Origin: Betaproteobacteria bacterium | GTDB lineage: Bacteria > Pseudomonadota > Gammaproteobacteria > Burkholderiales > JAEUOS01 | Length of the DNA: 64,000 nt | NCBI GenBank assembly: GCA_028292405.1 | Contig: JAQGMJ010000049.1 | Span: forward strand, 8,344 to 72,343 | Direction of reading: 5' to 3' | Shown: positions 1 through 64,000 of the stretch, piece after piece | How positions within the stretch are numbered: position 1 is the stretch's first letter | Layout of the letters: each line of letters starts with the position of its first letter | Program-made: the position numbers and the translations under genes | The notes under the pieces: model-generated | What the model was told of the DNA's origin: nothing | The model's database searches: none | The model's input: the letters and a program-made list of their open reading frames with translations, nothing else

Positions 1-867
1 GAAGTCCTTGTACTCCTTGGAGTCATAGATTTTTTTCAGGGCGGCGGCAAGCTTGGTCTGCACCTCGGGCGGAATGCCCTTGGGCGTGGCGATGCCGCGC
101 CAGGCGCCCATGGTCCAGTCGCTGCCGGTGAGGGATTTAAGCGTCGGCACGTTGGGGTAGAGCGCCGAAGGTTCCTTGGACATGATCGCCAGGGGCCGTG
201 CCTTGCCGGCGTCGATCAGCGCGCGCGCTTCGGGCAGGGAGACCGGCACCACGTCGACGCCGCCGGCGACGAGATCCGTCATCGCCGGGGCGGCGCCGTT
301 GGAAGGCACCCAGCCGACCGCTTGCGGGTTCATCTTCAGGTCTTTCAGCATGCCGGCCAGCGCCAGTTGCCAGATGCCGCCCTGGCCGGTGCCGGAGGCC
401 TTCATCTTGCCGGCAGGCGCCGCCTTGATGGCGGAGACCAGGTCGCCGAGGTTCTTGTAGGGGGAGTCGGCCTTGACCGTGATGCCCGAGGCGTCGATGT
501 TGACCAGGCCAATCGGATTGAAGTCCTTGTAGGTCATTTGCGTGAGGCCGGCCCAGTGCATCATCACCAGCTCGACGGTGACCATGCCGATGGTATAGCC
601 GTCGGGTGCGGCGGTGGAAATGGCGTTGTGGCCGACCACGCCGTTGCCGCCGGTGCGGTTGATCACGTTGACCGGCTGCCCCAAGTCTTTTTCCAGCAGC
701 GAGCCGATGATGCGGGCGGTGCCGTCGGTGCCGCCGCCGGCGCCCCAGGGCACGATCAGGGTGACGGGACGATCGGGCCAGGCCGCGTGGGCGCCGCCGC
801 CAAACGCAAATGAGGCGAGGGTGGCCGCCAGCGCAGCCAGGGTCTTGACCAGGGTTCTACGGTGCAT
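1..867 (-). CDS. Tripartite tricarboxylate transporter substrate-binding protein (Bug/TctC), truncated by window edge
   Basis: Manual translation from ATG at 867: MHRRTLVKTLAALAAT...AAWPDRPVTLIVPWGAGGGTDGTAR...NRTGGNGVVG...APDGYT; AGGAG RBS upstream. Confidence 0.9.
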   Translation of the reverse strand, partial: MHRRTLVKTLAALAATLASFAFGGGAHAAWPDRPVTLIVPWGAGGGTDGTARIIGSLLEKDLGQPVNVINRTGGNGVVGHNAISTAAPDGYTIGMVTVELVMMHWAGLTQMTYKDFNPIGLVNIDASGITVKADSPYKNLGDLVSAIKAAPAGKMKASGTGQGGIWQLALAGMLKDLKMNPQAVGWVPSNGAAPAMTDLVAGGVDVVPVSLPEARALIDAGKARPLAIMSKEPSALYPNVPTLKSLTGSDWTMGAWRGIATPKGIPPEVQTKLAAALKKIYDSKEYKDF

Positions 868-953
868 GTCTGTCTCCTTTTGGGTCGGCCGCGACGGGCC
901 GCCTCTCTTTGGGGTAGTACGTAATGCGTGGTACCGCTAACTTCACCGGCTTG

Positions 954-984
954 AAAAACGGCGCTCCCCGTGAGGGAAGCGCCG
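954..984 (-). terminator. Probable intrinsic terminator after FAH gene
   Basis: Hairpin cggcgctcccc-gtga-gggaagcgccg followed by TTTTT on the minus strand. Confidence 0.55.
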
Positions 985-995
985 CGTCGTGCTTG

Positions 996-1841
996 TTACG
1001 GGTGTGCCTTGACGACCTGGCGCTGCTGGCCCAGTTTCTGGATGCCCAGTTCGACCACGTCGCCGGCCTTGAGGAACTTTGGCGGCTTCATGCCGACGCC
1101 GACGCCCGGCGGGGTGCCGGTGGTGATGATGTCGCCGGGGTGCAGGGTCATGAACTGGCTGCAATAGGCAACGATGTTGTGGCAACCGAAGATCATGGTC
1201 TTGGTGTTGCCCGTCTGCATCCTCTCGCCGTTGACGGTGAGCCACATGTCGAGGTTCTGCGGGTCGCCGACTTCGTCGGAGGTGACCAGCCAGGGGCCGA
1301 TCGGGCCGAAGGTGTCGCAGCCCTTGCCACGGTCCCATTGGCTGCCGCGCTTGAGCTGGAAGTGGCGCTCGGAAACGTCGTTGACCACGCAGTAGCCGGC
1401 GATATATTTTCCCGCGTCTTCTTCCTTGATTTCCTTGCAGCGCGTGCCGATGACGATGGCGATTTCCACTTCCCAGTCCATCTCGGTCGAGCCCAGGGGA
1501 ATGATGGTGTCGTCGTTCGGGCCGCAAATGGAGGTAGTCCACTTGTTGAACAGGATCGGCTCGGTCGGGATCGGCATGCCCGCTTCCTTGGCATGGTCCA
1601 CATAGTTCAGGCCGATGGCGATGAACTTGGAAATGCCGGTATACGGCACGCCCAGGCGCGGCGAACCCTTGACCAGCGGCAGCGACTTCGGGTCGATCTT
1701 CGCCAGCTTCTTCAACCCGGCCGGCGAAATCTCGCCCCAGCCGATGTCCGACACAACCTTGGACAGGTCACGGATGTTGCCGTCCGCGTCCAGCAGACCC
1801 GGTTTTTCTTTGCCCGAAGGGCCATAACGCAACAGTTTCAT
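996..1841 (-). CDS. Fumarylacetoacetate hydrolase family protein
   Basis: IGLNYVDHAKE, DWEVE, NDVSER, KGCDTFGPIGP, GDIITTGTPPGVG motifs. Confidence 0.92.
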   Translation of the reverse strand: MKLLRYGPSGKEKPGLLDADGNIRDLSKVVSDIGWGEISPAGLKKLAKIDPKSLPLVKGSPRLGVPYTGISKFIAIGLNYVDHAKEAGMPIPTEPILFNKWTTSICGPNDDTIIPLGSTEMDWEVEIAIVIGTRCKEIKEEDAGKYIAGYCVVNDVSERHFQLKRGSQWDRGKGCDTFGPIGPWLVTSDEVGDPQNLDMWLTVNGERMQTGNTKTMIFGCHNIVAYCSQFMTLHPGDIITTGTPPGVGVGMKPPKFLKAGDVVELGIQKLGQQRQVVKAHP

Positions 1842-1897
1842 ATGTTTCCTTTCTTCATTCTAAGTTTTAGGGTTTGGAATTTTCGTAGAAGTTTAGC

Positions 1898-1971
1898 CAA
1901 AAAATCATCCGGCTTTGCTGGTGATTTTTGCAAGCTAGAACTCGAAAAAAGTAGGTTTGTACTTTTTTCGA
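1898..1971. repeat. Dispersed double-hairpin element, copy A
   Basis: aaaaatca-t-ccggc-ttt-gctgg-tgattttt plus tcgaaaaaagta-ggtttg-tacttttttcga; homologous to 4528-4612 and 51421-51497. Confidence 0.8.
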
Positions 1972-1975
1972 TTGG

Positions 1976-2743
1976 TCAGATCGTCATTCCCCCGTCGCAC
2001 GAGTACGCGTTGCCGGTGCAAAACGCCGACTCGTCGGACGCAAGATACACCACCAGCGGCGCGATTTCATCGGCGGTGGCCAGGCGCCCCATCGGCTGGC
2101 GCGCGATGAAATCGCGGCGCGCCTGCACCGGGTCGGGCAGGGCATTGATGCGGTCGGCCAGCGAGGGGGTATCCACCGTGCCGGGGCACACTGCGTTGCA
2201 GCGGATGCCCTGGGTGACGAAGTCGGCGGCGATCGACTTGGTCATGCCGATCACCGCGGCCTTGGAGGCGCCGTAGACAAAGCGATTGGGCAGGCCGCGG
2301 ATCGACGAAGCCACCGAGGCGATGTTGATGATCGAGCCCAGGGCGCCGGTCTTCGCATGGTTGTCGACCATGCCGGGCAGGAAGGCGCGCGCCATTTTCC
2401 ATTGCGCCCGCACGTTCAGGTTGAAGGCGAAGTTCCATTCGTCGTCGGTGCAATCCAGCGCCGTGCCGTGGTGGACGAAGCCGGTGCAGTTGAACAGGGC
2501 GTTGATCGTCCCCACTTCCTTGGCAATTGCTTCAATGGCTTTGTCGTCGAGCGCGTTGAGTTTGCGCGTGGTGACGTTGGCCACGCCGGCATAACTATCG
2601 AGCAGCTTTTCGTTGATGTCGGTGGCCCAGACTTTCGCGCCCTCGGCGGCGAAAGCCAGCGCGCAGGCGCGGCCGATGCCCTGGCCGGCGGCGGTGACAA
2701 AGGCGGTCTTGCCTGCCAGTCTTCCAGCGGATGTGCCTGCCAC
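1976..2743 (-). CDS. SDR oxidoreductase (2-keto-3-deoxy-sugar-acid dehydrogenase-like)
   Basis: [25 protein letters not shown]; adjacent to FAH and dehydratase genes. Confidence 0.88.
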
Positions 2744-2914
2744 TTGATGTCTCCTCGTTATTTTTCGAAGTAACCATTAGGTTAACATGAGCCGCGCAGG
2801 AATTTGCAGGTCGAAACGACAAAGCCGTCCGGACAAAGTGCGGCGTAAAATTGATTCTATTGCTGCAGGTAATCCCAAGAGAATGCAAGCAATTCAAACA
2901 TAACGGAGACTCTT

Positions 2915-4456
2915 ATGGGCGAGGTAACCCCGCAATTCATCCGCACCGCCACGCTGCGTTTGAATCCGAACGACGACGTGGTGATCGCCGCGCGTGAAAT
3001 CGCCGCCGGCACCCTGATCGCCGCCGAGAACGTCACCACCGCCTCGCGCATTCCCTCCGGCCACAAGATGGCGACGCGCGCCATCGCGGTGGGCGAGCCG
3101 GTGCGCCGCTACAACCAGATCATCGGCTTCGCCACGCAGCCGATCCCCCCCGGCGCGCACGTGCATACCCACAACATCGAAGTGCAGGCATTCGAGCGCG
3201 ACTACGCCTTCGGCACCGACATCAAGCCGCAGGTGAAAGTCGCCCAGCCCGCTACCTTCATGGGCTACAAGCGCGCCGATGGCCGCGTGGCGACCCGCAA
3301 TTACATCGGCGTGCTCTCCACCGTGAATTGTTCCGCCACGGTCGCCAAGCAGGTGGCCGATCATTTCGCGCGCAGCGGTGAACTGGCGAACTACCCCAAC
3401 ATAGACGGCGTCGTCGGCCTGACGCACTCCGCCGGCTGCGGCATGGACTCCACCGGCGAAGGCATGGACGTGCTTCGCCGGACCATCGCCGGCTACGCGC
3501 GCCATCCCAACTTCGCCGGCGTGCTGATCATCGGCCTGGGCTGCGAGGCGAACCAGATGGGCGCTCTGATGATCGCCGAACACCTGGCTGAAGGCACGCA
3601 GTTGCACACCATGAACATCCAGGACATCGGCGGCACGCGCAAGTGCATCGCCTGGGGCGTCGAGAAGGTGAAGGAGATGCTGGTGTTCGCCAACCAGGTC
3701 AAGCGCGAGCCTTGCCCGGCGAGCCACATCACCGTCGGCCTGCAATGCGGCGGCTCCGACGGCTACTCAGGCATCACCGCCAACCCCGCGCTGGGCGCGG
3801 CGGTGGACCTGCTGGTGGCGCATGGCGGTACCGCAATTCTTTCCGAGACGCCGGAAATCTACGGCGCCGAACACCTGCTGACCCGCCGCGCGGTATCGCG
3901 TGAGGTCGGCGAAAAAATCGTCACCCGCATCAAGTGGTGGGAGGACTACTGCGAGCGCAACAAGGGCGAGATGAACAACAACCCCTCGCCAGGCAACAAG
4001 GCGGGCGGCCTCACCACCATCCTGGAAAAATCATTGGGTGCGGTGGCCAAGGGCGGCACTACCAACCTGGTGGATGTCTACGAGTACGCGCAACAGGTCG
4101 ACAAGCACGGCTTCGTCTACATGGACACACCCGGCTACGACCCGGTCTCCGCCACCGGCCAGGTTGCGGGCGGCGCGAATCTCATCTGCTTTACCACCGG
4201 CCGCGGCTCGGCCTATGGCTGCATTCCCTCGCCGTCGATGAAGCTCGCCACCAATACGCCGCTGTACCTCAAGCAGACCGACGATATGGACATCAACTGC
4301 GGCGAGATTCTCGACGGCAGCGCCAACGTGCAGCAGCTTGGGCAAAAGATTTTCGAGCGCATGCTCGAAATCGCCTCTGGATCGAAGTCCAAGAGCGAGG
4401 AGTGGGGCTACGGCCACCTCGAGTTTGCACCGTGGATCATCGGCGCCACGATGTAA
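2915..4456 (+). CDS. uxaA: UxaA/GarD family sugar-acid dehydratase (SAF plus catalytic domain)
   Basis: GHKMA SAF motif, RNYIGVLSTVNC, QCGGSDGYSGITANP, NPSPGNKAGGLTTILEKSLG. Confidence 0.88.
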   Translation: MGEVTPQFIRTATLRLNPNDDVVIAAREIAAGTLIAAENVTTASRIPSGHKMATRAIAVGEPVRRYNQIIGFATQPIPPGAHVHTHNIEVQAFERDYAFGTDIKPQVKVAQPATFMGYKRADGRVATRNYIGVLSTVNCSATVAKQVADHFARSGELANYPNIDGVVGLTHSAGCGMDSTGEGMDVLRRTIAGYARHPNFAGVLIIGLGCEANQMGALMIAEHLAEGTQLHTMNIQDIGGTRKCIAWGVEKVKEMLVFANQVKREPCPASHITVGLQCGGSDGYSGITANPALGAAVDLLVAHGGTAILSETPEIYGAEHLLTRRAVSREVGEKIVTRIKWWEDYCERNKGEMNNNPSPGNKAGGLTTILEKSLGAVAKGGTTNLVDVYEYAQQVDKHGFVYMDTPGYDPVSATGQVAGGANLICFTTGRGSAYGCIPSPSMKLATNTPLYLKQTDDMDINCGEILDGSANVQQLGQKIFERMLEIASGSKSKSEEWGYGHLEFAPWIIGATM

Positions 4457-4527
4457 GAGCATTCAAAAACCACGAAAAGCCGTCCAGTGCATCGCGTACG
4501 GGAAGCTTTTTTTGTGCGCAGTTCCCT

Positions 4528-4612
4528 AAAAAAATCGGCCGGCTCATTGCAACTGAGGCCGGCGATTTTTTTCATGCTTGAACGCTCAAAAGTAGGTTTT
4601 TACTTTTGAGCG
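4528..4612. repeat. Dispersed double-hairpin element, copy B (overlaps stop of REC-EAL gene)
   Basis: aaaaaaatcg-g-ccggc...gccgg-cgattttttt plus cgctcaaaagta-ggtttt-tacttttgagcg. Confidence 0.8.
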
Positions 4613-5790
4613 CTCCACGTAGTGTTCCAGTCCGGCACCGCCTCGCCCGGCATCGGCCGGGCGATGAAGTAACCCTGGGCGACGTCGCAGTCGAGCGACT
4701 TCAGTAGCGCCCATTCCTCGTCTTTTTCGATGCCCTCGGCCACCGCGCGCAGGCCGAGCTTGTGCGCCAGCTGCAGGCTGGACTCGAGGATCACCCGCAG
4801 GTTCGGGCGGTTGGTGGCGCCGGTGACAAAGGACTGGTCGATCTTCAGCTCGGTGAAGGGAATGCGCGAGAGCTGCTGCATCGATGAAAAGCCGGTGCCG
4901 TAGTCGTCGATCGAAATGCCGAAACCGCGCATGCGCAGGCGCGCCAGGTTTTCCAGCACGTAGGTAAGGTTGGTGGTGACCAGGCTTTCGGTCACCTCCA
5001 GGGTGATCATCTTGGGTGAAAGCCCCAGGCGCGTGGCCAGGCCGAAAATCACGTCCGCCACGTTGGTCTGCCCGAGGTAGGCCAGCGATAAGTTCACCGC
5101 CATCGGCGTCACCAGGCCGCGCTCGGCCCAGGCTTTGTGCTGGGCAAAGGCGGTTTCCAGCATGCGCATGGTGAGGGCGTCGATCAGGTCGCTGCGTTCG
5201 GCCACCTCGATGAAGCTGGCCGGCATCAGCAGGCCCTTTTCCTTGTGGCGCCAACGCGCCAGCGCTTCAACCCCGGCCAGCTTCAGGGTCTGGAACTCCA
5301 CCTTGGGCTGGTAGTAGGCAACAAATTCGTTTTCCGCCAGACCGTGGCGGATGTCTTCCGGCATGACTGCCGGCGGCTGCACCTTGCGCGGCGTCGCGCT
5401 GGGCTTGTAGCGCGACAACAGGTTGTAGAGTTTTTGCGCAGTGACCGGTTTTTCGATCGTGCCCAGCACCGTCAAGCCATGGGCGCGCGCCATCCCTTCG
5501 ACGGAAGCGATCAACTGCGTCTCCAGGCCCGACTGCAAAATCACCGAAGTGACCAGCTGGTCTTCGGCGAGATGGCGAATGAACTGCACGCCATCCATGC
5601 CCGGCATGTCGAGGTCGCACAAGGCCACGTCCACCGGCCAGGGAGCACCGCGGATCTTGTCCAGCGCCTCGCGGCCGTCCGCCGCCTCGATCACCTGGCG
5701 TACACCAAGCTGCGCGAGGAAAGACAGCGCCACCTGCCGCTGGAAGTCGTGGTCCTCGACCACGATCAGCCCCAAGTTGTGAAAATCCAT
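4600..5790 (-). CDS. Response regulator with EAL c-di-GMP phosphodiesterase domain (RocR-like)
   Basis: REC (VVEDH, CDLDMPGMDG, EKP) plus EAL (VEALARW, IDDYGTG, ELKIDQSF, AEGIE); start set at MDFHN. Confidence 0.9.
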   Translation of the reverse strand: MDFHNLGLIVVEDHDFQRQVALSFLAQLGVRQVIEAADGREALDKIRGAPWPVDVALCDLDMPGMDGVQFIRHLAEDQLVTSVILQSGLETQLIASVEGMARAHGLTVLGTIEKPVTAQKLYNLLSRYKPSATPRKVQPPAVMPEDIRHGLAENEFVAYYQPKVEFQTLKLAGVEALARWRHKEKGLLMPASFIEVAERSDLIDALTMRMLETAFAQHKAWAERGLVTPMAVNLSLAYLGQTNVADVIFGLATRLGLSPKMITLEVTESLVTTNLTYVLENLARLRMRGFGISIDDYGTGFSSMQQLSRIPFTELKIDQSFVTGATNRPNLRVILESSLQLAHKLGLRAVAEGIEKDEEWALLKSLDCDVAQGYFIARPMPGEAVPDWNTTWSAQK

Positions 5791-6058
5791 CCTTTTACCC
5801 GCTCTCGCCCGCAAAAAACGTCATGCACGAATGCGCAGTCGCATCCCTGCCCAGGTGAGCGTGCCTTCTTCGCCGGCTCTCCAACCGGCGACCCCCTAAG
5901 CCGGCGCAAGCCGACTTATCCCCACACGGTCCAGACCATTATAGGCCGAGAGGAAGGGGGGTCAATCGCCCATTCGGGCTAGTTGACAAGCGGGCGGGCC
6001 TCGGTTATGAGCGGCCTCGCGCGAGCGGCAAAAGCCGTCAACCGGACGGCTAAAGGCA

Positions 6059-7036
6059 TCAATCGGGGACCAGAACCACCTTGCCGTGGGTCTGGCGATT
6101 GGCCAGGTCACGCATCGCTTGCGGCGCTTCGGACAATTTGTAACGGTGCGAAATCACCGGCTTGATCCGCCCTTGCGCCAGCAATCCGAACAAGTCGTCG
6201 AATACCGCCCGCGCGGTCTCGGGCTCGCGCTTGGCGGTCTCGCCCCAGAACACGCCGATGGCCGACGCCGATTTGAGCAGCAGCCGGTTCGCCGCCAGGT
6301 TGGGAATGGTGCCGCCGGCGAAGCCGACCACGATCAGGCGCCCGCGCCAGGCCAGCACCCGCAGCGAGCCCTCGGCGATCCGCCCGCCCACCATGTCGAT
6401 GATGATGTCGGCACCGTTGCCGCCGGTGGCCGCCTTCAACTGCTCGATCCAGGCGTCGCTGTTGTAGTCGTAGGCCTCGTCGGCGCCGTGCGCCTTGCAC
6501 ACCGCCAGCTTTTCCGGACTGCCGGCAGTGGCGATGATTTTGCCCGCGCCCCATACCTTCGCCAGCTGGATCGCCGCCAGGCCGACGCCGCCGGCGCCGG
6601 CATGCACCAGCACGGTTTCGCCCGGCTGCAGGCGCCCGGCGCCGCGCAAGCAGGCATGCGCCGTCGGGTAGACGATCGGCAGCGCCGAGCCTTCGGCAAA
6701 GTCGAGGTTGTCCGGAATCGGCGCCACCGAGGCGTCGCGCATGATCGCGTGCGTCGCGTAGCCGCCGACGCCGGTGTTGCCGCACACGCGCATTCCCGGC
6801 TTGAAGCGGGAGTCGGGTCCGACGGCCTCGATGGTCCCGGCGACTTCCACCCCCGGAGTGAAAGGGAAGGGCGGCTTCACCTGGTAACGGCCGCGCACCA
6901 TCAAGGTATCGAGAAAGTTCAGCGCCGCCGCCTCCACCTTCACCAGCACTTCGCCGGCGCCCGGCTGCGGCGTCGGCAGTTCCTCGAAAATCATTTCCTC
7001 CGGCTCGCACCACTGCCTGACGACCCATGCTTTCAT
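6059..7036 (-). CDS. NADPH:quinone oxidoreductase (MDR family)
   Basis: PFTPGVEVAG, VHAGAGGVG, GKVVL; start set at MKAWVV with GGAG RBS. Confidence 0.9.
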   Translation of the reverse strand: MKAWVVRQWCEPEEMIFEELPTPQPGAGEVLVKVEAAALNFLDTLMVRGRYQVKPPFPFTPGVEVAGTIEAVGPDSRFKPGMRVCGNTGVGGYATHAIMRDASVAPIPDNLDFAEGSALPIVYPTAHACLRGAGRLQPGETVLVHAGAGGVGLAAIQLAKVWGAGKIIATAGSPEKLAVCKAHGADEAYDYNSDAWIEQLKAATGGNGADIIIDMVGGRIAEGSLRVLAWRGRLIVVGFAGGTIPNLAANRLLLKSASAIGVFWGETAKREPETARAVFDDLFGLLAQGRIKPVISHRYKLSEAPQAMRDLANRQTHGKVVLVPD

Positions 7037-7229
7037 GCCATCTCCTCCGTGTACTGTGCTTTGATTGCAATGCGCATATGCTACGGCATGCGTCACAGCG
7101 CCGGAACGACGGGCTGCATAAGCGAATCCGAGTAGCGGCAAGTTCGTGCCAGGACTTAGCATCTCTGCCGGCGAGGCACCATACGCGTCGTGAGGCTGGA
7201 AGCAGGAAGGCAGTCAGGAGAGAACAGAG

Positions 7230-9314
<2,085 letters not shown>

Positions 9315-9354
9315 GGCGCAACGCGCCGACAAAAACACCCGAGGAGCAGATATC

Positions 9355-10527
9355 ATGACCGACGCCGTTATCGTATCCACCGCGCGCACGCCATTGGGTA
9401 AATCCTGGCGCGGCTATTTCAACATGACCCAGGGCGCCACTCTGGGCGCGCACGCCGTGCAGCACGCGATGGCGCGTGCCGGGGTCGAGCCGGGCGAGGT
9501 CTACGACGTGCTGATGGGCTGCGCCTACCCGGAGGGCGCCACCGGCCAGAACATCGCGCGCCAGATCGCGCTGCGCGCCGGCTGCCCGGTGAGCGTGTCA
9601 GGCATGACGGTGAACCGCTTTTGCTCCTCCGGCCTGCAGACCATCGCCCTGGCGGCGCAACGCGTGATGGCCGGCGAGGCCGGCATCATGGTGGCGGGCG
9701 GGGTCGAGTCGATCTCGCTGGTGCAAAACGAGGTGAAGAACTCTTTCGACCCCTGGCTGAGCGAACACAAGCCCGAGATCTATTGGCCGATGCTGCGCAC
9801 CGCCGAGACTGTCGCCAAGCGCTACAACATCGCGCGCGAGGTGCAGGACCAATATGGCGTGCTCAGCCAGCAGCGCGCCGCCAAGGGCCGCGCCGAAGGC
9901 CGCTTCACCGAAGAGATCGTGCCCATCACCGTGCAAAAGCAGATGGCCGACAAGGAAACCGGCAATTCCTGGGTGGAGCAAATCACCGCCAGCCAGGACG
10001 AGGGCATCCGCGCCGATACCACTTACGAAGGCGTGGCGAAAATCAAGCCGGCCATCGAGGGGGGGGTGATCGCCGCCGGTAACGCCAGCCAGTTTTCCGA
10101 CGGCTCTTCCGCGGCCGTGGTGATGAGCGCCAAACTGGCCGAACAGCGCGGCTTGAAGCCGCTGGGTATCTACCGCGGCTTCGTGGTCGCCGGCTGCGAG
10201 CCGGACGAAATGGGCATCGGCCCGGTTTTCGCCATTCCGAAGCTGCTCAAGCAGGCCGGCCTGAAAGTCGACGACATCGGCCTGTGGGAGCTGAACGAGG
10301 CCTTTGCGGTGCAGGTGATCTACTGCCGCGACAAGCTGGGCATTCCCGACGAGCGCCTGAATGTGAACGGCGGCTCGATCGCGGTGGGCCACCCCTACGG
10401 CGTCACCGGCGCCCGCCTGGTCGGCCATGCGTTGATCGAGGGCAAGCGCCGCGATGTCAAGTACGTGGTGGTGACCATGTGCATCGGCGGCGGCATGGGG
10501 GCGGCCGGCCTGTTCGAGGTGGCTTGA
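9355..10527 (+). CDS. Acetyl-CoA C-acyltransferase (thiolase)
   Basis: [24 protein letters not shown]; start MTDAVIV with GAGGAG RBS. Confidence 0.94.
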
Positions 10528-10641
10528 GGCTGCTCCCGGGGGCGGTTTTCCCCCGGAAGGGCGGATCGCGGTAAACTTGCGCAACGGTCGCGGCAGTCCG
10601 GGGTGGCTTTTACGCGCGAACTGTTCTTCAGGGAGAAAACC

Positions 10642-11049
10642 ATGAGCAAAATGATTCGATGTGCGATGGGTGCGGCGGGTTTTGCCGCGGCGCTGCTGGC
10701 CGGAGGCGCCCAGGCCTTGACCGTGGGCGATATCCAGGTCAAGTCGGGCCTGGGCGACAACTTCAGGGCCAGCATACCGGTAATGCTGGCGGCAGGTGAA
10801 GACGTCAGCTTCGCCTGCATCCGCCTGGACGAAAGCGCCAGCTCGAAATACAGGGACGTGCCGCCGCTGAAGGGCTACACCATGAAGCTGGAGCGTAGCG
10901 GTAATGTTGCCACGGTGAACCTGTCGACCAATCTGGCGGTGTTCGAGCCGGTGGTGCGCATCAACCTGCTGATCCGCTGCGGCGCCAAGGTGTCGACCTC
11001 GCGCGAATTCCTGGTGACCCAGACCCTGCAGGGCGCGGAGAAAAAATAG
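10642..11049 (+). CDS. Small exported protein resembling the FimV N-terminal domain
   Basis: Signal peptide ending AQA, then LTVGDIQVKSGLGDNFRASIPV; GGAGA RBS. Confidence 0.65.
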   Translation: MSKMIRCAMGAAGFAAALLAGGAQALTVGDIQVKSGLGDNFRASIPVMLAAGEDVSFACIRLDESASSKYRDVPPLKGYTMKLERSGNVATVNLSTNLAVFEPVVRINLLIRCGAKVSTSREFLVTQTLQGAEKK

Positions 11050-11072
11050 GGCGTCGCGGCGATGATGATCCA

Positions 11073-12884
11073 ATGACGTCCAAGCTGGTCAGCCGCCGCG
11101 ACCTCGATTTTGTCTTATACGAACTGCTCGATACGGCCGCGCTGTGTAGCCGCGCACGCTTTGCCGACCACAGCCGCGCCACCTTCGACGCCGCACTCGA
11201 TCTCTCCGGGCGCATTGCCGCCGATTTCTTCGCCCCGCACAACCGCCGCAGTGACGAACACGAACCGATGTTCGAAGACGGGCATGTCCGCCTGATTGCG
11301 GAAATCGGCAGCGCCCTCAAGGCGTTCACCGACGCCGGCCTGATGGCCGCCGGGCATGACTACGAATACGGCGGCATGCAGTTGCCGCTTTCCGTCGCCA
11401 AGGCCTGCTTCGCCTATTTCAAGGCGGCCAATGTCGCCACCGCCGCCTATCCCTTTCTCACCATCGGCGCGGCCAACCTGCTGCTGGCCCATGGCTCGAA
11501 AGAGCAGATCGACAGTTACGCGCGGCCGATGCTGGCCGGGCGCTTTTTCGGCACCATGTGCCTGTCCGAACCGCAGGCGGGTTCCTCGCTGGCCGACATC
11601 CGCACCCGCGCCGAAGCGCAAGGCGACGGCAGCTACCGACTGTTCGGCAACAAGATGTGGATTTCCGGCGGCGAGCATGAACTGAGCGAGAACATCGTTC
11701 ACCTGGTGTTGGCGAAAATACCCGGCGGGCCGGCCGGCGCCAAGGGTATTTCGCTGTTCATCTGTCCGAAATTGCTGCTGCGCGCCGACGGCAGCACGGG
11801 CGAACGCAACGACATCGCGCTGGCCGGGCTGAACCACAAGATGGGCTATCGCGGCACCACCAATACGCTGCTCAACTTCGGCGAAGGCGCGCAGAAGCCG
11901 GGCGGCGCGGCGGGGGCGGTGGCGTATCGCGTGGGCGAGGCACACCAGGGCCTGGCCTACATGTGCCACATGATGAACGAAGCGCGCATCGGCGTGGGCC
12001 TGGGCGCGACCATGCTCGGCTACACCGGCTACCTGCACGCGCTGGAGTACGCGCGCGGCCGCCCGCAAGGCCGGCCGGCGGCGAATCGCAATCCGGCCGA
12101 TCCGCAGGTGGCGATCATCGAACACGCGGACGTCAGGCGCATGTTGCTGGCGCAAAAGACCTACGTCGAAGGGGCGCTGGCGCTGAACCTGGTTTGCGCG
12201 CGCCTGGTCGACGAGCAGGACACCGCGCAAGACAAGACGGCGCGCGAGCAGGCCGGGCTGCTGCTGGACTTGCTTACGCCGGTGGCCAAGTCCTGGCCTT
12301 CGCAATGGTGCCTGGAGGCCAACAGCCTGGCGATCCAGGTGCACGGCGGCTATGGCTATACGCGCGATTATCCGGTGGAGCAGTTTTACCGCGACAACCG
12401 GCTCAACGCGATCCACGAAGGCACGCACGGCATTCAGGCGCTCGATCTCTTGGGCCGCAAGGCGGTGGCGCAGCGCGGCATGGCGCTGACCCTCCTCGGC
12501 CGCGAGATCGAGATGGCCTGCAAGGAGGCTGGCGCCCGGCGCGAGACGGTGCTGTTCGCGCGCCAACTCGGGGAGGCGGCGGCGCGGATGGCGCTAACCA
12601 CCGAAAAGCTGCATGCGGCCGGCGACCCCGAGCGCACCCTGGCCAATGCCTCGCTGTACCTGGAGATGTTCGGCCACGTGGTGATGGCGTGGATCTGGCT
12701 GCGCCAGGCGACCGTCGCCGCGCGCCAACTGGCGGACAATACGCAGGAGCCGGATTTTTACCGCGGCAAGCTGCAGGCCGCGGCCTACTTTTTTCGCTGG
12801 GAATTGCCGAAGACGGCGCAGTGGTGCGAACTGCTGCAATCGCTGGACGCGACCACGCTGGAAATGCAGGACGCCTGGTTTTAG
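11073..12884 (+). CDS. Acyl-CoA dehydrogenase
   Basis: GTMCLSEPQAGS, GNKMWIS, MMNEARIG, QVHGGYGY, IHEGTHGIQ. Confidence 0.94.
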   Translation: MTSKLVSRRDLDFVLYELLDTAALCSRARFADHSRATFDAALDLSGRIAADFFAPHNRRSDEHEPMFEDGHVRLIAEIGSALKAFTDAGLMAAGHDYEYGGMQLPLSVAKACFAYFKAANVATAAYPFLTIGAANLLLAHGSKEQIDSYARPMLAGRFFGTMCLSEPQAGSSLADIRTRAEAQGDGSYRLFGNKMWISGGEHELSENIVHLVLAKIPGGPAGAKGISLFICPKLLLRADGSTGERNDIALAGLNHKMGYRGTTNTLLNFGEGAQKPGGAAGAVAYRVGEAHQGLAYMCHMMNEARIGVGLGATMLGYTGYLHALEYARGRPQGRPAANRNPADPQVAIIEHADVRRMLLAQKTYVEGALALNLVCARLVDEQDTAQDKTAREQAGLLLDLLTPVAKSWPSQWCLEANSLAIQVHGGYGYTRDYPVEQFYRDNRLNAIHEGTHGIQALDLLGRKAVAQRGMALTLLGREIEMACKEAGARRETVLFARQLGEAAARMALTTEKLHAAGDPERTLANASLYLEMFGHVVMAWIWLRQATVAARQLADNTQEPDFYRGKLQAAAYFFRWELPKTAQWCELLQSLDATTLEMQDAWF

Positions 12885-12921
12885 ATTGGCAGCGCGGGGC
12901 ACCGTTTACGAAGGAACGATC

Positions 12922-13698
12922 ATGAGCATCAAGAAACTGCTGGACTTAACCGGGCGCGTCGCCCTGATCACCGGCGGCTCGCGCGGGCTGGGGATGCAGA
13001 TGGCCGAAGCGCTCGGCGAAATGGGCGCCAAACTGGCGATCACCGCGCGCAAGGCCGATGAACTGGAAGAGGCGAAGGCTCACCTGGACAAGCTTGGCTA
13101 TCCGGTGCTGACCGTGACGGCCGACATCGGCAAGCCGGAGTCGATTGGCCCCACCGTCGAGGCGGTGATGAAGGCCCACGGGCAGATCGACATCCTGGTC
13201 AACAACGCCGGCGCCACCTGGGGCGCGCCCGCCGAAGACCATCCGCTGGAGGCCTGGAACAAGCTGGTGAACGTCAACCTGACCGGCGCCTTTTTGCTGT
13301 GCCAGGCGGTGGGTCGCGCTTCGATGATTCCGCGCAAAAAAGGGCGCATCGTCAACATCGCCTCGGTCGCCGGTCTCGGCGCCAACCCGCTGCAGATGGA
13401 AGGCACGCTCGCCTACAACACCACCAAGGGCGGGGTGGTGAACTTCACCCGCGCGCTGGCCGCCGAATGGGGCAAGTACAACATCACCGTCAACGCCATC
13501 TGTCCAGGCTTTTTTCCCTCGAAGATGACCCGCGCCACCCTGGCCAACCACGAACAGTTCTTCATCGAGAACACGCCGCTGCACAAGCTCGGCGGCGAGG
13601 AAGACCTGAAGGGTGCGGCGCTGCTATTTGCGTCGGATGCCGGCGGCCACATCACCGGGCAGTGCCTGGCGGTGGACGGCGGCGCCATCGTGGTCTGA
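12922..13698 (+). CDS. SDR oxidoreductase (gluconate 5-dehydrogenase-like)
   Basis: TGGSRGLG, NNAG, YNTTK. Confidence 0.88.
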   Translation: MSIKKLLDLTGRVALITGGSRGLGMQMAEALGEMGAKLAITARKADELEEAKAHLDKLGYPVLTVTADIGKPESIGPTVEAVMKAHGQIDILVNNAGATWGAPAEDHPLEAWNKLVNVNLTGAFLLCQAVGRASMIPRKKGRIVNIASVAGLGANPLQMEGTLAYNTTKGGVVNFTRALAAEWGKYNITVNAICPGFFPSKMTRATLANHEQFFIENTPLHKLGGEEDLKGAALLFASDAGGHITGQCLAVDGGAIVV

Positions 13699-13728
13699 TT
13701 TCATTTCCCTCCATTCAAGGACAGTAAC

Positions 13729-14172
13729 TTGAGCAACACCACACCGATGAACAAAGCCGACGTGCTGCTGCGCGTTCCGTTCCTCACCCACCTGGGCGTG
13801 CAGGTCGACAGCATGGAGCCGGGCCACGCCGTGCTTTCGCTGGACCCGCGCCCGGAGCACTACAACTCCTGGGGCGCTGTGCACGGAGGGGTGATCATGA
13901 CCCTGCTCGACGTCTGCATGGCGATTGCCGGGCGCGCCTACGACCCGGCCAATCTCTCCGGCGTGACGGTCGACATGTCGAGCAGCTTCATCTCGCCCGG
14001 CAAAGGCAAGCAGATCGCCATCGGAAAGGTGATCGCGCGCTCGGCGACGCTGTGGCGCTGCGAAGGTGAGATCCGCAATGCATCCGACGACTCGCTGGTG
14101 GCGCGCTCGATGGGCACCTTCAAGTTCAAGAACCTGATGAACCAGGGCAAGCAGCCCGTGGGGGACGCATGA
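13729..14172 (+). CDS. PaaI family thioesterase
   Basis: NSWGAVHGGVIMTLLD hot-dog motif. Confidence 0.85.
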   Translation: MSNTTPMNKADVLLRVPFLTHLGVQVDSMEPGHAVLSLDPRPEHYNSWGAVHGGVIMTLLDVCMAIAGRAYDPANLSGVTVDMSSSFISPGKGKQIAIGKVIARSATLWRCEGEIRNASDDSLVARSMGTFKFKNLMNQGKQPVGDA

Positions 14173-15173
14173 AAAACCGGCAGATCCATCTGGTCAAGCG
14201 CCCGCAAGGCGTGGTCACGCCCGATTGCTTCGCCCTGGTCGAGGCCGACATGCCGGTGCCCGGCGAAGGCCAGGTGCTGGTGCAAAACCTCTGGCTCTCG
14301 CTCGACCCTTATATGCGCGGGCGCATGGACGAGGCCAAGTCCTACGCCGCGGTGCAGCCGCTGAACGCGGTGATGACCGGCGGCACTGCCGGTGTGGTGG
14401 CGGAGTCGAACAACCCGAAGTACGCCAAGGGCGACCTGGTGGTGGGCGCTCTCGGCTGGCAGGAATACGGCGTCTCCGACGGCAGCGGGCAATACGGCGC
14501 GCCCTTGCGCAAGGTGACGGACAGGATCCCGCTGTCCGCCTATCTCGGCTGCGTCGGCATGCCCGGCGTCACGGCCTGGCATGGCGTCAACAAGATCATC
14601 GAGCCGAAGGCGGGCGAGACCCTGGTGGTGACGGCGGCTTCCGGCGCGGTGGGTTCGGTGGTGGGGCAGCTGGCGAAGGCCAAGGGCGTGCGGGTGGTCG
14701 GTATCGCCGGCGGCGCCGCCAAGTGCGCCTATGTGCGCGACGAGCTGGGCTTCGACGCCTGCATCGACTACAAGGCGGGCGAGATCGGCGCGGCATTGGC
14801 AGAGGCCGCGCCCAAGGGCATCGATGGCGTGTTCGAGAACGTCGGCGGGCCGATTTTCGACGCCATCCTGCCGCGCATGAATGCCTTCGGGCGTGTCGCG
14901 CTGTGCGGCACCATCTCCGGCTACAACGGCGCGCCCTCGGCGCTGACCAACCTGCGCTCCATTCTGACCAACCGCCTGCGGGTGCAGGGCTTCATTGTCT
15001 CCGACCATCTCAACGAGTGGCCGGAGGCGCTGGCCGAGCTGATCGGGCTGGTGGCGGACGGCCGGCTCAAGTACCGCGAGAGCGTGGCGCAGGGAATAGC
15101 CAGCGCGCCGCAGGCCTTCATCGGCCTGCTCAAGGGCGAGAATTTCGGCAAGCAACTGGTTAAACTGGCTTGA
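14169..15173 (+). CDS. NADP-dependent oxidoreductase (prostaglandin reductase/CurA-like)
   Basis: SLDPYMRGRM, GMPGVTAW, AASGAVGSVVGQ, GENFGKQLV; ATGA overlap with upstream gene. Confidence 0.92.
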   Translation: MKNRQIHLVKRPQGVVTPDCFALVEADMPVPGEGQVLVQNLWLSLDPYMRGRMDEAKSYAAVQPLNAVMTGGTAGVVAESNNPKYAKGDLVVGALGWQEYGVSDGSGQYGAPLRKVTDRIPLSAYLGCVGMPGVTAWHGVNKIIEPKAGETLVVTAASGAVGSVVGQLAKAKGVRVVGIAGGAAKCAYVRDELGFDACIDYKAGEIGAALAEAAPKGIDGVFENVGGPIFDAILPRMNAFGRVALCGTISGYNGAPSALTNLRSILTNRLRVQGFIVSDHLNEWPEALAELIGLVADGRLKYRESVAQGIASAPQAFIGLLKGENFGKQLVKLA

Positions 15174-15179
15174 GGATGG

Positions 15180-16112
15180 TTGAGTACTGCTGATACCGGG
15201 GAGCATGCGTTGAAAACCTTCGAAGGCAAAACAGCGGTGATCACCGGCGCGGCCAGCGGCTTCGGCCGCGAGTTCGGGCGCATAGCCGCGCGCCTGAAAA
15301 TGAAGCTGGTGCTGGCGGATATCGAGCAGGGCGCGCTGGATGCCGTGGCCGACGAGTTGCGCGGCGTCGGCGCCGAGGTGCTGGCCGTGCGCACCGATGT
15401 TTCGAAGGCTGATGCGGTCGATGCGCTGGCCGCCGCCACCGTGGAGCGCTTCGGCGCGCCCCACCTGGTGTTCAACAACGCCGGCGTGTTCCACGGCGGC
15501 CTGCTGTGGGAGCACGGCGTACGCGACTGGGAATGGGTGCTGGGCGTCAACCTGTGGGGCGTGATCCACGGCGTGCGCGCCTTCGCGCCGCTGATGCTCG
15601 AAGCCGCCAAGGCCGACCCGGCCTACGAAGGCCACATCGTCAACACAGCATCGATGGCCGGCCTGCTGACGCCGCCCAACATGGGCCTCTACAACGTCTC
15701 CAAGCACGCGGTGGTGGCGCTGACCGAAACGCTGTACCAGGACCTGCACCTGGTGAGCGAGCAGGTATCGTGCTCGGTGCTTTGCCCTTATTTTGTGCCC
15801 ACCGGCATCAACAGCTCGCAGCGCAACCGTCCGGCGCAACTGGCCGAGGAGGGCGCGCCGACGCGCTCGCAACTGGTGGCGCAGGCAATGTCCGACAAGG
15901 CGGTGAACTCAGGCAAGGTGACGGCGGCGCAGATGGCGCAAAACGCCTTTGATGCGGTCGCGGCGGACCGCTTCTACGTTTACTCGCACCCGCATGCGCT
16001 GGGCAATGTGCGGGCGCGGATGGAGGCGATCATGACCCACGCCAATCCGCCCGACCCGTTTGCCGAGCATCCCCAGGTGTGGGAGCAATTGCGCGCGCAG
16101 TTGCGCGGCTAG
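15180..16112 (+). CDS. SDR oxidoreductase
   Basis: TGAASGFG, NNAG, YNVSK; start uncertain (TTG at 15180 or 15210). Confidence 0.88.
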   Translation: MSTADTGEHALKTFEGKTAVITGAASGFGREFGRIAARLKMKLVLADIEQGALDAVADELRGVGAEVLAVRTDVSKADAVDALAAATVERFGAPHLVFNNAGVFHGGLLWEHGVRDWEWVLGVNLWGVIHGVRAFAPLMLEAAKADPAYEGHIVNTASMAGLLTPPNMGLYNVSKHAVVALTETLYQDLHLVSEQVSCSVLCPYFVPTGINSSQRNRPAQLAEEGAPTRSQLVAQAMSDKAVNSGKVTAAQMAQNAFDAVAADRFYVYSHPHALGNVRARMEAIMTHANPPDPFAEHPQVWEQLRAQLRG

Positions 16113-16193
16113 CCTGCAAGTTGCCGGGTTTGCCCGCTGCTGCCTCGCGGCGCCAGGCAACGCCTGGCAGTTCCTTGACAGCGCCTGCGGTGT

Positions 16194-17711
16194 CTAGCGG
16201 TGTGCGACCCGCACCGCCGGCCGCTTTGCCTTCGAATGCGCCGCTGCGTGACTCTTTGAGGCGGCCTTGGCGACGACATGCCTGCTGTGTGTGCCGCCCT
16301 TGGCCGGCGCTGCCTGGTGCAGGGCCACGGTCTCGATGGTCAGCTTTTGCCCCGGCTTCACCGCGCTGCCCAGCGAGCGATTCCAGTCCTTGAGGTCGGC
16401 TGCCGATACCTTGTATTTGCGCGCGATCAGCGCCAGCGAGTCGCCCTTGCGCACCACGTAGGTGGCTCGCACGACGCGCCCCTCGGTTTCCATCGGCGGC
16501 TGGCTGATCTCGGCCGGCAATTGTTCCTCGGCCACGTCCTTGCTGTCCTTGGCGCGCGGCACCAGCAGGGTATGGCCGGCGCCCACGCGCTGGCGTGCGC
16601 TGATGCCGTTGGCGCTGCGCAGGGCCGTCAGATCGATGCCGAACTTGGACGCGATCTGCTCCAGCTTGTCGCCCGCTTTCATCAGGTAGGCCTGCCAGCT
16701 GGAAAGCGGCTTTTCGCGCGCTTCCAGGTTTTGCTTGAAGGTCTCGACCTTGTCGGCCGGCAGCACGATCACCGGGTTGTTGGCGCCGGGGATCACCGGA
16801 CGGTTATGCGAGGGGTTGAGGGCGACGAATTCTTCCAGCGGCATTTCCGCCAGTTGCGCGGCCACCTTGACGTCGATGTCGCGGCTGCGGGTGACGGTGG
16901 CTAGGTAGGGCTGGTTCGACATGGTGGGCAGGATCAGGGCGAACTGCGCCGGGTTCATCACCAGGTTCTTGATCGCCTGCAGTTTCGGCACATAGCCGGC
17001 GGTCTCGGCCGGCATTTTGGCGGTCAGGCTGGCGTAGTCGGTCGGCTCGCCCTTGGCCTTGGCACGGTCCACCGCGCGCTGTACCGCGCCTTCGCCCCAG
17101 TTGTAGGCGGCCAAAGCCAGTTGCCAGTCGCCGAACTGGGTGTACAGGGCCTGCAGATAGTCCAGTGCCGCGCCGGTGGAGGCGATGACGTCGCGCCGGT
17201 CGTCGCGCCACCAGTCCTGCTTCAGGTTGTAGCGCTTGCCGGTGGCGGGGATGAACTGCCACATGCCGGCAGCCTGGGCAGGCGACACCGCCTGCGGGTT
17301 GTAGGCCGACTCCACCAGCGGCAGCAGCGCCAGTTCGGTGGGCATGCCGCGCTTTTCGATTTCTTCGACGATTACATATAAGAAGGGGCGGGCGCGCTCC
17401 AGGCTGCGCCGCATGTACTCGGGGCGGGCGCCATACCACGCGGTGCGCTCCTGCGCGCTGGCGGTATTGAGGTCGGGAATCGCGAAACCTTCGCGGATGC
17501 GCTGCCAGAGGTCGATTTGCGCCTGGGCGGTGAGGTCGACATTCTCGACTTCCGCCTGCTGCACTTCGACCGCCACCAGCGGCTGGGGCGCCGTCGTCGG
17601 CAGGGCTGCGGTTTTATCGGATGCTGCGGTTTGGCTGCCGGCACACGCTGCCAGGGCCAGGGGACAAATTACACAGACAAGAAGCTTGAACGCGCCGGAT
17701 GAACCGTGCAT
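16194..17711 (-). CDS. mltD: Membrane-bound lytic murein transglycosylase D (SLT plus LysM domains), lipoprotein
   Basis: Lipobox LAAC, LVESAY, AAGMWQF, LAAYNWG, two LysM repeats; next to gloB. Confidence 0.9.
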   Translation of the reverse strand: MHGSSGAFKLLVCVICPLALAACAGSQTAASDKTAALPTTAPQPLVAVEVQQAEVENVDLTAQAQIDLWQRIREGFAIPDLNTASAQERTAWYGARPEYMRRSLERARPFLYVIVEEIEKRGMPTELALLPLVESAYNPQAVSPAQAAGMWQFIPATGKRYNLKQDWWRDDRRDVIASTGAALDYLQALYTQFGDWQLALAAYNWGEGAVQRAVDRAKAKGEPTDYASLTAKMPAETAGYVPKLQAIKNLVMNPAQFALILPTMSNQPYLATVTRSRDIDVKVAAQLAEMPLEEFVALNPSHNRPVIPGANNPVIVLPADKVETFKQNLEAREKPLSSWQAYLMKAGDKLEQIASKFGIDLTALRSANGISARQRVGAGHTLLVPRAKDSKDVAEEQLPAEISQPPMETEGRVVRATYVVRKGDSLALIARKYKVSAADLKDWNRSLGSAVKPGQKLTIETVALHQAAPAKGGTHSRHVVAKAASKSHAAAHSKAKRPAVRVAHR

Positions 17712-17802
17712 GGGCTCCCCTCCCTGACTTTGATATTGATATGAATACTATATGACCACGCTTCACGTGGTCAAGCAGTTTATTTTCGCAAGCGGTTGAT
17801 TC

Positions 17803-18570
17803 TCAAAAGGAATTCTTCCACTCACGGATCGCTGTAAAAACCTCGTCCGGGCTAGCCCCGGCATGTCCCAGCCGCTTTTTGGCGGCGGCGACGACTTGCG
17901 GCGCGTCCCAGCGTAAAAACGGATTGGTATCGCGCTCCAGCGAAATGCGCGACGGTACGGTCGGGCGGCTGGCGGCGCGGCTTGCCTTATCCTGCACTTC
18001 GCGCTCGGCGAGCAGCGGATTGTCCGGCTCCACCGCGCGGGCGAATTTCAAATTGGCCAAGGTGTATTCGTGGGCGCAGAATACCAGAGTCTCGCCGGGC
18101 AGGCTTTTGAGCTTGGCCAGCGAGGCGCGCATCTGCGGCATGGTGCCTTCGAACACCCGGCCGCAGCCGCCGGCGAACAGGGTGTCGCCGCAGAACAGGC
18201 GGCCGTCGCCCAGGTAGGCGATGTGGCCGGCGGTATGGCCGGGAATGTCCAGCACCTCGAAAGACAGGCCGAGGTGGGGCAGGGTGATGCGGTCGCCCTG
18301 TTTCAGGCGCTGGGTCAATTGCTCGATTTTTTCGCCCGCCGGGCCGAACACCGGGATGCCGGGGTATTTTTGCGTCAGCACCGGCAGGCCGCCGATGTGG
18401 TCGCCGTGGTGGTGGGTCACCAGGATGGACGCCAGTTCCAGCCCATGCTGCGTGAGATAATCGATAACCGGGGCGGCGTCGCCCGGATCGACCACCGTGG
18501 CCTGCCGGTCGTTGTGGATCAGCCAGAGGTAGTTGTCCTGGAACGCGGGGATGGGAACGACCTGAATCAT
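17803..18570 (-). CDS. gloB: Hydroxyacylglutathione hydrolase (glyoxalase II)
   Basis: MIQVVPIPAFQDNYLW, THHHGDH, PGHTAGH, GDTLF, CAHEYT. Confidence 0.95.
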   Translation of the reverse strand: MIQVVPIPAFQDNYLWLIHNDRQATVVDPGDAAPVIDYLTQHGLELASILVTHHHGDHIGGLPVLTQKYPGIPVFGPAGEKIEQLTQRLKQGDRITLPHLGLSFEVLDIPGHTAGHIAYLGDGRLFCGDTLFAGGCGRVFEGTMPQMRASLAKLKSLPGETLVFCAHEYTLANLKFARAVEPDNPLLAEREVQDKASRAASRPTVPSRISLERDTNPFLRWDAPQVVAAAKKRLGHAGASPDEVFTAIREWKNSF

Positions 18571-18576
18571 GATGGA

Positions 18577-19791
18577 ATGACCGAGCAAAACGTCAAAGAT
18601 ACTCCAAAGCCGGCCGGCGTGACGCCGACGCAGGCCGGCGGCCTGCACGCGCCCGGCGCCGGCCGGCCTTGCGCGCCGGATGCCGGCGCTGCCAACGCCG
18701 CTGCCGATCTTGCCATCAGCACCCTGGCGCGGCGCGCCGGTAGGCCGCGTTTCGGTACCCTGAACGGGGGGATTGGTTTTCCCGGCGCGCCCCTGGCGCA
18801 GATGGGCGGGCAGGGCGCAGCCGGCGAGCCGATCGCCGAAATCCAGCCCGCCCGGGACGACGCCGACGCCGGCCAGCCGGAGTCGCCGCCGCCCGTTGGG
18901 CAAACATCCGGCAGCGGGCCTGGTCCCGAACCTGGCCGCGGGTCTAATACCGGGTCTAATACCGGGTCTAATACCGGGTCTAGTCCAGGGTCTAGTCCCA
19001 ACGTGGACCCCTTCAGCCCGCGCCAGATGCTGGAAGACTGGTTTGCCACCCCCCAGGGCGCCTACATCCTGGAGTGGGAAATGGCGCGCCTGGACCAGGC
19101 CGTCGCCGACATCTTCGGCTACTACGCCGTGCAGATCGGCATGCCGGGCATCGACTTCTTGCGCGCCAACCGCATCACCAGCCGGCTTACCGCCAGCCTG
19201 GTCGGCCGCCCCAGCGTCTATGCCGACGCCCATGAACTGCCGTTTGATTCCGAGTCTCTGGACCTGGTGGTGCTGCCGCACCTGCTCGAATTTTCCAGCG
19301 AGCCGCATCAGATCCTGCGCGAAGTCGAGCGCGTGCTGCGCCCCGAGGGCCAGGTGATCATCCTCTGCTTCAACCCGGTCAGCCTGTGGGGAGTAAAAAA
19401 GATGTTCACCCCTTCGCAGAGCGTGCCCTGGAGCGGAGAGTTCGTCAGCGTGCTGCGCATGAAGGACTGGCTCAAGCTGCTCAACTTCGAAATGCGCGGC
19501 GGCCGCTTCGGCCGCTACCGCCCGCCCTATATCTCCGAAAAGTGGCTGAGCCGCTTCGGCTTCCTCGAACACGCCGGCGACCGCTGGTGGCCGGTGGCCG
19601 GCGCCGTCTACATGATGCAGGCGACCAAGCGCGTGCCCGGCATGCGCATCATCACCCCCTCCTGGCGCAAGGCGCGCAAGGCCGAGGCGCTGGCGGCCAG
19701 CACCAACGGCGCCAACCGCACAGAGCGCAACATTACCCTCGCCCCCCAATACGTCCACAGCAACCCCCAAAAGAAAAGCACCAACGAATGA
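18577..19791 (+). CDS. SAM-dependent methyltransferase type 11 (YafS-like) with long low-complexity N-terminal extension
   Basis: [35 protein letters not shown]; conserved position between gloB and rnhA; start uncertain. Confidence 0.85.
18940..18999 (+). repeat. 12-bp tandem repeat: (gggtctaatacc)x3 plus (gggtctagtccm)x2, encoding GSNT/GSSP
   Basis: Directly visible in the sequence. Confidence 0.9.
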
Positions 19792-20246
19792 GCGACAGCA
19801 CCACCGCCGGCCCGGTTGTCATCTACACCGACGGCGCCTGCAAAGGCAATCCCGGCCCCGGCGGCTGGGGCGTATACCTCAAAAGCGGCGACAACGAAAA
19901 AGAACTCTGCGGCGGCGAAGCCCACACCACCAACAACCGCATGGAACTGATGGCCGTGATCGAGGCGCTCAATGCTCTCAAGCGCGCCTGCGACGTGGTG
20001 CTCTATACCGACTCCAACTACGTCCGCCAGGGCATCACCACCTGGATCCACTCCTGGAAACTCAAGGGCTGGAAAACCGCCGACAAAAAGCCGGTGAAAA
20101 ACGAAGATCTGTGGAAAGCCCTGGAAGAAGCCGCCAAGCGCCACAAGGTGGATTGGCGCTGGGTGAAGGGGCATGCGGGCGACCCGGGGAACGAGCGGGC
20201 GGATGCGCTGGCCAATCAGGGGGTGGAGTTGGCGAGGGGGAAGTAG
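19788..20246 (+). CDS. rnhA: Ribonuclease HI
   Basis: [43 protein letters not shown]. Confidence 0.97.
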
Positions 20247-20266
20247 GCTCAGTTTCTCAGCCGCTG

Positions 20267-20321
20267 CTTAGTACGTCTCCTCCCCTTCAAGGGGAGGGAC
20301 AGGATAGGGATGGGGTGAAGC
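20267..20321 (+). repeat. Left REP-like inverted repeat with internal palindrome ctcccct-tca-aggggag
   Basis: cttagtacgtctcctccccttcaaggggagggacaggatagggatggggtgaagc. Confidence 0.9.
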
Positions 20322-20326
20322 CCCAT

Positions 20327-20698
20327 TCAACCACCAATACCGCTTCCCTCCCTCTCCGCCAACACCCTGCAAATCTCCTCCAGCACATCGTCCAGCTGAT
20401 TCAACACCTCGTTGTTCCAGAACCGCAGCACGCGAAATCCCGCCTGTTCAAGTAATGCCGTTCGGGCGTTGTCCATCTTTTGCTGCTGCGCGTGTTGCCC
20501 GCCGTCCACCTCGATGACCAGGCTGCGTTCCAGGCAAACGAAGTCCAAAACGAACTTGCGGTAGGGATGTTGGCGGCGGAACTTCACGCCTAGTCTTTCA
20601 CCTTGCAGATGCCACCAGAGCTTGTTTTCAGCGTCGGTCATGGTGTGACGTAGCTTTACCGAAACGCGACGGGTGGATTTGCTGGTTTGGCCTTTCAT
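20327..20698 (-). CDS. DUF559 / Vsr-like endonuclease domain protein
   Basis: MTDAENKLW, KFRRQHP, LDF, IEVDGGQH, GFRVLRFWNNEV. Confidence 0.9.
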   Translation of the reverse strand: MKGQTSKSTRRVSVKLRHTMTDAENKLWWHLQGERLGVKFRRQHPYRKFVLDFVCLERSLVIEVDGGQHAQQQKMDNARTALLEQAGFRVLRFWNNEVLNQLDDVLEEICRVLAEREGSGIGG

Positions 20699-20711
20699 GT
20701 CGTCTATTTTT

Positions 20712-20766
20712 GCTTTACCCCATCCCCACCCTGTCCCTCCCCTTGAAGGGGAGGAGACGTACTAAG
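20712..20766 (-). repeat. Right REP-like inverted repeat
   Basis: Reverse complement matches 20267-20321 with 3 mismatches. Confidence 0.9.
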
Positions 20767-20778
20767 TTGCTCTGATCC

Positions 20779-22041
20779 TCAATACGCCGGCTTCGCCTGG
20801 TAATCCACCACCAGGTGCGCCAAGAGCCGCACCCCCAGCAGCAGCCCGCTCTCATCCACATAAAAATACGGCGAGTGGTTCGACGGCGCCTGGTGGGCGT
20901 CCTGCCCTTTTGGGGTGATGCCGATAAAGTAAAACGCGCCGGGAATCTCTTTCTGGAAGTACGAGAAGTCCTCGCCGCCGCCGGTTCTCGGAATGTGGGC
21001 GACGCCTTGTTCACCGGCGACGCGGGTGAGCGTCGGCAGGCTCCATAGCGTCAGCTTGGGGTCGTTCACCGTCACCGGGTAGCCCTTGACCATGTGCACG
21101 TCGGCGGTGGCGCGGCAGGCGCAGGCGATGTTGGTTGCCGTGTCGGCGATGCGCTGGCGCAAGTCTTCGCGCTGGCCTTCGTCGAAGGTGCGGTAGGTGC
21201 CGCGCATCACCACTTCATCGGGAATGATGTTTTCGCGCACCCCGCCGTGGATCGCGCCTATGGTGACCACCGCCGGGTTTTCCATTACGTCCATCTGCCG
21301 CGACACCAAGGTCTGCATGCCGAGGATGATCTGGGCGGAAGCGACGATGGGGTCGACCCCCAGCCAGGGCATGGCACCGTGGGTCTGGCGGCCCTTGACC
21401 GTGATGGAAAAGTTGTCGGTCGAAGCCATCATCGCGCCGGGGCGGTAGCCGATGGTGCCGGCGTTGAGGTGGGAGATCACATGCAGGCCGAAAATCACGT
21501 CCGCCTTCGGGTTGGCCAGGGCGTGCTCCTCGATCATCATCTTGGCGCCGCCGTTTTCACCCTCGGGCAGGCCTTCCTCGGCCGGCTGGAAAATGAATTT
21601 CACCGTGCCGCAAATCTGCTCGCGCAGGCCGGCCAGCAGTTCGGCCACGCCCATCAATATGGCGGTGTGGCAGTCGTGGCCGCAGGCGTGCATGGCGCCG
21701 ACTTCCTGGCCCATCCACTCGGTACGCACCTTGGAGGCGAACGGCACGTCGGCCATTTCGGTCACCGGCAGGGCATCCATGTCGGCGCGCAGCGCCACGC
21801 AGGGGCCGGGCTTGCCGCCTTTGAGCGTCGCCACCACGCCGGTATGGGCCACGGCGACCCGAACCTCGTCCAGCCCCAGGCTGCGCAAATGGTCGGCGAC
21901 GATTTTCGAGGTACGCACCTCGCGGTTGCCCAACTCGGGATGGGCGTGAAAGTCGCGGCGCCAGGCCAGCACCTTGGGTTCGAGGGCGGCGGCGCCGGCT
22001 TCGAGGCGGGCGATCAGGGAGGTTTCGGTCGGGGCATTCAT
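20779..22041 (-). CDS. M20 family amidohydrolase
   Basis: HPELG, LRADMDALP, MHACGHD, FQPAEEG, GEDF, NHSP; start MNAPTE. Confidence 0.92.
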   Translation of the reverse strand: MNAPTETSLIARLEAGAAALEPKVLAWRRDFHAHPELGNREVRTSKIVADHLRSLGLDEVRVAVAHTGVVATLKGGKPGPCVALRADMDALPVTEMADVPFASKVRTEWMGQEVGAMHACGHDCHTAILMGVAELLAGLREQICGTVKFIFQPAEEGLPEGENGGAKMMIEEHALANPKADVIFGLHVISHLNAGTIGYRPGAMMASTDNFSITVKGRQTHGAMPWLGVDPIVASAQIILGMQTLVSRQMDVMENPAVVTIGAIHGGVRENIIPDEVVMRGTYRTFDEGQREDLRQRIADTATNIACACRATADVHMVKGYPVTVNDPKLTLWSLPTLTRVAGEQGVAHIPRTGGGEDFSYFQKEIPGAFYFIGITPKGQDAHQAPSNHSPYFYVDESGLLLGVRLLAHLVVDYQAKPAY

Positions 22042-22158
22042 GATCGGCCTTAAGCGCAACAAGGATGCGGGAATTCTACCCGGCGTGGATCGGGCAAGCC
22101 CGGCGAGGCCGCCAACATGAGAAAACGCCCTGAAAGAAGTCCCTTGGGGGAGCTGAGC

Positions 22159-22325
22159 TTTTTTCGGAAAATCGCGGGCCGTGTCGACCACCAACGTGGT
22201 CGCCTGGGCCAAAACAACGGTAAATCGCGGTGCTTTTTACAAAAAATCGCGGGCTGCGCTGACCATAAGGGTGGTCGCCCGAACCAAAACAACGGTAAAT
22301 CACGGTGCTTTTTCCAAAAATCCGC
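22159..22325. repeat. 75-bp imperfect tandem repeat (about 2.2 copies, degenerate third to about 22380) with conserved bulged hairpin
   Basis: gtggtcgcc at 22196 and 22271; ccaaaacaacggtaaatcRcggtgcttttt occurs twice. Confidence 0.85.
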
Positions 22326-22554
22326 ACCTCGCAGGCCGCATCACACCCAACACATTTGTGGTCGCCGCGGGCCGCAACAGCCTGATTCCGGCGCGGAGCG
22401 GAAGGGCGGCGGGGAGAAGCGGTGGGTGCAGGCATGGTCGATCCGGCCTGGTTTTTTCAGGCTGTTACCTAATATACGCGCTCCGCGCGCCTAGGCGCAC
22501 AGGGGCATGCAAATCAACCGTCTTTAGTTGTTATAATTCAATATTATTTAATTT

Positions 22555-22567
22555 AATCAACATGTTA
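22555..22567 (+). promoter_or_regulatory. IHF-binding consensus within an AT-rich tract
   Basis: aatcaacatgtta matches WATCAANNNNTTR, with an A/T-rich upstream flank. Confidence 0.55.
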
Positions 22568-22634
22568 TTTAAATAATCCAAGTAAATAATCGATTTTATT
22601 TGGCGCGGGCGTTGAGCACTTTCCGAACACACTA

Positions 22635-22670
22635 TTGACATGTGACTAAATAGTAACGTATTGTTAAGCC
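22635..22670 (+). promoter_or_regulatory. Sigma70 promoter with overlapping palindromic ArsR-type operator
   Basis: TTGACA-N18-TATTGT; spacer holds imperfect palindrome gtgacta-aa-tagtaac; ATG is 6 nt after the -10. Confidence 0.65.
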
Positions 22671-23438
22671 ATGGACGACGTCTTCAAAGCCTTAGCCGAC
22701 CCGACGCGCCGCAGCCTGCTCGATGAACTCTTTAGGGAAGACGGACAGACCCTGAGCGCCCTCGAGGCCCGGCTGACGATGACGCGGTTTGGCGTGATGA
22801 AGCACCTCAAGGTGCTGGAAGACGCCGGCATGATCGTGACCCGCCGGCGCGGGCGCGAAAAGCTGCACTTTCTCAACGCCGTGCCGATCCGCCTGGTCCA
22901 CGACCGCTGGGTCAGCAAATTCGCCGAACCCATGGTCGCCCTGATGAGCGACCTCAAACACCAACTGGAGAACCGCACCATGGAAAAAATCTACGAGATC
23001 TACATCAAGACCACCCCGGAACTGCTGTAGCAGGCCATCACCGACAAGACCCTGCGCGCCAAGTACAACTTCGGCGTCGCGGTGGAAAGCGACTGGAAAA
23101 AGGGCTCGGCCTACCAGGGCGTCACCCCAGCCATGCCCACGCCGCTGCTGGAAGGCGAAAACCTGGAAGTCGATCCGCCGAAAAAGCTGGTGCAAAGCTT
23201 CCGCGCCCTGTGGAGCGACAGCGTCAAGGCCGAAGGCACGTCGCGCGTCACCTGGGAGATTGAAAAGGTCGGCAACGACTCCTGCAAGCTGATCGTCACG
23301 CACGACCAGTTGCGCGACGGGGCGAACCCGGAACTGTATGGCGGCTGGCCGATGATTCTTTCCGGGTTGAAGACCCTGCTCGAAACCGGCGGATTGCTGA
23401 CGACGCCGGCTTCACTGCTGTACGCGCCGGCCGCCTGA
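22671..23438 (+). pseudogene. ArsR HTH - SRPBCC/AHSA1 fusion regulator interrupted by in-frame TAG (23028-23030)
   Basis: FKALADPTRR...MKHLKVLE ArsR domain; frame continues YIKTTPELL*QAITD...GGWPMILSGLKTLLETG; TAG sits where Trp is expected. Confidence 0.8.
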
Positions 23439-23673
23439 AGGCGGGGCCGGTCGCGGCCTGCTGGGCCGCAGGTGCGCGGGTGGGATCAATGCTGATGGCA
23501 TTTTGTCTGGCGCGCTGAGTGCGCCAGCGCACAGCCAGGGAGTGTTCATTGCCGTAGGCTGTGCCGGCCACCGCCGAAAATATCGGCGAACGAATACGCC
23601 GAGGTTGAGTCGAACAGGAGAATCCTCCCGGGTCGCAGTCTTCGCCCGGCCCATTCAGCTGGCGAAAGACTCC

Positions 23674-26600
23674 ATGGCGGCGCCCCTGCAAGTATTGTTC
23701 GTTGCCGACAAACCGGCAAATGCCGCCATGGCCCTGTGCGCGCTAAAGCACGGCGGCCTGGCCTGCGCGGCCCGCAGCGTGCGCACCGCCGATGATTTCG
23801 TCCGCGAGATGACGCTGTTGCGCCCGGACGTGATCCTGGCGGAACTGCCCTTCCGCGGCCTGGGCGCCTTGAGCGTGCTGACCCTGGCGCGCGAGCACGC
23901 CGTCGACACGCCGGTGATTTTCCTGGCGATGGCTGCCGCCGAAGGGCAGGCGCTGCAGGCCTTGCAGGCCGGCGCCGCCGACTACGTATTGAACGACAAC
24001 CTGAACCGCTTGCACGCGGCGGTGCTGCGCGCCGTCGATGGCGCGGTCGAGCGCGTGGCCGCCCGGCGCGCGCAGGCGGGCGTGCGCGCGGCGGATGAGC
24101 GATTTCAGGCGGCCTTCGCGCAGGCCGCCGTCGGCATCGCCCACGTGGACGCCGCTGGCCGGATCATCGAAGTCAACCAGCGCCTGGCCGACATGCTGGG
24201 TTACGAGTCGGTGGAAATGGCCGGCATGAGCCTGGGAAGGCTGTCGCATCGCGCCGACATGGACGCCACCGGCAGCTTTCGCCGCGATTTGCGCTCGGGG
24301 CAGATCGACACTTACACCTTCGAAAAGCGCTTCATGCACAAGGACGGCCGGGTCGTCTGGATGCGCATGACGGTCACGCTGATGCCCGCGCGCGACGGCC
24401 AGTCGCTCGACGACATCGTGGTCTTCGAAGACGTGACTGCGGACAAGCGCGAGGCGCAGATTCTCCAGCTCGAGCACGGCGTGGCCACCTGCCTGGCCGA
24501 TGCGACCGAAAACGCGGCGGTGCTCAAGGCCATTCTCTGCGCGATCTGCAAGTGCGAAGGATGGGAGATGGGGCGCTATTTCTGCCTGGACGAGTCGGCC
24601 GGGCTGATGCGCTACGACCTGCTCTGGGGCAAGGATTCGCCGGAAACCGGGCAGATCGAGTTCGCTTCGCGCGGCCTGTCGTTTTCGCGCGGCGAAGGCT
24701 TGGTGGGCGCGGTGTGGCAATCAGGTGAATCGCTGTGGATGGCGCAAGCCGGCGACGAGCCGGAAGGCGGGCGGCGCGACGCTGCCTGCGCGGCCAACCT
24801 GCATGTGGGCTACGCGGTGCCGGCCAGCGCGGGCGGCGCGATGGTCGGCGTAATGGTGTTCAGCGGCGTGACGCAGGCGCCGGATGCGCGCCTGATGCGC
24901 GCGATGCGGGTGATCGGCGGGCAGGTCGGCCAGTATATGGAGCGGCGCACGCAGCAGCGCCATATCGCGCGCCTGAACCGCATCTACAAGGTACTCAGCG
25001 GCATCAATTCGCTGATCGTGCGCGCCGGCGACCGCGGCGAGCTGTTTCGCGAGGCCTGCCGCATCGCCGTTGACGACGGGCGCTTTTCGCTGGCCTGGCT
25101 GGGCATGGTCGACCGCCGCAGCATGCAGCTCGAAGTGGCAGCCGCCCAGGACACCACCCAGGGCTATATGGAGTTGATTCCGCTCGGGCTGACGGAGGAC
25201 GCGCCGGGCGGACTTTCCCTGGCGGGGCGGGCGATCGCCGGGGGCAAGCCGGTGATCATCAACAATATCGAATTCAGTTCGCTGGCGCTGAAGGCCGAGG
25301 CGCTGGCGCAGGGCCTGCGCTCGATGGTGGCATTGCCGCTGCTCGATCCCGTCGGCGCCATCGGGGTGCTGTGCCTGTATGCCGATACCACGCATTTTTT
25401 CGACCAGGAAGAGATGAAGCTGCTGCAGGAACTGGCGGGCGACATTTCCTTCGCCATCGACCACCTGGAAAAGGCGGAGCGGCTCAATTACCTGGCTTAT
25501 TACGATGCGCTCACCGGCTTTGCCAACCGCACCCTGTTTCTCGAGCGGGTGGGGGCGCGCATCGAGACGGCGCGTGTCCGCGGGCAGCGCCTGGCGGTGA
25601 TGGTGGTGGACATCGACCGCTTCAAGCTGATCAACGAATCGCTGGGCCGCGCCGCCGGCGACCTGCTGCTGCAGCAGGTGGCGGGGCGCTTTCCGCAGGG
25701 CGCGGCCGACCAGGCGCGCTATGCGCGCATCGGCGCCGACCAGTTCGCGGTGGTGATCCCGGAGGTGGAGTCGGAGGAGGCGCTGGCGCTGCACATCGAG
25801 GGCAAGGTGGAGAACACCGCCGGCAAGGGTTTCAACATCGGCGGCACCGAGCTGCGGATCTCCGCGCGCATGGGCGTGACCCTGTACCCTGACGACGCGG
25901 AAAACGCCGAGGGGCTGCTGGCCAATGCGCTGTCGGCGCTCAAGCGCGCCAAGACGGGCGGCGAGAAATACGTGTTTTACCGGCAGCAGATGAGCGACCG
26001 GGTGGTGGGTCGCCTCAACCTGGAAAGCCAGTTGCGGCAGGCGCTGGAGCGCGGCGAATTCGTGCTGCACTACCAGCCGAAGATGCACCTGGCGAGCCGG
26101 CGCATCGAGTCGGTGGAAGCGCTGATCCGCTGGAACAGCCCGCAACTGGGCCTGGTGCCGCCGGTGCAGTTCATTTCGCTGATGGAGCAGACCGGGCTGA
26201 TCCTGGAGGTCGGCGCCTGGGCGCTGCGCCAGGCGGCCGCCGACTATTGTTCGATGCTGGGGCTGGAGGCGCCGCCGCTGCGCATCGCGGTGAACGTGTC
26301 GCCGATCCAGTTGCGGCGGCGCAATTTCGTCGACATGGTGCAGCGCGCGCTGGGCGAGGGCGATGGGGCGCCCGGCATCGACCTGGAGATCACCGAAAGC
26401 CTGATGATGGAAGACATCGATGGCAACATCGACAAGCTGATGGCGGTGCGCGCGCTCGGGCTGAACATTGCGATCGACGATTTCGGCACCGGCTATTCAT
26501 CGCTGGGCTACCTGGCGCGCCTGCCGGCCGACGCGCTGAAGATCGACCGCTCCTTCATTATCTCGATGCTGCAGGAGCCGCACACGCTGACCCTGGTGGC

Positions 26601-26823
26601 GACCATCATTTCGCTGGCGCATACCCTCAATCTGCAGGTGATTGCCGAAGGCGTGGATTCGATGGCGCAACTGGAGATGCTCGCTTCGCTGGGCTGCGAC
26701 CAGGTGCAGGGCTTTTTGATCAGCCGGCCGCTGCCGCTGGCCGAGATGCTGGCGCTGAAGCGCGATTGGCCGGGGCTGGCGCTGCTGCCGGGGACGGCGG
26801 CCGAGGTGTCGCTGGTCGCGTAG
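23674..26823 (+). CDS. REC-PAS-GAF-GAF-GGDEF-EAL c-di-GMP signalling protein
   Basis: AGAADYV, PAS (HKDGRVVW), two GAF regions, YDALTG, degenerate GADQF, VEALIRW, IDDFGTG; start set at MAAPLQV. Confidence 0.88.
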   Translation: MAAPLQVLFVADKPANAAMALCALKHGGLACAARSVRTADDFVREMTLLRPDVILAELPFRGLGALSVLTLAREHAVDTPVIFLAMAAAEGQALQALQAGAADYVLNDNLNRLHAAVLRAVDGAVERVAARRAQAGVRAADERFQAAFAQAAVGIAHVDAAGRIIEVNQRLADMLGYESVEMAGMSLGRLSHRADMDATGSFRRDLRSGQIDTYTFEKRFMHKDGRVVWMRMTVTLMPARDGQSLDDIVVFEDVTADKREAQILQLEHGVATCLADATENAAVLKAILCAICKCEGWEMGRYFCLDESAGLMRYDLLWGKDSPETGQIEFASRGLSFSRGEGLVGAVWQSGESLWMAQAGDEPEGGRRDAACAANLHVGYAVPASAGGAMVGVMVFSGVTQAPDARLMRAMRVIGGQVGQYMERRTQQRHIARLNRIYKVLSGINSLIVRAGDRGELFREACRIAVDDGRFSLAWLGMVDRRSMQLEVAAAQDTTQGYMELIPLGLTEDAPGGLSLAGRAIAGGKPVIINNIEFSSLALKAEALAQGLRSMVALPLLDPVGAIGVLCLYADTTHFFDQEEMKLLQELAGDISFAIDHLEKAERLNYLAYYDALTGFANRTLFLERVGARIETARVRGQRLAVMVVDIDRFKLINESLGRAAGDLLLQQVAGRFPQGAADQARYARIGADQFAVVIPEVESEEALALHIEGKVENTAGKGFNIGGTELRISARMGVTLYPDDAENAEGLLANALSALKRAKTGGEKYVFYRQQMSDRVVGRLNLESQLRQALERGEFVLHYQPKMHLASRRIESVEALIRWNSPQLGLVPPVQFISLMEQTGLILEVGAWALRQAAADYCSMLGLEAPPLRIAVNVSPIQLRRRNFVDMVQRALGEGDGAPGIDLEITESLMMEDIDGNIDKLMAVRALGLNIAIDDFGTGYSSLGYLARLPADALKIDRSFIISMLQEPHTLTLVATIISLAHTLNLQVIAEGVDSMAQLEMLASLGCDQVQGFLISRPLPLAEMLALKRDWPGLALLPGTAAEVSLVA

Positions 26824-26883
26824 TTCAGCGCTGAACCCGGGCGCGCCGCGCCGGCGGCGGCTTGTGCCGGGTATGATTGCGTC

Positions 26884-28383
26884 ATGGAACAATCTACTGC
26901 CCCGAACCGAGGCAGGCTCGCCGCGATTGCGCGCGATGCGTTGAAAGAACGCGGCCTGCTGCCTGAATTCTCTCCTGCCGTTATCGACGAACTGCACCAG
27001 ATAGCGCAGGCCGCGGCGGCAGCGCCGCCACAACCGGGCGAAGGCATGCGCGACTTGCGCGAGTTGCCCTGGGCTTCGATCGACAATGACGATTCGCGCG
27101 ACCTCGACCAGTTGTCGGTGTCGGGAAACGCGGCTTCGGGGGCGACCATCATCATGGTGGCGGTGGCTGATGTGGATGCGCTGGTCAAGCGCGGCTCGGC
27201 GATCGACGAGCATGCGGCGACCAATACGACCTCGGTCTATACCGCCGGGGGTATTTTCCCGATGCTGCCGGAACAGTTATCTACCGACCTGACTTCGCTA
27301 AACGAAGGGGTGGACCGGCTGGCCATCGTGGTCGAGATGACCGTGAATCAGGACGGCACGGTGCAGGCCTCCGACGTGTATCGCGCGCTGGTGCGCAACC
27401 ACGCCAAGCTGGCGTACAACGCGGTGGCGGCGTGGCTGGATGGCGGGGCGATGCCGCCGCATTTGCAGTCGCTGCTGGCGAAGTTTCCGGCGCTGGAAGA
27501 ACAACTGCGGACGCAGGACCGGGTGGCGCAGGCGATGCGCAAGCTGCGGCATGAGCATGGCGCGCTGCGCCTGCAGACGCCGGAGGCACAGGCGGTGTTC
27601 GACGGCGGTGAGCTGGTGGACCTGCAGGAGGAGCAGCCGAACCGCGCCAAGCAGTTGATCGAGGAATTCATGGTGGCCGCCAACGGCGTGGTGGCGAAGT
27701 TTCTCGCGGCCAAGGGCTTTTCATCGTTGCGGCGGGTGCTGCGCTCGCCGGAGCGCTGGGAGCGCATCGTGCAACTGGCGAAGGTGCTGGGCGAGAAGCT
27801 GCCGGGCGAGCCGGACTCGCGGGCGCTGGACGCCTTCCTGGTCAAGCAGCGCGACGCCAACCCGGCGGCGTTTCCGGACCTTTCGCTGTCGGTGGTGAAG
27901 CTGCTGGGGCGGGGCGAATACGCGGTGGAGGTGCCGGGGCAAAAGGCCGAGGGGCATTTCGCGCTGGCGGTGAACGACTACACCCACTCTACTGCGCCGA
28001 ACCGGCGCTTTCCCGACCTGATCACCCAGCGCCAGTTGAAGGCGGCGCTGGCCGGCGTAGCGCCGCCGTATAGCGACGATGAGTTGACCGGGCTGGCGGC
28101 GCATTGCACGACGGAGGAGGCCAATGTTTCCAAGGTCGAGCGCCTGGTGGCGAAGTCGGCGGCGGCGCAACTGCTGGTGCCGCGCATCGGCCAGCATTTC
28201 GACGGCATCGTCACCGGGGCTTCGGACAAGGGCACCTGGGTGCGCATCAGCCACCCGGCGGCGGAGGGGCGGGTGGTCAAGGGTGCCAAGGGGCTGGATG
28301 TGGGCGACCGGGTGAAGGTGACGCTGCTGGGCGCCGATGTGGGGCGCGGCTTTATCGACTTCGGGCGTGATGGGGTGCGTTAG
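26884..28383 (+). CDS. RNB-domain ribonuclease (RNase II/R family)
   Basis: SIDNDDSRDLDQ, LIEEFM, YTHSTAPNRRFPDL, C-terminal S1-like region. Confidence 0.9.
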   Translation: MEQSTAPNRGRLAAIARDALKERGLLPEFSPAVIDELHQIAQAAAAAPPQPGEGMRDLRELPWASIDNDDSRDLDQLSVSGNAASGATIIMVAVADVDALVKRGSAIDEHAATNTTSVYTAGGIFPMLPEQLSTDLTSLNEGVDRLAIVVEMTVNQDGTVQASDVYRALVRNHAKLAYNAVAAWLDGGAMPPHLQSLLAKFPALEEQLRTQDRVAQAMRKLRHEHGALRLQTPEAQAVFDGGELVDLQEEQPNRAKQLIEEFMVAANGVVAKFLAAKGFSSLRRVLRSPERWERIVQLAKVLGEKLPGEPDSRALDAFLVKQRDANPAAFPDLSLSVVKLLGRGEYAVEVPGQKAEGHFALAVNDYTHSTAPNRRFPDLITQRQLKAALAGVAPPYSDDELTGLAAHCTTEEANVSKVERLVAKSAAAQLLVPRIGQHFDGIVTGASDKGTWVRISHPAAEGRVVKGAKGLDVGDRVKVTLLGADVGRGFIDFGRDGVR

Positions 28384-28415
28384 GCGCGGGGCACTAGCCA
28401 CGGGGTATTAGCCGT

Positions 28416-28793
28416 CTAGACAGCGCGATTAGGTGGCCGCGCGCGCGGCCACGCGCAAATAAGCCGAGGGGATCTGCCCACGCTGGCGCTGAACATCGTC
28501 GTGAACGAGGCCGGGCTGGCGTAGCCCAGGTCCAGCGCTACCGTGGTTACCGCTTCGCCGCGCAGCAGGCGCGGCAGGGCGGCGAACAGGCAGGCGCGGC
28601 GCTGCCAGGCGGCGAAAGTGAGGCCGGTTTCGCTCTTGAAGCGGCGGATGATGCTGCGCCGGCTCACGCCCAATTCTTGGCACCATAACTCGATGGTGTC
28701 TTGTGCGTTGGGCCGCTCGACGAAGCGGCGGCAGCGCGCGGTGAGCTTGCGTGCAGCTACGCCTTTGGCGGGGATTGCCGCGGTGGCGGGCAT
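28416..28793 (-). pseudogene. AraC-family HTH domain lacking N-terminal sensor (fragment)
   Basis: GVSRRSIIRRFKSETGLTF..W, VTTVALDLGYASPASFTTMF; N-terminus unrecognisable. Confidence 0.65.
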
Positions 28794-28878
28794 ACGCCTG
28801 GCGCGATTGCCTATGGCTGGCAGTTGCCGGTGTTCCGGCTCGGCAATTGAGCGTTGGGGGGCCGGCGTCCGGCCCGGC

Positions 28879-29274
28879 TTATTTCTTGGCGGTGGGGATG
28901 GCGCAGCCGCTGTAGTTGATCTGCGGGCCGTCGCTCAGGGAAACGTCCGCGCCGTCGATGGTCAAGGTGGCGACGCCGTTGGTGTAGCGTTTGGGGTCGT
29001 CCTTGTCCTTGTCGAGGCGGATCTGGCGGTCGGTGTAGATCACCCACATGGCGTCGTCGGGCAGCTTGCGCAGGTAGAAGCTGGCGTTGTTGGCGCAGGC
29101 GTATTGCACGGCGTTTTCCGGCGGCGGCACGCGGCCGGTGTCGTCGCGGCCGAAGGGCCAGAGGCTGCCCATGCTGCAGCCGGCCAGGGCGAAGCTGGCG
29201 CACAGGGCGGCGCAGCGGACGAGAGGGCGAGCGAGGGAATGAACAAGCGGGCGGACGAGAATGGGTGCGTTCAT
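28879..29274 (-). CDS. MliC-like lipoprotein (lysozyme-inhibitor fold)
   Basis: Lipobox LAGC, YACAN, RYTNG, terminal GC; start set at MNAPIL. Confidence 0.65.
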   Translation of the reverse strand: MNAPILVRPLVHSLARPLVRCAALCASFALAGCSMGSLWPFGRDDTGRVPPPENAVQYACANNASFYLRKLPDDAMWVIYTDRQIRLDKDKDDPKRYTNGVATLTIDGADVSLSDGPQINYSGCAIPTAKK

Positions 29275-29445
29275 GGGGTGCGGCCAGGCGGATTGCGAGT
29301 GGGGCGCAGTATATAAGCAAATGGGGTAAACCAGTCCCGCGCGAGAGGCGGGCGGCGGGATGGATGACGCACATAACGTGCTGCGGCTTGACGCACGGCG
29401 TGCGCGTAGTAGGCTTCGCGGTTTCCTTCTCAGCGGAAGCACGCC

Positions 29446-30225
29446 ATGTATTCAAAGAAACTCGTCATCCCCAGCGCCCAGCCGCATGTGACCCCGGAAG
29501 AGTGGGACGCGCGCATCAACCTGGCGGCCTGCTACCGGCTGGTGGCGATGTACGGCATGGCGGAGATGATCGCCAACCACATCTCGGTGGCGGTGCCGGG
29601 CGAGGAGGGGGCCTTCCTGATCAACGCCTACGGCATGCTTTACGAAGAGATCACCGCTTCTTCCCTCATCAAGATCAACATCGAGGGAGAGGTGTTGATG
29701 AAGCCGGACTTCCAGTACAACTTCAACCGCGCGGGCTTCGTGATCCACAGCGCTATTCACAAGGCGCGGCCGGAGGTGAAGTGCATCATCCATACGCATA
29801 CGTGGCCTGGGATGGCGGTGTCGGCGATGGAGTGCGGGCTGTTGCCGATGACGCAGACGTCGATGCGTTTTTCGAAAGTCGGCTACCACGACTATGAAGG
29901 CGTGGCGGTGAACATGGACGAGCAGGAGCGGCTGGTGCGCGACCTGGGGGATGCGGATGCGCTGATCTTGCGCAACCACGGGTTGTTGACGGTGGCGCCT
30001 TCGATTCCGGAGGCGTTTTCCAACATCTATCGGCTGGAGCTTTCGTGCAAGGCGCAGATCGCGGCGCTTTCCTGCGTTGGCGACAAGGTGATGCTGCCGA
30101 CGCCGGCGGTGGTGGACCTGACCAACCACCTGTACAAGCCGACCACGCGCCGGCCTTACGGCATTCTGGAATGGCCGGCGTTGCTGCGCCAACTGGACCG
30201 GCACGATACGTCGTATTGCGAATAA
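29446..30225 (+). CDS. Class II aldolase/adducin family protein
   Basis: NHISV, EITASSL, GFVIHSAIH, IHTHT, LRNHG. Confidence 0.92.
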   Translation: MYSKKLVIPSAQPHVTPEEWDARINLAACYRLVAMYGMAEMIANHISVAVPGEEGAFLINAYGMLYEEITASSLIKINIEGEVLMKPDFQYNFNRAGFVIHSAIHKARPEVKCIIHTHTWPGMAVSAMECGLLPMTQTSMRFSKVGYHDYEGVAVNMDEQERLVRDLGDADALILRNHGLLTVAPSIPEAFSNIYRLELSCKAQIAALSCVGDKVMLPTPAVVDLTNHLYKPTTRRPYGILEWPALLRQLDRHDTSYCE

Positions 30226-30253
30226 GCGGCGGCTAAAAAAGACAGGAGACAAG

Positions 30254-31225
30254 ATGCGACGACTTCAACTCGGCGCCGCGCTGCTGTGCGCGGCCGCCGT
30301 GCTCGCGACCACACAGGCGCGGGCGCAGGCTTACCCGAATCACGTACTGACGCTGGTGGTGCCTTATGCGCCGGGCGGCAATATCGATTTGACGGCGCGC
30401 GCACTGGCCAAGCCGTTGGGGCTAGCCCTGGGCCAGCCGGTGGTGGTGGACAACCGCCCGGGCGCCGGCGGCATGCTGGGCTCGGCCTATACCGCGCACG
30501 CGGCGCCGGACGGCTACAACCTGTTGCTGGGTTCTTCCGCTTCGGTGACCACCGCGCCGGCGGTGTACAAGAACGTGCCCTTCGACCCGGTGAAGGGGCT
30601 GACGGCGCTGGGTTCGATCCAGAGCGTGGCGCTGGTGCTGACCACGCCGGCGCAGGTGCCGGTAAAGACCTATGCGGAGCTGGTGGCGTATTCGCAGAAC
30701 CGCAGTCTCAACATCGGCACTTCGGGCGTCGGCTCGTTGCAGCACCTCGCGGTGGAGCTGATGGTGCGCCAGAGCAAATTGCGCGCGGTGGCGGTGGCTT
30801 ACAAGGGCAGCAACCCGGCGCTTACCGATTTGCTGGGCGGGCAGATCGACGGCATGACCGACCAGCTCTCCACTTCGCTGCCGTACATCCGCGACGGGCG
30901 CATTCGGGCGGTGGCGCAACTGGGACGCATGCGTTCCCCTTTGCTGCCGGAGGTGGCGACGCTGGTGGAGCAGGGCGTGCCGAATTTCGAGGCGGTGACG
31001 TTCACCGGGCTGTTCGCACCGGCCAACCTGCCCAGGCCGGTGGAAGCTCGCCTCACCGAGGCGCTTGGAAAGGCGCTGGCCGACCCAGACCTGCGCAAGA
31101 CCTTCAAGGACATGGGCGCGGAGATGATGGAAATGAGCCAGCCGCAATTCGCGCGTTTCGTCGCCGCCGACCTCGACAAATGGAAGGCGATCGGGCGCGA
31201 AGCGAAGATCGTCATCGACAACTGA
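30254..31225 (+). CDS. Bug/TctC substrate-binding protein
   Basis: VPYAPGG, DNRPGAGG, PDGY, YKGS. Confidence 0.92.
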   Translation: MRRLQLGAALLCAAAVLATTQARAQAYPNHVLTLVVPYAPGGNIDLTARALAKPLGLALGQPVVVDNRPGAGGMLGSAYTAHAAPDGYNLLLGSSASVTTAPAVYKNVPFDPVKGLTALGSIQSVALVLTTPAQVPVKTYAELVAYSQNRSLNIGTSGVGSLQHLAVELMVRQSKLRAVAVAYKGSNPALTDLLGGQIDGMTDQLSTSLPYIRDGRIRAVAQLGRMRSPLLPEVATLVEQGVPNFEAVTFTGLFAPANLPRPVEARLTEALGKALADPDLRKTFKDMGAEMMEMSQPQFARFVAADLDKWKAIGREAKIVIDN

Positions 31226-31238
31226 TTGACCCGAACCC

Positions 31239-32108
31239 ATGAACAACCAACGCAAGCCGAAACGAGCGCTGCCCGTCGGCAGCATCGATTGCCACGCGCA
31301 CATTTTCGATCGCTTCGATCAATATCCGCTCGCTGCCTCCGCGAAGTACAAGCCGGCGGAGCATTCGCGTGAAGACTATCTGGCGCTGCTTAAGGCAATG
31401 GGGGTGGCGCGCGGGGTGCAGATCAACGCCACGCCCTACGGCTTCGACAACAAGATCAGCGAGGACTTCATCGCTACCGATCGCAAGAACCTGAAGGCGA
31501 TCGCGGTGATCCACCCGGACATTGCCGAGGCGGATCTAAAGGCGCTGGACGCGGCGGGCTTTGTGGGCGCGCGGCTGATGGACCAGTTTCCGACCGGGGC
31601 GACCACCGCCATGCTGGAGAGCATCACGGCGCGCATCAAGCCGTATGGCTGGCACATCGAGATCAACATCACGCAGGGCAGCGACTGGGTGGGGCTGGAA
31701 AAGCGGCTGTTCGCCTGCCCGGTGCCGCTGGTGTTCGACCATATCGGCCGGGTGCGCGGGGGCGAGGGCGTGGAGTCGCCGGGCTTCCAGGTGATCAAGC
31801 GGCTGCTGACCCAGCGCGATGACTGCTGGACCAAGATTTCAAGCTGGTACCGGCTTTCGGACGTGGCCGAGCCCGCAGTGCCGGCGCATACCGACATGAA
31901 GCCGCTGGTGCAGGCTGTGCTGGCGGCGCGGCCGGACCGCTGCGTGTGGGCGACCAACTGGCCGCACTCCGGCATCAAGAGCGCGCCGCCGGACGATATC
32001 GACCTGGTCGATGAGCTGGAGGCGTGGTGGCCGAACGACGAGGTGCGCGAGGCGGTGTATGTGCGCAACGCGGAGAAGCTGTACGGCTTTGAGCCTTGCG
32101 CGGGTTAG
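31239..32108 (+). CDS. Amidohydrolase family protein (lactonase-like)
   Basis: DCHAHIF, PYGFDN, FDHIG, WATNWPH, NAEKLYGF. Confidence 0.88.
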   Translation: MNNQRKPKRALPVGSIDCHAHIFDRFDQYPLAASAKYKPAEHSREDYLALLKAMGVARGVQINATPYGFDNKISEDFIATDRKNLKAIAVIHPDIAEADLKALDAAGFVGARLMDQFPTGATTAMLESITARIKPYGWHIEINITQGSDWVGLEKRLFACPVPLVFDHIGRVRGGEGVESPGFQVIKRLLTQRDDCWTKISSWYRLSDVAEPAVPAHTDMKPLVQAVLAARPDRCVWATNWPHSGIKSAPPDDIDLVDELEAWWPNDEVREAVYVRNAEKLYGFEPCAG

Positions 32109-32120
32109 CGCTTTGCGGCG

Positions 32121-32870
32121 CTAGCTTTTTCGCTTGTTGGCGACGGCGGCGTTGAGAATGCCGCGCAGTATGTTCACTTCTTCCTTTTCCAGGCGCGCGC
32201 GGCCGAACAGTTTTTGCAGGCGCGGCATCAGGCGCCCGGGATTGTCCGGCTTGAGAAAGCCGATCTCGGTGAGCGCGCTTTCGCAGTGGCCGAGCAGGCC
32301 GTCGACTTCGTCCTGCGTCGCCGGTACGTCCTGCGGGCCGGCGGGCTTGGGTACGCTGCGGTCCACCGCCATGCGTAGCTCATAGGCGAACACCTGCACG
32401 GCGGCGGCGAGGTTGAGCGAAGAGTAGGCCGGGTTGGCGGGGATGTGGGCCAGTGCGTTGCAGCGGCGCGCGTCTTCGTTCGACAGGCCGGAGGTTTCGT
32501 TGCCGAAGACGACTGCCACGTCTTGCGGGCTGCCTGCGGCTGCCTCGATCACGCTGGCGGCGGCTTCGCGCGAGTCGAGAATGTTGGCCACCAGTTCGCG
32601 CGGGCGCGCGGTGGCGGCTACTGCGTAGGCGCAGCCGGCGAGCGCTTCATCCAGGGTGGCGACGACTCTCGCGTTGGCCAGCACGTCGTCCGCGCCGGCG
32701 GCAAGCGAAGTGGCTTCCCAGGCGGGGAACAGGCGCGGCGCCACCAGCACCAGTTGCGACAGGCCCATGGTCTTCATCGCGCGCGCGGCCGAGCCGATGT
32801 TGCCGGGGTGGCTGGTCTGCGAGAGGACGATGCGGATGCGCGCGAGGGTGGAGTCAGGGGTATGGTTCAA
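32121..32870 (-). CDS. trmJ: tRNA (cytidine32/uridine32-2'-O)-methyltransferase TrmJ
   Basis: HPGNIGSAARAMKTMG, FGNETSGLSN, SSLNLAAAVQ, EVNILRGIL; divergent from suhB. Confidence 0.92.
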   Translation of the reverse strand: MNHTPDSTLARIRIVLSQTSHPGNIGSAARAMKTMGLSQLVLVAPRLFPAWEATSLAAGADDVLANARVVATLDEALAGCAYAVAATARPRELVANILDSREAAASVIEAAAGSPQDVAVVFGNETSGLSNEDARRCNALAHIPANPAYSSLNLAAAVQVFAYELRMAVDRSVPKPAGPQDVPATQDEVDGLLGHCESALTEIGFLKPDNPGRLMPRLQKLFGRARLEKEEVNILRGILNAAVANKRKS

Positions 32871-32989
32871 GGCGGGCAGAGGGGGAGGAAATGCAGGGAA
32901 AAATGCGCGGCAAGTGCGGAGAAAATACGGGGAAAATGGCCGGGTCGGCTAAAATACGGGTCCAGTGAATCAAGAAGGCCGGACCGAAC

Positions 32990-33793
32990 ATGCATCCGAT
33001 GCTCAACACCGCGGTGAAGGCTGCCCGCAAAGCCGGCAACGTCATCAACCGCGCCTCGCGCGACCTCGACCAGATCAAGGTGGAAACCAAGCGCCGCAAC
33101 GACTTCGTCACCGAGGTCGACCGCGCCGCCGAGACGGCGATCATCGAGGTGCTGCGCGAAGCCTACCCGAATCATGCGATTCTCGCCGAGGAGTCGGGCG
33201 CCTCCAAGGGCTCGCAGGGCGAATTTGTCTGGATCATCGACCCGCTCGACGGCACCACCAATTTCATCCACGGCATGCCGCATTACTGCGTGTCGATCGC
33301 CCTGCAGCACAAGGGCGTGATGCAGCAGGGCGTGATCTATGACCCGGTGAAAAACGAGTTGTTCACCGCCACCCGCGGCGGCGGCGCGTACCTGAACGAC
33401 AAGCGCATCCGCGTTTCGGCCCGCGACAAGATCGCCGACGCGCTGATCGGCACCGGCTTTCCGTTTCGCGACAATTCCTTCCTTGAGCGTTATCTCGCGA
33501 TGTTCAAGGCGATGACGATGAACTGCACGGGCATCCGCCGCCCCGGCGCGGCCGCGCTCGACCTGGCTTATGTGGCGGCGGGGCGCTTCGACGCCTTCTG
33601 GGAAATCGGCCTGGCGCCGTGGGACATTGCCGCCGGCAGCCTCTTGGTGCTGGAGGCGGGCGGACTGATCGGCGATCTGGAAGGCGACGGTAAATACATG
33701 GAAAGCGGCGAAGTGGCGGCCGGCAGTCCGAAGATTTTTGCCCAGATGCTGGGCGTGCTGGCCAACGCCGGCGCGGCGACGCGCCCGGCATAA
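32990..33793 (+). CDS. suhB: Inositol monophosphatase SuhB
   Basis: [42 protein letters not shown]. Confidence 0.95.
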
Positions 33794-33910
33794 GCGGCAA
33801 CACAGTACCCAAGCGGGCCGCACCGAGCGCGCGGGCGGCCCGTGAAAATAAAAAGCGCACCAGGCGTGCCCGGCCGGGCCGGCCGACGACCATTACGGAG
33901 ACAAGGATTC

Positions 33911-34888
33911 ATGAAGCACAAGCTGACTGCTGTCGCCGCGCTGCTGTGCGCGGCCGCTTTTTTGCACGCCGCGCCCGCTGCGGCCCAGGCTTATCCCGCC
34001 AAGGGGCCGGTGCACCTGGTGGTAGGCTTCGCGCCCGCCGGCGCTGCCGACATCGTGGCGCGTTCCATGTCCGACGCTTTCAGCAAGGCGCTGGGCCAGT
34101 CGGTGATCATTGAAAACCGGCCCGGCGCGGGCTCTTCGGTGGCGGCCGACTATGTGGCGCACGCGGTGCCTGATGGCTACACCATCCTGCTGGCGAGCCC
34201 CTCGTCGATCTCGGTCAACCCGGCGATCATGAAGCTCAACTACAGCGCGCGCGACCTGGTGCCGATTTCCAAGACCTCGTCGGGCTTTTTGATCGCCGCG
34301 GTCAACACCTCGCTTGGCATCAACTCGCTGAAGGACCTGATCGCGGCAGCGAAAAAATCCCCGGGCAAATTGAATTACGCTACCTCCGGCATCGGCGCGG
34401 CGCCGCATCTCTCGGCGGTGCTGTTTGCCCAGCTCGCGGGCCTGGACATCGTGCACGTGCCCTTCAAGGGCGGCAGCCCGGCGGTGCAGTCGGTGGTCGC
34501 CGGCGATACCCAGTTCACCTTCGCCACCGCGCCTTCGGTGCTGCCGTTGATCCGCTCCGGGCGCCTGAAGGCGCTGGCGATCACCTCGAAAAACCGCTCG
34601 CCCCTGACGCCGGACATTCCGGGCATGGCCGAGGCGGGGCTGCCTGACTACGACATGTCGTTCTGGTACGGCCTGTTCGCGCCTGTCGGCACGCCCGCGG
34701 CGGCGCTGAAAAAGGTTTTCGAGGCCAACGCCGCCGCCCTGCAGGACCCGGCGGTAAAGGCGGCCTTTGCGCGCGAAGGCACCGAGACCGCGCCTTCGAA
34801 GTCGCCGGAGGATTTTGTCGCCTACCTGGCCGAGGACAACAAGTTCTGGACGCGCCTGATCAAGGACTCCGGCGTCAAGCCTGAATAA
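33911..34888 (+). CDS. Bug/TctC substrate-binding protein (tandem paralog 1)
   Basis: GFAPAG, ENRPGAG, PDGYT, VHVPFKGG. Confidence 0.92.
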   Translation: MKHKLTAVAALLCAAAFLHAAPAAAQAYPAKGPVHLVVGFAPAGAADIVARSMSDAFSKALGQSVIIENRPGAGSSVAADYVAHAVPDGYTILLASPSSISVNPAIMKLNYSARDLVPISKTSSGFLIAAVNTSLGINSLKDLIAAAKKSPGKLNYATSGIGAAPHLSAVLFAQLAGLDIVHVPFKGGSPAVQSVVAGDTQFTFATAPSVLPLIRSGRLKALAITSKNRSPLTPDIPGMAEAGLPDYDMSFWYGLFAPVGTPAAALKKVFEANAAALQDPAVKAAFAREGTETAPSKSPEDFVAYLAEDNKFWTRLIKDSGVKPE

Positions 34889-34933
34889 TCCTTGGGCATC
34901 GCCGGGCAGCCGGTTTTCATGGAGGCAAGATTC

Positions 34934-35929
34934 ATGAAGCGAAAGCTTGGGAGCCCGGCCGCGTGCGGGTTAGCGTCCGGGTTTGCGTTGGTGTGCGCTG
35001 CGCTGATTCCGGTGGCGGCAATGGCGCAAGCCTATCCGGCCAAGCAGCCGGTGCACGTGGTGGTCGGCTTCGCGCCGGCCGGCGCCGGCGACTATGTGGC
35101 GCGCTCGATGTCGGACGCCTTTTCACGCGCCCTGGGCCAGACGGTGCTGGTGGAAAACCGGCCCGGGGCCGGTTCATCGGTGGCGGCGGAATACGTGGCG
35201 CATGCGCTGCCTGACGGTTATACGATCCTGATGGCCAGTCCGGCAAGCCTGTCGGTCAACCCGGCGATGATGAAGGTCAACTACAGCATGCGCGACCTGG
35301 CGCCGGTGAGCAAGAGCTCGTCGGGCTTCCTGATCGCGGCGGTCAATACGTCGCTGGGTATCAACTCCTTGCGCGAACTGGTCGCGGCGGCGAAAAAAGA
35401 GCCGGGCAAGTTCAACTACGCGAGCGCCGGCAACGGTTCGGCGCCGCATCTCTCGGCGGTGTATTTCGCCCGCGTCGCCGGGCTCGAGGTGGTGCACGTG
35501 CCATTCAAGGGCGGCGGCCCGGCGGTGCAGTCGGTGGTGGCGAACGATACCCAGTTCATTTTCGCCACTGCGCCCTCCGTATTGCCGCTGATCCGTGCCG
35601 GGCGCCTGAAAGCGCTGGCCATCACGTGGCGCGACCGCTCGCCGCTGGCGCCGGACATTCCCGGCATGGCCGAGGCGGGGTTGCCGGACTACGACATGTC
35701 GTTCTGGTACGGCATGTTCGCGCCCGCCGGCACGCCGCCGGCGATCATCAAAAAGCTGTTCGAGGCCAATGCCGTGGCGCTCCGTGACCCGGCGGTGAAA
35801 GCGGCGCTGGCGCGCGAGGGCACGGAGACGTCGGCTTCGAAGTCGCCGGAAGACTTCGCCGGCTTTCTCAATGAAAACGCCAAGTTCTGGGTGCGCCTGG
35901 TGAAGGACTCGGGCGCGAAGGTGGAGTAG
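34934..35929 (+). CDS. Bug/TctC substrate-binding protein (tandem paralog 2)
   Basis: Same motifs; highly similar to 33911-34888. Confidence 0.92.
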   Translation: MKRKLGSPAACGLASGFALVCAALIPVAAMAQAYPAKQPVHVVVGFAPAGAGDYVARSMSDAFSRALGQTVLVENRPGAGSSVAAEYVAHALPDGYTILMASPASLSVNPAMMKVNYSMRDLAPVSKSSSGFLIAAVNTSLGINSLRELVAAAKKEPGKFNYASAGNGSAPHLSAVYFARVAGLEVVHVPFKGGGPAVQSVVANDTQFIFATAPSVLPLIRAGRLKALAITWRDRSPLAPDIPGMAEAGLPDYDMSFWYGMFAPAGTPPAIIKKLFEANAVALRDPAVKAALAREGTETSASKSPEDFAGFLNENAKFWVRLVKDSGAKVE

Positions 35930-35973
35930 AGGAACAGCACCGCCGTTTCGAAGTCGGCGGGTTTGGTGGCTTT

Positions 35974-36645
35974 TCAGTAATCGAGCAGGTTGCGCCGCAC
36001 CTGGCGCAGATGCTCGGTCAGGCGGTGGCGCGCTTCGCCGCCGTCGCGCCGCTTCAGCGCTTCTACCAGGCGCTTGTGCTCGATCTGGTAGGAAGAGCGG
36101 CGCTCCGGCGTCAGGCTGCGCTGTTTCAGCTTGCCCCACTCGGCCTGGTCGCGCACGGCGTTGATGTTGTCGAGCATGCGGATGACGAAGCTGTTGTGGG
36201 TGGCGTCGGCTATCGCCTGGTGCAGGGCGGCGTCCCATTGCTCGAACTCGGCTACCGAGCCGGCGCGGGCGCCGCGCGTCAGGCACTCTTCCATGCGCTC
36301 GAAATCGGCCGGGGTGGCGTGGGTCACCACCAGGTCGGCGATTGCCGGTTCGAACAGCAGGCGCGCTTCCATCAATTCGGCCGGGCTGGTCTGCGCGTTC
36401 ACCGTGGGCAGGTCGCGCTCGCCGGCGATCATGGTGCCGCGCCCGACGGTGCGCACGATGCGGCCCTGCATTTCCAGGTCGGCCAGCATGCGCCGCACCG
36501 CGCTGCGGGCGGCGTCGAAGCGCCGCACCATCTCGCGCTCCGGCGGCAGGCGGTCGCCGGGCTTCAGGCTCTGGTCTTCGATGCCTTGCAGAATGTGCGC
36601 GCGCAGGCGCTCGACACCGGCGGTGGAAATGCGGCGGTCACGCAT
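35974..36645 (-). CDS. GntR/FadR family transcriptional regulator
   Basis: LKPGDRLPPERE HTH, FCD domain (ELMEARL, LHQAIA, HN). Confidence 0.9.
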   Translation of the reverse strand: MRDRRISTAGVERLRAHILQGIEDQSLKPGDRLPPEREMVRRFDAARSAVRRMLADLEMQGRIVRTVGRGTMIAGERDLPTVNAQTSPAELMEARLLFEPAIADLVVTHATPADFERMEECLTRGARAGSVAEFEQWDAALHQAIADATHNSFVIRMLDNINAVRDQAEWGKLKQRSLTPERRSSYQIEHKRLVEALKRRDGGEARHRLTEHLRQVRRNLLDY

Positions 36646-36784
36646 GGAGGAGAGGAGAAGGAGGATTGGAGCGGATCATGATTGTGACCAATTTATCATA
36701 AAAGATGATCAATTGTCGATATTGGTTGACTACCGCGTGGCGGATGGTTAACTTTCAGCCTCTTCACAACGAGGCTGTTTTTCC

Positions 36785-37675
36785 ATGCACCTAATCACTT
36801 TTTCCGACTCCAAGGGCCGCCGCATTGGCGTGCTCGACCGCGCCGCCGGCAAGCTCACTGACCTTTCCGTGGCCGCGCCGGACCTGCCGCAGGAAATGCA
36901 GGCTTTCATTCGCCTTGGTACATCGGGGCTGGCCGCAGCCAAGGCCGCTGCGGCTTCGGGCAAGGCTACGTTGAATCTTGACCAGGTGAAGCTGGAGGCG
37001 CCGATTCCGCGCCCGGCGAAAAACATCATGTGCGTGGGCAAGAATTATCACGAGCATGCCAAGGAGTTCCACAACAGCGGCTTCGACGCTTCCGCCGGCG
37101 CCAATGCGGTGCCGGAACTGCCGATCATTTTCACCAAGGCGCCCACTTCGGTGATCGCCCAGGGCGAGGCGATCGATTCGTCGCTCGACCACACCAACTC
37201 GGTGGACTACGAGGGCGAGCTGACGGTGGTGATCGGCACCGGCGGGCGCGGCATCAAGAAGGCCGATGCCTTCAAGCATGTGTATGGCTACACGATCATC
37301 AACGACGTTACCGCGCGCACCATGCAGCACGCGCACAAGCAATGGTTCCTTGGCAAGAGCCTGGACACCTTCTGCCCGATGGGCCCGACCATCGTGACCG
37401 CCGACGAGGTAAAGGATGTGACCAAGTTGCACCTGGTCACCAAGGTGAACGGCGAAACGCGCCAGGACGCGCTGGTTTCCGACCTGATTTTCGACATTCC
37501 CACGCTGATCGAGACCCTCTCGGCCACCATGACCCTGGAACCCGGCGACCTGATCGCCACCGGCACCTGCGCCGGTGTCGGCATCGGTTTCAAGCCACCC
37601 AAGTTCATGAAAAAGGGCGACGTGGTGGCGGTGACCATCGAACCGATTGGCACGCTGGAAAATCCGGTGGCCTGA
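36785..37675 (+). CDS. Fumarylacetoacetate hydrolase family protein
   Basis: CVGKNYHEH, DYEGEL, NDVTAR, GKSLDTFCPMGP, GDLIATGT. Confidence 0.92.
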   Translation: MHLITFSDSKGRRIGVLDRAAGKLTDLSVAAPDLPQEMQAFIRLGTSGLAAAKAAAASGKATLNLDQVKLEAPIPRPAKNIMCVGKNYHEHAKEFHNSGFDASAGANAVPELPIIFTKAPTSVIAQGEAIDSSLDHTNSVDYEGELTVVIGTGGRGIKKADAFKHVYGYTIINDVTARTMQHAHKQWFLGKSLDTFCPMGPTIVTADEVKDVTKLHLVTKVNGETRQDALVSDLIFDIPTLIETLSATMTLEPGDLIATGTCAGVGIGFKPPKFMKKGDVVAVTIEPIGTLENPVA

Positions 37676-37796
37676 GCATAAAGTAGGGGGGCGGCTGCAA
37701 CATCGGCCGCCTGCCGGAGCATCGGAATAGCGCAGCACCAGAATAAAAAAGCACGACCTCAAACCGCAAGCCCAACACGATTAAAGGAGGAGACCC

Positions 37797-38777
37797 ATGC
37801 GTTCCCCATTCAAGGCCGCCACGGCCGCACTCGCCCTGGTTGCCGCCGTTGCCGGTGCGCCTGTCCTGGCGCAGGAAGCCTACCCAGCGCACCCGGTCAC
37901 CGTGGTGGTGCCGTTTCCGCCGGGCGGCGTTGCCGAACTCACCGGCCGGCCGGCCACCATCATTCTTTCCAAGCTGCTCAAGCAGCCCTTCGTGCTGATC
38001 AACAAGCCAGGCGCCGGCGGCTCCATCGGCGCGGCGGCTGTGACCACGGCACGGCCGGACGGCTACACCCTGCTGATGGCCCTGGCCAGCGTCTCGACCA
38101 ACCCGGAAGCCGACAAGATGTCCGGCCGCCCGCCGGCCTTCCAGCTTGACCAGCTGGCCCCCATTGCCCTCGTGAGCGCCGATCCGGTGATTGCGATGGT
38201 GCGCGCCGACAGTCCCTACAAGACGCTGAAGGACCTGGTGGAGGACGCGAAAAAGCGCCCGGAGGCGATCAACTATTCCTCCTCCGGCAACTACGGCACC
38301 TATCACGTCGCCACCGAGATGTTCACCAGCGTGGCGGGCATCAAGATGAAGCACATTCCCTACGCCGGCGGCGGTCCGGCCCTGACCGCGCTGCTTGGCG
38401 GCCAGGTGGACGTGGCCCTGCTCGGACCTTCGGTGGCGATCGCGCAGATCAAGGCCGGCAAGCTGCGGCCGCTGGCCAGCTGGGGGGGCAAGCGCATCGC
38501 TTCGCTGCCCGAGGTGCCGACGCTGAAGGAGCTGGGCTACAACGTCGAGTACTACATCTGGTCCGGCCTGTTCGCTCCCACGGGCACGCCCGAGCCGGTG
38601 ATGAAGACCTTGCGCGAGGCTATGCGCAAGGTAGTAGCCGATGAAGAGTTCAAGGCGACCATGGCCAAGCTGGAAACGCCGATCGTCTACATGGACGCGC
38701 CGGAGTTCAAGAAATTCTGGGACGACGACGCCAAGCGCCTGATTGACGTGGTGCGCAAGATCGGCAAGATCGAGTAG
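37797..38777 (+). CDS. Bug/TctC substrate-binding protein
   Basis: VPFPPGG, NKPGAGG, PDGYT, HIPYAGG. Confidence 0.92.
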   Translation: MRSPFKAATAALALVAAVAGAPVLAQEAYPAHPVTVVVPFPPGGVAELTGRPATIILSKLLKQPFVLINKPGAGGSIGAAAVTTARPDGYTLLMALASVSTNPEADKMSGRPPAFQLDQLAPIALVSADPVIAMVRADSPYKTLKDLVEDAKKRPEAINYSSSGNYGTYHVATEMFTSVAGIKMKHIPYAGGGPALTALLGGQVDVALLGPSVAIAQIKAGKLRPLASWGGKRIASLPEVPTLKELGYNVEYYIWSGLFAPTGTPEPVMKTLREAMRKVVADEEFKATMAKLETPIVYMDAPEFKKFWDDDAKRLIDVVRKIGKIE

Positions 38778-38797
38778 TTGCCGATGCCGTGCGAACA

Positions 38798-38828
38798 AAG
38801 GCGGGCCTTCTGCCCGCCTTATTTTTTT
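38798..38828. terminator. Intrinsic terminator between convergent genes
   Basis: aaggcgggc-cttct-gcccgcctt followed by T-tract. Confidence 0.65.
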
Positions 38829-39775
38829 GCGGGCGCCGAATAGGTGGCGACGGTTTCGAGCACACGGCGGCGGTTGGCGCCCGTGATGACGCCCTGGACC
38901 ACGGCGGTGCGGCCGCCCTGGTGGACGATTTTCGCGCGCGCGGTGAGGCTCGCGCCTTCGCCGGGGCTCAGGTAGCAGGCGGTGATGGAGGAGAGCAGCC
39001 ACTGCGGCGGCAGCGCCGCGCGGGCGGCGGCTTCGGCCAGCCCGAGCAGGATGCCGCCCTGCACGTGGCCGACGCGGTTGCCCACGTGGGCGCCGTTTTT
39101 CAGGCTGGCGCTGGCGCCGACAGCGTTCTTGCGGGTCTGGAAATGCCAGAAGTGGTCGAGGAAGGAGCCGCCCGATTGCTGCACGGCGCCGAGCGCGGCG
39201 GTGGCGCGCGCGAGAATGGGCGCTTCGTTTTCCTTCAAATCGCCGGCGGCCAGCAGGGACGTGCCGGGCGGCGGCTCGCGGTGCGCGCGCAGTTGTGGCA
39301 GCTTGAAGCCTGCGGGCGGCTCCAGCACCATGAAGGTGCCGCTGCCGATACATACTTCATCCTGCGCGCCACGCAGCGACATGCGGGTGATGCCTTGCTG
39401 GGCGGCGCCGCGCCGAAAATAGCCTTCGAAGTCGGAGCGCGCGCTAAGCGTGCCGCTGCGCGGCGCGCCGGTGAACTGCAAATGCATGTTGACGGTGGCC
39501 AGGCGCATCGAGCGCTGCAGCGCACCGCGGATGGCGGCGGCCAGGGTGAGGTCGGCGAAAATGCTGAGGGCAGGCATCGCCACCTCACCCGTGGAGTCGA
39601 GCAGGTGCGGGCCCGTACCCATCGACACCAGGGCATGGCGCTCGTCGAGTTCGTCGAAGGAGATGCCGAGGAAATTGCCGGGGAAGTGGTAGCCGGGCTC
39701 GCGGTTGCTTTCGATGCCGCGCAGCACGCGGGTGAGGATGGTGTCGCGGTCGGTGGTTTTGGGCGTTGGGCTCAT
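38819..39775 (-). CDS. Double hot-dog fold thioesterase-like protein
   Basis: NRVGHVQGGILLG motif plus an N-terminal second hot-dog-like repeat. Confidence 0.75.
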   Translation of the reverse strand: MSPTPKTTDRDTILTRVLRGIESNREPGYHFPGNFLGISFDELDERHALVSMGTGPHLLDSTGEVAMPALSIFADLTLAAAIRGALQRSMRLATVNMHLQFTGAPRSGTLSARSDFEGYFRRGAAQQGITRMSLRGAQDEVCIGSGTFMVLEPPAGFKLPQLRAHREPPPGTSLLAAGDLKENEAPILARATAALGAVQQSGGSFLDHFWHFQTRKNAVGASASLKNGAHVGNRVGHVQGGILLGLAEAAARAALPPQWLLSSITACYLSPGEGASLTARAKIVHQGGRTAVVQGVITGANRRRVLETVATYSAPAKK

Positions 39776-39829
39776 GCACGGATTTTAGGGGACAGGTGCG
39801 GGGAGCCGGCCTACTGCAACCGATAAGCG

Positions 39830-40714
39830 CTAGCGGCGCGCTGCGCCGTGCACGACACTGAGTATGGCCACACGCTCCTGCACCACGGTGTTGAAGGCAT
39901 GCACCAGTTCGCGCGGGGCGCCGCGCCGCTCGTAGAAGGCAAGCGCCTGCTCGCCGGGGTCGGGCAGGCCGTCTTCGCGGCCGAGCGTGCGCATGCCTTC
40001 GCTGACCAGCGAGGCGGGCACGATGGAGGCGCCCAGGCCCGCTTCCAGCGCGGGCAGCAGGCCGTTCATGCCACTGGTGGTGAGCGCAATGCGCCAGGCG
40101 CGCTTTTTCTTGTTCAGCAGGGCCAGCGCCTGTTCGCGCAGCACACAGCCGGCTGGCAGGACCACCACGGGCAGGGGCTGGCGCGGGTCGAACACCGCAT
40201 CGGCGGCGCAGGCCCAGCGCAACGGCTCGCGCCAGAAGGGGGCGGCCTTCTCCCGTGCCTCGAGGCGGCCGATCACCAGGTCGAGCTCGTTTTGCGCCAG
40301 CATTTTCTTCAGGCTGCGCGACAGGTCGATGCGCACTTCCAGGTGCGCCTGCGGATAGCGTTGCGCGAAGCGGGCCAGCATGTTAATGACTTCGCGCGGC
40401 TGGAAGTATTCGCTGATGCCCACGCGCAGTTCGCCCTCCACCGGCGGCGCGGTGACGGCGCGCACCGACTCGTCGTTCAACTCGAGCATGCGCCGGGCGT
40501 AGGCGAGCAGGGTGGCGCCGGCTTGCGTGAGCGCGAGCGAGCGGCTGGTGCGCTCGAACACGCGGGTGTCGAGCGCTTCTTCCAGGCGCTTGATCTGGAT
40601 GCTGACGGCCGACTGGGTGCGCGCCACCAGGTCGCCGGCGGCGGTGAAGCTGCCGGTGTCGGCGGCGGCAACGAAGGTGCGCAGCAGGTCGATTTCGAGA
40701 TTGGCGGCGTGCAC
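39830..40714 (-). CDS. LysR family transcriptional regulator
   Basis: LLRTFVA..DTGSFTAA...RTQSAVSIQIKRLEE. Confidence 0.93.
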   Translation of the reverse strand: MHAANLEIDLLRTFVAAADTGSFTAAGDLVARTQSAVSIQIKRLEEALDTRVFERTSRSLALTQAGATLLAYARRMLELNDESVRAVTAPPVEGELRVGISEYFQPREVINMLARFAQRYPQAHLEVRIDLSRSLKKMLAQNELDLVIGRLEAREKAAPFWREPLRWACAADAVFDPRQPLPVVVLPAGCVLREQALALLNKKKRAWRIALTTSGMNGLLPALEAGLGASIVPASLVSEGMRTLGREDGLPDPGEQALAFYERRGAPRELVHAFNTVVQERVAILSVVHGAARR

Positions 40715-40730
40715 GGGAAGCTCCGGTTTT

Positions 40731-40753
40731 ATCCATGAGCCAAACGCATGGAT
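40731..40753. promoter_or_regulatory. Probable LysR recognition palindrome in divergent promoter
   Basis: atccatg-N9-catggat dyad just upstream of the LysR start. Confidence 0.5.
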
Positions 40754-40834
40754 TGAATTTAAACAATTCGTTTAACAAATGTATTGTCGGCGCCCAGAAT
40801 GCACTTGTCAACCGACATACCCCTGGAGAACATC

Positions 40835-41023
40835 ATGCAAAACACCCATAGCCTGACGCACCGCACTGTGCGCGAGACTCATCAGGACAGCCGCGAAGAG
40901 CGCCTGCGCTGTGAACTGGCGCGGGAATGGGCGCACGACCCCACGGCGCGCTGGCTGCTGGCGGCCGACGGGGCGATCCGCCGCGCCGCCCGCGCGGTAG
41001 CCGGCTTGTTTGGCCGCGCCTGA
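40835..41023 (+). CDS. Small hypothetical protein (62 aa)
   Basis: GGAGA RBS then ATG; first gene divergent from LysR. Confidence 0.5.
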   Translation: MQNTHSLTHRTVRETHQDSREERLRCELAREWAHDPTARWLLAADGAIRRAARAVAGLFGRA

Positions 41024-41057
41024 GTCGCCCTATTGCAACCCGATAAACGAGAAAAAC

Positions 41058-41462
41058 ATGCCGCTCGTTCGTATCGACATGATCGCCGGCCGCGCCGCGG
41101 CCGACGTTGCAGCCATCAGCCAGGCGGTGCACCAGGCGATGGTGGAGTGCCTGAATGTGCCGCGGCGCGACCGCTTCCAGGTGATCACCGAGCATGCGCC
41201 GGGCAGGCTGGTTTTCAATCCGGCTTACCTGGAGGTGCCGCGCACCGAGGGCATCGTGCTGATCCAGGTATTCCTCTCCGGCGGGCGCGACGAGGCGCAA
41301 AAGCGCGCGTTTTACGCTCGTGCGGCGCAATTGCTGACTGAGGGCGCCGGGATGCGGCCGGAAGACGTGACCATTGCGCTGGCAGAGAATACGCGGGCGG
41401 ACTGGTCTTTCGGCAACGGGCGCGCGCAATACCTGGAAATGCCGAAGGAGCAATGGCGCTAG
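41058..41462 (+). CDS. Tautomerase family protein
   Basis: N-terminal Pro (MPLVRID), DRFQVI, DWSFGNG.AQY. Confidence 0.9.
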   Translation: MPLVRIDMIAGRAAADVAAISQAVHQAMVECLNVPRRDRFQVITEHAPGRLVFNPAYLEVPRTEGIVLIQVFLSGGRDEAQKRAFYARAAQLLTEGAGMRPEDVTIALAENTRADWSFGNGRAQYLEMPKEQWR

Positions 41463-41646
41463 TACCGCGCGGTATACAAGGCCATGCCGCAGCACAGCAT
41501 CGACGCATAAGGAATATTCGTCTTTCTGTGTCTATCCGGCGCAACAATCCTCTTGCGGACGGCTCTTGAAAGTTGCTATCGTCCAGTTGTGGTGAGAACA
41601 ACAAGAATGCCGCACAGACAAAAGCTGAATAAAACGAGGAGATGAC

Positions 41647-43032
41647 ATGCCGTTACCAAAGTTTAATCGCAAGGCCCTTGTAGTCGCGCTGGCTCCTGTA
41701 CTGGCGGCGGCGCCCATGGCTGCGCATGCCGGCGGGTTTGCCCTGCTGGAGTCGAGTGCCAGCGGGCTGGGGACCTCCTATGCGGGGTCGGCCGTCGAGG
41801 CGGTGGATGCCAGCACGATTTTCTACAACCCTGCCGGGCTGAGCTATCTGCCGGGTTATCAGTTCGTCGGTTCGGTGGATCTGATCCAGCCGAGCGCCAA
41901 GTTCAACAATTCCGGTTCTTTGCCGTCGGGCAGCAATCCCTTCGGCCAGCCTAATCCCGTGCGTCCGTTGGGTGGCAATGGCGGCGACGCCGGCAGCCTG
42001 GCACCGGTGCCGGCCCTGTTCCTGTCGGCCCAGGTGGCGCCGCAGTGGACCATCGGCCTGGGTGTAAATGCCCCTTTTGGCCAGAAGACGGATTATTCGC
42101 CTGACTGGATCGGCCGCTTTCAGGCGTTGAAGTCCGAGATCAAGACCATCAATGTCAACCCCACGGTGGCCTACAAGGTGAACGATGCGGTGTCGCTGGG
42201 CTTCGGCGTCAACTATCAGCGCATCGATGCGGAGTTCAGCCAGGCGGTCAACTACGCGGGTGCGGCTTTCGGCGGCGCGCTGCAGCTAGGCCTTGCGCCC
42301 GCGGTGGCGAACGGAGCGGCGGGACTGGTCAAGCCGGAAGGCACGGGCACCGTCAAAGGCAGCGATTCGGCCTGGGGCTGGAACGCCGGCGCGATTGTCA
42401 AGCTGGCGCCGCAGACGCGCCTGGGCATTGCCTACCGCTCGGCTATCAAGTATCACGTTACCGGCACGGCCAATTTCACCAACGTGACGGTGACTGGCAA
42501 TCCGGCGTTCGATTCGAACTTCGCGAGCGGCAATATCCATGCGGATGTGAAATTGCCTGACTCGCTTTCTGCTTCGCTGATGCACGAACTCAACAGCCGC
42601 TGGACCTTGATGGGCAACGTTTCATGGACCGGCTGGTCGAGCATCAAGGACCTGACTTTCGTTCGCGACAACGGCGTGGTGCTCAGTTCGACGCGGGAAA
42701 ACTTCCGCGACACCTGGCGCGTCGGGCTGGGCGCAACCTACCGCGTCGATGACAAGTGGCTGCTGCGCGGCGGCACCGCCTACGACCAGTCGCCGGTGCG
42801 CGACGACAGCATTACCCCGCGCCTGCCGGACCAGGCCCGCTATTGGCTATCGCTGGGCGCTCAATACCGCATGTCGCCGGCGATGACCTTTGACGTGGGT
42901 TATGCGCACCTGTTCGCCAAGGACCGGTCGATCAACCAGAATAACGGCAGCACGCTGCTGTACGGCCAGATCAATGGCACTTATAACGTCAGCGTAGACA
43001 TTCTCGGAGCGCAGGTCGCTTATCGCTTCTGA
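41647..43032 (+). CDS. fadL: OmpP1/FadL long-chain fatty-acid outer-membrane transporter
   Basis: Signal peptide, GFAL.E.SASGLG..YAG, YNPAGL, PRLPD, C-terminal YRF. Confidence 0.88.
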   Translation: MPLPKFNRKALVVALAPVLAAAPMAAHAGGFALLESSASGLGTSYAGSAVEAVDASTIFYNPAGLSYLPGYQFVGSVDLIQPSAKFNNSGSLPSGSNPFGQPNPVRPLGGNGGDAGSLAPVPALFLSAQVAPQWTIGLGVNAPFGQKTDYSPDWIGRFQALKSEIKTINVNPTVAYKVNDAVSLGFGVNYQRIDAEFSQAVNYAGAAFGGALQLGLAPAVANGAAGLVKPEGTGTVKGSDSAWGWNAGAIVKLAPQTRLGIAYRSAIKYHVTGTANFTNVTVTGNPAFDSNFASGNIHADVKLPDSLSASLMHELNSRWTLMGNVSWTGWSSIKDLTFVRDNGVVLSSTRENFRDTWRVGLGATYRVDDKWLLRGGTAYDQSPVRDDSITPRLPDQARYWLSLGAQYRMSPAMTFDVGYAHLFAKDRSINQNNGSTLLYGQINGTYNVSVDILGAQVAYRF

Positions 43033-43077
43033 GGCGACATTCGCAGGATGAAAGCGGCGGGCTAAAAACCGCAGGAT

Positions 43078-43106
43078 AAAAGCGCGCCTCATGGCGCGCT
43101 TTTTTA
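43078..43106. terminator. Bidirectional intrinsic terminator
   Basis: aaaagcgcgcc-tcat-ggcgcgctttttt between convergent genes. Confidence 0.75.
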
Positions 43107-44195
43107 TTCCCCGATGCCGAAGCGATAGGTGATTTTTCCGCTGAATCGCTCTCCCGGCCGCAGGACGGTGGAGGGGAACAGCGGCTTGTTCGGCGAGTCC
43201 GGGAAATGCTGCGGCTCCAGGCAAAAGCCGGCGCGATGCCTGTAGACCGCGCCGCCCTTGCCGATGTCGCGTGGCGCCTCGCCGGTGAAGCCGTTGCCGC
43301 CGAAGAACTGCAGGCCGGGCTCGGTGGTGAGCACCTCCATGCGCCGGCCGGAGAGCGGGTCGTAGATGCTGGCGGCCAGGGCGTATTCGCCGGGGGGCTT
43401 GTCGAGGATCCAGTTGTGGTCGTAGCCGTGGGTCTGCTCGAACTGTTCCCAGGGTTCGTCGGCGCGCTCGCCGATGCGGTGCGGGCGGGTGAAGTCGAGC
43501 GGGGTGCCGGTGACGCTGCGGTATTCGCCGGTGGGGACGCTGTTGGCGTCGATCGGGGTGAACTGGCTGGCGCGGATCTGCAGCAGGTGGTCGCCAGCGG
43601 TTTGCGCGTCGGTGCGGCCGTGGCCGGCGAGGTTGAAGTAGCCGTGGGAGGTGAAGTTGACCACCGTGGGGGCGTCGGTGACGGCTTCGTATTCGAGCAT
43701 CAGCTCGTTGTCTTCGGTCAGGCGGTAGATCACGCGCGAGGACAGGTTGCCGGGGAAGTTTTCCTCGCCGGCGCGATAGTGCAGCCTGAGTTCGGCGCGG
43801 GCGTCATCGAGCTGATGCACGTCGAAGACGCGCAGGCGCGAGCCTTTTTTGCCGCCGTGCAGGCAGTTGGGGCCGCTGTTTTGCGCCAGTTGGTAAATCT
43901 CGCCGTCGAGTGAAAAGCGGGCGCCGCCGATGCGGTTGGCGTAGCGGCCGACGAAGGCGCCCAGGCTGGTCTGGCCGGTTTGCACGGCGGCGATGCTGTC
44001 GTAGCCGAGGGCGACGTCGCCCGGCACGCCGTCGCGGTCGGGCACGATGATCTGCTGGATCTTGGCGCCGAAGCTGGTGAAGCGCACCACCATGCCGCGG
44101 CGATTCGCCAGGGTGTAGAGGTCGGTCTGCTTGCCGTCGATGATGCTCTGAAAATCTTCTCGGTGCAGCTGGGGGATGGTGGGGGAGCTTTCCAT
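43104..44195 (-). CDS. galM: Aldose 1-epimerase (mutarotase)
   Basis: GRYANRI, LHGG, NFTSHGYFNL, GYDHN, CLEPQHFPD. Confidence 0.92.
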   Translation of the reverse strand: MESSPTIPQLHREDFQSIIDGKQTDLYTLANRRGMVVRFTSFGAKIQQIIVPDRDGVPGDVALGYDSIAAVQTGQTSLGAFVGRYANRIGGARFSLDGEIYQLAQNSGPNCLHGGKKGSRLRVFDVHQLDDARAELRLHYRAGEENFPGNLSSRVIYRLTEDNELMLEYEAVTDAPTVVNFTSHGYFNLAGHGRTDAQTAGDHLLQIRASQFTPIDANSVPTGEYRSVTGTPLDFTRPHRIGERADEPWEQFEQTHGYDHNWILDKPPGEYALAASIYDPLSGRRMEVLTTEPGLQFFGGNGFTGEAPRDIGKGGAVYRHRAGFCLEPQHFPDSPNKPLFPSTVLRPGERFSGKITYRFGIGE

Positions 44196-44237
44196 ACTGA
44201 ACTTACGGGTGGGCGCCGGGTTCGGACGTGCTTACCG

Positions 44238-45026
44238 CTAGCCGCGCTTCACCAGCAGGCCGCCGTCCACGGGCAGCAGCACGCCGGTGATGTAGCGCGC
44301 TTCTTCGGAGGCGAGGAAGACGGCGGCGTTGGCCACGTCCCAGGCCGAGCCCATGTAGCCCAGCGGCACCAGGGCGTCGCGTTCGGCGCGCACCACTTCG
44401 CGGGCTACGCCGCGTTCTTTCGCGCGGCGCTCGATGGCCATCGGCGTGTCGATCAGGCCGGGGAGGATGGCGTTGGCGCGGATGCCGAACTGGGCATTTT
44501 CCATCGCCAGGTGCTGGGTGAAGGCGTTGACGGCGCCTTTGCTGGTCTTGTAGGTGACGGTGGGGCGGGCGGCCAGCGAGGAGGTGGAGGAGATGTTGAT
44601 GATGCAGCCCGACTTTTGCGCGATCATCACCGGCAGGGCGTGCTTGCAGGTCATGAACATGCCCTTGAGATTCATCGCCATGATCTCGTCCCACATGTGG
44701 CTGTCCATCTCGCTGGTCTTGCGGTCGCCGCCGGAGCGGCCGACGTTGTTGTGCAGGATGTCGATGCGGCCGTAGCGCTCCATCGCGGTGCGGGTGATCG
44801 CCTTGCAGTCCTCTTCGCGGGTGATGTCGGCTACCAGTACCGAGGCGGGGGCGCCAACGGCTTTTAGCGTGTCTTCGGCCCATTCGGCATTGATGTCCAC
44901 CAGCAGCAGGGTGGCGCCTTCTTCGGCGTAACGCTCCGCCGCCGCACGGCCATTGCCGATGGAACCGCCGGGCTGCTGCCCGGCGCCGACCACTACCGCT
45001 ATTTTGTTCTCAAGTCTCCGGGACAT
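44238..45026 (-). CDS. SDR oxidoreductase
   Basis: VGAGQ..GGSIGNG, HNNVG, YKTSK. Confidence 0.88.
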   Translation of the reverse strand: MSRRLENKIAVVVGAGQQPGGSIGNGRAAAERYAEEGATLLLVDINAEWAEDTLKAVGAPASVLVADITREEDCKAITRTAMERYGRIDILHNNVGRSGGDRKTSEMDSHMWDEIMAMNLKGMFMTCKHALPVMIAQKSGCIINISSTSSLAARPTVTYKTSKGAVNAFTQHLAMENAQFGIRANAILPGLIDTPMAIERRAKERGVAREVVRAERDALVPLGYMGSAWDVANAAVFLASEEARYITGVLLPVDGGLLVKRG

Positions 45027-45147
45027 TGTTTTTTTCCGTGGATCCTGTTTAGTCGCCGATGCGAATCGCTCTGGCCCGGATGATAACAGCGTGATAGCAG
45101 CGGGCCTCGCGCGCGGCTTCGCGTGTGCAGGATCGGCCGACGGGTCT

Positions 45148-46125
45148 CTAGTCGACGTGGATGTCGTACTTGTGGATCACGTCGGCCCAGCGGGCGTATT
45201 CCTTCTTGATGAACTCGCTGCATTGCGCCGGCGGGCCGGAGATGACTTCGGCGCCCTGCTGGAACAGGCTGTCCTTGACCATGGTGGCCGCGAGCGAGGC
45301 GTTGAGATTTTCGTTCAGCGTGCGCAAGACAGCGGGCGGGGTGCCGGCCGGCGCCATCAGCGCCTGCCAGGTGGAGGAGTCGAAGCCCTTCATCACGGTT
45401 TCGTTCAGCGAGGGCACCTCGGGCAGCACGCCGGCGCGCTTTTTCGAGGTGATGGCCAGGGCCTTGACCCGGCCGTCCTTGATGAATGGCAGTGCGGAGT
45501 TGAACGCGCCGGCGAACATGAAGGTGATGTTGCCGGCCAGCAGGTCGGTGAAGGCCGGGCCGTTGCCCTTGTAGGGCACATGGGTGAACTTCAGGCCCAG
45601 CTCGTGCAGGAAGATCTGGCCCACCAGGTGGTCGATCTGGCCGCTGCCCGAGGAACCCTGGAAATACTTGTCCGGCGAGGACTTGATCAGGGTCACCAGT
45701 TCGGCGGCGGTGTTGACCGGCTGATCCTTGCGCACCAGCAGGAGTTGCGGCACCGAGACCGAGCAGCCGGCGGGAGCCAGCACCTTGGTCGGGTCTAGAT
45801 CGGTGCGCTTGTACAGGGTGGGGGAGAGCGCGATCGAGGAGGAGGCGTAGAGCAGCGTGTAGCCATCGGCGGGGGCGGCAATCAGCGCATCGGTGGCGAT
45901 GTTGCCGCCGGCGCCGGGCCGGTTGTCGATCACCATCGACTGGCCGATGCGCCTGCTCATTTCGGTGAATACCACGCGGCCGATGGCGTCGCTCGGGCCG
46001 CCCGGCGGGAAGGCGATGATCACGCGGATCGGCCTGGCGGCGGGGAAGGCTTGCGCATGCACCCCGGCGCAGGCGAGCAGCAGTGCGGCGCCGACGGCGA
46101 GTTTTTTGAGTGTTGGTTTGAGCAT
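45148..46125 (-). CDS. Bug/TctC substrate-binding protein
   Basis: FPPGG, DNRPGAGG, ADGYT, HVPYKG. Confidence 0.92.
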   Translation of the reverse strand: MLKPTLKKLAVGAALLLACAGVHAQAFPAARPIRVIIAFPPGGPSDAIGRVVFTEMSRRIGQSMVIDNRPGAGGNIATDALIAAPADGYTLLYASSSIALSPTLYKRTDLDPTKVLAPAGCSVSVPQLLLVRKDQPVNTAAELVTLIKSSPDKYFQGSSGSGQIDHLVGQIFLHELGLKFTHVPYKGNGPAFTDLLAGNITFMFAGAFNSALPFIKDGRVKALAITSKKRAGVLPEVPSLNETVMKGFDSSTWQALMAPAGTPPAVLRTLNENLNASLAATMVKDSLFQQGAEVISGPPAQCSEFIKKEYARWADVIHKYDIHVD

Positions 46126-46167
46126 CGTTGTCTCCTCGTTATTTTGTTTTGCGGTGCTACCTGCGGA

Positions 46168-47586
46168 TTATCGCAGCCACTCGGCGCGGTGCGCGCCCAG
46201 CGGCGAGGGTGGCAATTCCCAGCGCGCGGCGGTGCAGGAGAATTGCGCCACCGGCGGCAACTGCTCGAGCTTGCCATAAGGGGAGTCGCGGGTTTCCAGT
46301 TCCGGGTTGAGCATGGTCGGCGCGACGGCGGCGCCAGGCGCGGGGCGCTTGCGCTGCCCGAGGCTCTGGGTCCACATCGAGGTGCGGGTGAGCGCGACCT
46401 TGACGTGGTAGCTGCCGCCTTCCTTAGCGCGGCGCAGCAGCGCGGCGTAGACGCCGGTGGCGCCGAGGTAGGCGGTGACGTAATCGTTGAGCAGGTAGGT
46501 GGGCACCACGCGCGGACGGCCGTCGCGCCCTTCGTCGTGCGCCAGGCCGCAGACGATCTGGCCGAGCTGCTCGAAGCCGCCGCGCTCGGCCCACGGGCCT
46601 TCCTGGCCGTAGCAGCTGACCGAGACATAGATGATGCCGGGGCGGATGCGCGCCAGGTCTTCCGCACCGAATCCCAGGCGTTCCATCGCGCCGGGACGCC
46701 AGGACTGCACGAACACGTCGGCCTTGCGGCACAACTCGCGCAGGCGGGCGGCGTCGCCGCCGTCCTTCAGTTCGAGATAGGCGCAGCGTTTGCCCAGGCT
46801 GGTGTCGATGGTCTGAGGCATCGGGTCGGGCTGCATCGGCGAGGAGATGCGCAACACGTCGGCACCTTGTTCAGCGAGGGTGCGGGCGACCACGGGGCCG
46901 GCGATGACGTGGGCGGCATCGAGCACGCGCAGGTGTTCCAGCGGGCGGCGGCCCGGCTGGTGCAGTTCAGGGGCGCTGTCGCCGATTTTTTCGACACGGA
47001 TAGTCGGTATCTTGGACAGGAACTGGCCTTGCGGGTGGTCCAGCCACTCTTCGCGGGTGCGCGCCAGCACACCGGGGATCTTGCGTTTGGCGAACTCTTC
47101 TTCCAGTTCGAAGCCGCGCCATTTGCCGATGGCCTCCGCCAGCGCGGTCTCGTTGTTCGGGCAGTTCAGGGCGTCGAGCACGGCATTGCGCAGGTGGGGG
47201 TAGGAACCGATGGGGAAAAACCAGCGGTTGTCGGCGGTCTTGTAGAAATCAGCCTTCAGTTCGCGCGCCAGCGAGAGGGCGGGGATCGGGTAGCCGCTCT
47301 GGCGCTGGTATTGCGCTGGGTGCAGCGCCGCTGCTGCCTGGGTGAGGTTGATCTCGATATTCTGTTCATGGCCGCCGTTGGCGCGCCAGAGCGCAGCCGC
47401 GCCCGTGGCCTGGGCGCCGATGGCGGCGGCAGAGGCCATGACGATGTGGTGAGGCGTGTCGAAATCCGGCTCCTTGCCGGTGAAGCGCAGGGTGCCGCCG
47501 GCCTGGGCGGCGCGGTCGATGCCGACTTCGGTGAGCAGGCCGTCTACTGCCTGCAAAGCGTGGGTTGCGTAGTCGTTGTCGCGCAT
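46168..47586 (-). CDS. CaiB/BaiF family III CoA-transferase
   Basis: RVLDAAHVIAGP, LAEQGADVLRI, ADVFVQSWRPG, YGQEGPW. Confidence 0.88.
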   Translation of the reverse strand: MRDNDYATHALQAVDGLLTEVGIDRAAQAGGTLRFTGKEPDFDTPHHIVMASAAAIGAQATGAAALWRANGGHEQNIEINLTQAAAALHPAQYQRQSGYPIPALSLARELKADFYKTADNRWFFPIGSYPHLRNAVLDALNCPNNETALAEAIGKWRGFELEEEFAKRKIPGVLARTREEWLDHPQGQFLSKIPTIRVEKIGDSAPELHQPGRRPLEHLRVLDAAHVIAGPVVARTLAEQGADVLRISSPMQPDPMPQTIDTSLGKRCAYLELKDGGDAARLRELCRKADVFVQSWRPGAMERLGFGAEDLARIRPGIIYVSVSCYGQEGPWAERGGFEQLGQIVCGLAHDEGRDGRPRVVPTYLLNDYVTAYLGATGVYAALLRRAKEGGSYHVKVALTRTSMWTQSLGQRKRPAPGAAVAPTMLNPELETRDSPYGKLEQLPPVAQFSCTAARWELPPSPLGAHRAEWLR

Positions 47587-47688
47587 ATTTGTCTCGCTCG
47601 TTATGGAAACGCCGGCGGCGAGTTTCGGATGATTCGATTAAGATGTCTAATATTAGTTTTGTGATGAATTAAGACATTTAGAGTCTGA

Positions 47689-48585
47689 ATGCTTTCCAGT
47701 CGCCTGTTACGCCAATTCGTCGCCGTCGCCGAAGAACTCAACTTCGGCCGTGCCGCCACGCGCCTGCACATGGCGCAATCGCCCTTGAGCCAGGCGATCC
47801 GCAATCTGGAGGAGATGGTAGGGGTGCCGCTGCTCTCGCGCACCAAGCGTTCGGTGCGCCTGACGGCGGCGGGTTCGGTGTTCCTGCATGAGGCGCGGCT
47901 GTCGCTGAAGCAGGAGGAGCAGGCGGTGGAGGCGGCGCGGCGCGCGCATGCGGGCAGCCTGGGGCGCCTGGGGCTGGGCTTCGTCGGCTCGGTCGGCTTC
48001 GACATCCTGCCCCGGGTGGTGCGCAATTTCCAGGGGCATTTTCCGTCGGTGCGCCTGGACGTGATCGAGATGCGCACCGGCGACCAGGTCGGCAAGCTGC
48101 TGAGCCACCAGCTCGACATCGGCATCGTGCGCCTGCCGCTGCCGGCTGGCACTGGGCTTGAGACGCGCCTGATCGAGCGCGATTATTTCGTCGCCGCGCT
48201 GCCGGCGGCGCATGCCCTGGCGCGGCGCAAGATCATCGACCTGGCGGATTTACGCGGCGACAATTTCGTGGTGTTTTCGCGCGAGCTGATTCCCTCGATG
48301 CATACCAAGGTGCTGTCGGCCTGCCTGGAGGCGGGCTTCTATCCATCGATCGCTTATGAAGTGCTGCAGGTGGTGAGTGCCATCGGCATTGTCGCGGCCG
48401 GCGCGGCGGTGGCTCTGCTGCCGTCGAACCTGATGGCGGTGAAACCGGAGGGCATGGTGTACCGGCCACTGAAGGGGGCGGCGGCGCAGATTCCGATCGA
48501 CGCGGCCGTGGCCTGGCGCGGCTGGGACGAGAATCCGGCGCTGCATTCCTTCCTGAGTATCCTGCCGGCGCAGGGCAGCGTCTAG
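47689..48585 (+). CDS. LysR family transcriptional regulator
   Basis: FVAVAEELNFGRAA.RLHMAQSPLSQAI. Confidence 0.93.
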   Translation: MLSSRLLRQFVAVAEELNFGRAATRLHMAQSPLSQAIRNLEEMVGVPLLSRTKRSVRLTAAGSVFLHEARLSLKQEEQAVEAARRAHAGSLGRLGLGFVGSVGFDILPRVVRNFQGHFPSVRLDVIEMRTGDQVGKLLSHQLDIGIVRLPLPAGTGLETRLIERDYFVAALPAAHALARRKIIDLADLRGDNFVVFSRELIPSMHTKVLSACLEAGFYPSIAYEVLQVVSAIGIVAAGAAVALLPSNLMAVKPEGMVYRPLKGAAAQIPIDAAVAWRGWDENPALHSFLSILPAQGSV

Positions 48586-48672
48586 CCGCGGGCACCGGCG
48601 ACGCGCATTTTTGGCATGATTCGCCTTTGCCCGTGTTCGCGGGCCGGCAGCATGCCCTGAAAGAGAAGTTTC

Positions 48673-51309
48673 TTGACCAACAAGAGCAAGGACCCGCCCG
48701 CCATCAAGACGGGGTATGAAAACCATACCCCGATGATGCAGCAGTACCTCAGAATCAAGGAGGAGCATCCGCATTCCCTCGTGTTTTATCGCATGGGGGA
48801 TTTCTACGAGGTTTTCTACGACGATGCGGAAAAGGCTTCGCGCCTGCTCGGCATCACCTTGACCACGCGCGGGCAATCGGCCGGCGTGCCGGTGCGCATG
48901 GCCGGGGTGCCGGTGCATGCGCTGGAACAATATCTCGCCAAACTGGTGAAGCTGGGCGAGCCGGTGGCGATTTGCGAGCAGATCGGCGACCCGGCCACTT
49001 CCAAGGGGCCGGTGGAGCGCAAGGTGGTGCGGGTGGTCACGGCCGGCACCATTACCGATCAGGGCTTGCTGCCGGAAAAATCCGATGCGCTGTTGATGGC
49101 CATCCTGCCGGAGAAGCGCGGCAAGGACGGCGGCGTGCGTGCCTATGGGCTGGCCTGGGTGAACATTGCGGGCGGGGAGTTGCTGCTGGCGGAAATCGCG
49201 CCGGCGCGATTGCCTCACGAACTGGAACGCCTGCGGCCGGCCGAGGTGGTGATGCCCGACGGCAATCTGGTGCTGCTGCCCGAGGGCGTGGCCAGGAGCG
49301 TGCAAAACGAATGGAACTTCGACGTGCGCGCCGGCGAGCGCGTGCTGCTAGAGCACCTGAATATTGCGACGCTGGACGGCTATGGTTGTGCCGGGTTGAC
49401 ACTGGCACTGGGCGCGGGGGGCGCGCTGATGCGCTACGCGCAGTCGACCCAGGGCCGGGCGCTGACCCATGTGCGATCGCTGGCGGTGGAAACCGGCGAT
49501 GAATACCTGGTGCTCGATGCGGTGACGCGGCGCAATCTTGAAATCACTGAGACCTTGCGCGGTGCGCCTGCGCCTACGCTGTTTGCGGCGGTGGACGTTT
49601 GCGTGACCTCGATGGGCAGCCGCACCCTGGCGCGCTGGCTGCATCATCCGCGCCGCGACCGCAGTGTGGCCCAGGCACGGCAGGCGGCCATTGGTGCCTT
49701 GCTTGCGCAGGGGCGTGGCTATGACGAGCCGCGGCGCGAGCTGAAAAATATTGCGGATGTCGAGCGCATTGCCGCGCGTGTCGCGCTGGGTTCGGCGCGA
49801 CCGCGTGAACTGGCGGGCTTGCGCGAGAGCCTGGCGGCGCTGCCCGCGCTGGCCGAGGGTTTGCCGGCGAACGATCCCTTGCTTGTCCATTGCGCGGGCT
49901 TTTTTACGAAGCCCTGCATTGCGCTGGAGCCGCTGCAGCGCATGCTGCATCCTGAGCCGGCGGCGCGGGTGCAGGATGGCGGGGTGATCGCGCCCGGCTG
50001 CGATGCGGAACTCGACGAGTTGCGCGGGCTGGCGACCAATGCCGGCGACTATCTGGTAGCGCTGGAAGTGCGCGAGCGCGAGCGCACCGGCATTCCCAAC
50101 CTGCGGGTGGAATACAACCGCGTGCATGGCTATTACATCGAGGTGACGAATAGCCACGCGCAAAAGATTCCCGACGACTACCGGCGTCGCCAGACCCTGA
50201 AAAACGCCGAGCGCTATATCACGCCGGAGTTGAAGGCGTTTGAGGACAAGGCGCTGTCGGCCGAGGCAAAGGCGCTGGCGCGCGAGAAGATGCTGTTCGA
50301 CGAATTGTTGCGCGCGCTGCAGCCGGCAGTGATCGAACTGCAAAACATCGCCCGCGCGGTGGCGCAGGTCGACGCGCTGGCGGCGCTGGCGGAGCGCGCC
50401 TATGTGCTGGATTGGCGGGCGCCGGAATTGACCGACGAGCCCGGCATCGAGATTCGCGGCGGCAAGCACCCCGTGGTGGCGCAGCAAGTGAGCGACTTTG
50501 TCGCCAACGACTGCCTGCTCGATCCATCGCGCTGCCTGCTGCTGATCACCGGGCCGAACATGGGCGGTAAGTCCACCTTTATGCGCCAGACCGCGCTGCT
50601 GACTCTGCTGGCGTACGCCGGCAGCTACGTGCCGGCGCAATCGGCGCGCTTCGGCCCGGTGGACCGTATTTTCACCCGCATCGGCGCGGCCGACGACCTG
50701 GCGCAGGGCCGTTCCACTTTCATGGTGGAAATGACGGAATCCGCCGCCATCCTCAACGGCGCGACCGCGCAAAGCCTGGTGCTGATGGACGAAGTGGGAC
50801 GCGGCACCTCCACCTTCGACGGCCTGGCGCTGGCCTGGGCCATTGCGCGGCGCCTGATCGAAGGCAACCGCAGCTACACCTTGTTTGCCACCCACTACTT
50901 CGAACTCACGCAACTGGCGCAGGAGTACAGCGAAGCGGTAAACGTGCACTTGGCCGCGGCCGAACACGCCGGCGGCGTGGTGTTCCTGCACGAAGTCCGC
51001 GAAGGCCCCGCCAGCCAGAGCTATGGCCTGCAGGTCGCGCAACTAGCCGGCGTGCCGCCCGCCGTGATCCGCGCGGCGCGTAAGCACCTGACCGATCTCG
51101 AGGATCAGGCCGCGAGACTGACCCGCCCGCAACTCGACTTGTTCGCCAGCAACGATGCCGTGATCAAGACTACCGAGGATGTACCCGTGGGGGAGCCCGA
51201 CAATAGCGCCTTGCTGGAGCGCCTGCGCGCCATCAAGCCCGACGAACTCACCCCGCGCGCTGCTCTGGACTTGCTCTACGAACTCCGCCAGGAAATCGAC
51301 AAGCCTTAA
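48673..51309 (+). CDS. mutS: DNA mismatch repair protein MutS
   Basis: [37 protein letters not shown]. Confidence 0.97.
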
Positions 51310-51361
51310 GCTTCCCTCGGATGCCGCGTGCCGTGGCGCGCAGGCCATGAACCACGAAAGC

Positions 51362-51396
51362 AACAAAAAGGGCGCCAAGTTGGCGCCCCTTTTGTT
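51362..51396. terminator. Bidirectional intrinsic terminator between mutS and slyD
   Basis: aacaaaaagggcgccaa-g-ttggcgccccttttgtt. Confidence 0.75.
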
Positions 51397-51420
51397 TTGG
51401 CTTTTTAGTAGCTTCTAAGT

Positions 51421-51497
51421 CAGAAAAATCATCTGGCTTCGCCAGTGATTTCTTCTGCAAATCAGGCCACTCAAAAGTAGGTTTGCACTTTTGAGTG
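51421..51497. repeat. Dispersed double-hairpin element, copy C
   Basis: gaaaaatca-t-ctggc-ttc-gccag-tgatttcttc plus cactcaaaagta-ggtttg-cacttttgagtg. Confidence 0.8.
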
Positions 51498-51501
51498 ATC
51501 T

Positions 51502-51987
51502 TTAATGATGGTGGCCTTCCGGCCCGTGCACATGCCCATGCTCGGCTTCTTCCTCGTTCGCTTCGCGCACTTCCAGCACCTCGCATTCGAACACCAGGGA
51601 GAGGCCAGCCAGGGGATGGTTGGCGTCGAGCACCACCTTGTCGTCGGCAATGTCGGTGACGGTGAAGATCTCGGCGTCCGCATCGGCTTCTTCGCCGGGG
51701 ATGCCCTCGAACTGCATGCCGATTTCCAGGGTTTCCGGAAATTGCCCGCGCGGCTCGACGCGCAAAAGCTCTTCGTCGTAATCGCCGAAGGCGTCGGCCG
51801 GCTCCAGCTTCACGTTGATGCTGTCGCCAACGGTCTTGCCCTGCAGGGCCTGTTCGACCAGCGGGAAAATGTTGTCGTAGCCGCCATGCAGGTAGGTGAC
51901 GGGGGACGGGCTTTTTTCGATCAGTTCGCCCTGGGCATCGAAGAGCGAATACGAAATGGTGACCACGGAGTTATGGGCGATTTGCAT
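51502..51987 (-). CDS. slyD: FKBP-type peptidyl-prolyl isomerase SlyD
   Basis: YLHGG, AFGDYD, DANHPLAG, His-rich tail HGHVH..HHH. Confidence 0.93.
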   Translation of the reverse strand: MQIAHNSVVTISYSLFDAQGELIEKSPSPVTYLHGGYDNIFPLVEQALQGKTVGDSINVKLEPADAFGDYDEELLRVEPRGQFPETLEIGMQFEGIPGEEADADAEIFTVTDIADDKVVLDANHPLAGLSLVFECEVLEVREANEEEAEHGHVHGPEGHHH

Positions 51988-52104
51988 GCGGAATTCCTGT
52001 GTGAGAGGGGCAGCGCCGGACGGCGTGGCGGCAGAGGCGCCGGTACACGCCGGCCGCGGGGAGGAGAATGGTGCAATTGTAACGGATGCGGTGCGTCCGC
52101 GTGT

Positions 52105-52575
52105 TCAGTGCTTCAGGGTTTTGACCAGGTTCAGCACCTCGGCGGCGTGCCCCTTCGGGCTGACGCCGTAGAGCGCGTGGCGCACCTTGCCGAGGCGGTC
52201 GATGACGAAGGTGGAGCGCAGCACATGCGGCCGGCCGTTGGGCGTGGCGCCACTGGCCTTGACCACGTCGTAGCTGCGGCAGACCTCGCATTCGGGATCG
52301 GAGAGCAGGCGGATGGAAAGGCCATGGCGGTCGCGGAATTCGGCGTGGCTCATCCAGTCGTCGGGAGAAACACCGAGGATCACGCAATTGAAGCGCTGGA
52401 AGTCTTCTTCGAGGTCGGAGAACTCGATCGCCTCCATGGTGCTGCCGGGGAGGTTGTCCTTGTCGTAGAAATACAGGACGATGGCGCGCTTGCCGCGATA
52501 TTCGGAAGAGTTGACCAGCGCCATGTCGGCGTCCGCCAGGTGGAATTCCGGGGCGGATACTCCGGGGGAGAGCAT
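52105..52575 (-). CDS. Bcp/PrxQ-like peroxiredoxin homolog lacking the peroxidatic Cys
   Basis: APEF, VLYFY.KD..PG, GVSPD, LLSD, RSTFVID; PGS (codon AGC) where PGC is expected. Confidence 0.85.
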   Translation of the reverse strand: MLSPGVSAPEFHLADADMALVNSSEYRGKRAIVLYFYDKDNLPGSTMEAIEFSDLEEDFQRFNCVILGVSPDDWMSHAEFRDRHGLSIRLLSDPECEVCRSYDVVKASGATPNGRPHVLRSTFVIDRLGKVRHALYGVSPKGHAAEVLNLVKTLKH

Positions 52576-52709
52576 ATTTCTACCTCCTGAGCTTTCGGTA
52601 CGACGGGAACTCTCAAGCGACTTGCGAAATTACTTTAACTCCCGTCCTGTTCTTGGCCGTACCGTACCGGCACTGTCTGTCGTGCACACTGTATACCTAT
52701 AATAGACTG

Positions 52710-53858
52710 ATGAAAATAAATTTGCCAAGCGATTTGCACCAGTTGTTGGGCGGACTATCGCCGGACACATTCCTGAAAAAATACTGGCAAAAAAAGCCGC
52801 TGCTGATCCGCCGCGCGGTGCCGGATGTAATGCCGCCGGTGACGCGCGCCGAGCTGTTTGAACTCGCCGGCCGCGAAGAGGCCGAAAGCCGCGTGGTGGC
52901 GCACGAGGGCAGAGCTTGGCGCATGGAGCGCGGCCCCTTCACCAAACGCGCATTGCCGGCGCAGCGCCAGCCGCACCGGACCCTGCTGGTGCAGGGCGTC
53001 AACCTGCATTCCGTGGAGGCGGACGCGCTGATGCGCCGTTTCAACTTCATTCCGCAGTCGCGCCTCGACGACCTGATGATCTCCTGGGCCAGCGACGGCG
53101 GCGGTGTCGGCCCGCATTTCGATTCCTACGATGTTTTCCTGCTGCAGGTGGCGGGCAAGCGGCGCTGGCGCATCTCTTCGCAGCGCGATCTCACGCTGCA
53201 GCCCGGCGTGCCGCTGAAGATATTGAAGAACTTCAAGGCAGAAGAAGAGTACGTGCTGGAACCGGGCGACATGCTCTACCTGCCGCCTTCGGTGGCGCAT
53301 GACGGCGTTGCCGTGGGCGAGTGCATGACCTGCTCGATCGGTTTTCGCGCGCCTTCGGCGGCGGAGCTGACGCGCGGCTTTCTCGAATACATGGCTGAAC
53401 AGGTTCAGGGCAAGGGGCTGTATGCCGACCCGGGGCTGGCGCCCACGCGAGCCTCCGCGCTGCTGGATGACGGTTTCGTGCGGCGCGCGCGAGGTTTGGT
53501 GACGATGCCCAAGCCGGGCACGGACGCTTTCGAGGACTTTCTCGGCCTGTATCTCACTGAGCCCAAACCGAATGTGTTCTTCGATGCACCCGACGAGATG
53601 CTGGCCCCCGCGGCCTTCGCCCACGCGGCGGCACGTCAGGGGGTGCACCTGGATTTGCAAACGCAGATGCTCTATCGCGGGCAGCGCATCTACGTCAACG
53701 GCGAAGGCTTTGCATTGCCCGCCGGGGGTAGCGGTACCAGTGTGCGTGCCCTGGCCGATGCACGCAGCGCCGCGCCCGGCCAACTGGCGGCGGCGGCGGC
53801 GAAAATTCTGCACCCATGGTATGAATACGGCTGGCTTCACTTAGGAGGCAAGCCATGA
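52710..53858 (+). CDS. roxA: JmjC/cupin ribosomal protein uL16 arginine hydroxylase (RoxA/YcfD-like)
   Basis: YWQKKPLLIR, RLDDLMIS, GVGPHFDSYDVFLLQ, GDMLYLPP..AH, SIGFRAP. Confidence 0.88.
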   Translation: MKINLPSDLHQLLGGLSPDTFLKKYWQKKPLLIRRAVPDVMPPVTRAELFELAGREEAESRVVAHEGRAWRMERGPFTKRALPAQRQPHRTLLVQGVNLHSVEADALMRRFNFIPQSRLDDLMISWASDGGGVGPHFDSYDVFLLQVAGKRRWRISSQRDLTLQPGVPLKILKNFKAEEEYVLEPGDMLYLPPSVAHDGVAVGECMTCSIGFRAPSAAELTRGFLEYMAEQVQGKGLYADPGLAPTRASALLDDGFVRRARGLVTMPKPGTDAFEDFLGLYLTEPKPNVFFDAPDEMLAPAAFAHAAARQGVHLDLQTQMLYRGQRIYVNGEGFALPAGGSGTSVRALADARSAAPGQLAAAAAKILHPWYEYGWLHLGGKP

Positions 53859-54445
53859 GTGCGGACAATGATAATTCCGTCGAATACGAAAAATTGCCGG
53901 TAACCGGCCGGCCGGTGCCGGACCCGCCGCCTGCGGTGCCGGGGGCGCCAGCCGAAGCATCGGGTACCGGCATCCGCCGTCTGCTGGCGGCCCGCGCCGA
54001 CTTTCGCAACGGCGTCGACGGCATCCTGAACATGGTCAAGCGCGAGTTGCGGATTTTCGACCGCGACCTCGCCGACTATGGCTTCAACACGCCGGCCACC
54101 GAGGAACTGTTGCGCAAGTTCCTGCTGGCCTCGCGGACCAACCGCCTGCTGATCGTGGTGCACGACACCACTTACATCACGCAGTCCTGTCCGCGCCTGG
54201 TGCGCCTGCTGCAGGACTTCAGCCACGCCGTCCTGATCAACCAGACCGACGAGGCGATCCGCAACCTGGACGACGTGCTGATGGTGGGCGACGACGAGCA
54301 CTATTTGCGCCGGCCGCGCTACGACCAGCCCAAGGGCGTGCTGGTGCTGGGCGACCCGGGCGAGGCGCGCGGCTGGTTGAACCGTTTCGAGGAAATCTGG
54401 GCGCGTTCGGCGCAGGCGGTCAGCGCGACCACCGTCGGACTCTGA
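53855..54445 (+). CDS. Conserved hypothetical protein
   Basis: ATGA overlap with roxA, AGGAGG RBS, host-like codon usage. Confidence 0.75.
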   Translation: MSADNDNSVEYEKLPVTGRPVPDPPPAVPGAPAEASGTGIRRLLAARADFRNGVDGILNMVKRELRIFDRDLADYGFNTPATEELLRKFLLASRTNRLLIVVHDTTYITQSCPRLVRLLQDFSHAVLINQTDEAIRNLDDVLMVGDDEHYLRRPRYDQPKGVLVLGDPGEARGWLNRFEEIWARSAQAVSATTVGL

Positions 54446-54472
54446 GCGCTCGGCGCTGAGGCGCGCGAAGGA

Positions 54473-55021
54473 CTATTTGCCGTCCGGCTTTTTCGGCGCC
54501 GGCGGATTCGCGCGGGACGCGTCAGGGTTGTCGTTCGGGTTGTCGTTCGGGTTGTCGTTACTGGCGCCGGGGTTGCCGGTGATCGGGCCTTCCGGGGCCG
54601 GCGTGAAGATGCCGTCGATATTGTTGAGCACGCGCAGGCGCTGGGTGGTGTTGTTGGCCACATCGCCGTCGTTGTTCAGCCCCAGGGCGGTCATGCGCTG
54701 GCTCAGGGTCATGGTCTGCATACGCTGAGTCATCGACAGGGCACGGCCCGGCAGTGCATCGCCGGGCGAATCCGGCGCCGTGGAGCGCAGGTCCGCTTCC
54801 AATACCCAGATGGTCTGGCCGTTGCCCTGCAGTTCGTAGCGGTGCTGGTTGGCGCCGAGGGAGCGCGCGGCGATCACCTTGAAGCGGGTGCTGTCGGGAA
54901 AGCCGGGCACCGAGCTGTTGAGAAAAACGAATTCACCCGGCGCGAATGCGGGCTGCAAGCCTGCCACGGTCTGCATGCGCCGGGTATTCGAGTTGCCGTC
55001 GCCCTTGTCGCCTTTGTTCAT
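54473..55021 (-). CDS. Hypothetical protein with small beta-barrel-like domain and NDNP repeats
   Basis: Fills the intergenic space on the minus strand with host-like codons. Confidence 0.65.
   Translation of the reverse strand: MNKGDKGDGNSNTRRMQTVAGLQPAFAPGEFVFLNSSVPGFPDSTRFKVIAARSLGANQHRYELQGNGQTIWVLEADLRSTAPDSPGDALPGRALSMTQRMQTMTLSQRMTALGLNNDGDVANNTTQRLRVLNNIDGIFTPAPEGPITGNPGASNDNPNDNPNDNPDASRANPPAPKKPDGK
54525..54559. repeat. 12-bp tandem repeat (gggttgtcgttc)x3
   Basis: Directly visible; encodes NDNP x3 on the minus strand. Confidence 0.85.
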
Positions 55022-55111
55022 GACAAATAGATTACCTGATAAACCGGTTTTCGTCGCGTCCGCGGGGGCTGCTTTCCGGTGATGCGGCTTATTTGCGCGG
55101 CCGTGGCTGTG

Positions 55112-56185
55112 CTATAGCGCGGGCTTGCCCTTGAGGAAATCCATGCGGTTGATCGATTCGACCTTGATCTCGCGCACCTCGGAGCCTTGCAGCACCTTCA
55201 GGGGCACGGCGGCGCCGGCCTGGCCCAGGCCCCACAACTGCTTGTAGAAATCCTCCAGGTTGCTGACGTTCTGGCCCTGGATCGACAGGATGATGTCACC
55301 GGTTTTCAGGCCGGCTTTTTCGGCCGGCCCCTGTTCCTGTACCCGCAGGACAAACAGGCGGCCGTCGACCTCCTGGGTGGAAAGTCCGATCCATGGGCGT
55401 TTGGCGTCGCGGGTTTCGACGTTTTTGGAGAGCTGCGCGAGGATCGGTTTGAGCAGGTTGACCGGCACGAACATGTTGCCCGGCATGCGCCGGTTCGGCA
55501 GCACCGCATCGAGCACCAGCAGCGAACCGATCCCCATCAGCTTGCCCTCGCGGCTGATCAGCGCGGCGCCGGAATGGTCGCTGCGCGGGGGCACGGTGAA
55601 AATGGCGTCGTCAATGAGATATTCCCAGTAGCCGGCGAAGCGGCGCTTGGAGGCGACGGTGGCGACCGAGGCGCTGTCGCGGCCGCCGTAGGTGACGAAG
55701 ATCATGCGGTCGAGCTGACTGGCGCCGGCAGAGTCGCCCAGTTCGACGCCCCTGGGCGAGAGCGGAACCGCCGGGCGGATCAAGCCGAAGCCGGTGGCAT
55801 GGTCGTAGCCGGCGACGCTGCCGTGCACGGTGCGGCCGTGGTTGTCGATGATTTCGATCGAGTCGGCCTCGAGGATCAGGTAGCCGATGGTCAGCACCAG
55901 GCCGGAGTCCTTCAGCACCACGCCGCTGCCCTCGCGCTCGCGCCCCAGGGTGCCGGCCGAGCGCGCTTCGGCGACCGCGCTGATCTTCAGGTGCACCACC
56001 GAGTCGAGCGCATCGAGGATGGTTTGCTCGCTGCGGCCATCGTCAACCGGCTTTTCCGCCAATGCCCGCGGCGTGGCGAGGGAGGTCGGGGCCGCGGCGG
56101 CGAGGGCGCCGCAGGACAGAAGTACGAAAAGGAGGGGAAGACACCGGTGCAGCAGGGATCGGAACATCGCAGCCTCCGCGCGCAT
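55112..56185 (-). CDS. Trypsin-like S1C protease-family protein with PDZ domain
   Basis: GSGVV, LTIGYLI, YDHATGFGL, HSGAAL, RPWIG, GPAEKAGLKTGDII; start may be 56167. Confidence 0.85.
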   Translation of the reverse strand: MRAEAAMFRSLLHRCLPLLFVLLSCGALAAAAPTSLATPRALAEKPVDDGRSEQTILDALDSVVHLKISAVAEARSAGTLGREREGSGVVLKDSGLVLTIGYLILEADSIEIIDNHGRTVHGSVAGYDHATGFGLIRPAVPLSPRGVELGDSAGASQLDRMIFVTYGGRDSASVATVASKRRFAGYWEYLIDDAIFTVPPRSDHSGAALISREGKLMGIGSLLVLDAVLPNRRMPGNMFVPVNLLKPILAQLSKNVETRDAKRPWIGLSTQEVDGRLFVLRVQEQGPAEKAGLKTGDIILSIQGQNVSNLEDFYKQLWGLGQAGAAVPLKVLQGSEVREIKVESINRMDFLKGKPAL

Positions 56186-56292
56186 GCCGGCAACCGCCCG
56201 CGACGCCAGAATAGGCTGTCACGGCGACACGCGACATCTGCGGCCTATGCTACGCCTGCCGGCCCGCGCCGATCAAGGGGCGGCGGCAAAAA

Positions 56293-57090
56293 TCAGGCGA
56301 GGAAGGCTTTCAGCGCATCGAGCACCGCATCGGGCTGTTCGGCCATCAAGGCATGTCCGCTGGATTTCACCAGGATGGTGCGCTGCCCCGGGATGGCCGC
56401 CTGCAGGCCGCGCGCGCCTTTGGGGTGGGCCATCATGTCGGATTCGCCCAGCACCAGCAGGGCAGGGCAGGCCACCTGTTTGGCGCGCTCTTCACCGCGC
56501 GCGTAGGCATTGCAGGCCGTGAAGTCGGCGTGCATTACGCCAGGCTGGATGCGCTGCATCAGGCGCAGGTTGCCGCCGAAGGTGGAAAAGCCCGGGCCCG
56601 GATTGGAAGGCTTGGCGGCGTAGGTCGAGTGCGACCAGATGTTGACCATTTGCTGCGCCAGCGGCTCGTCGTCGTGGGTGGCGTTGAGCAGTTCTTCGGA
56701 GACGCGCATCGGGTTGGCGGTGCTGATGAGGGCGATTTTCGCGACTCGCTGGGGCGCGGCGCCGGCGCATTCCAGCGCGATCAGGGAGCCCATGCTGTGG
56801 CCGATCAAAGCGGCCTTGGCGACGCCGGCCGCGTCCAGCACGGCGAATACCCAGGCGGCGATCTGTTCTACCGAGGCGAGCGCGGGGCCGCCGCTCTTGC
56901 CGTGGCCGGGCAGGTCCAGCGCCAGCACGCCATAGCCATGGTGGGCGAGATAGCGCGACTGCAGGATCCACACGCTGTGGTCGTGCTGGGCGCCGTGGAT
57001 GAATACGACGGTGGGCAGTTCAGGGTTGAAGGTTTTGCCGCCGGTATAGGCGTAGGCGGGCTGGCCGTTGACGGAAAGGCGCATGCTCAT
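56293..57090 (-). CDS. Alpha/beta fold hydrolase
   Basis: FIHG, DLPGHG, GHSMG, GH. Confidence 0.9.
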   Translation of the reverse strand: MSMRLSVNGQPAYAYTGGKTFNPELPTVVFIHGAQHDHSVWILQSRYLAHHGYGVLALDLPGHGKSGGPALASVEQIAAWVFAVLDAAGVAKAALIGHSMGSLIALECAGAAPQRVAKIALISTANPMRVSEELLNATHDDEPLAQQMVNIWSHSTYAAKPSNPGPGFSTFGGNLRLMQRIQPGVMHADFTACNAYARGEERAKQVACPALLVLGESDMMAHPKGARGLQAAIPGQRTILVKSSGHALMAEQPDAVLDALKAFLA

Positions 57091-58385
57091 GCTCCTTTCT
57101 GCGCGGCTTTCAGGCCACGGGTCAGGTCTTCGACCAGGTCGTCCGGATCTTCCAGCCCGACGGAGAGGCGCATGGTGCCCTCTCTGATGCCCGAGGCTTC
57201 GAGCATCTCGGTGGCGACGCGGAAGTGGGTGGTGGAGGCCGGATGGATGACCAGGGAGCGGGCGTCGCCGACGTTGGCCAGGTGGGAGAAGATCTTCAGC
57301 GCTTCGACAAAGCGCCGGCCGGCGGCACGGTCGCCCTTGATGTTGAAGGAGAACACGGCGCCCGATCCCTTCGGCAGCAGGGTTTTGGCGAGTTCGTAGT
57401 CCGGATGTTCGGGCAGTTCGGGGTAAGAGACCGAATCGACCATGGCATTTTTGGTCAGGAATTCGACGATCTTGCGCGCGTTCTCGACATGGCGCGGCAT
57501 CCGCAGGTGCAGGGTTTCGATGCCCTGCAGAATCTGGAAGGCAGTCATCGGGCTCATGGTGGCGCCGAAGTCACGTAACCCTTCGCGCCTTGCACGAAGC
57601 GCAAACGGGGCGACGGTAGATTCCTCGGAAAACACCATGCCGTGAAAGCCGGCGTAGGGCTCGGTCAGTTCGGGAAATTTGCCGGAAGCTTCCCAGTCGA
57701 AGGTACCGCCATCGACCAGCAGGCCGCCGATCACCGTGCCGTGGCCGCAAAGGAACTTGGTGGCGGAGTGGTAGATCAGGTCGGCGCCGTGGTCCAGTGG
57801 CTTCAGCAGGTAGGGTGTGGTGAAGGTGGAATCGACGAACAGGGGTATCTTGTTGTCATGCGCCAGCTGGCCCAGCACCGGCAGGTTGAGCACGTCCAGG
57901 CCGGGGTTGCCGAGAGTCTCGCCGAATAGCACCTTGGTGTTGGGGCGGACGGCGGCGCGCCAGGCGTCGATGTCGCGCGGGTCGACGAAGGTGGTGTCGA
58001 TGCCGAAGCGGCGCATCGTGTAGTCGAGCAGGTTGTGCGAGCCGCCGTAGAGCGCGCGCGAGGCGACCACATGCGAACCGGCGCCGGCGATGGTCGCCAG
58101 CCCCAGGTGCAGGGCGGCCTGGCCGCTGGCGGTGGCGATGCCCGCCACCCCGCCTTCCAGCGCCGCGATGCGTTCTTCCAGCACCGCAGTAGTGGGATTG
58201 GAAATGCGCGAGTAGACGTGGCCGGCGCGTTCCATGTTGAACAGCGCGGCGGCGTGGTCGGAGTCGCGAAAGACGAAAGAGGTGGTGAGGTAGATCGGCG
58301 TTGCGCGGGCGCCGGTTTCGGGGTCCGGCGCGGCGCCGGCGTGCAAGGCCAGGGTGTCGAAACCCGGATACTTGGGAGCGGCCAT
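57087..58385 (-). CDS. metY: O-acetylhomoserine aminocarboxypropyltransferase (sulfhydrylase)
   Basis: YSRISNPT, ASGQAA, LYGG, HSATKF.GHG, HLANVGD..SLVIHPASTTH. Confidence 0.88.
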   Translation of the reverse strand: MAAPKYPGFDTLALHAGAAPDPETGARATPIYLTTSFVFRDSDHAAALFNMERAGHVYSRISNPTTAVLEERIAALEGGVAGIATASGQAALHLGLATIAGAGSHVVASRALYGGSHNLLDYTMRRFGIDTTFVDPRDIDAWRAAVRPNTKVLFGETLGNPGLDVLNLPVLGQLAHDNKIPLFVDSTFTTPYLLKPLDHGADLIYHSATKFLCGHGTVIGGLLVDGGTFDWEASGKFPELTEPYAGFHGMVFSEESTVAPFALRARREGLRDFGATMSPMTAFQILQGIETLHLRMPRHVENARKIVEFLTKNAMVDSVSYPELPEHPDYELAKTLLPKGSGAVFSFNIKGDRAAGRRFVEALKIFSHLANVGDARSLVIHPASTTHFRVATEMLEASGIREGTMRLSVGLEDPDDLVEDLTRGLKAAQKGA

Positions 58386-58540
58386 AGGGGTCTTTATGGG
58401 AGATTTGTCGGGCAGCTTTCGATGGTAGCACGCACTATTCGCGCACCTTATAGATGGAAATGCTTTAGGCGGGACCCGCTTTTGTGCCAAAATTCGCTTG
58501 AAACACCGTTGCTGGCAGGAAAAACCGGAAGAACAGCATC

Positions 58541-59719
58541 ATGGCTCTACCCGTAGCACGCGCGATACTGGAATTGGACCCCAAGGCTGCCGATATCGAC
58601 GAGCGGCTGGAGTCCCTGTTGTCCTCTGATCCGGCCTTTGCCAGCCGTCTGCTTGCAGCGGTAAGCATGCCCGGCTTGAGTTCGCGGCGCGGCGATACCG
58701 AGGTGGCCGATCTGCGCCCCTTGTTCGGCTTGCGCTTCGTGCAGCAGGTGACGGCGGGGCTGTTGCTCGAAGACGCCGGGGTGGACGCTACCGGCGCCGC
58801 CATCCTGTCGGCGATTGCCGCGCATGCGGTGGCCACGCGTGTCCCGTTGCCGAAGAGCGAAGAGGTATTTCTCTCCGCCTGGCTCAACGCCACGCCGGCC
58901 TGGCGCCAGGCGCCCGCCACTTGGGGGCCGACTTCGGCGGTAGCCGCGGCGCTGGACCGCCACGCCAAAATGCCGGTGGGTGCGCAACTGGTGGCCGACC
59001 GGGCCGACCTGATGGGGCAAGCCGTGCGCCTGGGCGAAGGCCTGGCCAATCTGGCTTCGCGTTATCCCGAAAGCGGTGTCTTCGATGCCATGCAGCGGGC
59101 TGCCCGCCTGGGTCTGGCGCCGCGCGACCTGGCAGCGCTGGCTGCCGACATCGCGCGCCATGCCGCCGAATGGAGCCGCCTGCTCGGGCGGGACATTCCG
59201 GTCGAACTGAAACTGGACCTGGACGCGCCGGGCAATACGGCGGCGGTGCGCTTCGCTTCCGAACTGGCCGAGACCTATCGCTATCTGCTGCAAAACGCCG
59301 CCATCGATGCCGAAACCGGCCTGCCGAACGCGCGCTACTTCCGCACCCGCCTGGAAACCGAATGGGCGGCGGCGCGACGCCGCGGCGCCGCGCTGTCGGT
59401 GATCGCGGTGGAGTTCGAGGGCGATGCGGTGAAGACGGCGCGCACCATGCGCGAAACCGCGCGCATGCAGGACGTGGTGTGCCGCACCGGCGAGACGCAA
59501 CTGGTGCTGATCTGCACCGATACGCATGCGGAATTCGCGGAAAAGGCGGCGGCGCGCCTGGAAAAAAGCGCGGCGCAAAACGAATGCAAGGTGTATCTCG
59601 GCGTGGCTACCCTGGATTCGCTGATTTCCAGCGTGGACGATCTGATCGAGCGGGCGCAATCGGCTTCGCACGATGCCCATGTCGGCGGCACCGGCTACAA
59701 GGTCTGGACGGCGGAGTAG
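58541..59719 (+). CDS. HDOD-like plus degenerate GGDEF domain protein
   Basis: SDPAFASRLL HDOD start; DAETGLPNARYF; RMQD...RTGETQL replacing GGDEF. Confidence 0.75.
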   Translation: MALPVARAILELDPKAADIDERLESLLSSDPAFASRLLAAVSMPGLSSRRGDTEVADLRPLFGLRFVQQVTAGLLLEDAGVDATGAAILSAIAAHAVATRVPLPKSEEVFLSAWLNATPAWRQAPATWGPTSAVAAALDRHAKMPVGAQLVADRADLMGQAVRLGEGLANLASRYPESGVFDAMQRAARLGLAPRDLAALAADIARHAAEWSRLLGRDIPVELKLDLDAPGNTAAVRFASELAETYRYLLQNAAIDAETGLPNARYFRTRLETEWAAARRRGAALSVIAVEFEGDAVKTARTMRETARMQDVVCRTGETQLVLICTDTHAEFAEKAAARLEKSAAQNECKVYLGVATLDSLISSVDDLIERAQSASHDAHVGGTGYKVWTAE

Positions 59720-59818
59720 CAGGGAACGCCGGGCGGTGGTGGGATGATGAAGCGGAAAGGGCTGGAGCAGGCCTGATTGTCGGCATCATGGCCGGCCCGA
59801 TTACGAGGAGTTAGCGAC

Positions 59819-60277
59819 ATGCTGGTTAAGGAAATTCTGCGCATCAAGGGCAACACCCTCTACACCGTGACCCCGGCGACCCTGCTGTCCGACGCGGTCA
59901 TCACCTTGTCCGAGCATGATATCGGTTCGGTGCTGGTGATGCAGGGGGGCCGCCTGGCCGGCATGCTGACTTTTCGCGAAGTGATCAACGTACTGGCCAA
60001 GCGCCAGCACGAGCATCGCATCGGCCCGACCCCGACCATGTCGGAGATCAAGGTGGGCGACGTGATGGACCCGTCCCCTGCAAGGGCCGTCCCGGAGATG
60101 GAAGTTGACGAATTGCGCGTGCTGATGCTGCAACGGCATCAGCGCTATGTGCCGGTGATGGAAGGCGAGACCGTGCTCGGCGTGATCTCCTTCCACGATG
60201 TCGCCAAGGCGGTGCTGGAAGAGCAGGCTTTCGAGAACCGCATGCTCAAGGGCTATATCAAGAACTGGCCGGCCTGA
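59819..60277 (+). CDS. CBS domain protein
   Basis: MLVKEILRIKG, IGSVLV, GMLTFRE, GVISFHDV; GAGGAG RBS. Confidence 0.9.
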   Translation: MLVKEILRIKGNTLYTVTPATLLSDAVITLSEHDIGSVLVMQGGRLAGMLTFREVINVLAKRQHEHRIGPTPTMSEIKVGDVMDPSPARAVPEMEVDELRVLMLQRHQRYVPVMEGETVLGVISFHDVAKAVLEEQAFENRMLKGYIKNWPA

Positions 60278-60385
60278 GTCGCGCCGCATACCGGGATGCG
60301 CTACCCCGTGTAGCGCGCGGCGCTACTTCCGCGCCCCGGATTGCCGATGGCGCACGGACACCCCAGGATGCGTGTCAGGAGGTAG

Positions 60386-61408
60386 TTGATGCGCAAAACA
60401 GCAAAGTGGATGTCGGGCCTGGCCCTGCTTGCGGCGGTCGCCGCCGGCGGTGCCGCCTGGATGATCGCCATGCCGGGCAAGGCGGTGCCTGCGCCCTTGC
60501 TGGCTGATGCCGCCGAAGAAGCCACCTTGCAGGCGCAGTTGTTGCGCCATGTCTCGGCCATCGCCGGGGAACGCAACTATCGCCGCCGCGAGGCCCTGGA
60601 GGCCTCCGCCCAATATATCGAAGGGCAATTGCGCGCGCTGGGCTACACCGTGCTGCGCCAGGAAGTGCCGAGCCATACCGGCCCGGTGCGCAATATCGAA
60701 GTGCGTCTGGGCAACACAGCGGGCTCGACCGCGGCGAGCAATGGCACGGTGGTGATTGGCGCCCACTACGACTCGGCCGACGGCACGCCGGCGGCCAACG
60801 ACAATGGTTCGGGTGTGGCCGTTCTGCTGGAACTGGCACGCGCCTACAGCGGGCGGCAGGCGGCGCCGGGCGTGGACGGCGTGCGCCTGGTGTTTTTCGT
60901 CAACGAGGAACCGCCGTATTTCAAGACGGCAATGATGGGCAGCCTGGTCTACGCCGCCGATCTCGCGGCGCGCAAGCAGGAGGTGGCGGCGATGTATGCG
61001 CTGGAGACCATGGGGGCGTTTTACGATGCACCGGGCAGCCAGCACTATCCGCTGCCTGGTCTTGACCTGATTTATCCGGGGCGCGGCAACTTCCTCGCCT
61101 TCATCGGCGATACGGGTGCGCGCGACGCGGTGCGCTCGGCCGTCGGCGCCTTTCGCGAGACCCGCCGCCTGCCTTCCGAGGGCATTGCCGCGCCGGCAGC
61201 GCTGGAAGGCATCGACTGGTCGGACCACTGGAGTTTTCGCCAGCAGGGCTACCCCGGTGTGATGGTCACCGATACCGCGCTGTTTCGCTATGCGCATTAC
61301 CACATGCCGGAAGACACGCCGGAGAAGATCGATTATCCGCGCCTGGCGAAGGCCACCCTCGGCTTGCGCGAGATGTTCGAGCACCTTTACCTGCGGCCGA
61401 AGGCATGA
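60386..61408 (+). CDS. M28 family peptidase
   Basis: IGAHYDS, ANDNGSG, NEE, SDH, YH..EDT. Confidence 0.9.
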   Translation: MMRKTAKWMSGLALLAAVAAGGAAWMIAMPGKAVPAPLLADAAEEATLQAQLLRHVSAIAGERNYRRREALEASAQYIEGQLRALGYTVLRQEVPSHTGPVRNIEVRLGNTAGSTAASNGTVVIGAHYDSADGTPAANDNGSGVAVLLELARAYSGRQAAPGVDGVRLVFFVNEEPPYFKTAMMGSLVYAADLAARKQEVAAMYALETMGAFYDAPGSQHYPLPGLDLIYPGRGNFLAFIGDTGARDAVRSAVGAFRETRRLPSEGIAAPAALEGIDWSDHWSFRQQGYPGVMVTDTALFRYAHYHMPEDTPEKIDYPRLAKATLGLREMFEHLYLRPKA

Positions 61409-61506
61409 GGGCCGTGCCGGAGCAGGGTTTGTGCTACAACTCCGCCCTGAGCAGCGACGCGCCGGGCGAGCCGGTGCGCGTCACCACGACCAAGAACAGA
61501 GCAGCC

Positions 61507-63402
61507 ATGAGCACGGAACCCAAAAAAAGCCAATTCAGCCTGCTATCCGAGCGCCGCTTCGGGCCGTTTTTCTGGACCCAGTTCCTCGGCGCGGGCAACG
61601 ACAACCTGCTCAAGTTCGCCTTCACCATCCTGGTGACCTATCACGCCGCGGTCTATGGCGGTGGCGACCCGAAGACGGCGGCATTCTGGATCGGCGCGAT
61701 CTTCATCGCCCCTTACGTACTTTTTTCCGCGACCTCCGGGCAGCTTGCGGACAAGCTCGAAAAGGCGGCGCTGATCCGGCTGGTGAAAAACCTCGAGATT
61801 GTCATCATGCTGATCGCCGCCGGCGGGTTCGTGATGCACCAGGTATTGCTGCTGTACGCAGCGACCTTCCTGATGGGCCTGCACTCCACCATCTTCGGGC
61901 CGGTCAAGTATGCCTACCTGCCGCAGCATCTGCGCGAGGACGAGTTGGTTGGCGGCAACGGCCTGGTGGAAATGGGCACCTTCGTCTCGATCCTGATCGG
62001 CACCATGGTCGGCGGCGTGCTCGCCGCCGTCGAGGGCAGCGGGCCGGAGTGGGTGGCGGCATGCTGTGTCGCCGTGGCGGTGGCGGGGCGGGTGGTGGCG
62101 GGCCGCATTCCCGATTCACCCTCCAGCGATCCCGCATTGAAGGTGAACTGGAATCCGTTTTCCGAGACCTGGAACAACCTCGTGCTGGCGCGCGGCAACC
62201 GCACGGTATTCCTGTCGATGCTGGGCATCTCGTGGCTGTGGTTTTTCGGCGCGACCTTTCTTACTTCCTTTTCGCCTTTCGCCAAGGACGTGCTGGGCGG
62301 CAACGAAAACGTGGTGACGCTGCTGCTGGCGGTGTTTTCGGTCGGCATCGGCGTGGGTTCGCTGTTTTGCGAAAAACTTTCCGGCCACAAGGTGGAGATC
62401 GGCCTGGTGCCGTTCGGGTCCATCGGCATGACGGTGTTCGCGGCCGACATGTATTTCGCCACCCACGCCATGCATCCGGATGCGCTGATCGGCGTCGGCA
62501 CCTTTCTTTCGCACGGTGCCAGCTGGCGCGTGCTGGCCGACCTGTTCCTGCTGGCGATGTTCGGCGGCTTTTATTCGGTGCCGCTGTATGCCTTGATCCA
62601 GACCCGCTGCGAGCCGGCCTACCGCGCACGCATCATCGCCGCCAACAACATCCTCAACGCGTTTTTCATGATCGCCTCCAGCCTGATCGCCGGGGCGGTG
62701 CTCTCGGCCGGATTTTCGATCCCGCAATTGTTCCTGCTGACTGCGGTTCTCAATGCGGTGGTGGCGGTGTACATCTACACCCTGGTGCCGGAATTCCTGA
62801 TGCGCTTCCTGTGCTGGCTGCTGGTGCACAGCATTTATCGCCTGAACAAGGAAGGCCTGCAGAACATTCCCGCCGAGGGCCCGGCGCTGATCACCTGCAA
62901 CCACGTCAGTTTTGTCGATGCGCTGATCGTCACGGCGGGTTCGCCGCGCCCGATTCGCTTCGTGATGGACCACAATATTTTCAAGGTGCCGGTACTGTCC
63001 TTCATCTTCCGCACCAGCCGGGCGATCCCGATCGCGCCGGCGCGCGAGAACGCCGCGCTGCTGGAGAAAGCCTATGACGACATCGCGCAGGCGCTGAAGG
63101 AAGGCGACCTGGTGTGCATTTTCCCTGAAGGGCGTATCACCGATACCGGCGACATTTATCCGTTCAAGAACGGAGTCAAACGTATCCTCGACCGTACTCC
63201 GGTGCCGGTGGTGCCGATGGCGCTGCAGGGCCTGTGGGGCTCGTTTTTCAGCCGCAAGGACGGGCGCGCGATGAGCAAGCCGTTCCGCCGCGGCGTGCTG
63301 TCGCGCATCGCGCTCAGGGTCGCGCCCGAGATGGCGCCGCAGACCGTCACTCCTGAAGGTTTGCAGGCGATCATCCAGGACCTGCGCGGGGACTGGAAGT
63401 AG
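61507..63402 (+). CDS. MFS transporter (LplT-like) fused to acyltransferase domain
   Basis: FWTQFLGAGNDN, FGPVKY, ARIIAANN, NHVSFVD, IFPEG; start set at MSTEPK. Confidence 0.9.
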   Translation: MSTEPKKSQFSLLSERRFGPFFWTQFLGAGNDNLLKFAFTILVTYHAAVYGGGDPKTAAFWIGAIFIAPYVLFSATSGQLADKLEKAALIRLVKNLEIVIMLIAAGGFVMHQVLLLYAATFLMGLHSTIFGPVKYAYLPQHLREDELVGGNGLVEMGTFVSILIGTMVGGVLAAVEGSGPEWVAACCVAVAVAGRVVAGRIPDSPSSDPALKVNWNPFSETWNNLVLARGNRTVFLSMLGISWLWFFGATFLTSFSPFAKDVLGGNENVVTLLLAVFSVGIGVGSLFCEKLSGHKVEIGLVPFGSIGMTVFAADMYFATHAMHPDALIGVGTFLSHGASWRVLADLFLLAMFGGFYSVPLYALIQTRCEPAYRARIIAANNILNAFFMIASSLIAGAVLSAGFSIPQLFLLTAVLNAVVAVYIYTLVPEFLMRFLCWLLVHSIYRLNKEGLQNIPAEGPALITCNHVSFVDALIVTAGSPRPIRFVMDHNIFKVPVLSFIFRTSRAIPIAPARENAALLEKAYDDIAQALKEGDLVCIFPEGRITDTGDIYPFKNGVKRILDRTPVPVVPMALQGLWGSFFSRKDGRAMSKPFRRGVLSRIALRVAPEMAPQTVTPEGLQAIIQDLRGDWK

Positions 63403-63404
63403 GC

Positions 63405-64000
63405 ATGGCCGATCCGGCGGCGACCCAAGCCCTGCGCGACGACCTGATTCGCCACGCCGAGAACGGCACGCTATCCGCGCCGGCGCTGGCGGTGGCCCTG
63501 CGCCTGGCGGGCGTGACGCCGGACGCGGCCGACTGGCGGCGTTTTCTCGATCGCCTGCTGATCATCAGCGGCGCCATGTTGATGGGCGCCGGGGTGATCT
63601 TTTTCGTCGCCTACAACTGGCAGGCGCTGGGGCGCTATGCGCGCTTTGGCATGCTCGAGGCGCTGATCCTGCTGTCCACCCTGTTCGCGCTGACGACGGG
63701 GCTTGCTTCGTTGCGCGCGCAGGCAGCCTTGCTGTTTGCGGTGCTGGTGCAAGGCGGCTTGCTGGCTCTGGTCGGGCAAACCTACCAGACCGGCGCGGAC
63801 AACTATGAACTCTTCCTCGCCTGGGCCGTGATCTCGCTGCCCTGGGTGCTGGCGGCGCGCTGGGCCCCGCAGTGGGGCTTGTGGTGGACCTTGATCAACG
63901 TGGCGCTGGCGCTTTATCTGTTCCAGGTGCTCGACCCGCTGCGCCTGCTGTTTTTCGGACACATGCGGCCCGGTGCGCTGGTGCTGCTCAATCTTGCCGG
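63405..64000 (+). CDS. DUF2157-like membrane protein, truncated by window edge
   Basis: Manual translation: MADPAA...DWRRFLD...GAGVIFFVAYNWQ...LVGQTYQTGAD..ELF..W. Confidence 0.8.
   Translation, partial: MADPAATQALRDDLIRHAENGTLSAPALAVALRLAGVTPDAADWRRFLDRLLIISGAMLMGAGVIFFVAYNWQALGRYARFGMLEALILLSTLFALTTGLASLRAQAALLFAVLVQGGLLALVGQTYQTGADNYELFLAWAVISLPWVLAARWAPQWGLWWTLINVALALYLFQVLDPLRLLFFGHMRPGALVLLNLA

Follow-up and report, generated by a model that had tools for sequence, protein, structure and literature searches.

A DUF559 nuclease gene enclosed by inward triplex-type repeats: a candidate partner of the BoxC/PIT/TMECO repeat family

BoxC, PIT and TMECO repeats have been known since the 1990s from hundreds of genomes, in which they raise local variability; as PMC4666352 presents them, their origin and mechanism were left open. 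The same account describes triplexes formed by these motifs in vitro (CD and NMR are shown for TMECO only), a structure that is impossible as RNA, and names no transposase, integrase or gene class linked to them (PMC4666352). Neither in vivo nor in duplex DNA did Holder et al. find a stable triplex. By the account in bioRxiv 10.1101/2021.07.10.451892, REPIN–RAYT systems occur in single copy, are inherited vertically and do not occur on plasmids, and the repeats need them in order to duplicate. The BRE repeats of Betaproteobacteria are described as tandem elements of ~90 bp, and the CIR and RPE repeats are listed in PMC3184786 without a link to DUF559. On the protein side, YcjD was placed near Vsr by profile comparison, according to PMC1189080, and the enzyme I-Bth0305I is described as nicking or cleaving DNA with a Vsr-like EDxHD site (PMC3239194). 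A 2026 paper on EefABC treats ycjD as a hypothetical gene (PMC12817139), and the papers that we found assign no function to DUF559/YcjD. Our search for a link between DUF559, YcjD or COG2852 and triplex repeats covered full-text literature, with most subscription journals and supplements outside its scope, and found none; the supplementary flanking-gene table of PMC4666352 may include ycjD. Here we describe a gene–repeat system that is real, widespread and apparently undescribed.

The window is a 64,000-nt stretch of contig JAQGMJ010000049.1 from a betaproteobacterial assembly (GCA_028292405.1), and positions given without a contig name refer to it. It contains a 500-bp repeat–gene–repeat unit without a transposase, in which a stand-alone, YcjD-like DUF559 gene (20327–20698, minus strand; 123 residues, with a predicted Vsr-like PD-(D/E)XK nuclease fold) lies between two 55-bp inverted arms. 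The left arm (20267–20321, plus strand) and the right arm (20712–20766, minus strand) both point into the cassette, stand 390 nt apart and are identical at 52 of 55 positions; the mismatches fall at arm positions 38, 40 and 51, and the outer 37 are perfect. The gap between gene and arm is 5 bp at the stop side and 13 bp at the start side, before the ATG. These coordinates and identities confirm a first-pass annotation of the DNA, which had also reported the absence of a transposase (Pfam finds no DDE, HUH or serine transposase domain in the unit's protein) and of a target-site duplication (there is no direct repeat of 2–12 bp at the two junctions). It had likewise placed the unit correctly just after rnhA (RNase H; 19788–20246, plus strand), the left host neighbor, which lies outside the cassette; the rnhA stop codon occupies 20244–20246 and the left arm begins 20 bp further on. 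The right host neighbor, an M20 amidohydrolase gene (20779–22044, minus strand; the start codon is our choice, and the open frame extends to 22212), converges on the cassette and in relatives without the cassette faces rnhA directly. The G+C content of the unit is 56%, against 65% for the genome, and third-position G+C is 0.69 in the DUF559 gene versus 0.83 and 0.86 in its neighbors. Two tandem repeats were seen nearby in the window: a 12-bp unit in 4.7 copies (18939–18994), within a long frame ahead of the methyltransferase-like gene that precedes rnhA, and a 75-bp unit in 2.2 copies (22157–22320), upstream of the M20 gene.

Each arm carries the hairpin CCTCCCCT-TCA-AGGGGAGG (20279–20297 on the left, 20736–20754 on the right), for which DNA folding gives −10.1 kcal/mol and z scores of −2.7 and −2.9. 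The arm as a whole runs from a C-rich stem through a TTCAA loop, a G-rich stem and a 3-nt loop to a third strand in mirror image of the G-rich stem. In the left arm, an outer stretch of ~12 bp, seen in this genus only, is followed by the hairpin, its purine arm (20291–20298), an ACA loop, a third strand (20302–20309, GGATAGGG) with two departures from the mirror, and a tail. The third strand of the right arm (20724–20731, GGGTGGGG on the minus strand) mirrors its purine arm in full. The part of the arm that is kept across taxa comprises the hairpin, the 3-nt loop and the mirrored purine strand. The first annotation described a hairpin with a purine-rich tail; the conserved feature is the three-strand mirror and not the hairpin alone.

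The mirrored strand follows the base rule of a purine triplex. We scored G opposite G, and A or T opposite A, as fits. In 130 motifs, drawn from 83 homologue loci, the rule holds at 622 of 650 positions, compared with a shuffle mean of 460 and maximum of 492; the two terminal G's fixed by the search pattern are left out of this count, and motifs that are kin to one another are non-independent. Restricting the count to the 34 unique arm/strand combinations gave 143 fits in 170 positions (shuffle mean 102, maximum 124). These counts show covariation of the third strand of the kind that a DNA triplex would require. A strict triplex scan of the genome returned nine motifs, all belonging to this repeat family, and none in two controls; the right arm passes it, and the left arm carries its two departures. 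The arms do not match the strict TMECO consensus of three 9-nt strands and show several mismatches to it, because their strands are of 8 rather than 9 bp and their loop is TTCAA. Judged by its sequence, each arm is a variant of the BoxC/PIT/TMECO triplex repeats, in an 8-bp form. Other readings of the arms were tried and dropped: neither is called as a terminator, and the five Rfam matches in 20150–20900 all fall far below their gathering scores. A T:G mismatch at the stem foot, as a conserved substrate of Vsr type, is present in this arm and replaced by a C–G pair in most relatives.

Searching the 5.5-Mb genome with a profile of the arm gave 44 distinct copies, grouped in 29 clusters; 40 of the copies score E<0.01, and the reversed genome gave none, so the repeat occurs beyond chance. 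Solo and paired copies are dispersed, and the repeat family suspected earlier is to that extent real, but it is a variant of motifs already described in PMC4666352. Nine clusters hold gene-less inward dimers of ~130–170 bp laid out like the cassette. Their spacers (eight were compared) measure 39–55 nt and are mostly unrelated to each other; in two dimers from separate sites, however, the spacers are related, suggesting that a whole dimer was copied. The gene has no such dispersed counterpart: no further DNA resembling it was found in this genome, the one remaining DUF559-like match, a longer and distant protein, has no repeats, and this gene alone is enclosed by an inward repeat pair. As a separate observation, an IS-like element (IS3-like by our reading) seems to have interrupted a repeat dimer whose counterpart in a congener is intact; the two halves (C25:43770–43939 and C72:69197–69518) lie at contig ends.

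The pairing of gene and repeat extends far beyond this genome. We pooled 118 homologue loci, found by protein similarity or gene name and not by their flanks, and scored 107 of them, ten having too little flank and one being a duplicate. Inward repeats occur on both sides at 59/107 loci and on at least one side at 96/107; control positions shifted by 950 bp gave 0/205 and 8/205, and inward repeats were also absent around longer or fused DUF559-like genes (0/19) and the rnhA genes of other genera (0/17). By the detector used, 11 of the 107 loci have no inward repeat. Within the clade of the window's protein the counts are 30/34 for both sides and 34/34 for at least one; outside it, they are 29/73 and 62/73. 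Such a comparison of flanking sequences shows the gene–repeat pairing to be family-wide. The enrichment of DUF559 genes for flanking repeats over shifted controls is what the mobile-system proposal of the first-pass annotation called for.

The type of repeat follows the protein as well. On a quick maximum-likelihood tree of 116 proteins and 115 columns, 36 of the 37 rows with a TCAA-loop repeat form one clade (SH-aLRT 99) and one lies outside; the label needs three changes against a shuffled mean of 31.4. Other loop labels cluster weakly, the TTGCG type requiring 14 changes versus 17.9 when shuffled. The TCAA clade spans many betaproteobacterial families and includes three records labelled Desulfuromonadales or Deltaproteobacteria, although the cross-phylum rows are MAG contigs for which mis-binning is possible; genomes of the same order carry other DUF559 clades with other loops. 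As far as the tree and the aligned flanks indicate, repeat type is shown to track one protein clade, in line with the co-divergence suggested earlier.

Across the order, repeat and gene also tend to occur together. In a set of 249 genomes that excludes this one and its congener, a DUF559 homologue is present in 25/33 genomes with the TTCAA pattern and in 53/216 without it, a one-copy count that partly reflects the cassette's own ends. Among genomes with five or more TTCAA copies, 16/17 have a homologue: 11 of the 17 could be shown to carry a TCAA-flanked gene, five have only hits of another type or hits outside the retrieved loci, and one has none. By within-family permutation, p is about 0.0004 and 0.0005 for these counts. 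Homologues are patchy overall, being found in 80/251 genomes of the order. Further afield, four homologues, from Neisseria, Picosynechococcus, Azospirillum and Deinococcus, are bordered on each side, as judged by eye, by hairpin repeats of a related C/G-rich type whose orientation varies, and among 56 viral loci with the TTCAA pattern none has DUF559 within 600 bp.

Escherichia coli was compared in two genomes. K-12 has ycjD as its single DUF559 gene and 23 TMECO copies, one of them 168 bp from the 3′ end of ycjD, with a degenerate copy at the stop and none upstream; O157:H7 F3113 has 11 TMECO copies and no DUF559 gene. Repeats persist in genomes without the DUF559 gene. The K-12 locus has further structure of its own, namely a 39-bp direct repeat that duplicates the ycjD 3′ end beside triplex motifs (1821–1965 of the fetched locus) and a separate 17-bp inverted repeat at the 5′ end. 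Elsewhere, two near-identical DUF559 genes lie 4.2 kb apart on one contig, inside a larger duplicated block and among triplex-type dimer arrays.

Empty sites and changes of neighborhood bear on mobility. An rnhA match was obtained in 19 of 22 family genomes, and the cassette is present at this site only in this genome and one congener; a second congener (83% complete) has no rnhA match. In the other 17 genomes neither gene nor repeat lies at rnhA, the M20 gene being within the locus in 13 and directly facing rnhA in four. Sites without the cassette, which the first-pass annotation had asked for, therefore exist, and none of the genomes compared carries the gene at this locus without repeats. 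The 37 members of the TCAA clade fall into 17 neighborhoods by shared flanks (five flanks are too short to compare), including 12 genomes at one fatty-acid-oxidation (fadB/fadA-like) locus and six beside thiG; neighbor names at these loci are our reading of translations. In one of five aligned thiG cassettes the unit is inverted, the inverted copy being on a 1.7-kb MAG contig. Among 11 further close pairs, four are alike only over 385–445 bp, that is, over the gene and its repeats, and include two species of one genus; the remaining seven share flanks. In one genus, two genomes hold the cassette and an expanded repeat array between two LPS-core genes, where three of four congeners searched have a tight, repeat-free junction and the fourth has no match. 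In another, the cassette sits between two metH halves in one genome, 85 repeat-free bases take its place in a second, and it lies elsewhere in a third. In two host genes the DUF559 domain is part of the reading frame, with a repeat-coded peptide on either side; another long frame examined proved not to be an insertion. Relatives at many unrelated sites, homology that ends at the repeats, and filled and empty alleles show, from genome comparison, that the unit moves.

Its movement is slow. Nineteen repeat loci were compared with the congener, of which 13 are mappable and 11 of those are shared; the other two coincide with a change of the neighboring gene, and no clean repeat-only empty site was found between this genome and the sister species at the 13 mappable sites. 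Shared loci have changed internally: the interior of a dimer is inverted, a trimer has collapsed to one hybrid hairpin, and there are local duplications. Homologues are found in 28 of 72,556 plasmid records, many of them megabase replicons, and in 2 of 50,697 phage records, and of 5426 E. coli genomes 3378 have ycjD, nearly all of these at a single locus. Of the self-mobilizing, spreading system proposed at first, the movement of the unit is supported by the 17 neighborhoods and the empty sites, but it is slow, with one copy here, the same site in the sister species and 11/13 repeat sites shared. E. coli fabI–sapF alleles without ycjD were rejected as empty sites, a TetR/RND operon being found there in 3/3 fetched (PMC12817139). 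In the search for a clean empty site at the cassette's own locus, four soil runs yielded no cassette-skipping joint among the 15 listed of 71 joints, and no piece that spans the locus. The only other TCAA-clade cassette in this family lies at an Oxalobacteraceae-typical locus, either by transfer or on a contaminating contig (that genome is 6% contaminated).

The protein matches PF04480 (DUF559) at E 1.6e-37, with 128.2 bits against a gathering cut-off of 20.6; NCBIfam PRK09767 scores 89 bits, under its 218 cut-off, and Pfam adds only a sub-cut-off MTES_1575 match. An alignment of the window protein with 38 of 80 homologue loci (39 sequences) leaves E24, D52, E63, D65, H69 and D76 invariant; the invariant NNEVLN stretch is so because the search pattern imposed it. 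The predicted structure (pLDDT 84.6) best matches 3HRL (E 5e-10), followed by the I-Bth0305I domain (E 2e-4) and, lower, Vsr, and we regard the protein as a predicted nuclease with a Vsr-like PD-(D/E)XK fold. Against the sister species, at 92% protein identity, dN/dS is 0.06, which at the codon level shows purifying selection on the gene; dS is 0.70 for the DUF559 gene, 0.41 for the M20 gene and 0.24 for rnhA. The family is large (9,991 clusters at 50% identity, E up to 1e-10). A defense-system reading was set aside, PADLOC giving three weak domain matches only. A second, longer DUF559-like gene (C74:94418–94705 in this genome) is kept across this bacterial family without repeats. A CTGT-N8-CAG palindrome lies upstream of that gene at 6/17 loci, this genome's copy having none; it resembles a LexA box, hinting at an SOS-controlled nuclease.

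PD-(D/E)XK enzymes hydrolyse DNA and form no covalent intermediate, and this hydrolytic fold is incapable of HUH-like strand transfer. The joining of strands would for that reason have to come from host repair or template switching. In the mechanism that we propose, the repeat would fold into a hairpin and three-stranded DNA when single-stranded, during replication or transcription; the DUF559 nuclease would bind the folded repeat and nick at or near the fold; host repair or template switching would do the joining; and occasional copying, flipping or relocation of the cassette and of gene-less repeat pairs would result. Joining by the host would account for the low rates and for the lack of a target duplication, as well as for inversions, for collapse into solo hairpins and for local arrays. 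The cutting of the repeats is a step that we infer, and on balance we favor a nuclease that recognizes and nicks its own folded end repeats, with host repair completing rare copying, inversion, collapse and relocation. Since related units stand at many unrelated sites, and close relatives lack them at the corresponding positions, the enzyme is probably the partner so far missing for a known but unexplained family of bacterial repeats, which it would spread. The broader proposal is more tentative and falls somewhat short of an even chance: a widespread, undescribed class of transposase-free mobile elements in which a minimal Vsr-fold nuclease would read a three-stranded DNA fold at the ends of its own unit, bring about its own movement and give rise to the BoxC/PIT/TMECO repeats.

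The mobility evidence could also be read with the gene as inert cargo, the repeats being moved by a transposase encoded elsewhere, or by recombination of the host or slippage during replication. Palindrome geometry alone can yield collapse and inversion, as PMC4666352 describes, repeats persist where no partner gene is detected, and this genome does have three Y1 (HUH) transposase genes (C79:53327, C43:38387 and C86:35586). Those genes, however, lie on contigs without this repeat, with no TTCAA hairpin less than 1.5 kb away, and two possess their own, unrelated terminal inverted repeats of TIRYT type; a RAYT or TIRYT was rejected as the repeat's partner here. The only gene of this genome enclosed by an inward pair is the DUF559 gene, and cargo would not be expected to be one nuclease family across phyla, with a repeat type that tracks its tree and with invariant catalytic residues, which makes this reading unlikely. 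No more probable is a domesticated host function, in which a structure-specific repair or resolving nuclease would clear hairpins or triplexes at forks, the repeats being its substrate or control sites and relocation a rare side effect. Long residence (the 12 genomes at the fadB/fadA-like site, ycjD throughout much of E. coli), the low dN/dS and the rarity on plasmids and phages speak for it, but the patchy distribution does not, and the invasion of operon junctions and coding frames, together with the seeding of repeat arrays, looks selfish. This host role shares with our preferred explanation the step in which the enzyme acts on the repeat, and by analogy both may hold, as has been argued for RAYT.

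We give little credence to homing, in which the nuclease would cut gene-less dimers and the cassette would be copied in by gene conversion with the arms as homology. The nearest characterized structural relative is a homing endonuclease domain, the gene-less dimers share the inward layout, and conversion is suggested by the arms, which match over their outer 37 bp here but differ in the outermost 8 bp in the sister species; yet the single gene of this genome stands against nine dimers that are unfilled, the empty alleles of two genera are entirely free of repeats, and there is no intron, intein or separate DNA-binding domain. An ordinary or chance arrangement, in which repeats that resemble terminators or were inserted at random lie by coincidence around a Vsr-type repair gene, could appeal to the left hairpin, which lies between convergent genes 20–50 bp past the rnhA stop. 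It is scarcely tenable: the control counts of 0/205, 0/19 and 0/17 refute it, neither arm scores as a terminator, no Rfam match comes near threshold, no cytosine methyltransferase gene is adjacent, and TIGR00632 is far below cut-off.

The link between gene and repeat brings two puzzles, the origin of the repeats and the function of DUF559, within reach of experiments on a single 14-kDa protein, a single oligonucleotide and a K-12 knockout. If the broader proposal is true, bacteria would possess an enzyme specialized for intrastrand triplex DNA, which would also be the source so far missing for BoxC/PIT/TMECO repeats. An enzyme that reads the triplex would be biological evidence for a role of such folds in bacteria, and would reveal a route of mobility without transposase chemistry as well as a small structure-specific nuclease.

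Compared with the described systems, the repeat is closest to BoxC/PIT/TMECO, with which it shares, as those motifs are presented, the C-rich stem, short loop, G-rich stem, 3-nt loop and mirrored G-rich strand, the intergenic position, inverted pairs of two sub-types and the collapse to solo hairpins; it departs from the published account in that a specific nuclease family is here linked to the motifs (PMC4666352). The architecture has, by comparison, an analogue in REP/RAYT. As in REPtrons and REPIN–RAYT systems, so far as they are described (bioRxiv 10.1101/2021.07.10.451892; PMC3733652), a mostly single-copy nuclease gene lies in inverted palindromes and gene-less inverted doublets are dispersed; this genome has one short DUF559 gene within inverted palindromes, the 44 copies and the nine inward gene-less dimers. 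Long residence at one site, rarity on plasmids and a repeat type matched to the enzyme lineage, all features of the RAYT descriptions, recur here, and the life history, with a mostly single-copy, long-resident gene and slowly turning gene-less dimers, resembles that of RAYT/REPIN. The REPtron-like architecture on a different nuclease fold that the first-pass annotation had envisaged is borne out by the inward pairs around homologues and by a predicted fold that is Vsr-like, not HUH. The differences from RAYT are that the enzyme has a predicted Vsr-like PD-(D/E)XK domain and no HUH/Y1 tyrosine domain, that no GTAG stands beside the stem of this cassette's arms, that their repeat has a mirrored third strand, and that the DUF559 gene itself has been found at numerous sites, within the reading frames of other genes and in different phyla, in contrast to the non-jumping RAYTs of the published descriptions.

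TIRtrons offer a second likeness, being genes flanked by terminal inverted repeats of which some are self-complementary and some form dispersed families; TIRYTs, as described there, are Y1 tyrosine transposases with GGGGWSAS, whereas this protein has no Y1 domain and its arm reads AGGGACAG (PMC3733652). I-Bth0305I (PDB 3R3P) is likewise a Vsr-like catalytic fold in a selfish element, with EvDg.qH and a downstream Asp conserved, but it is presented as intron-encoded and bipartite and cuts the intron-less allele, in contrast to a bare 123-residue domain bounded by repeats in an intergenic position (PMC3239194). Classical IS elements and MITEs have terminal inverted repeats, as this unit does, together with a target-site duplication and a DDE, HUH or serine transposase, which it lacks. 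Vsr very-short-patch repair genes adjoin a cytosine methyltransferase gene; here the neighbors are rnhA and the M20 gene, and TIGR00632 scores 17.9 bits against a cut-off of 97.85. By sequence and predicted fold the protein is a clear member of DUF559/YcjD (PF04480; PDB 3HRL), and the cassette, classified by these features, falls outside the REPtron, TIRtron, IS/MITE, homing-endonuclease and Vsr-repair classes.
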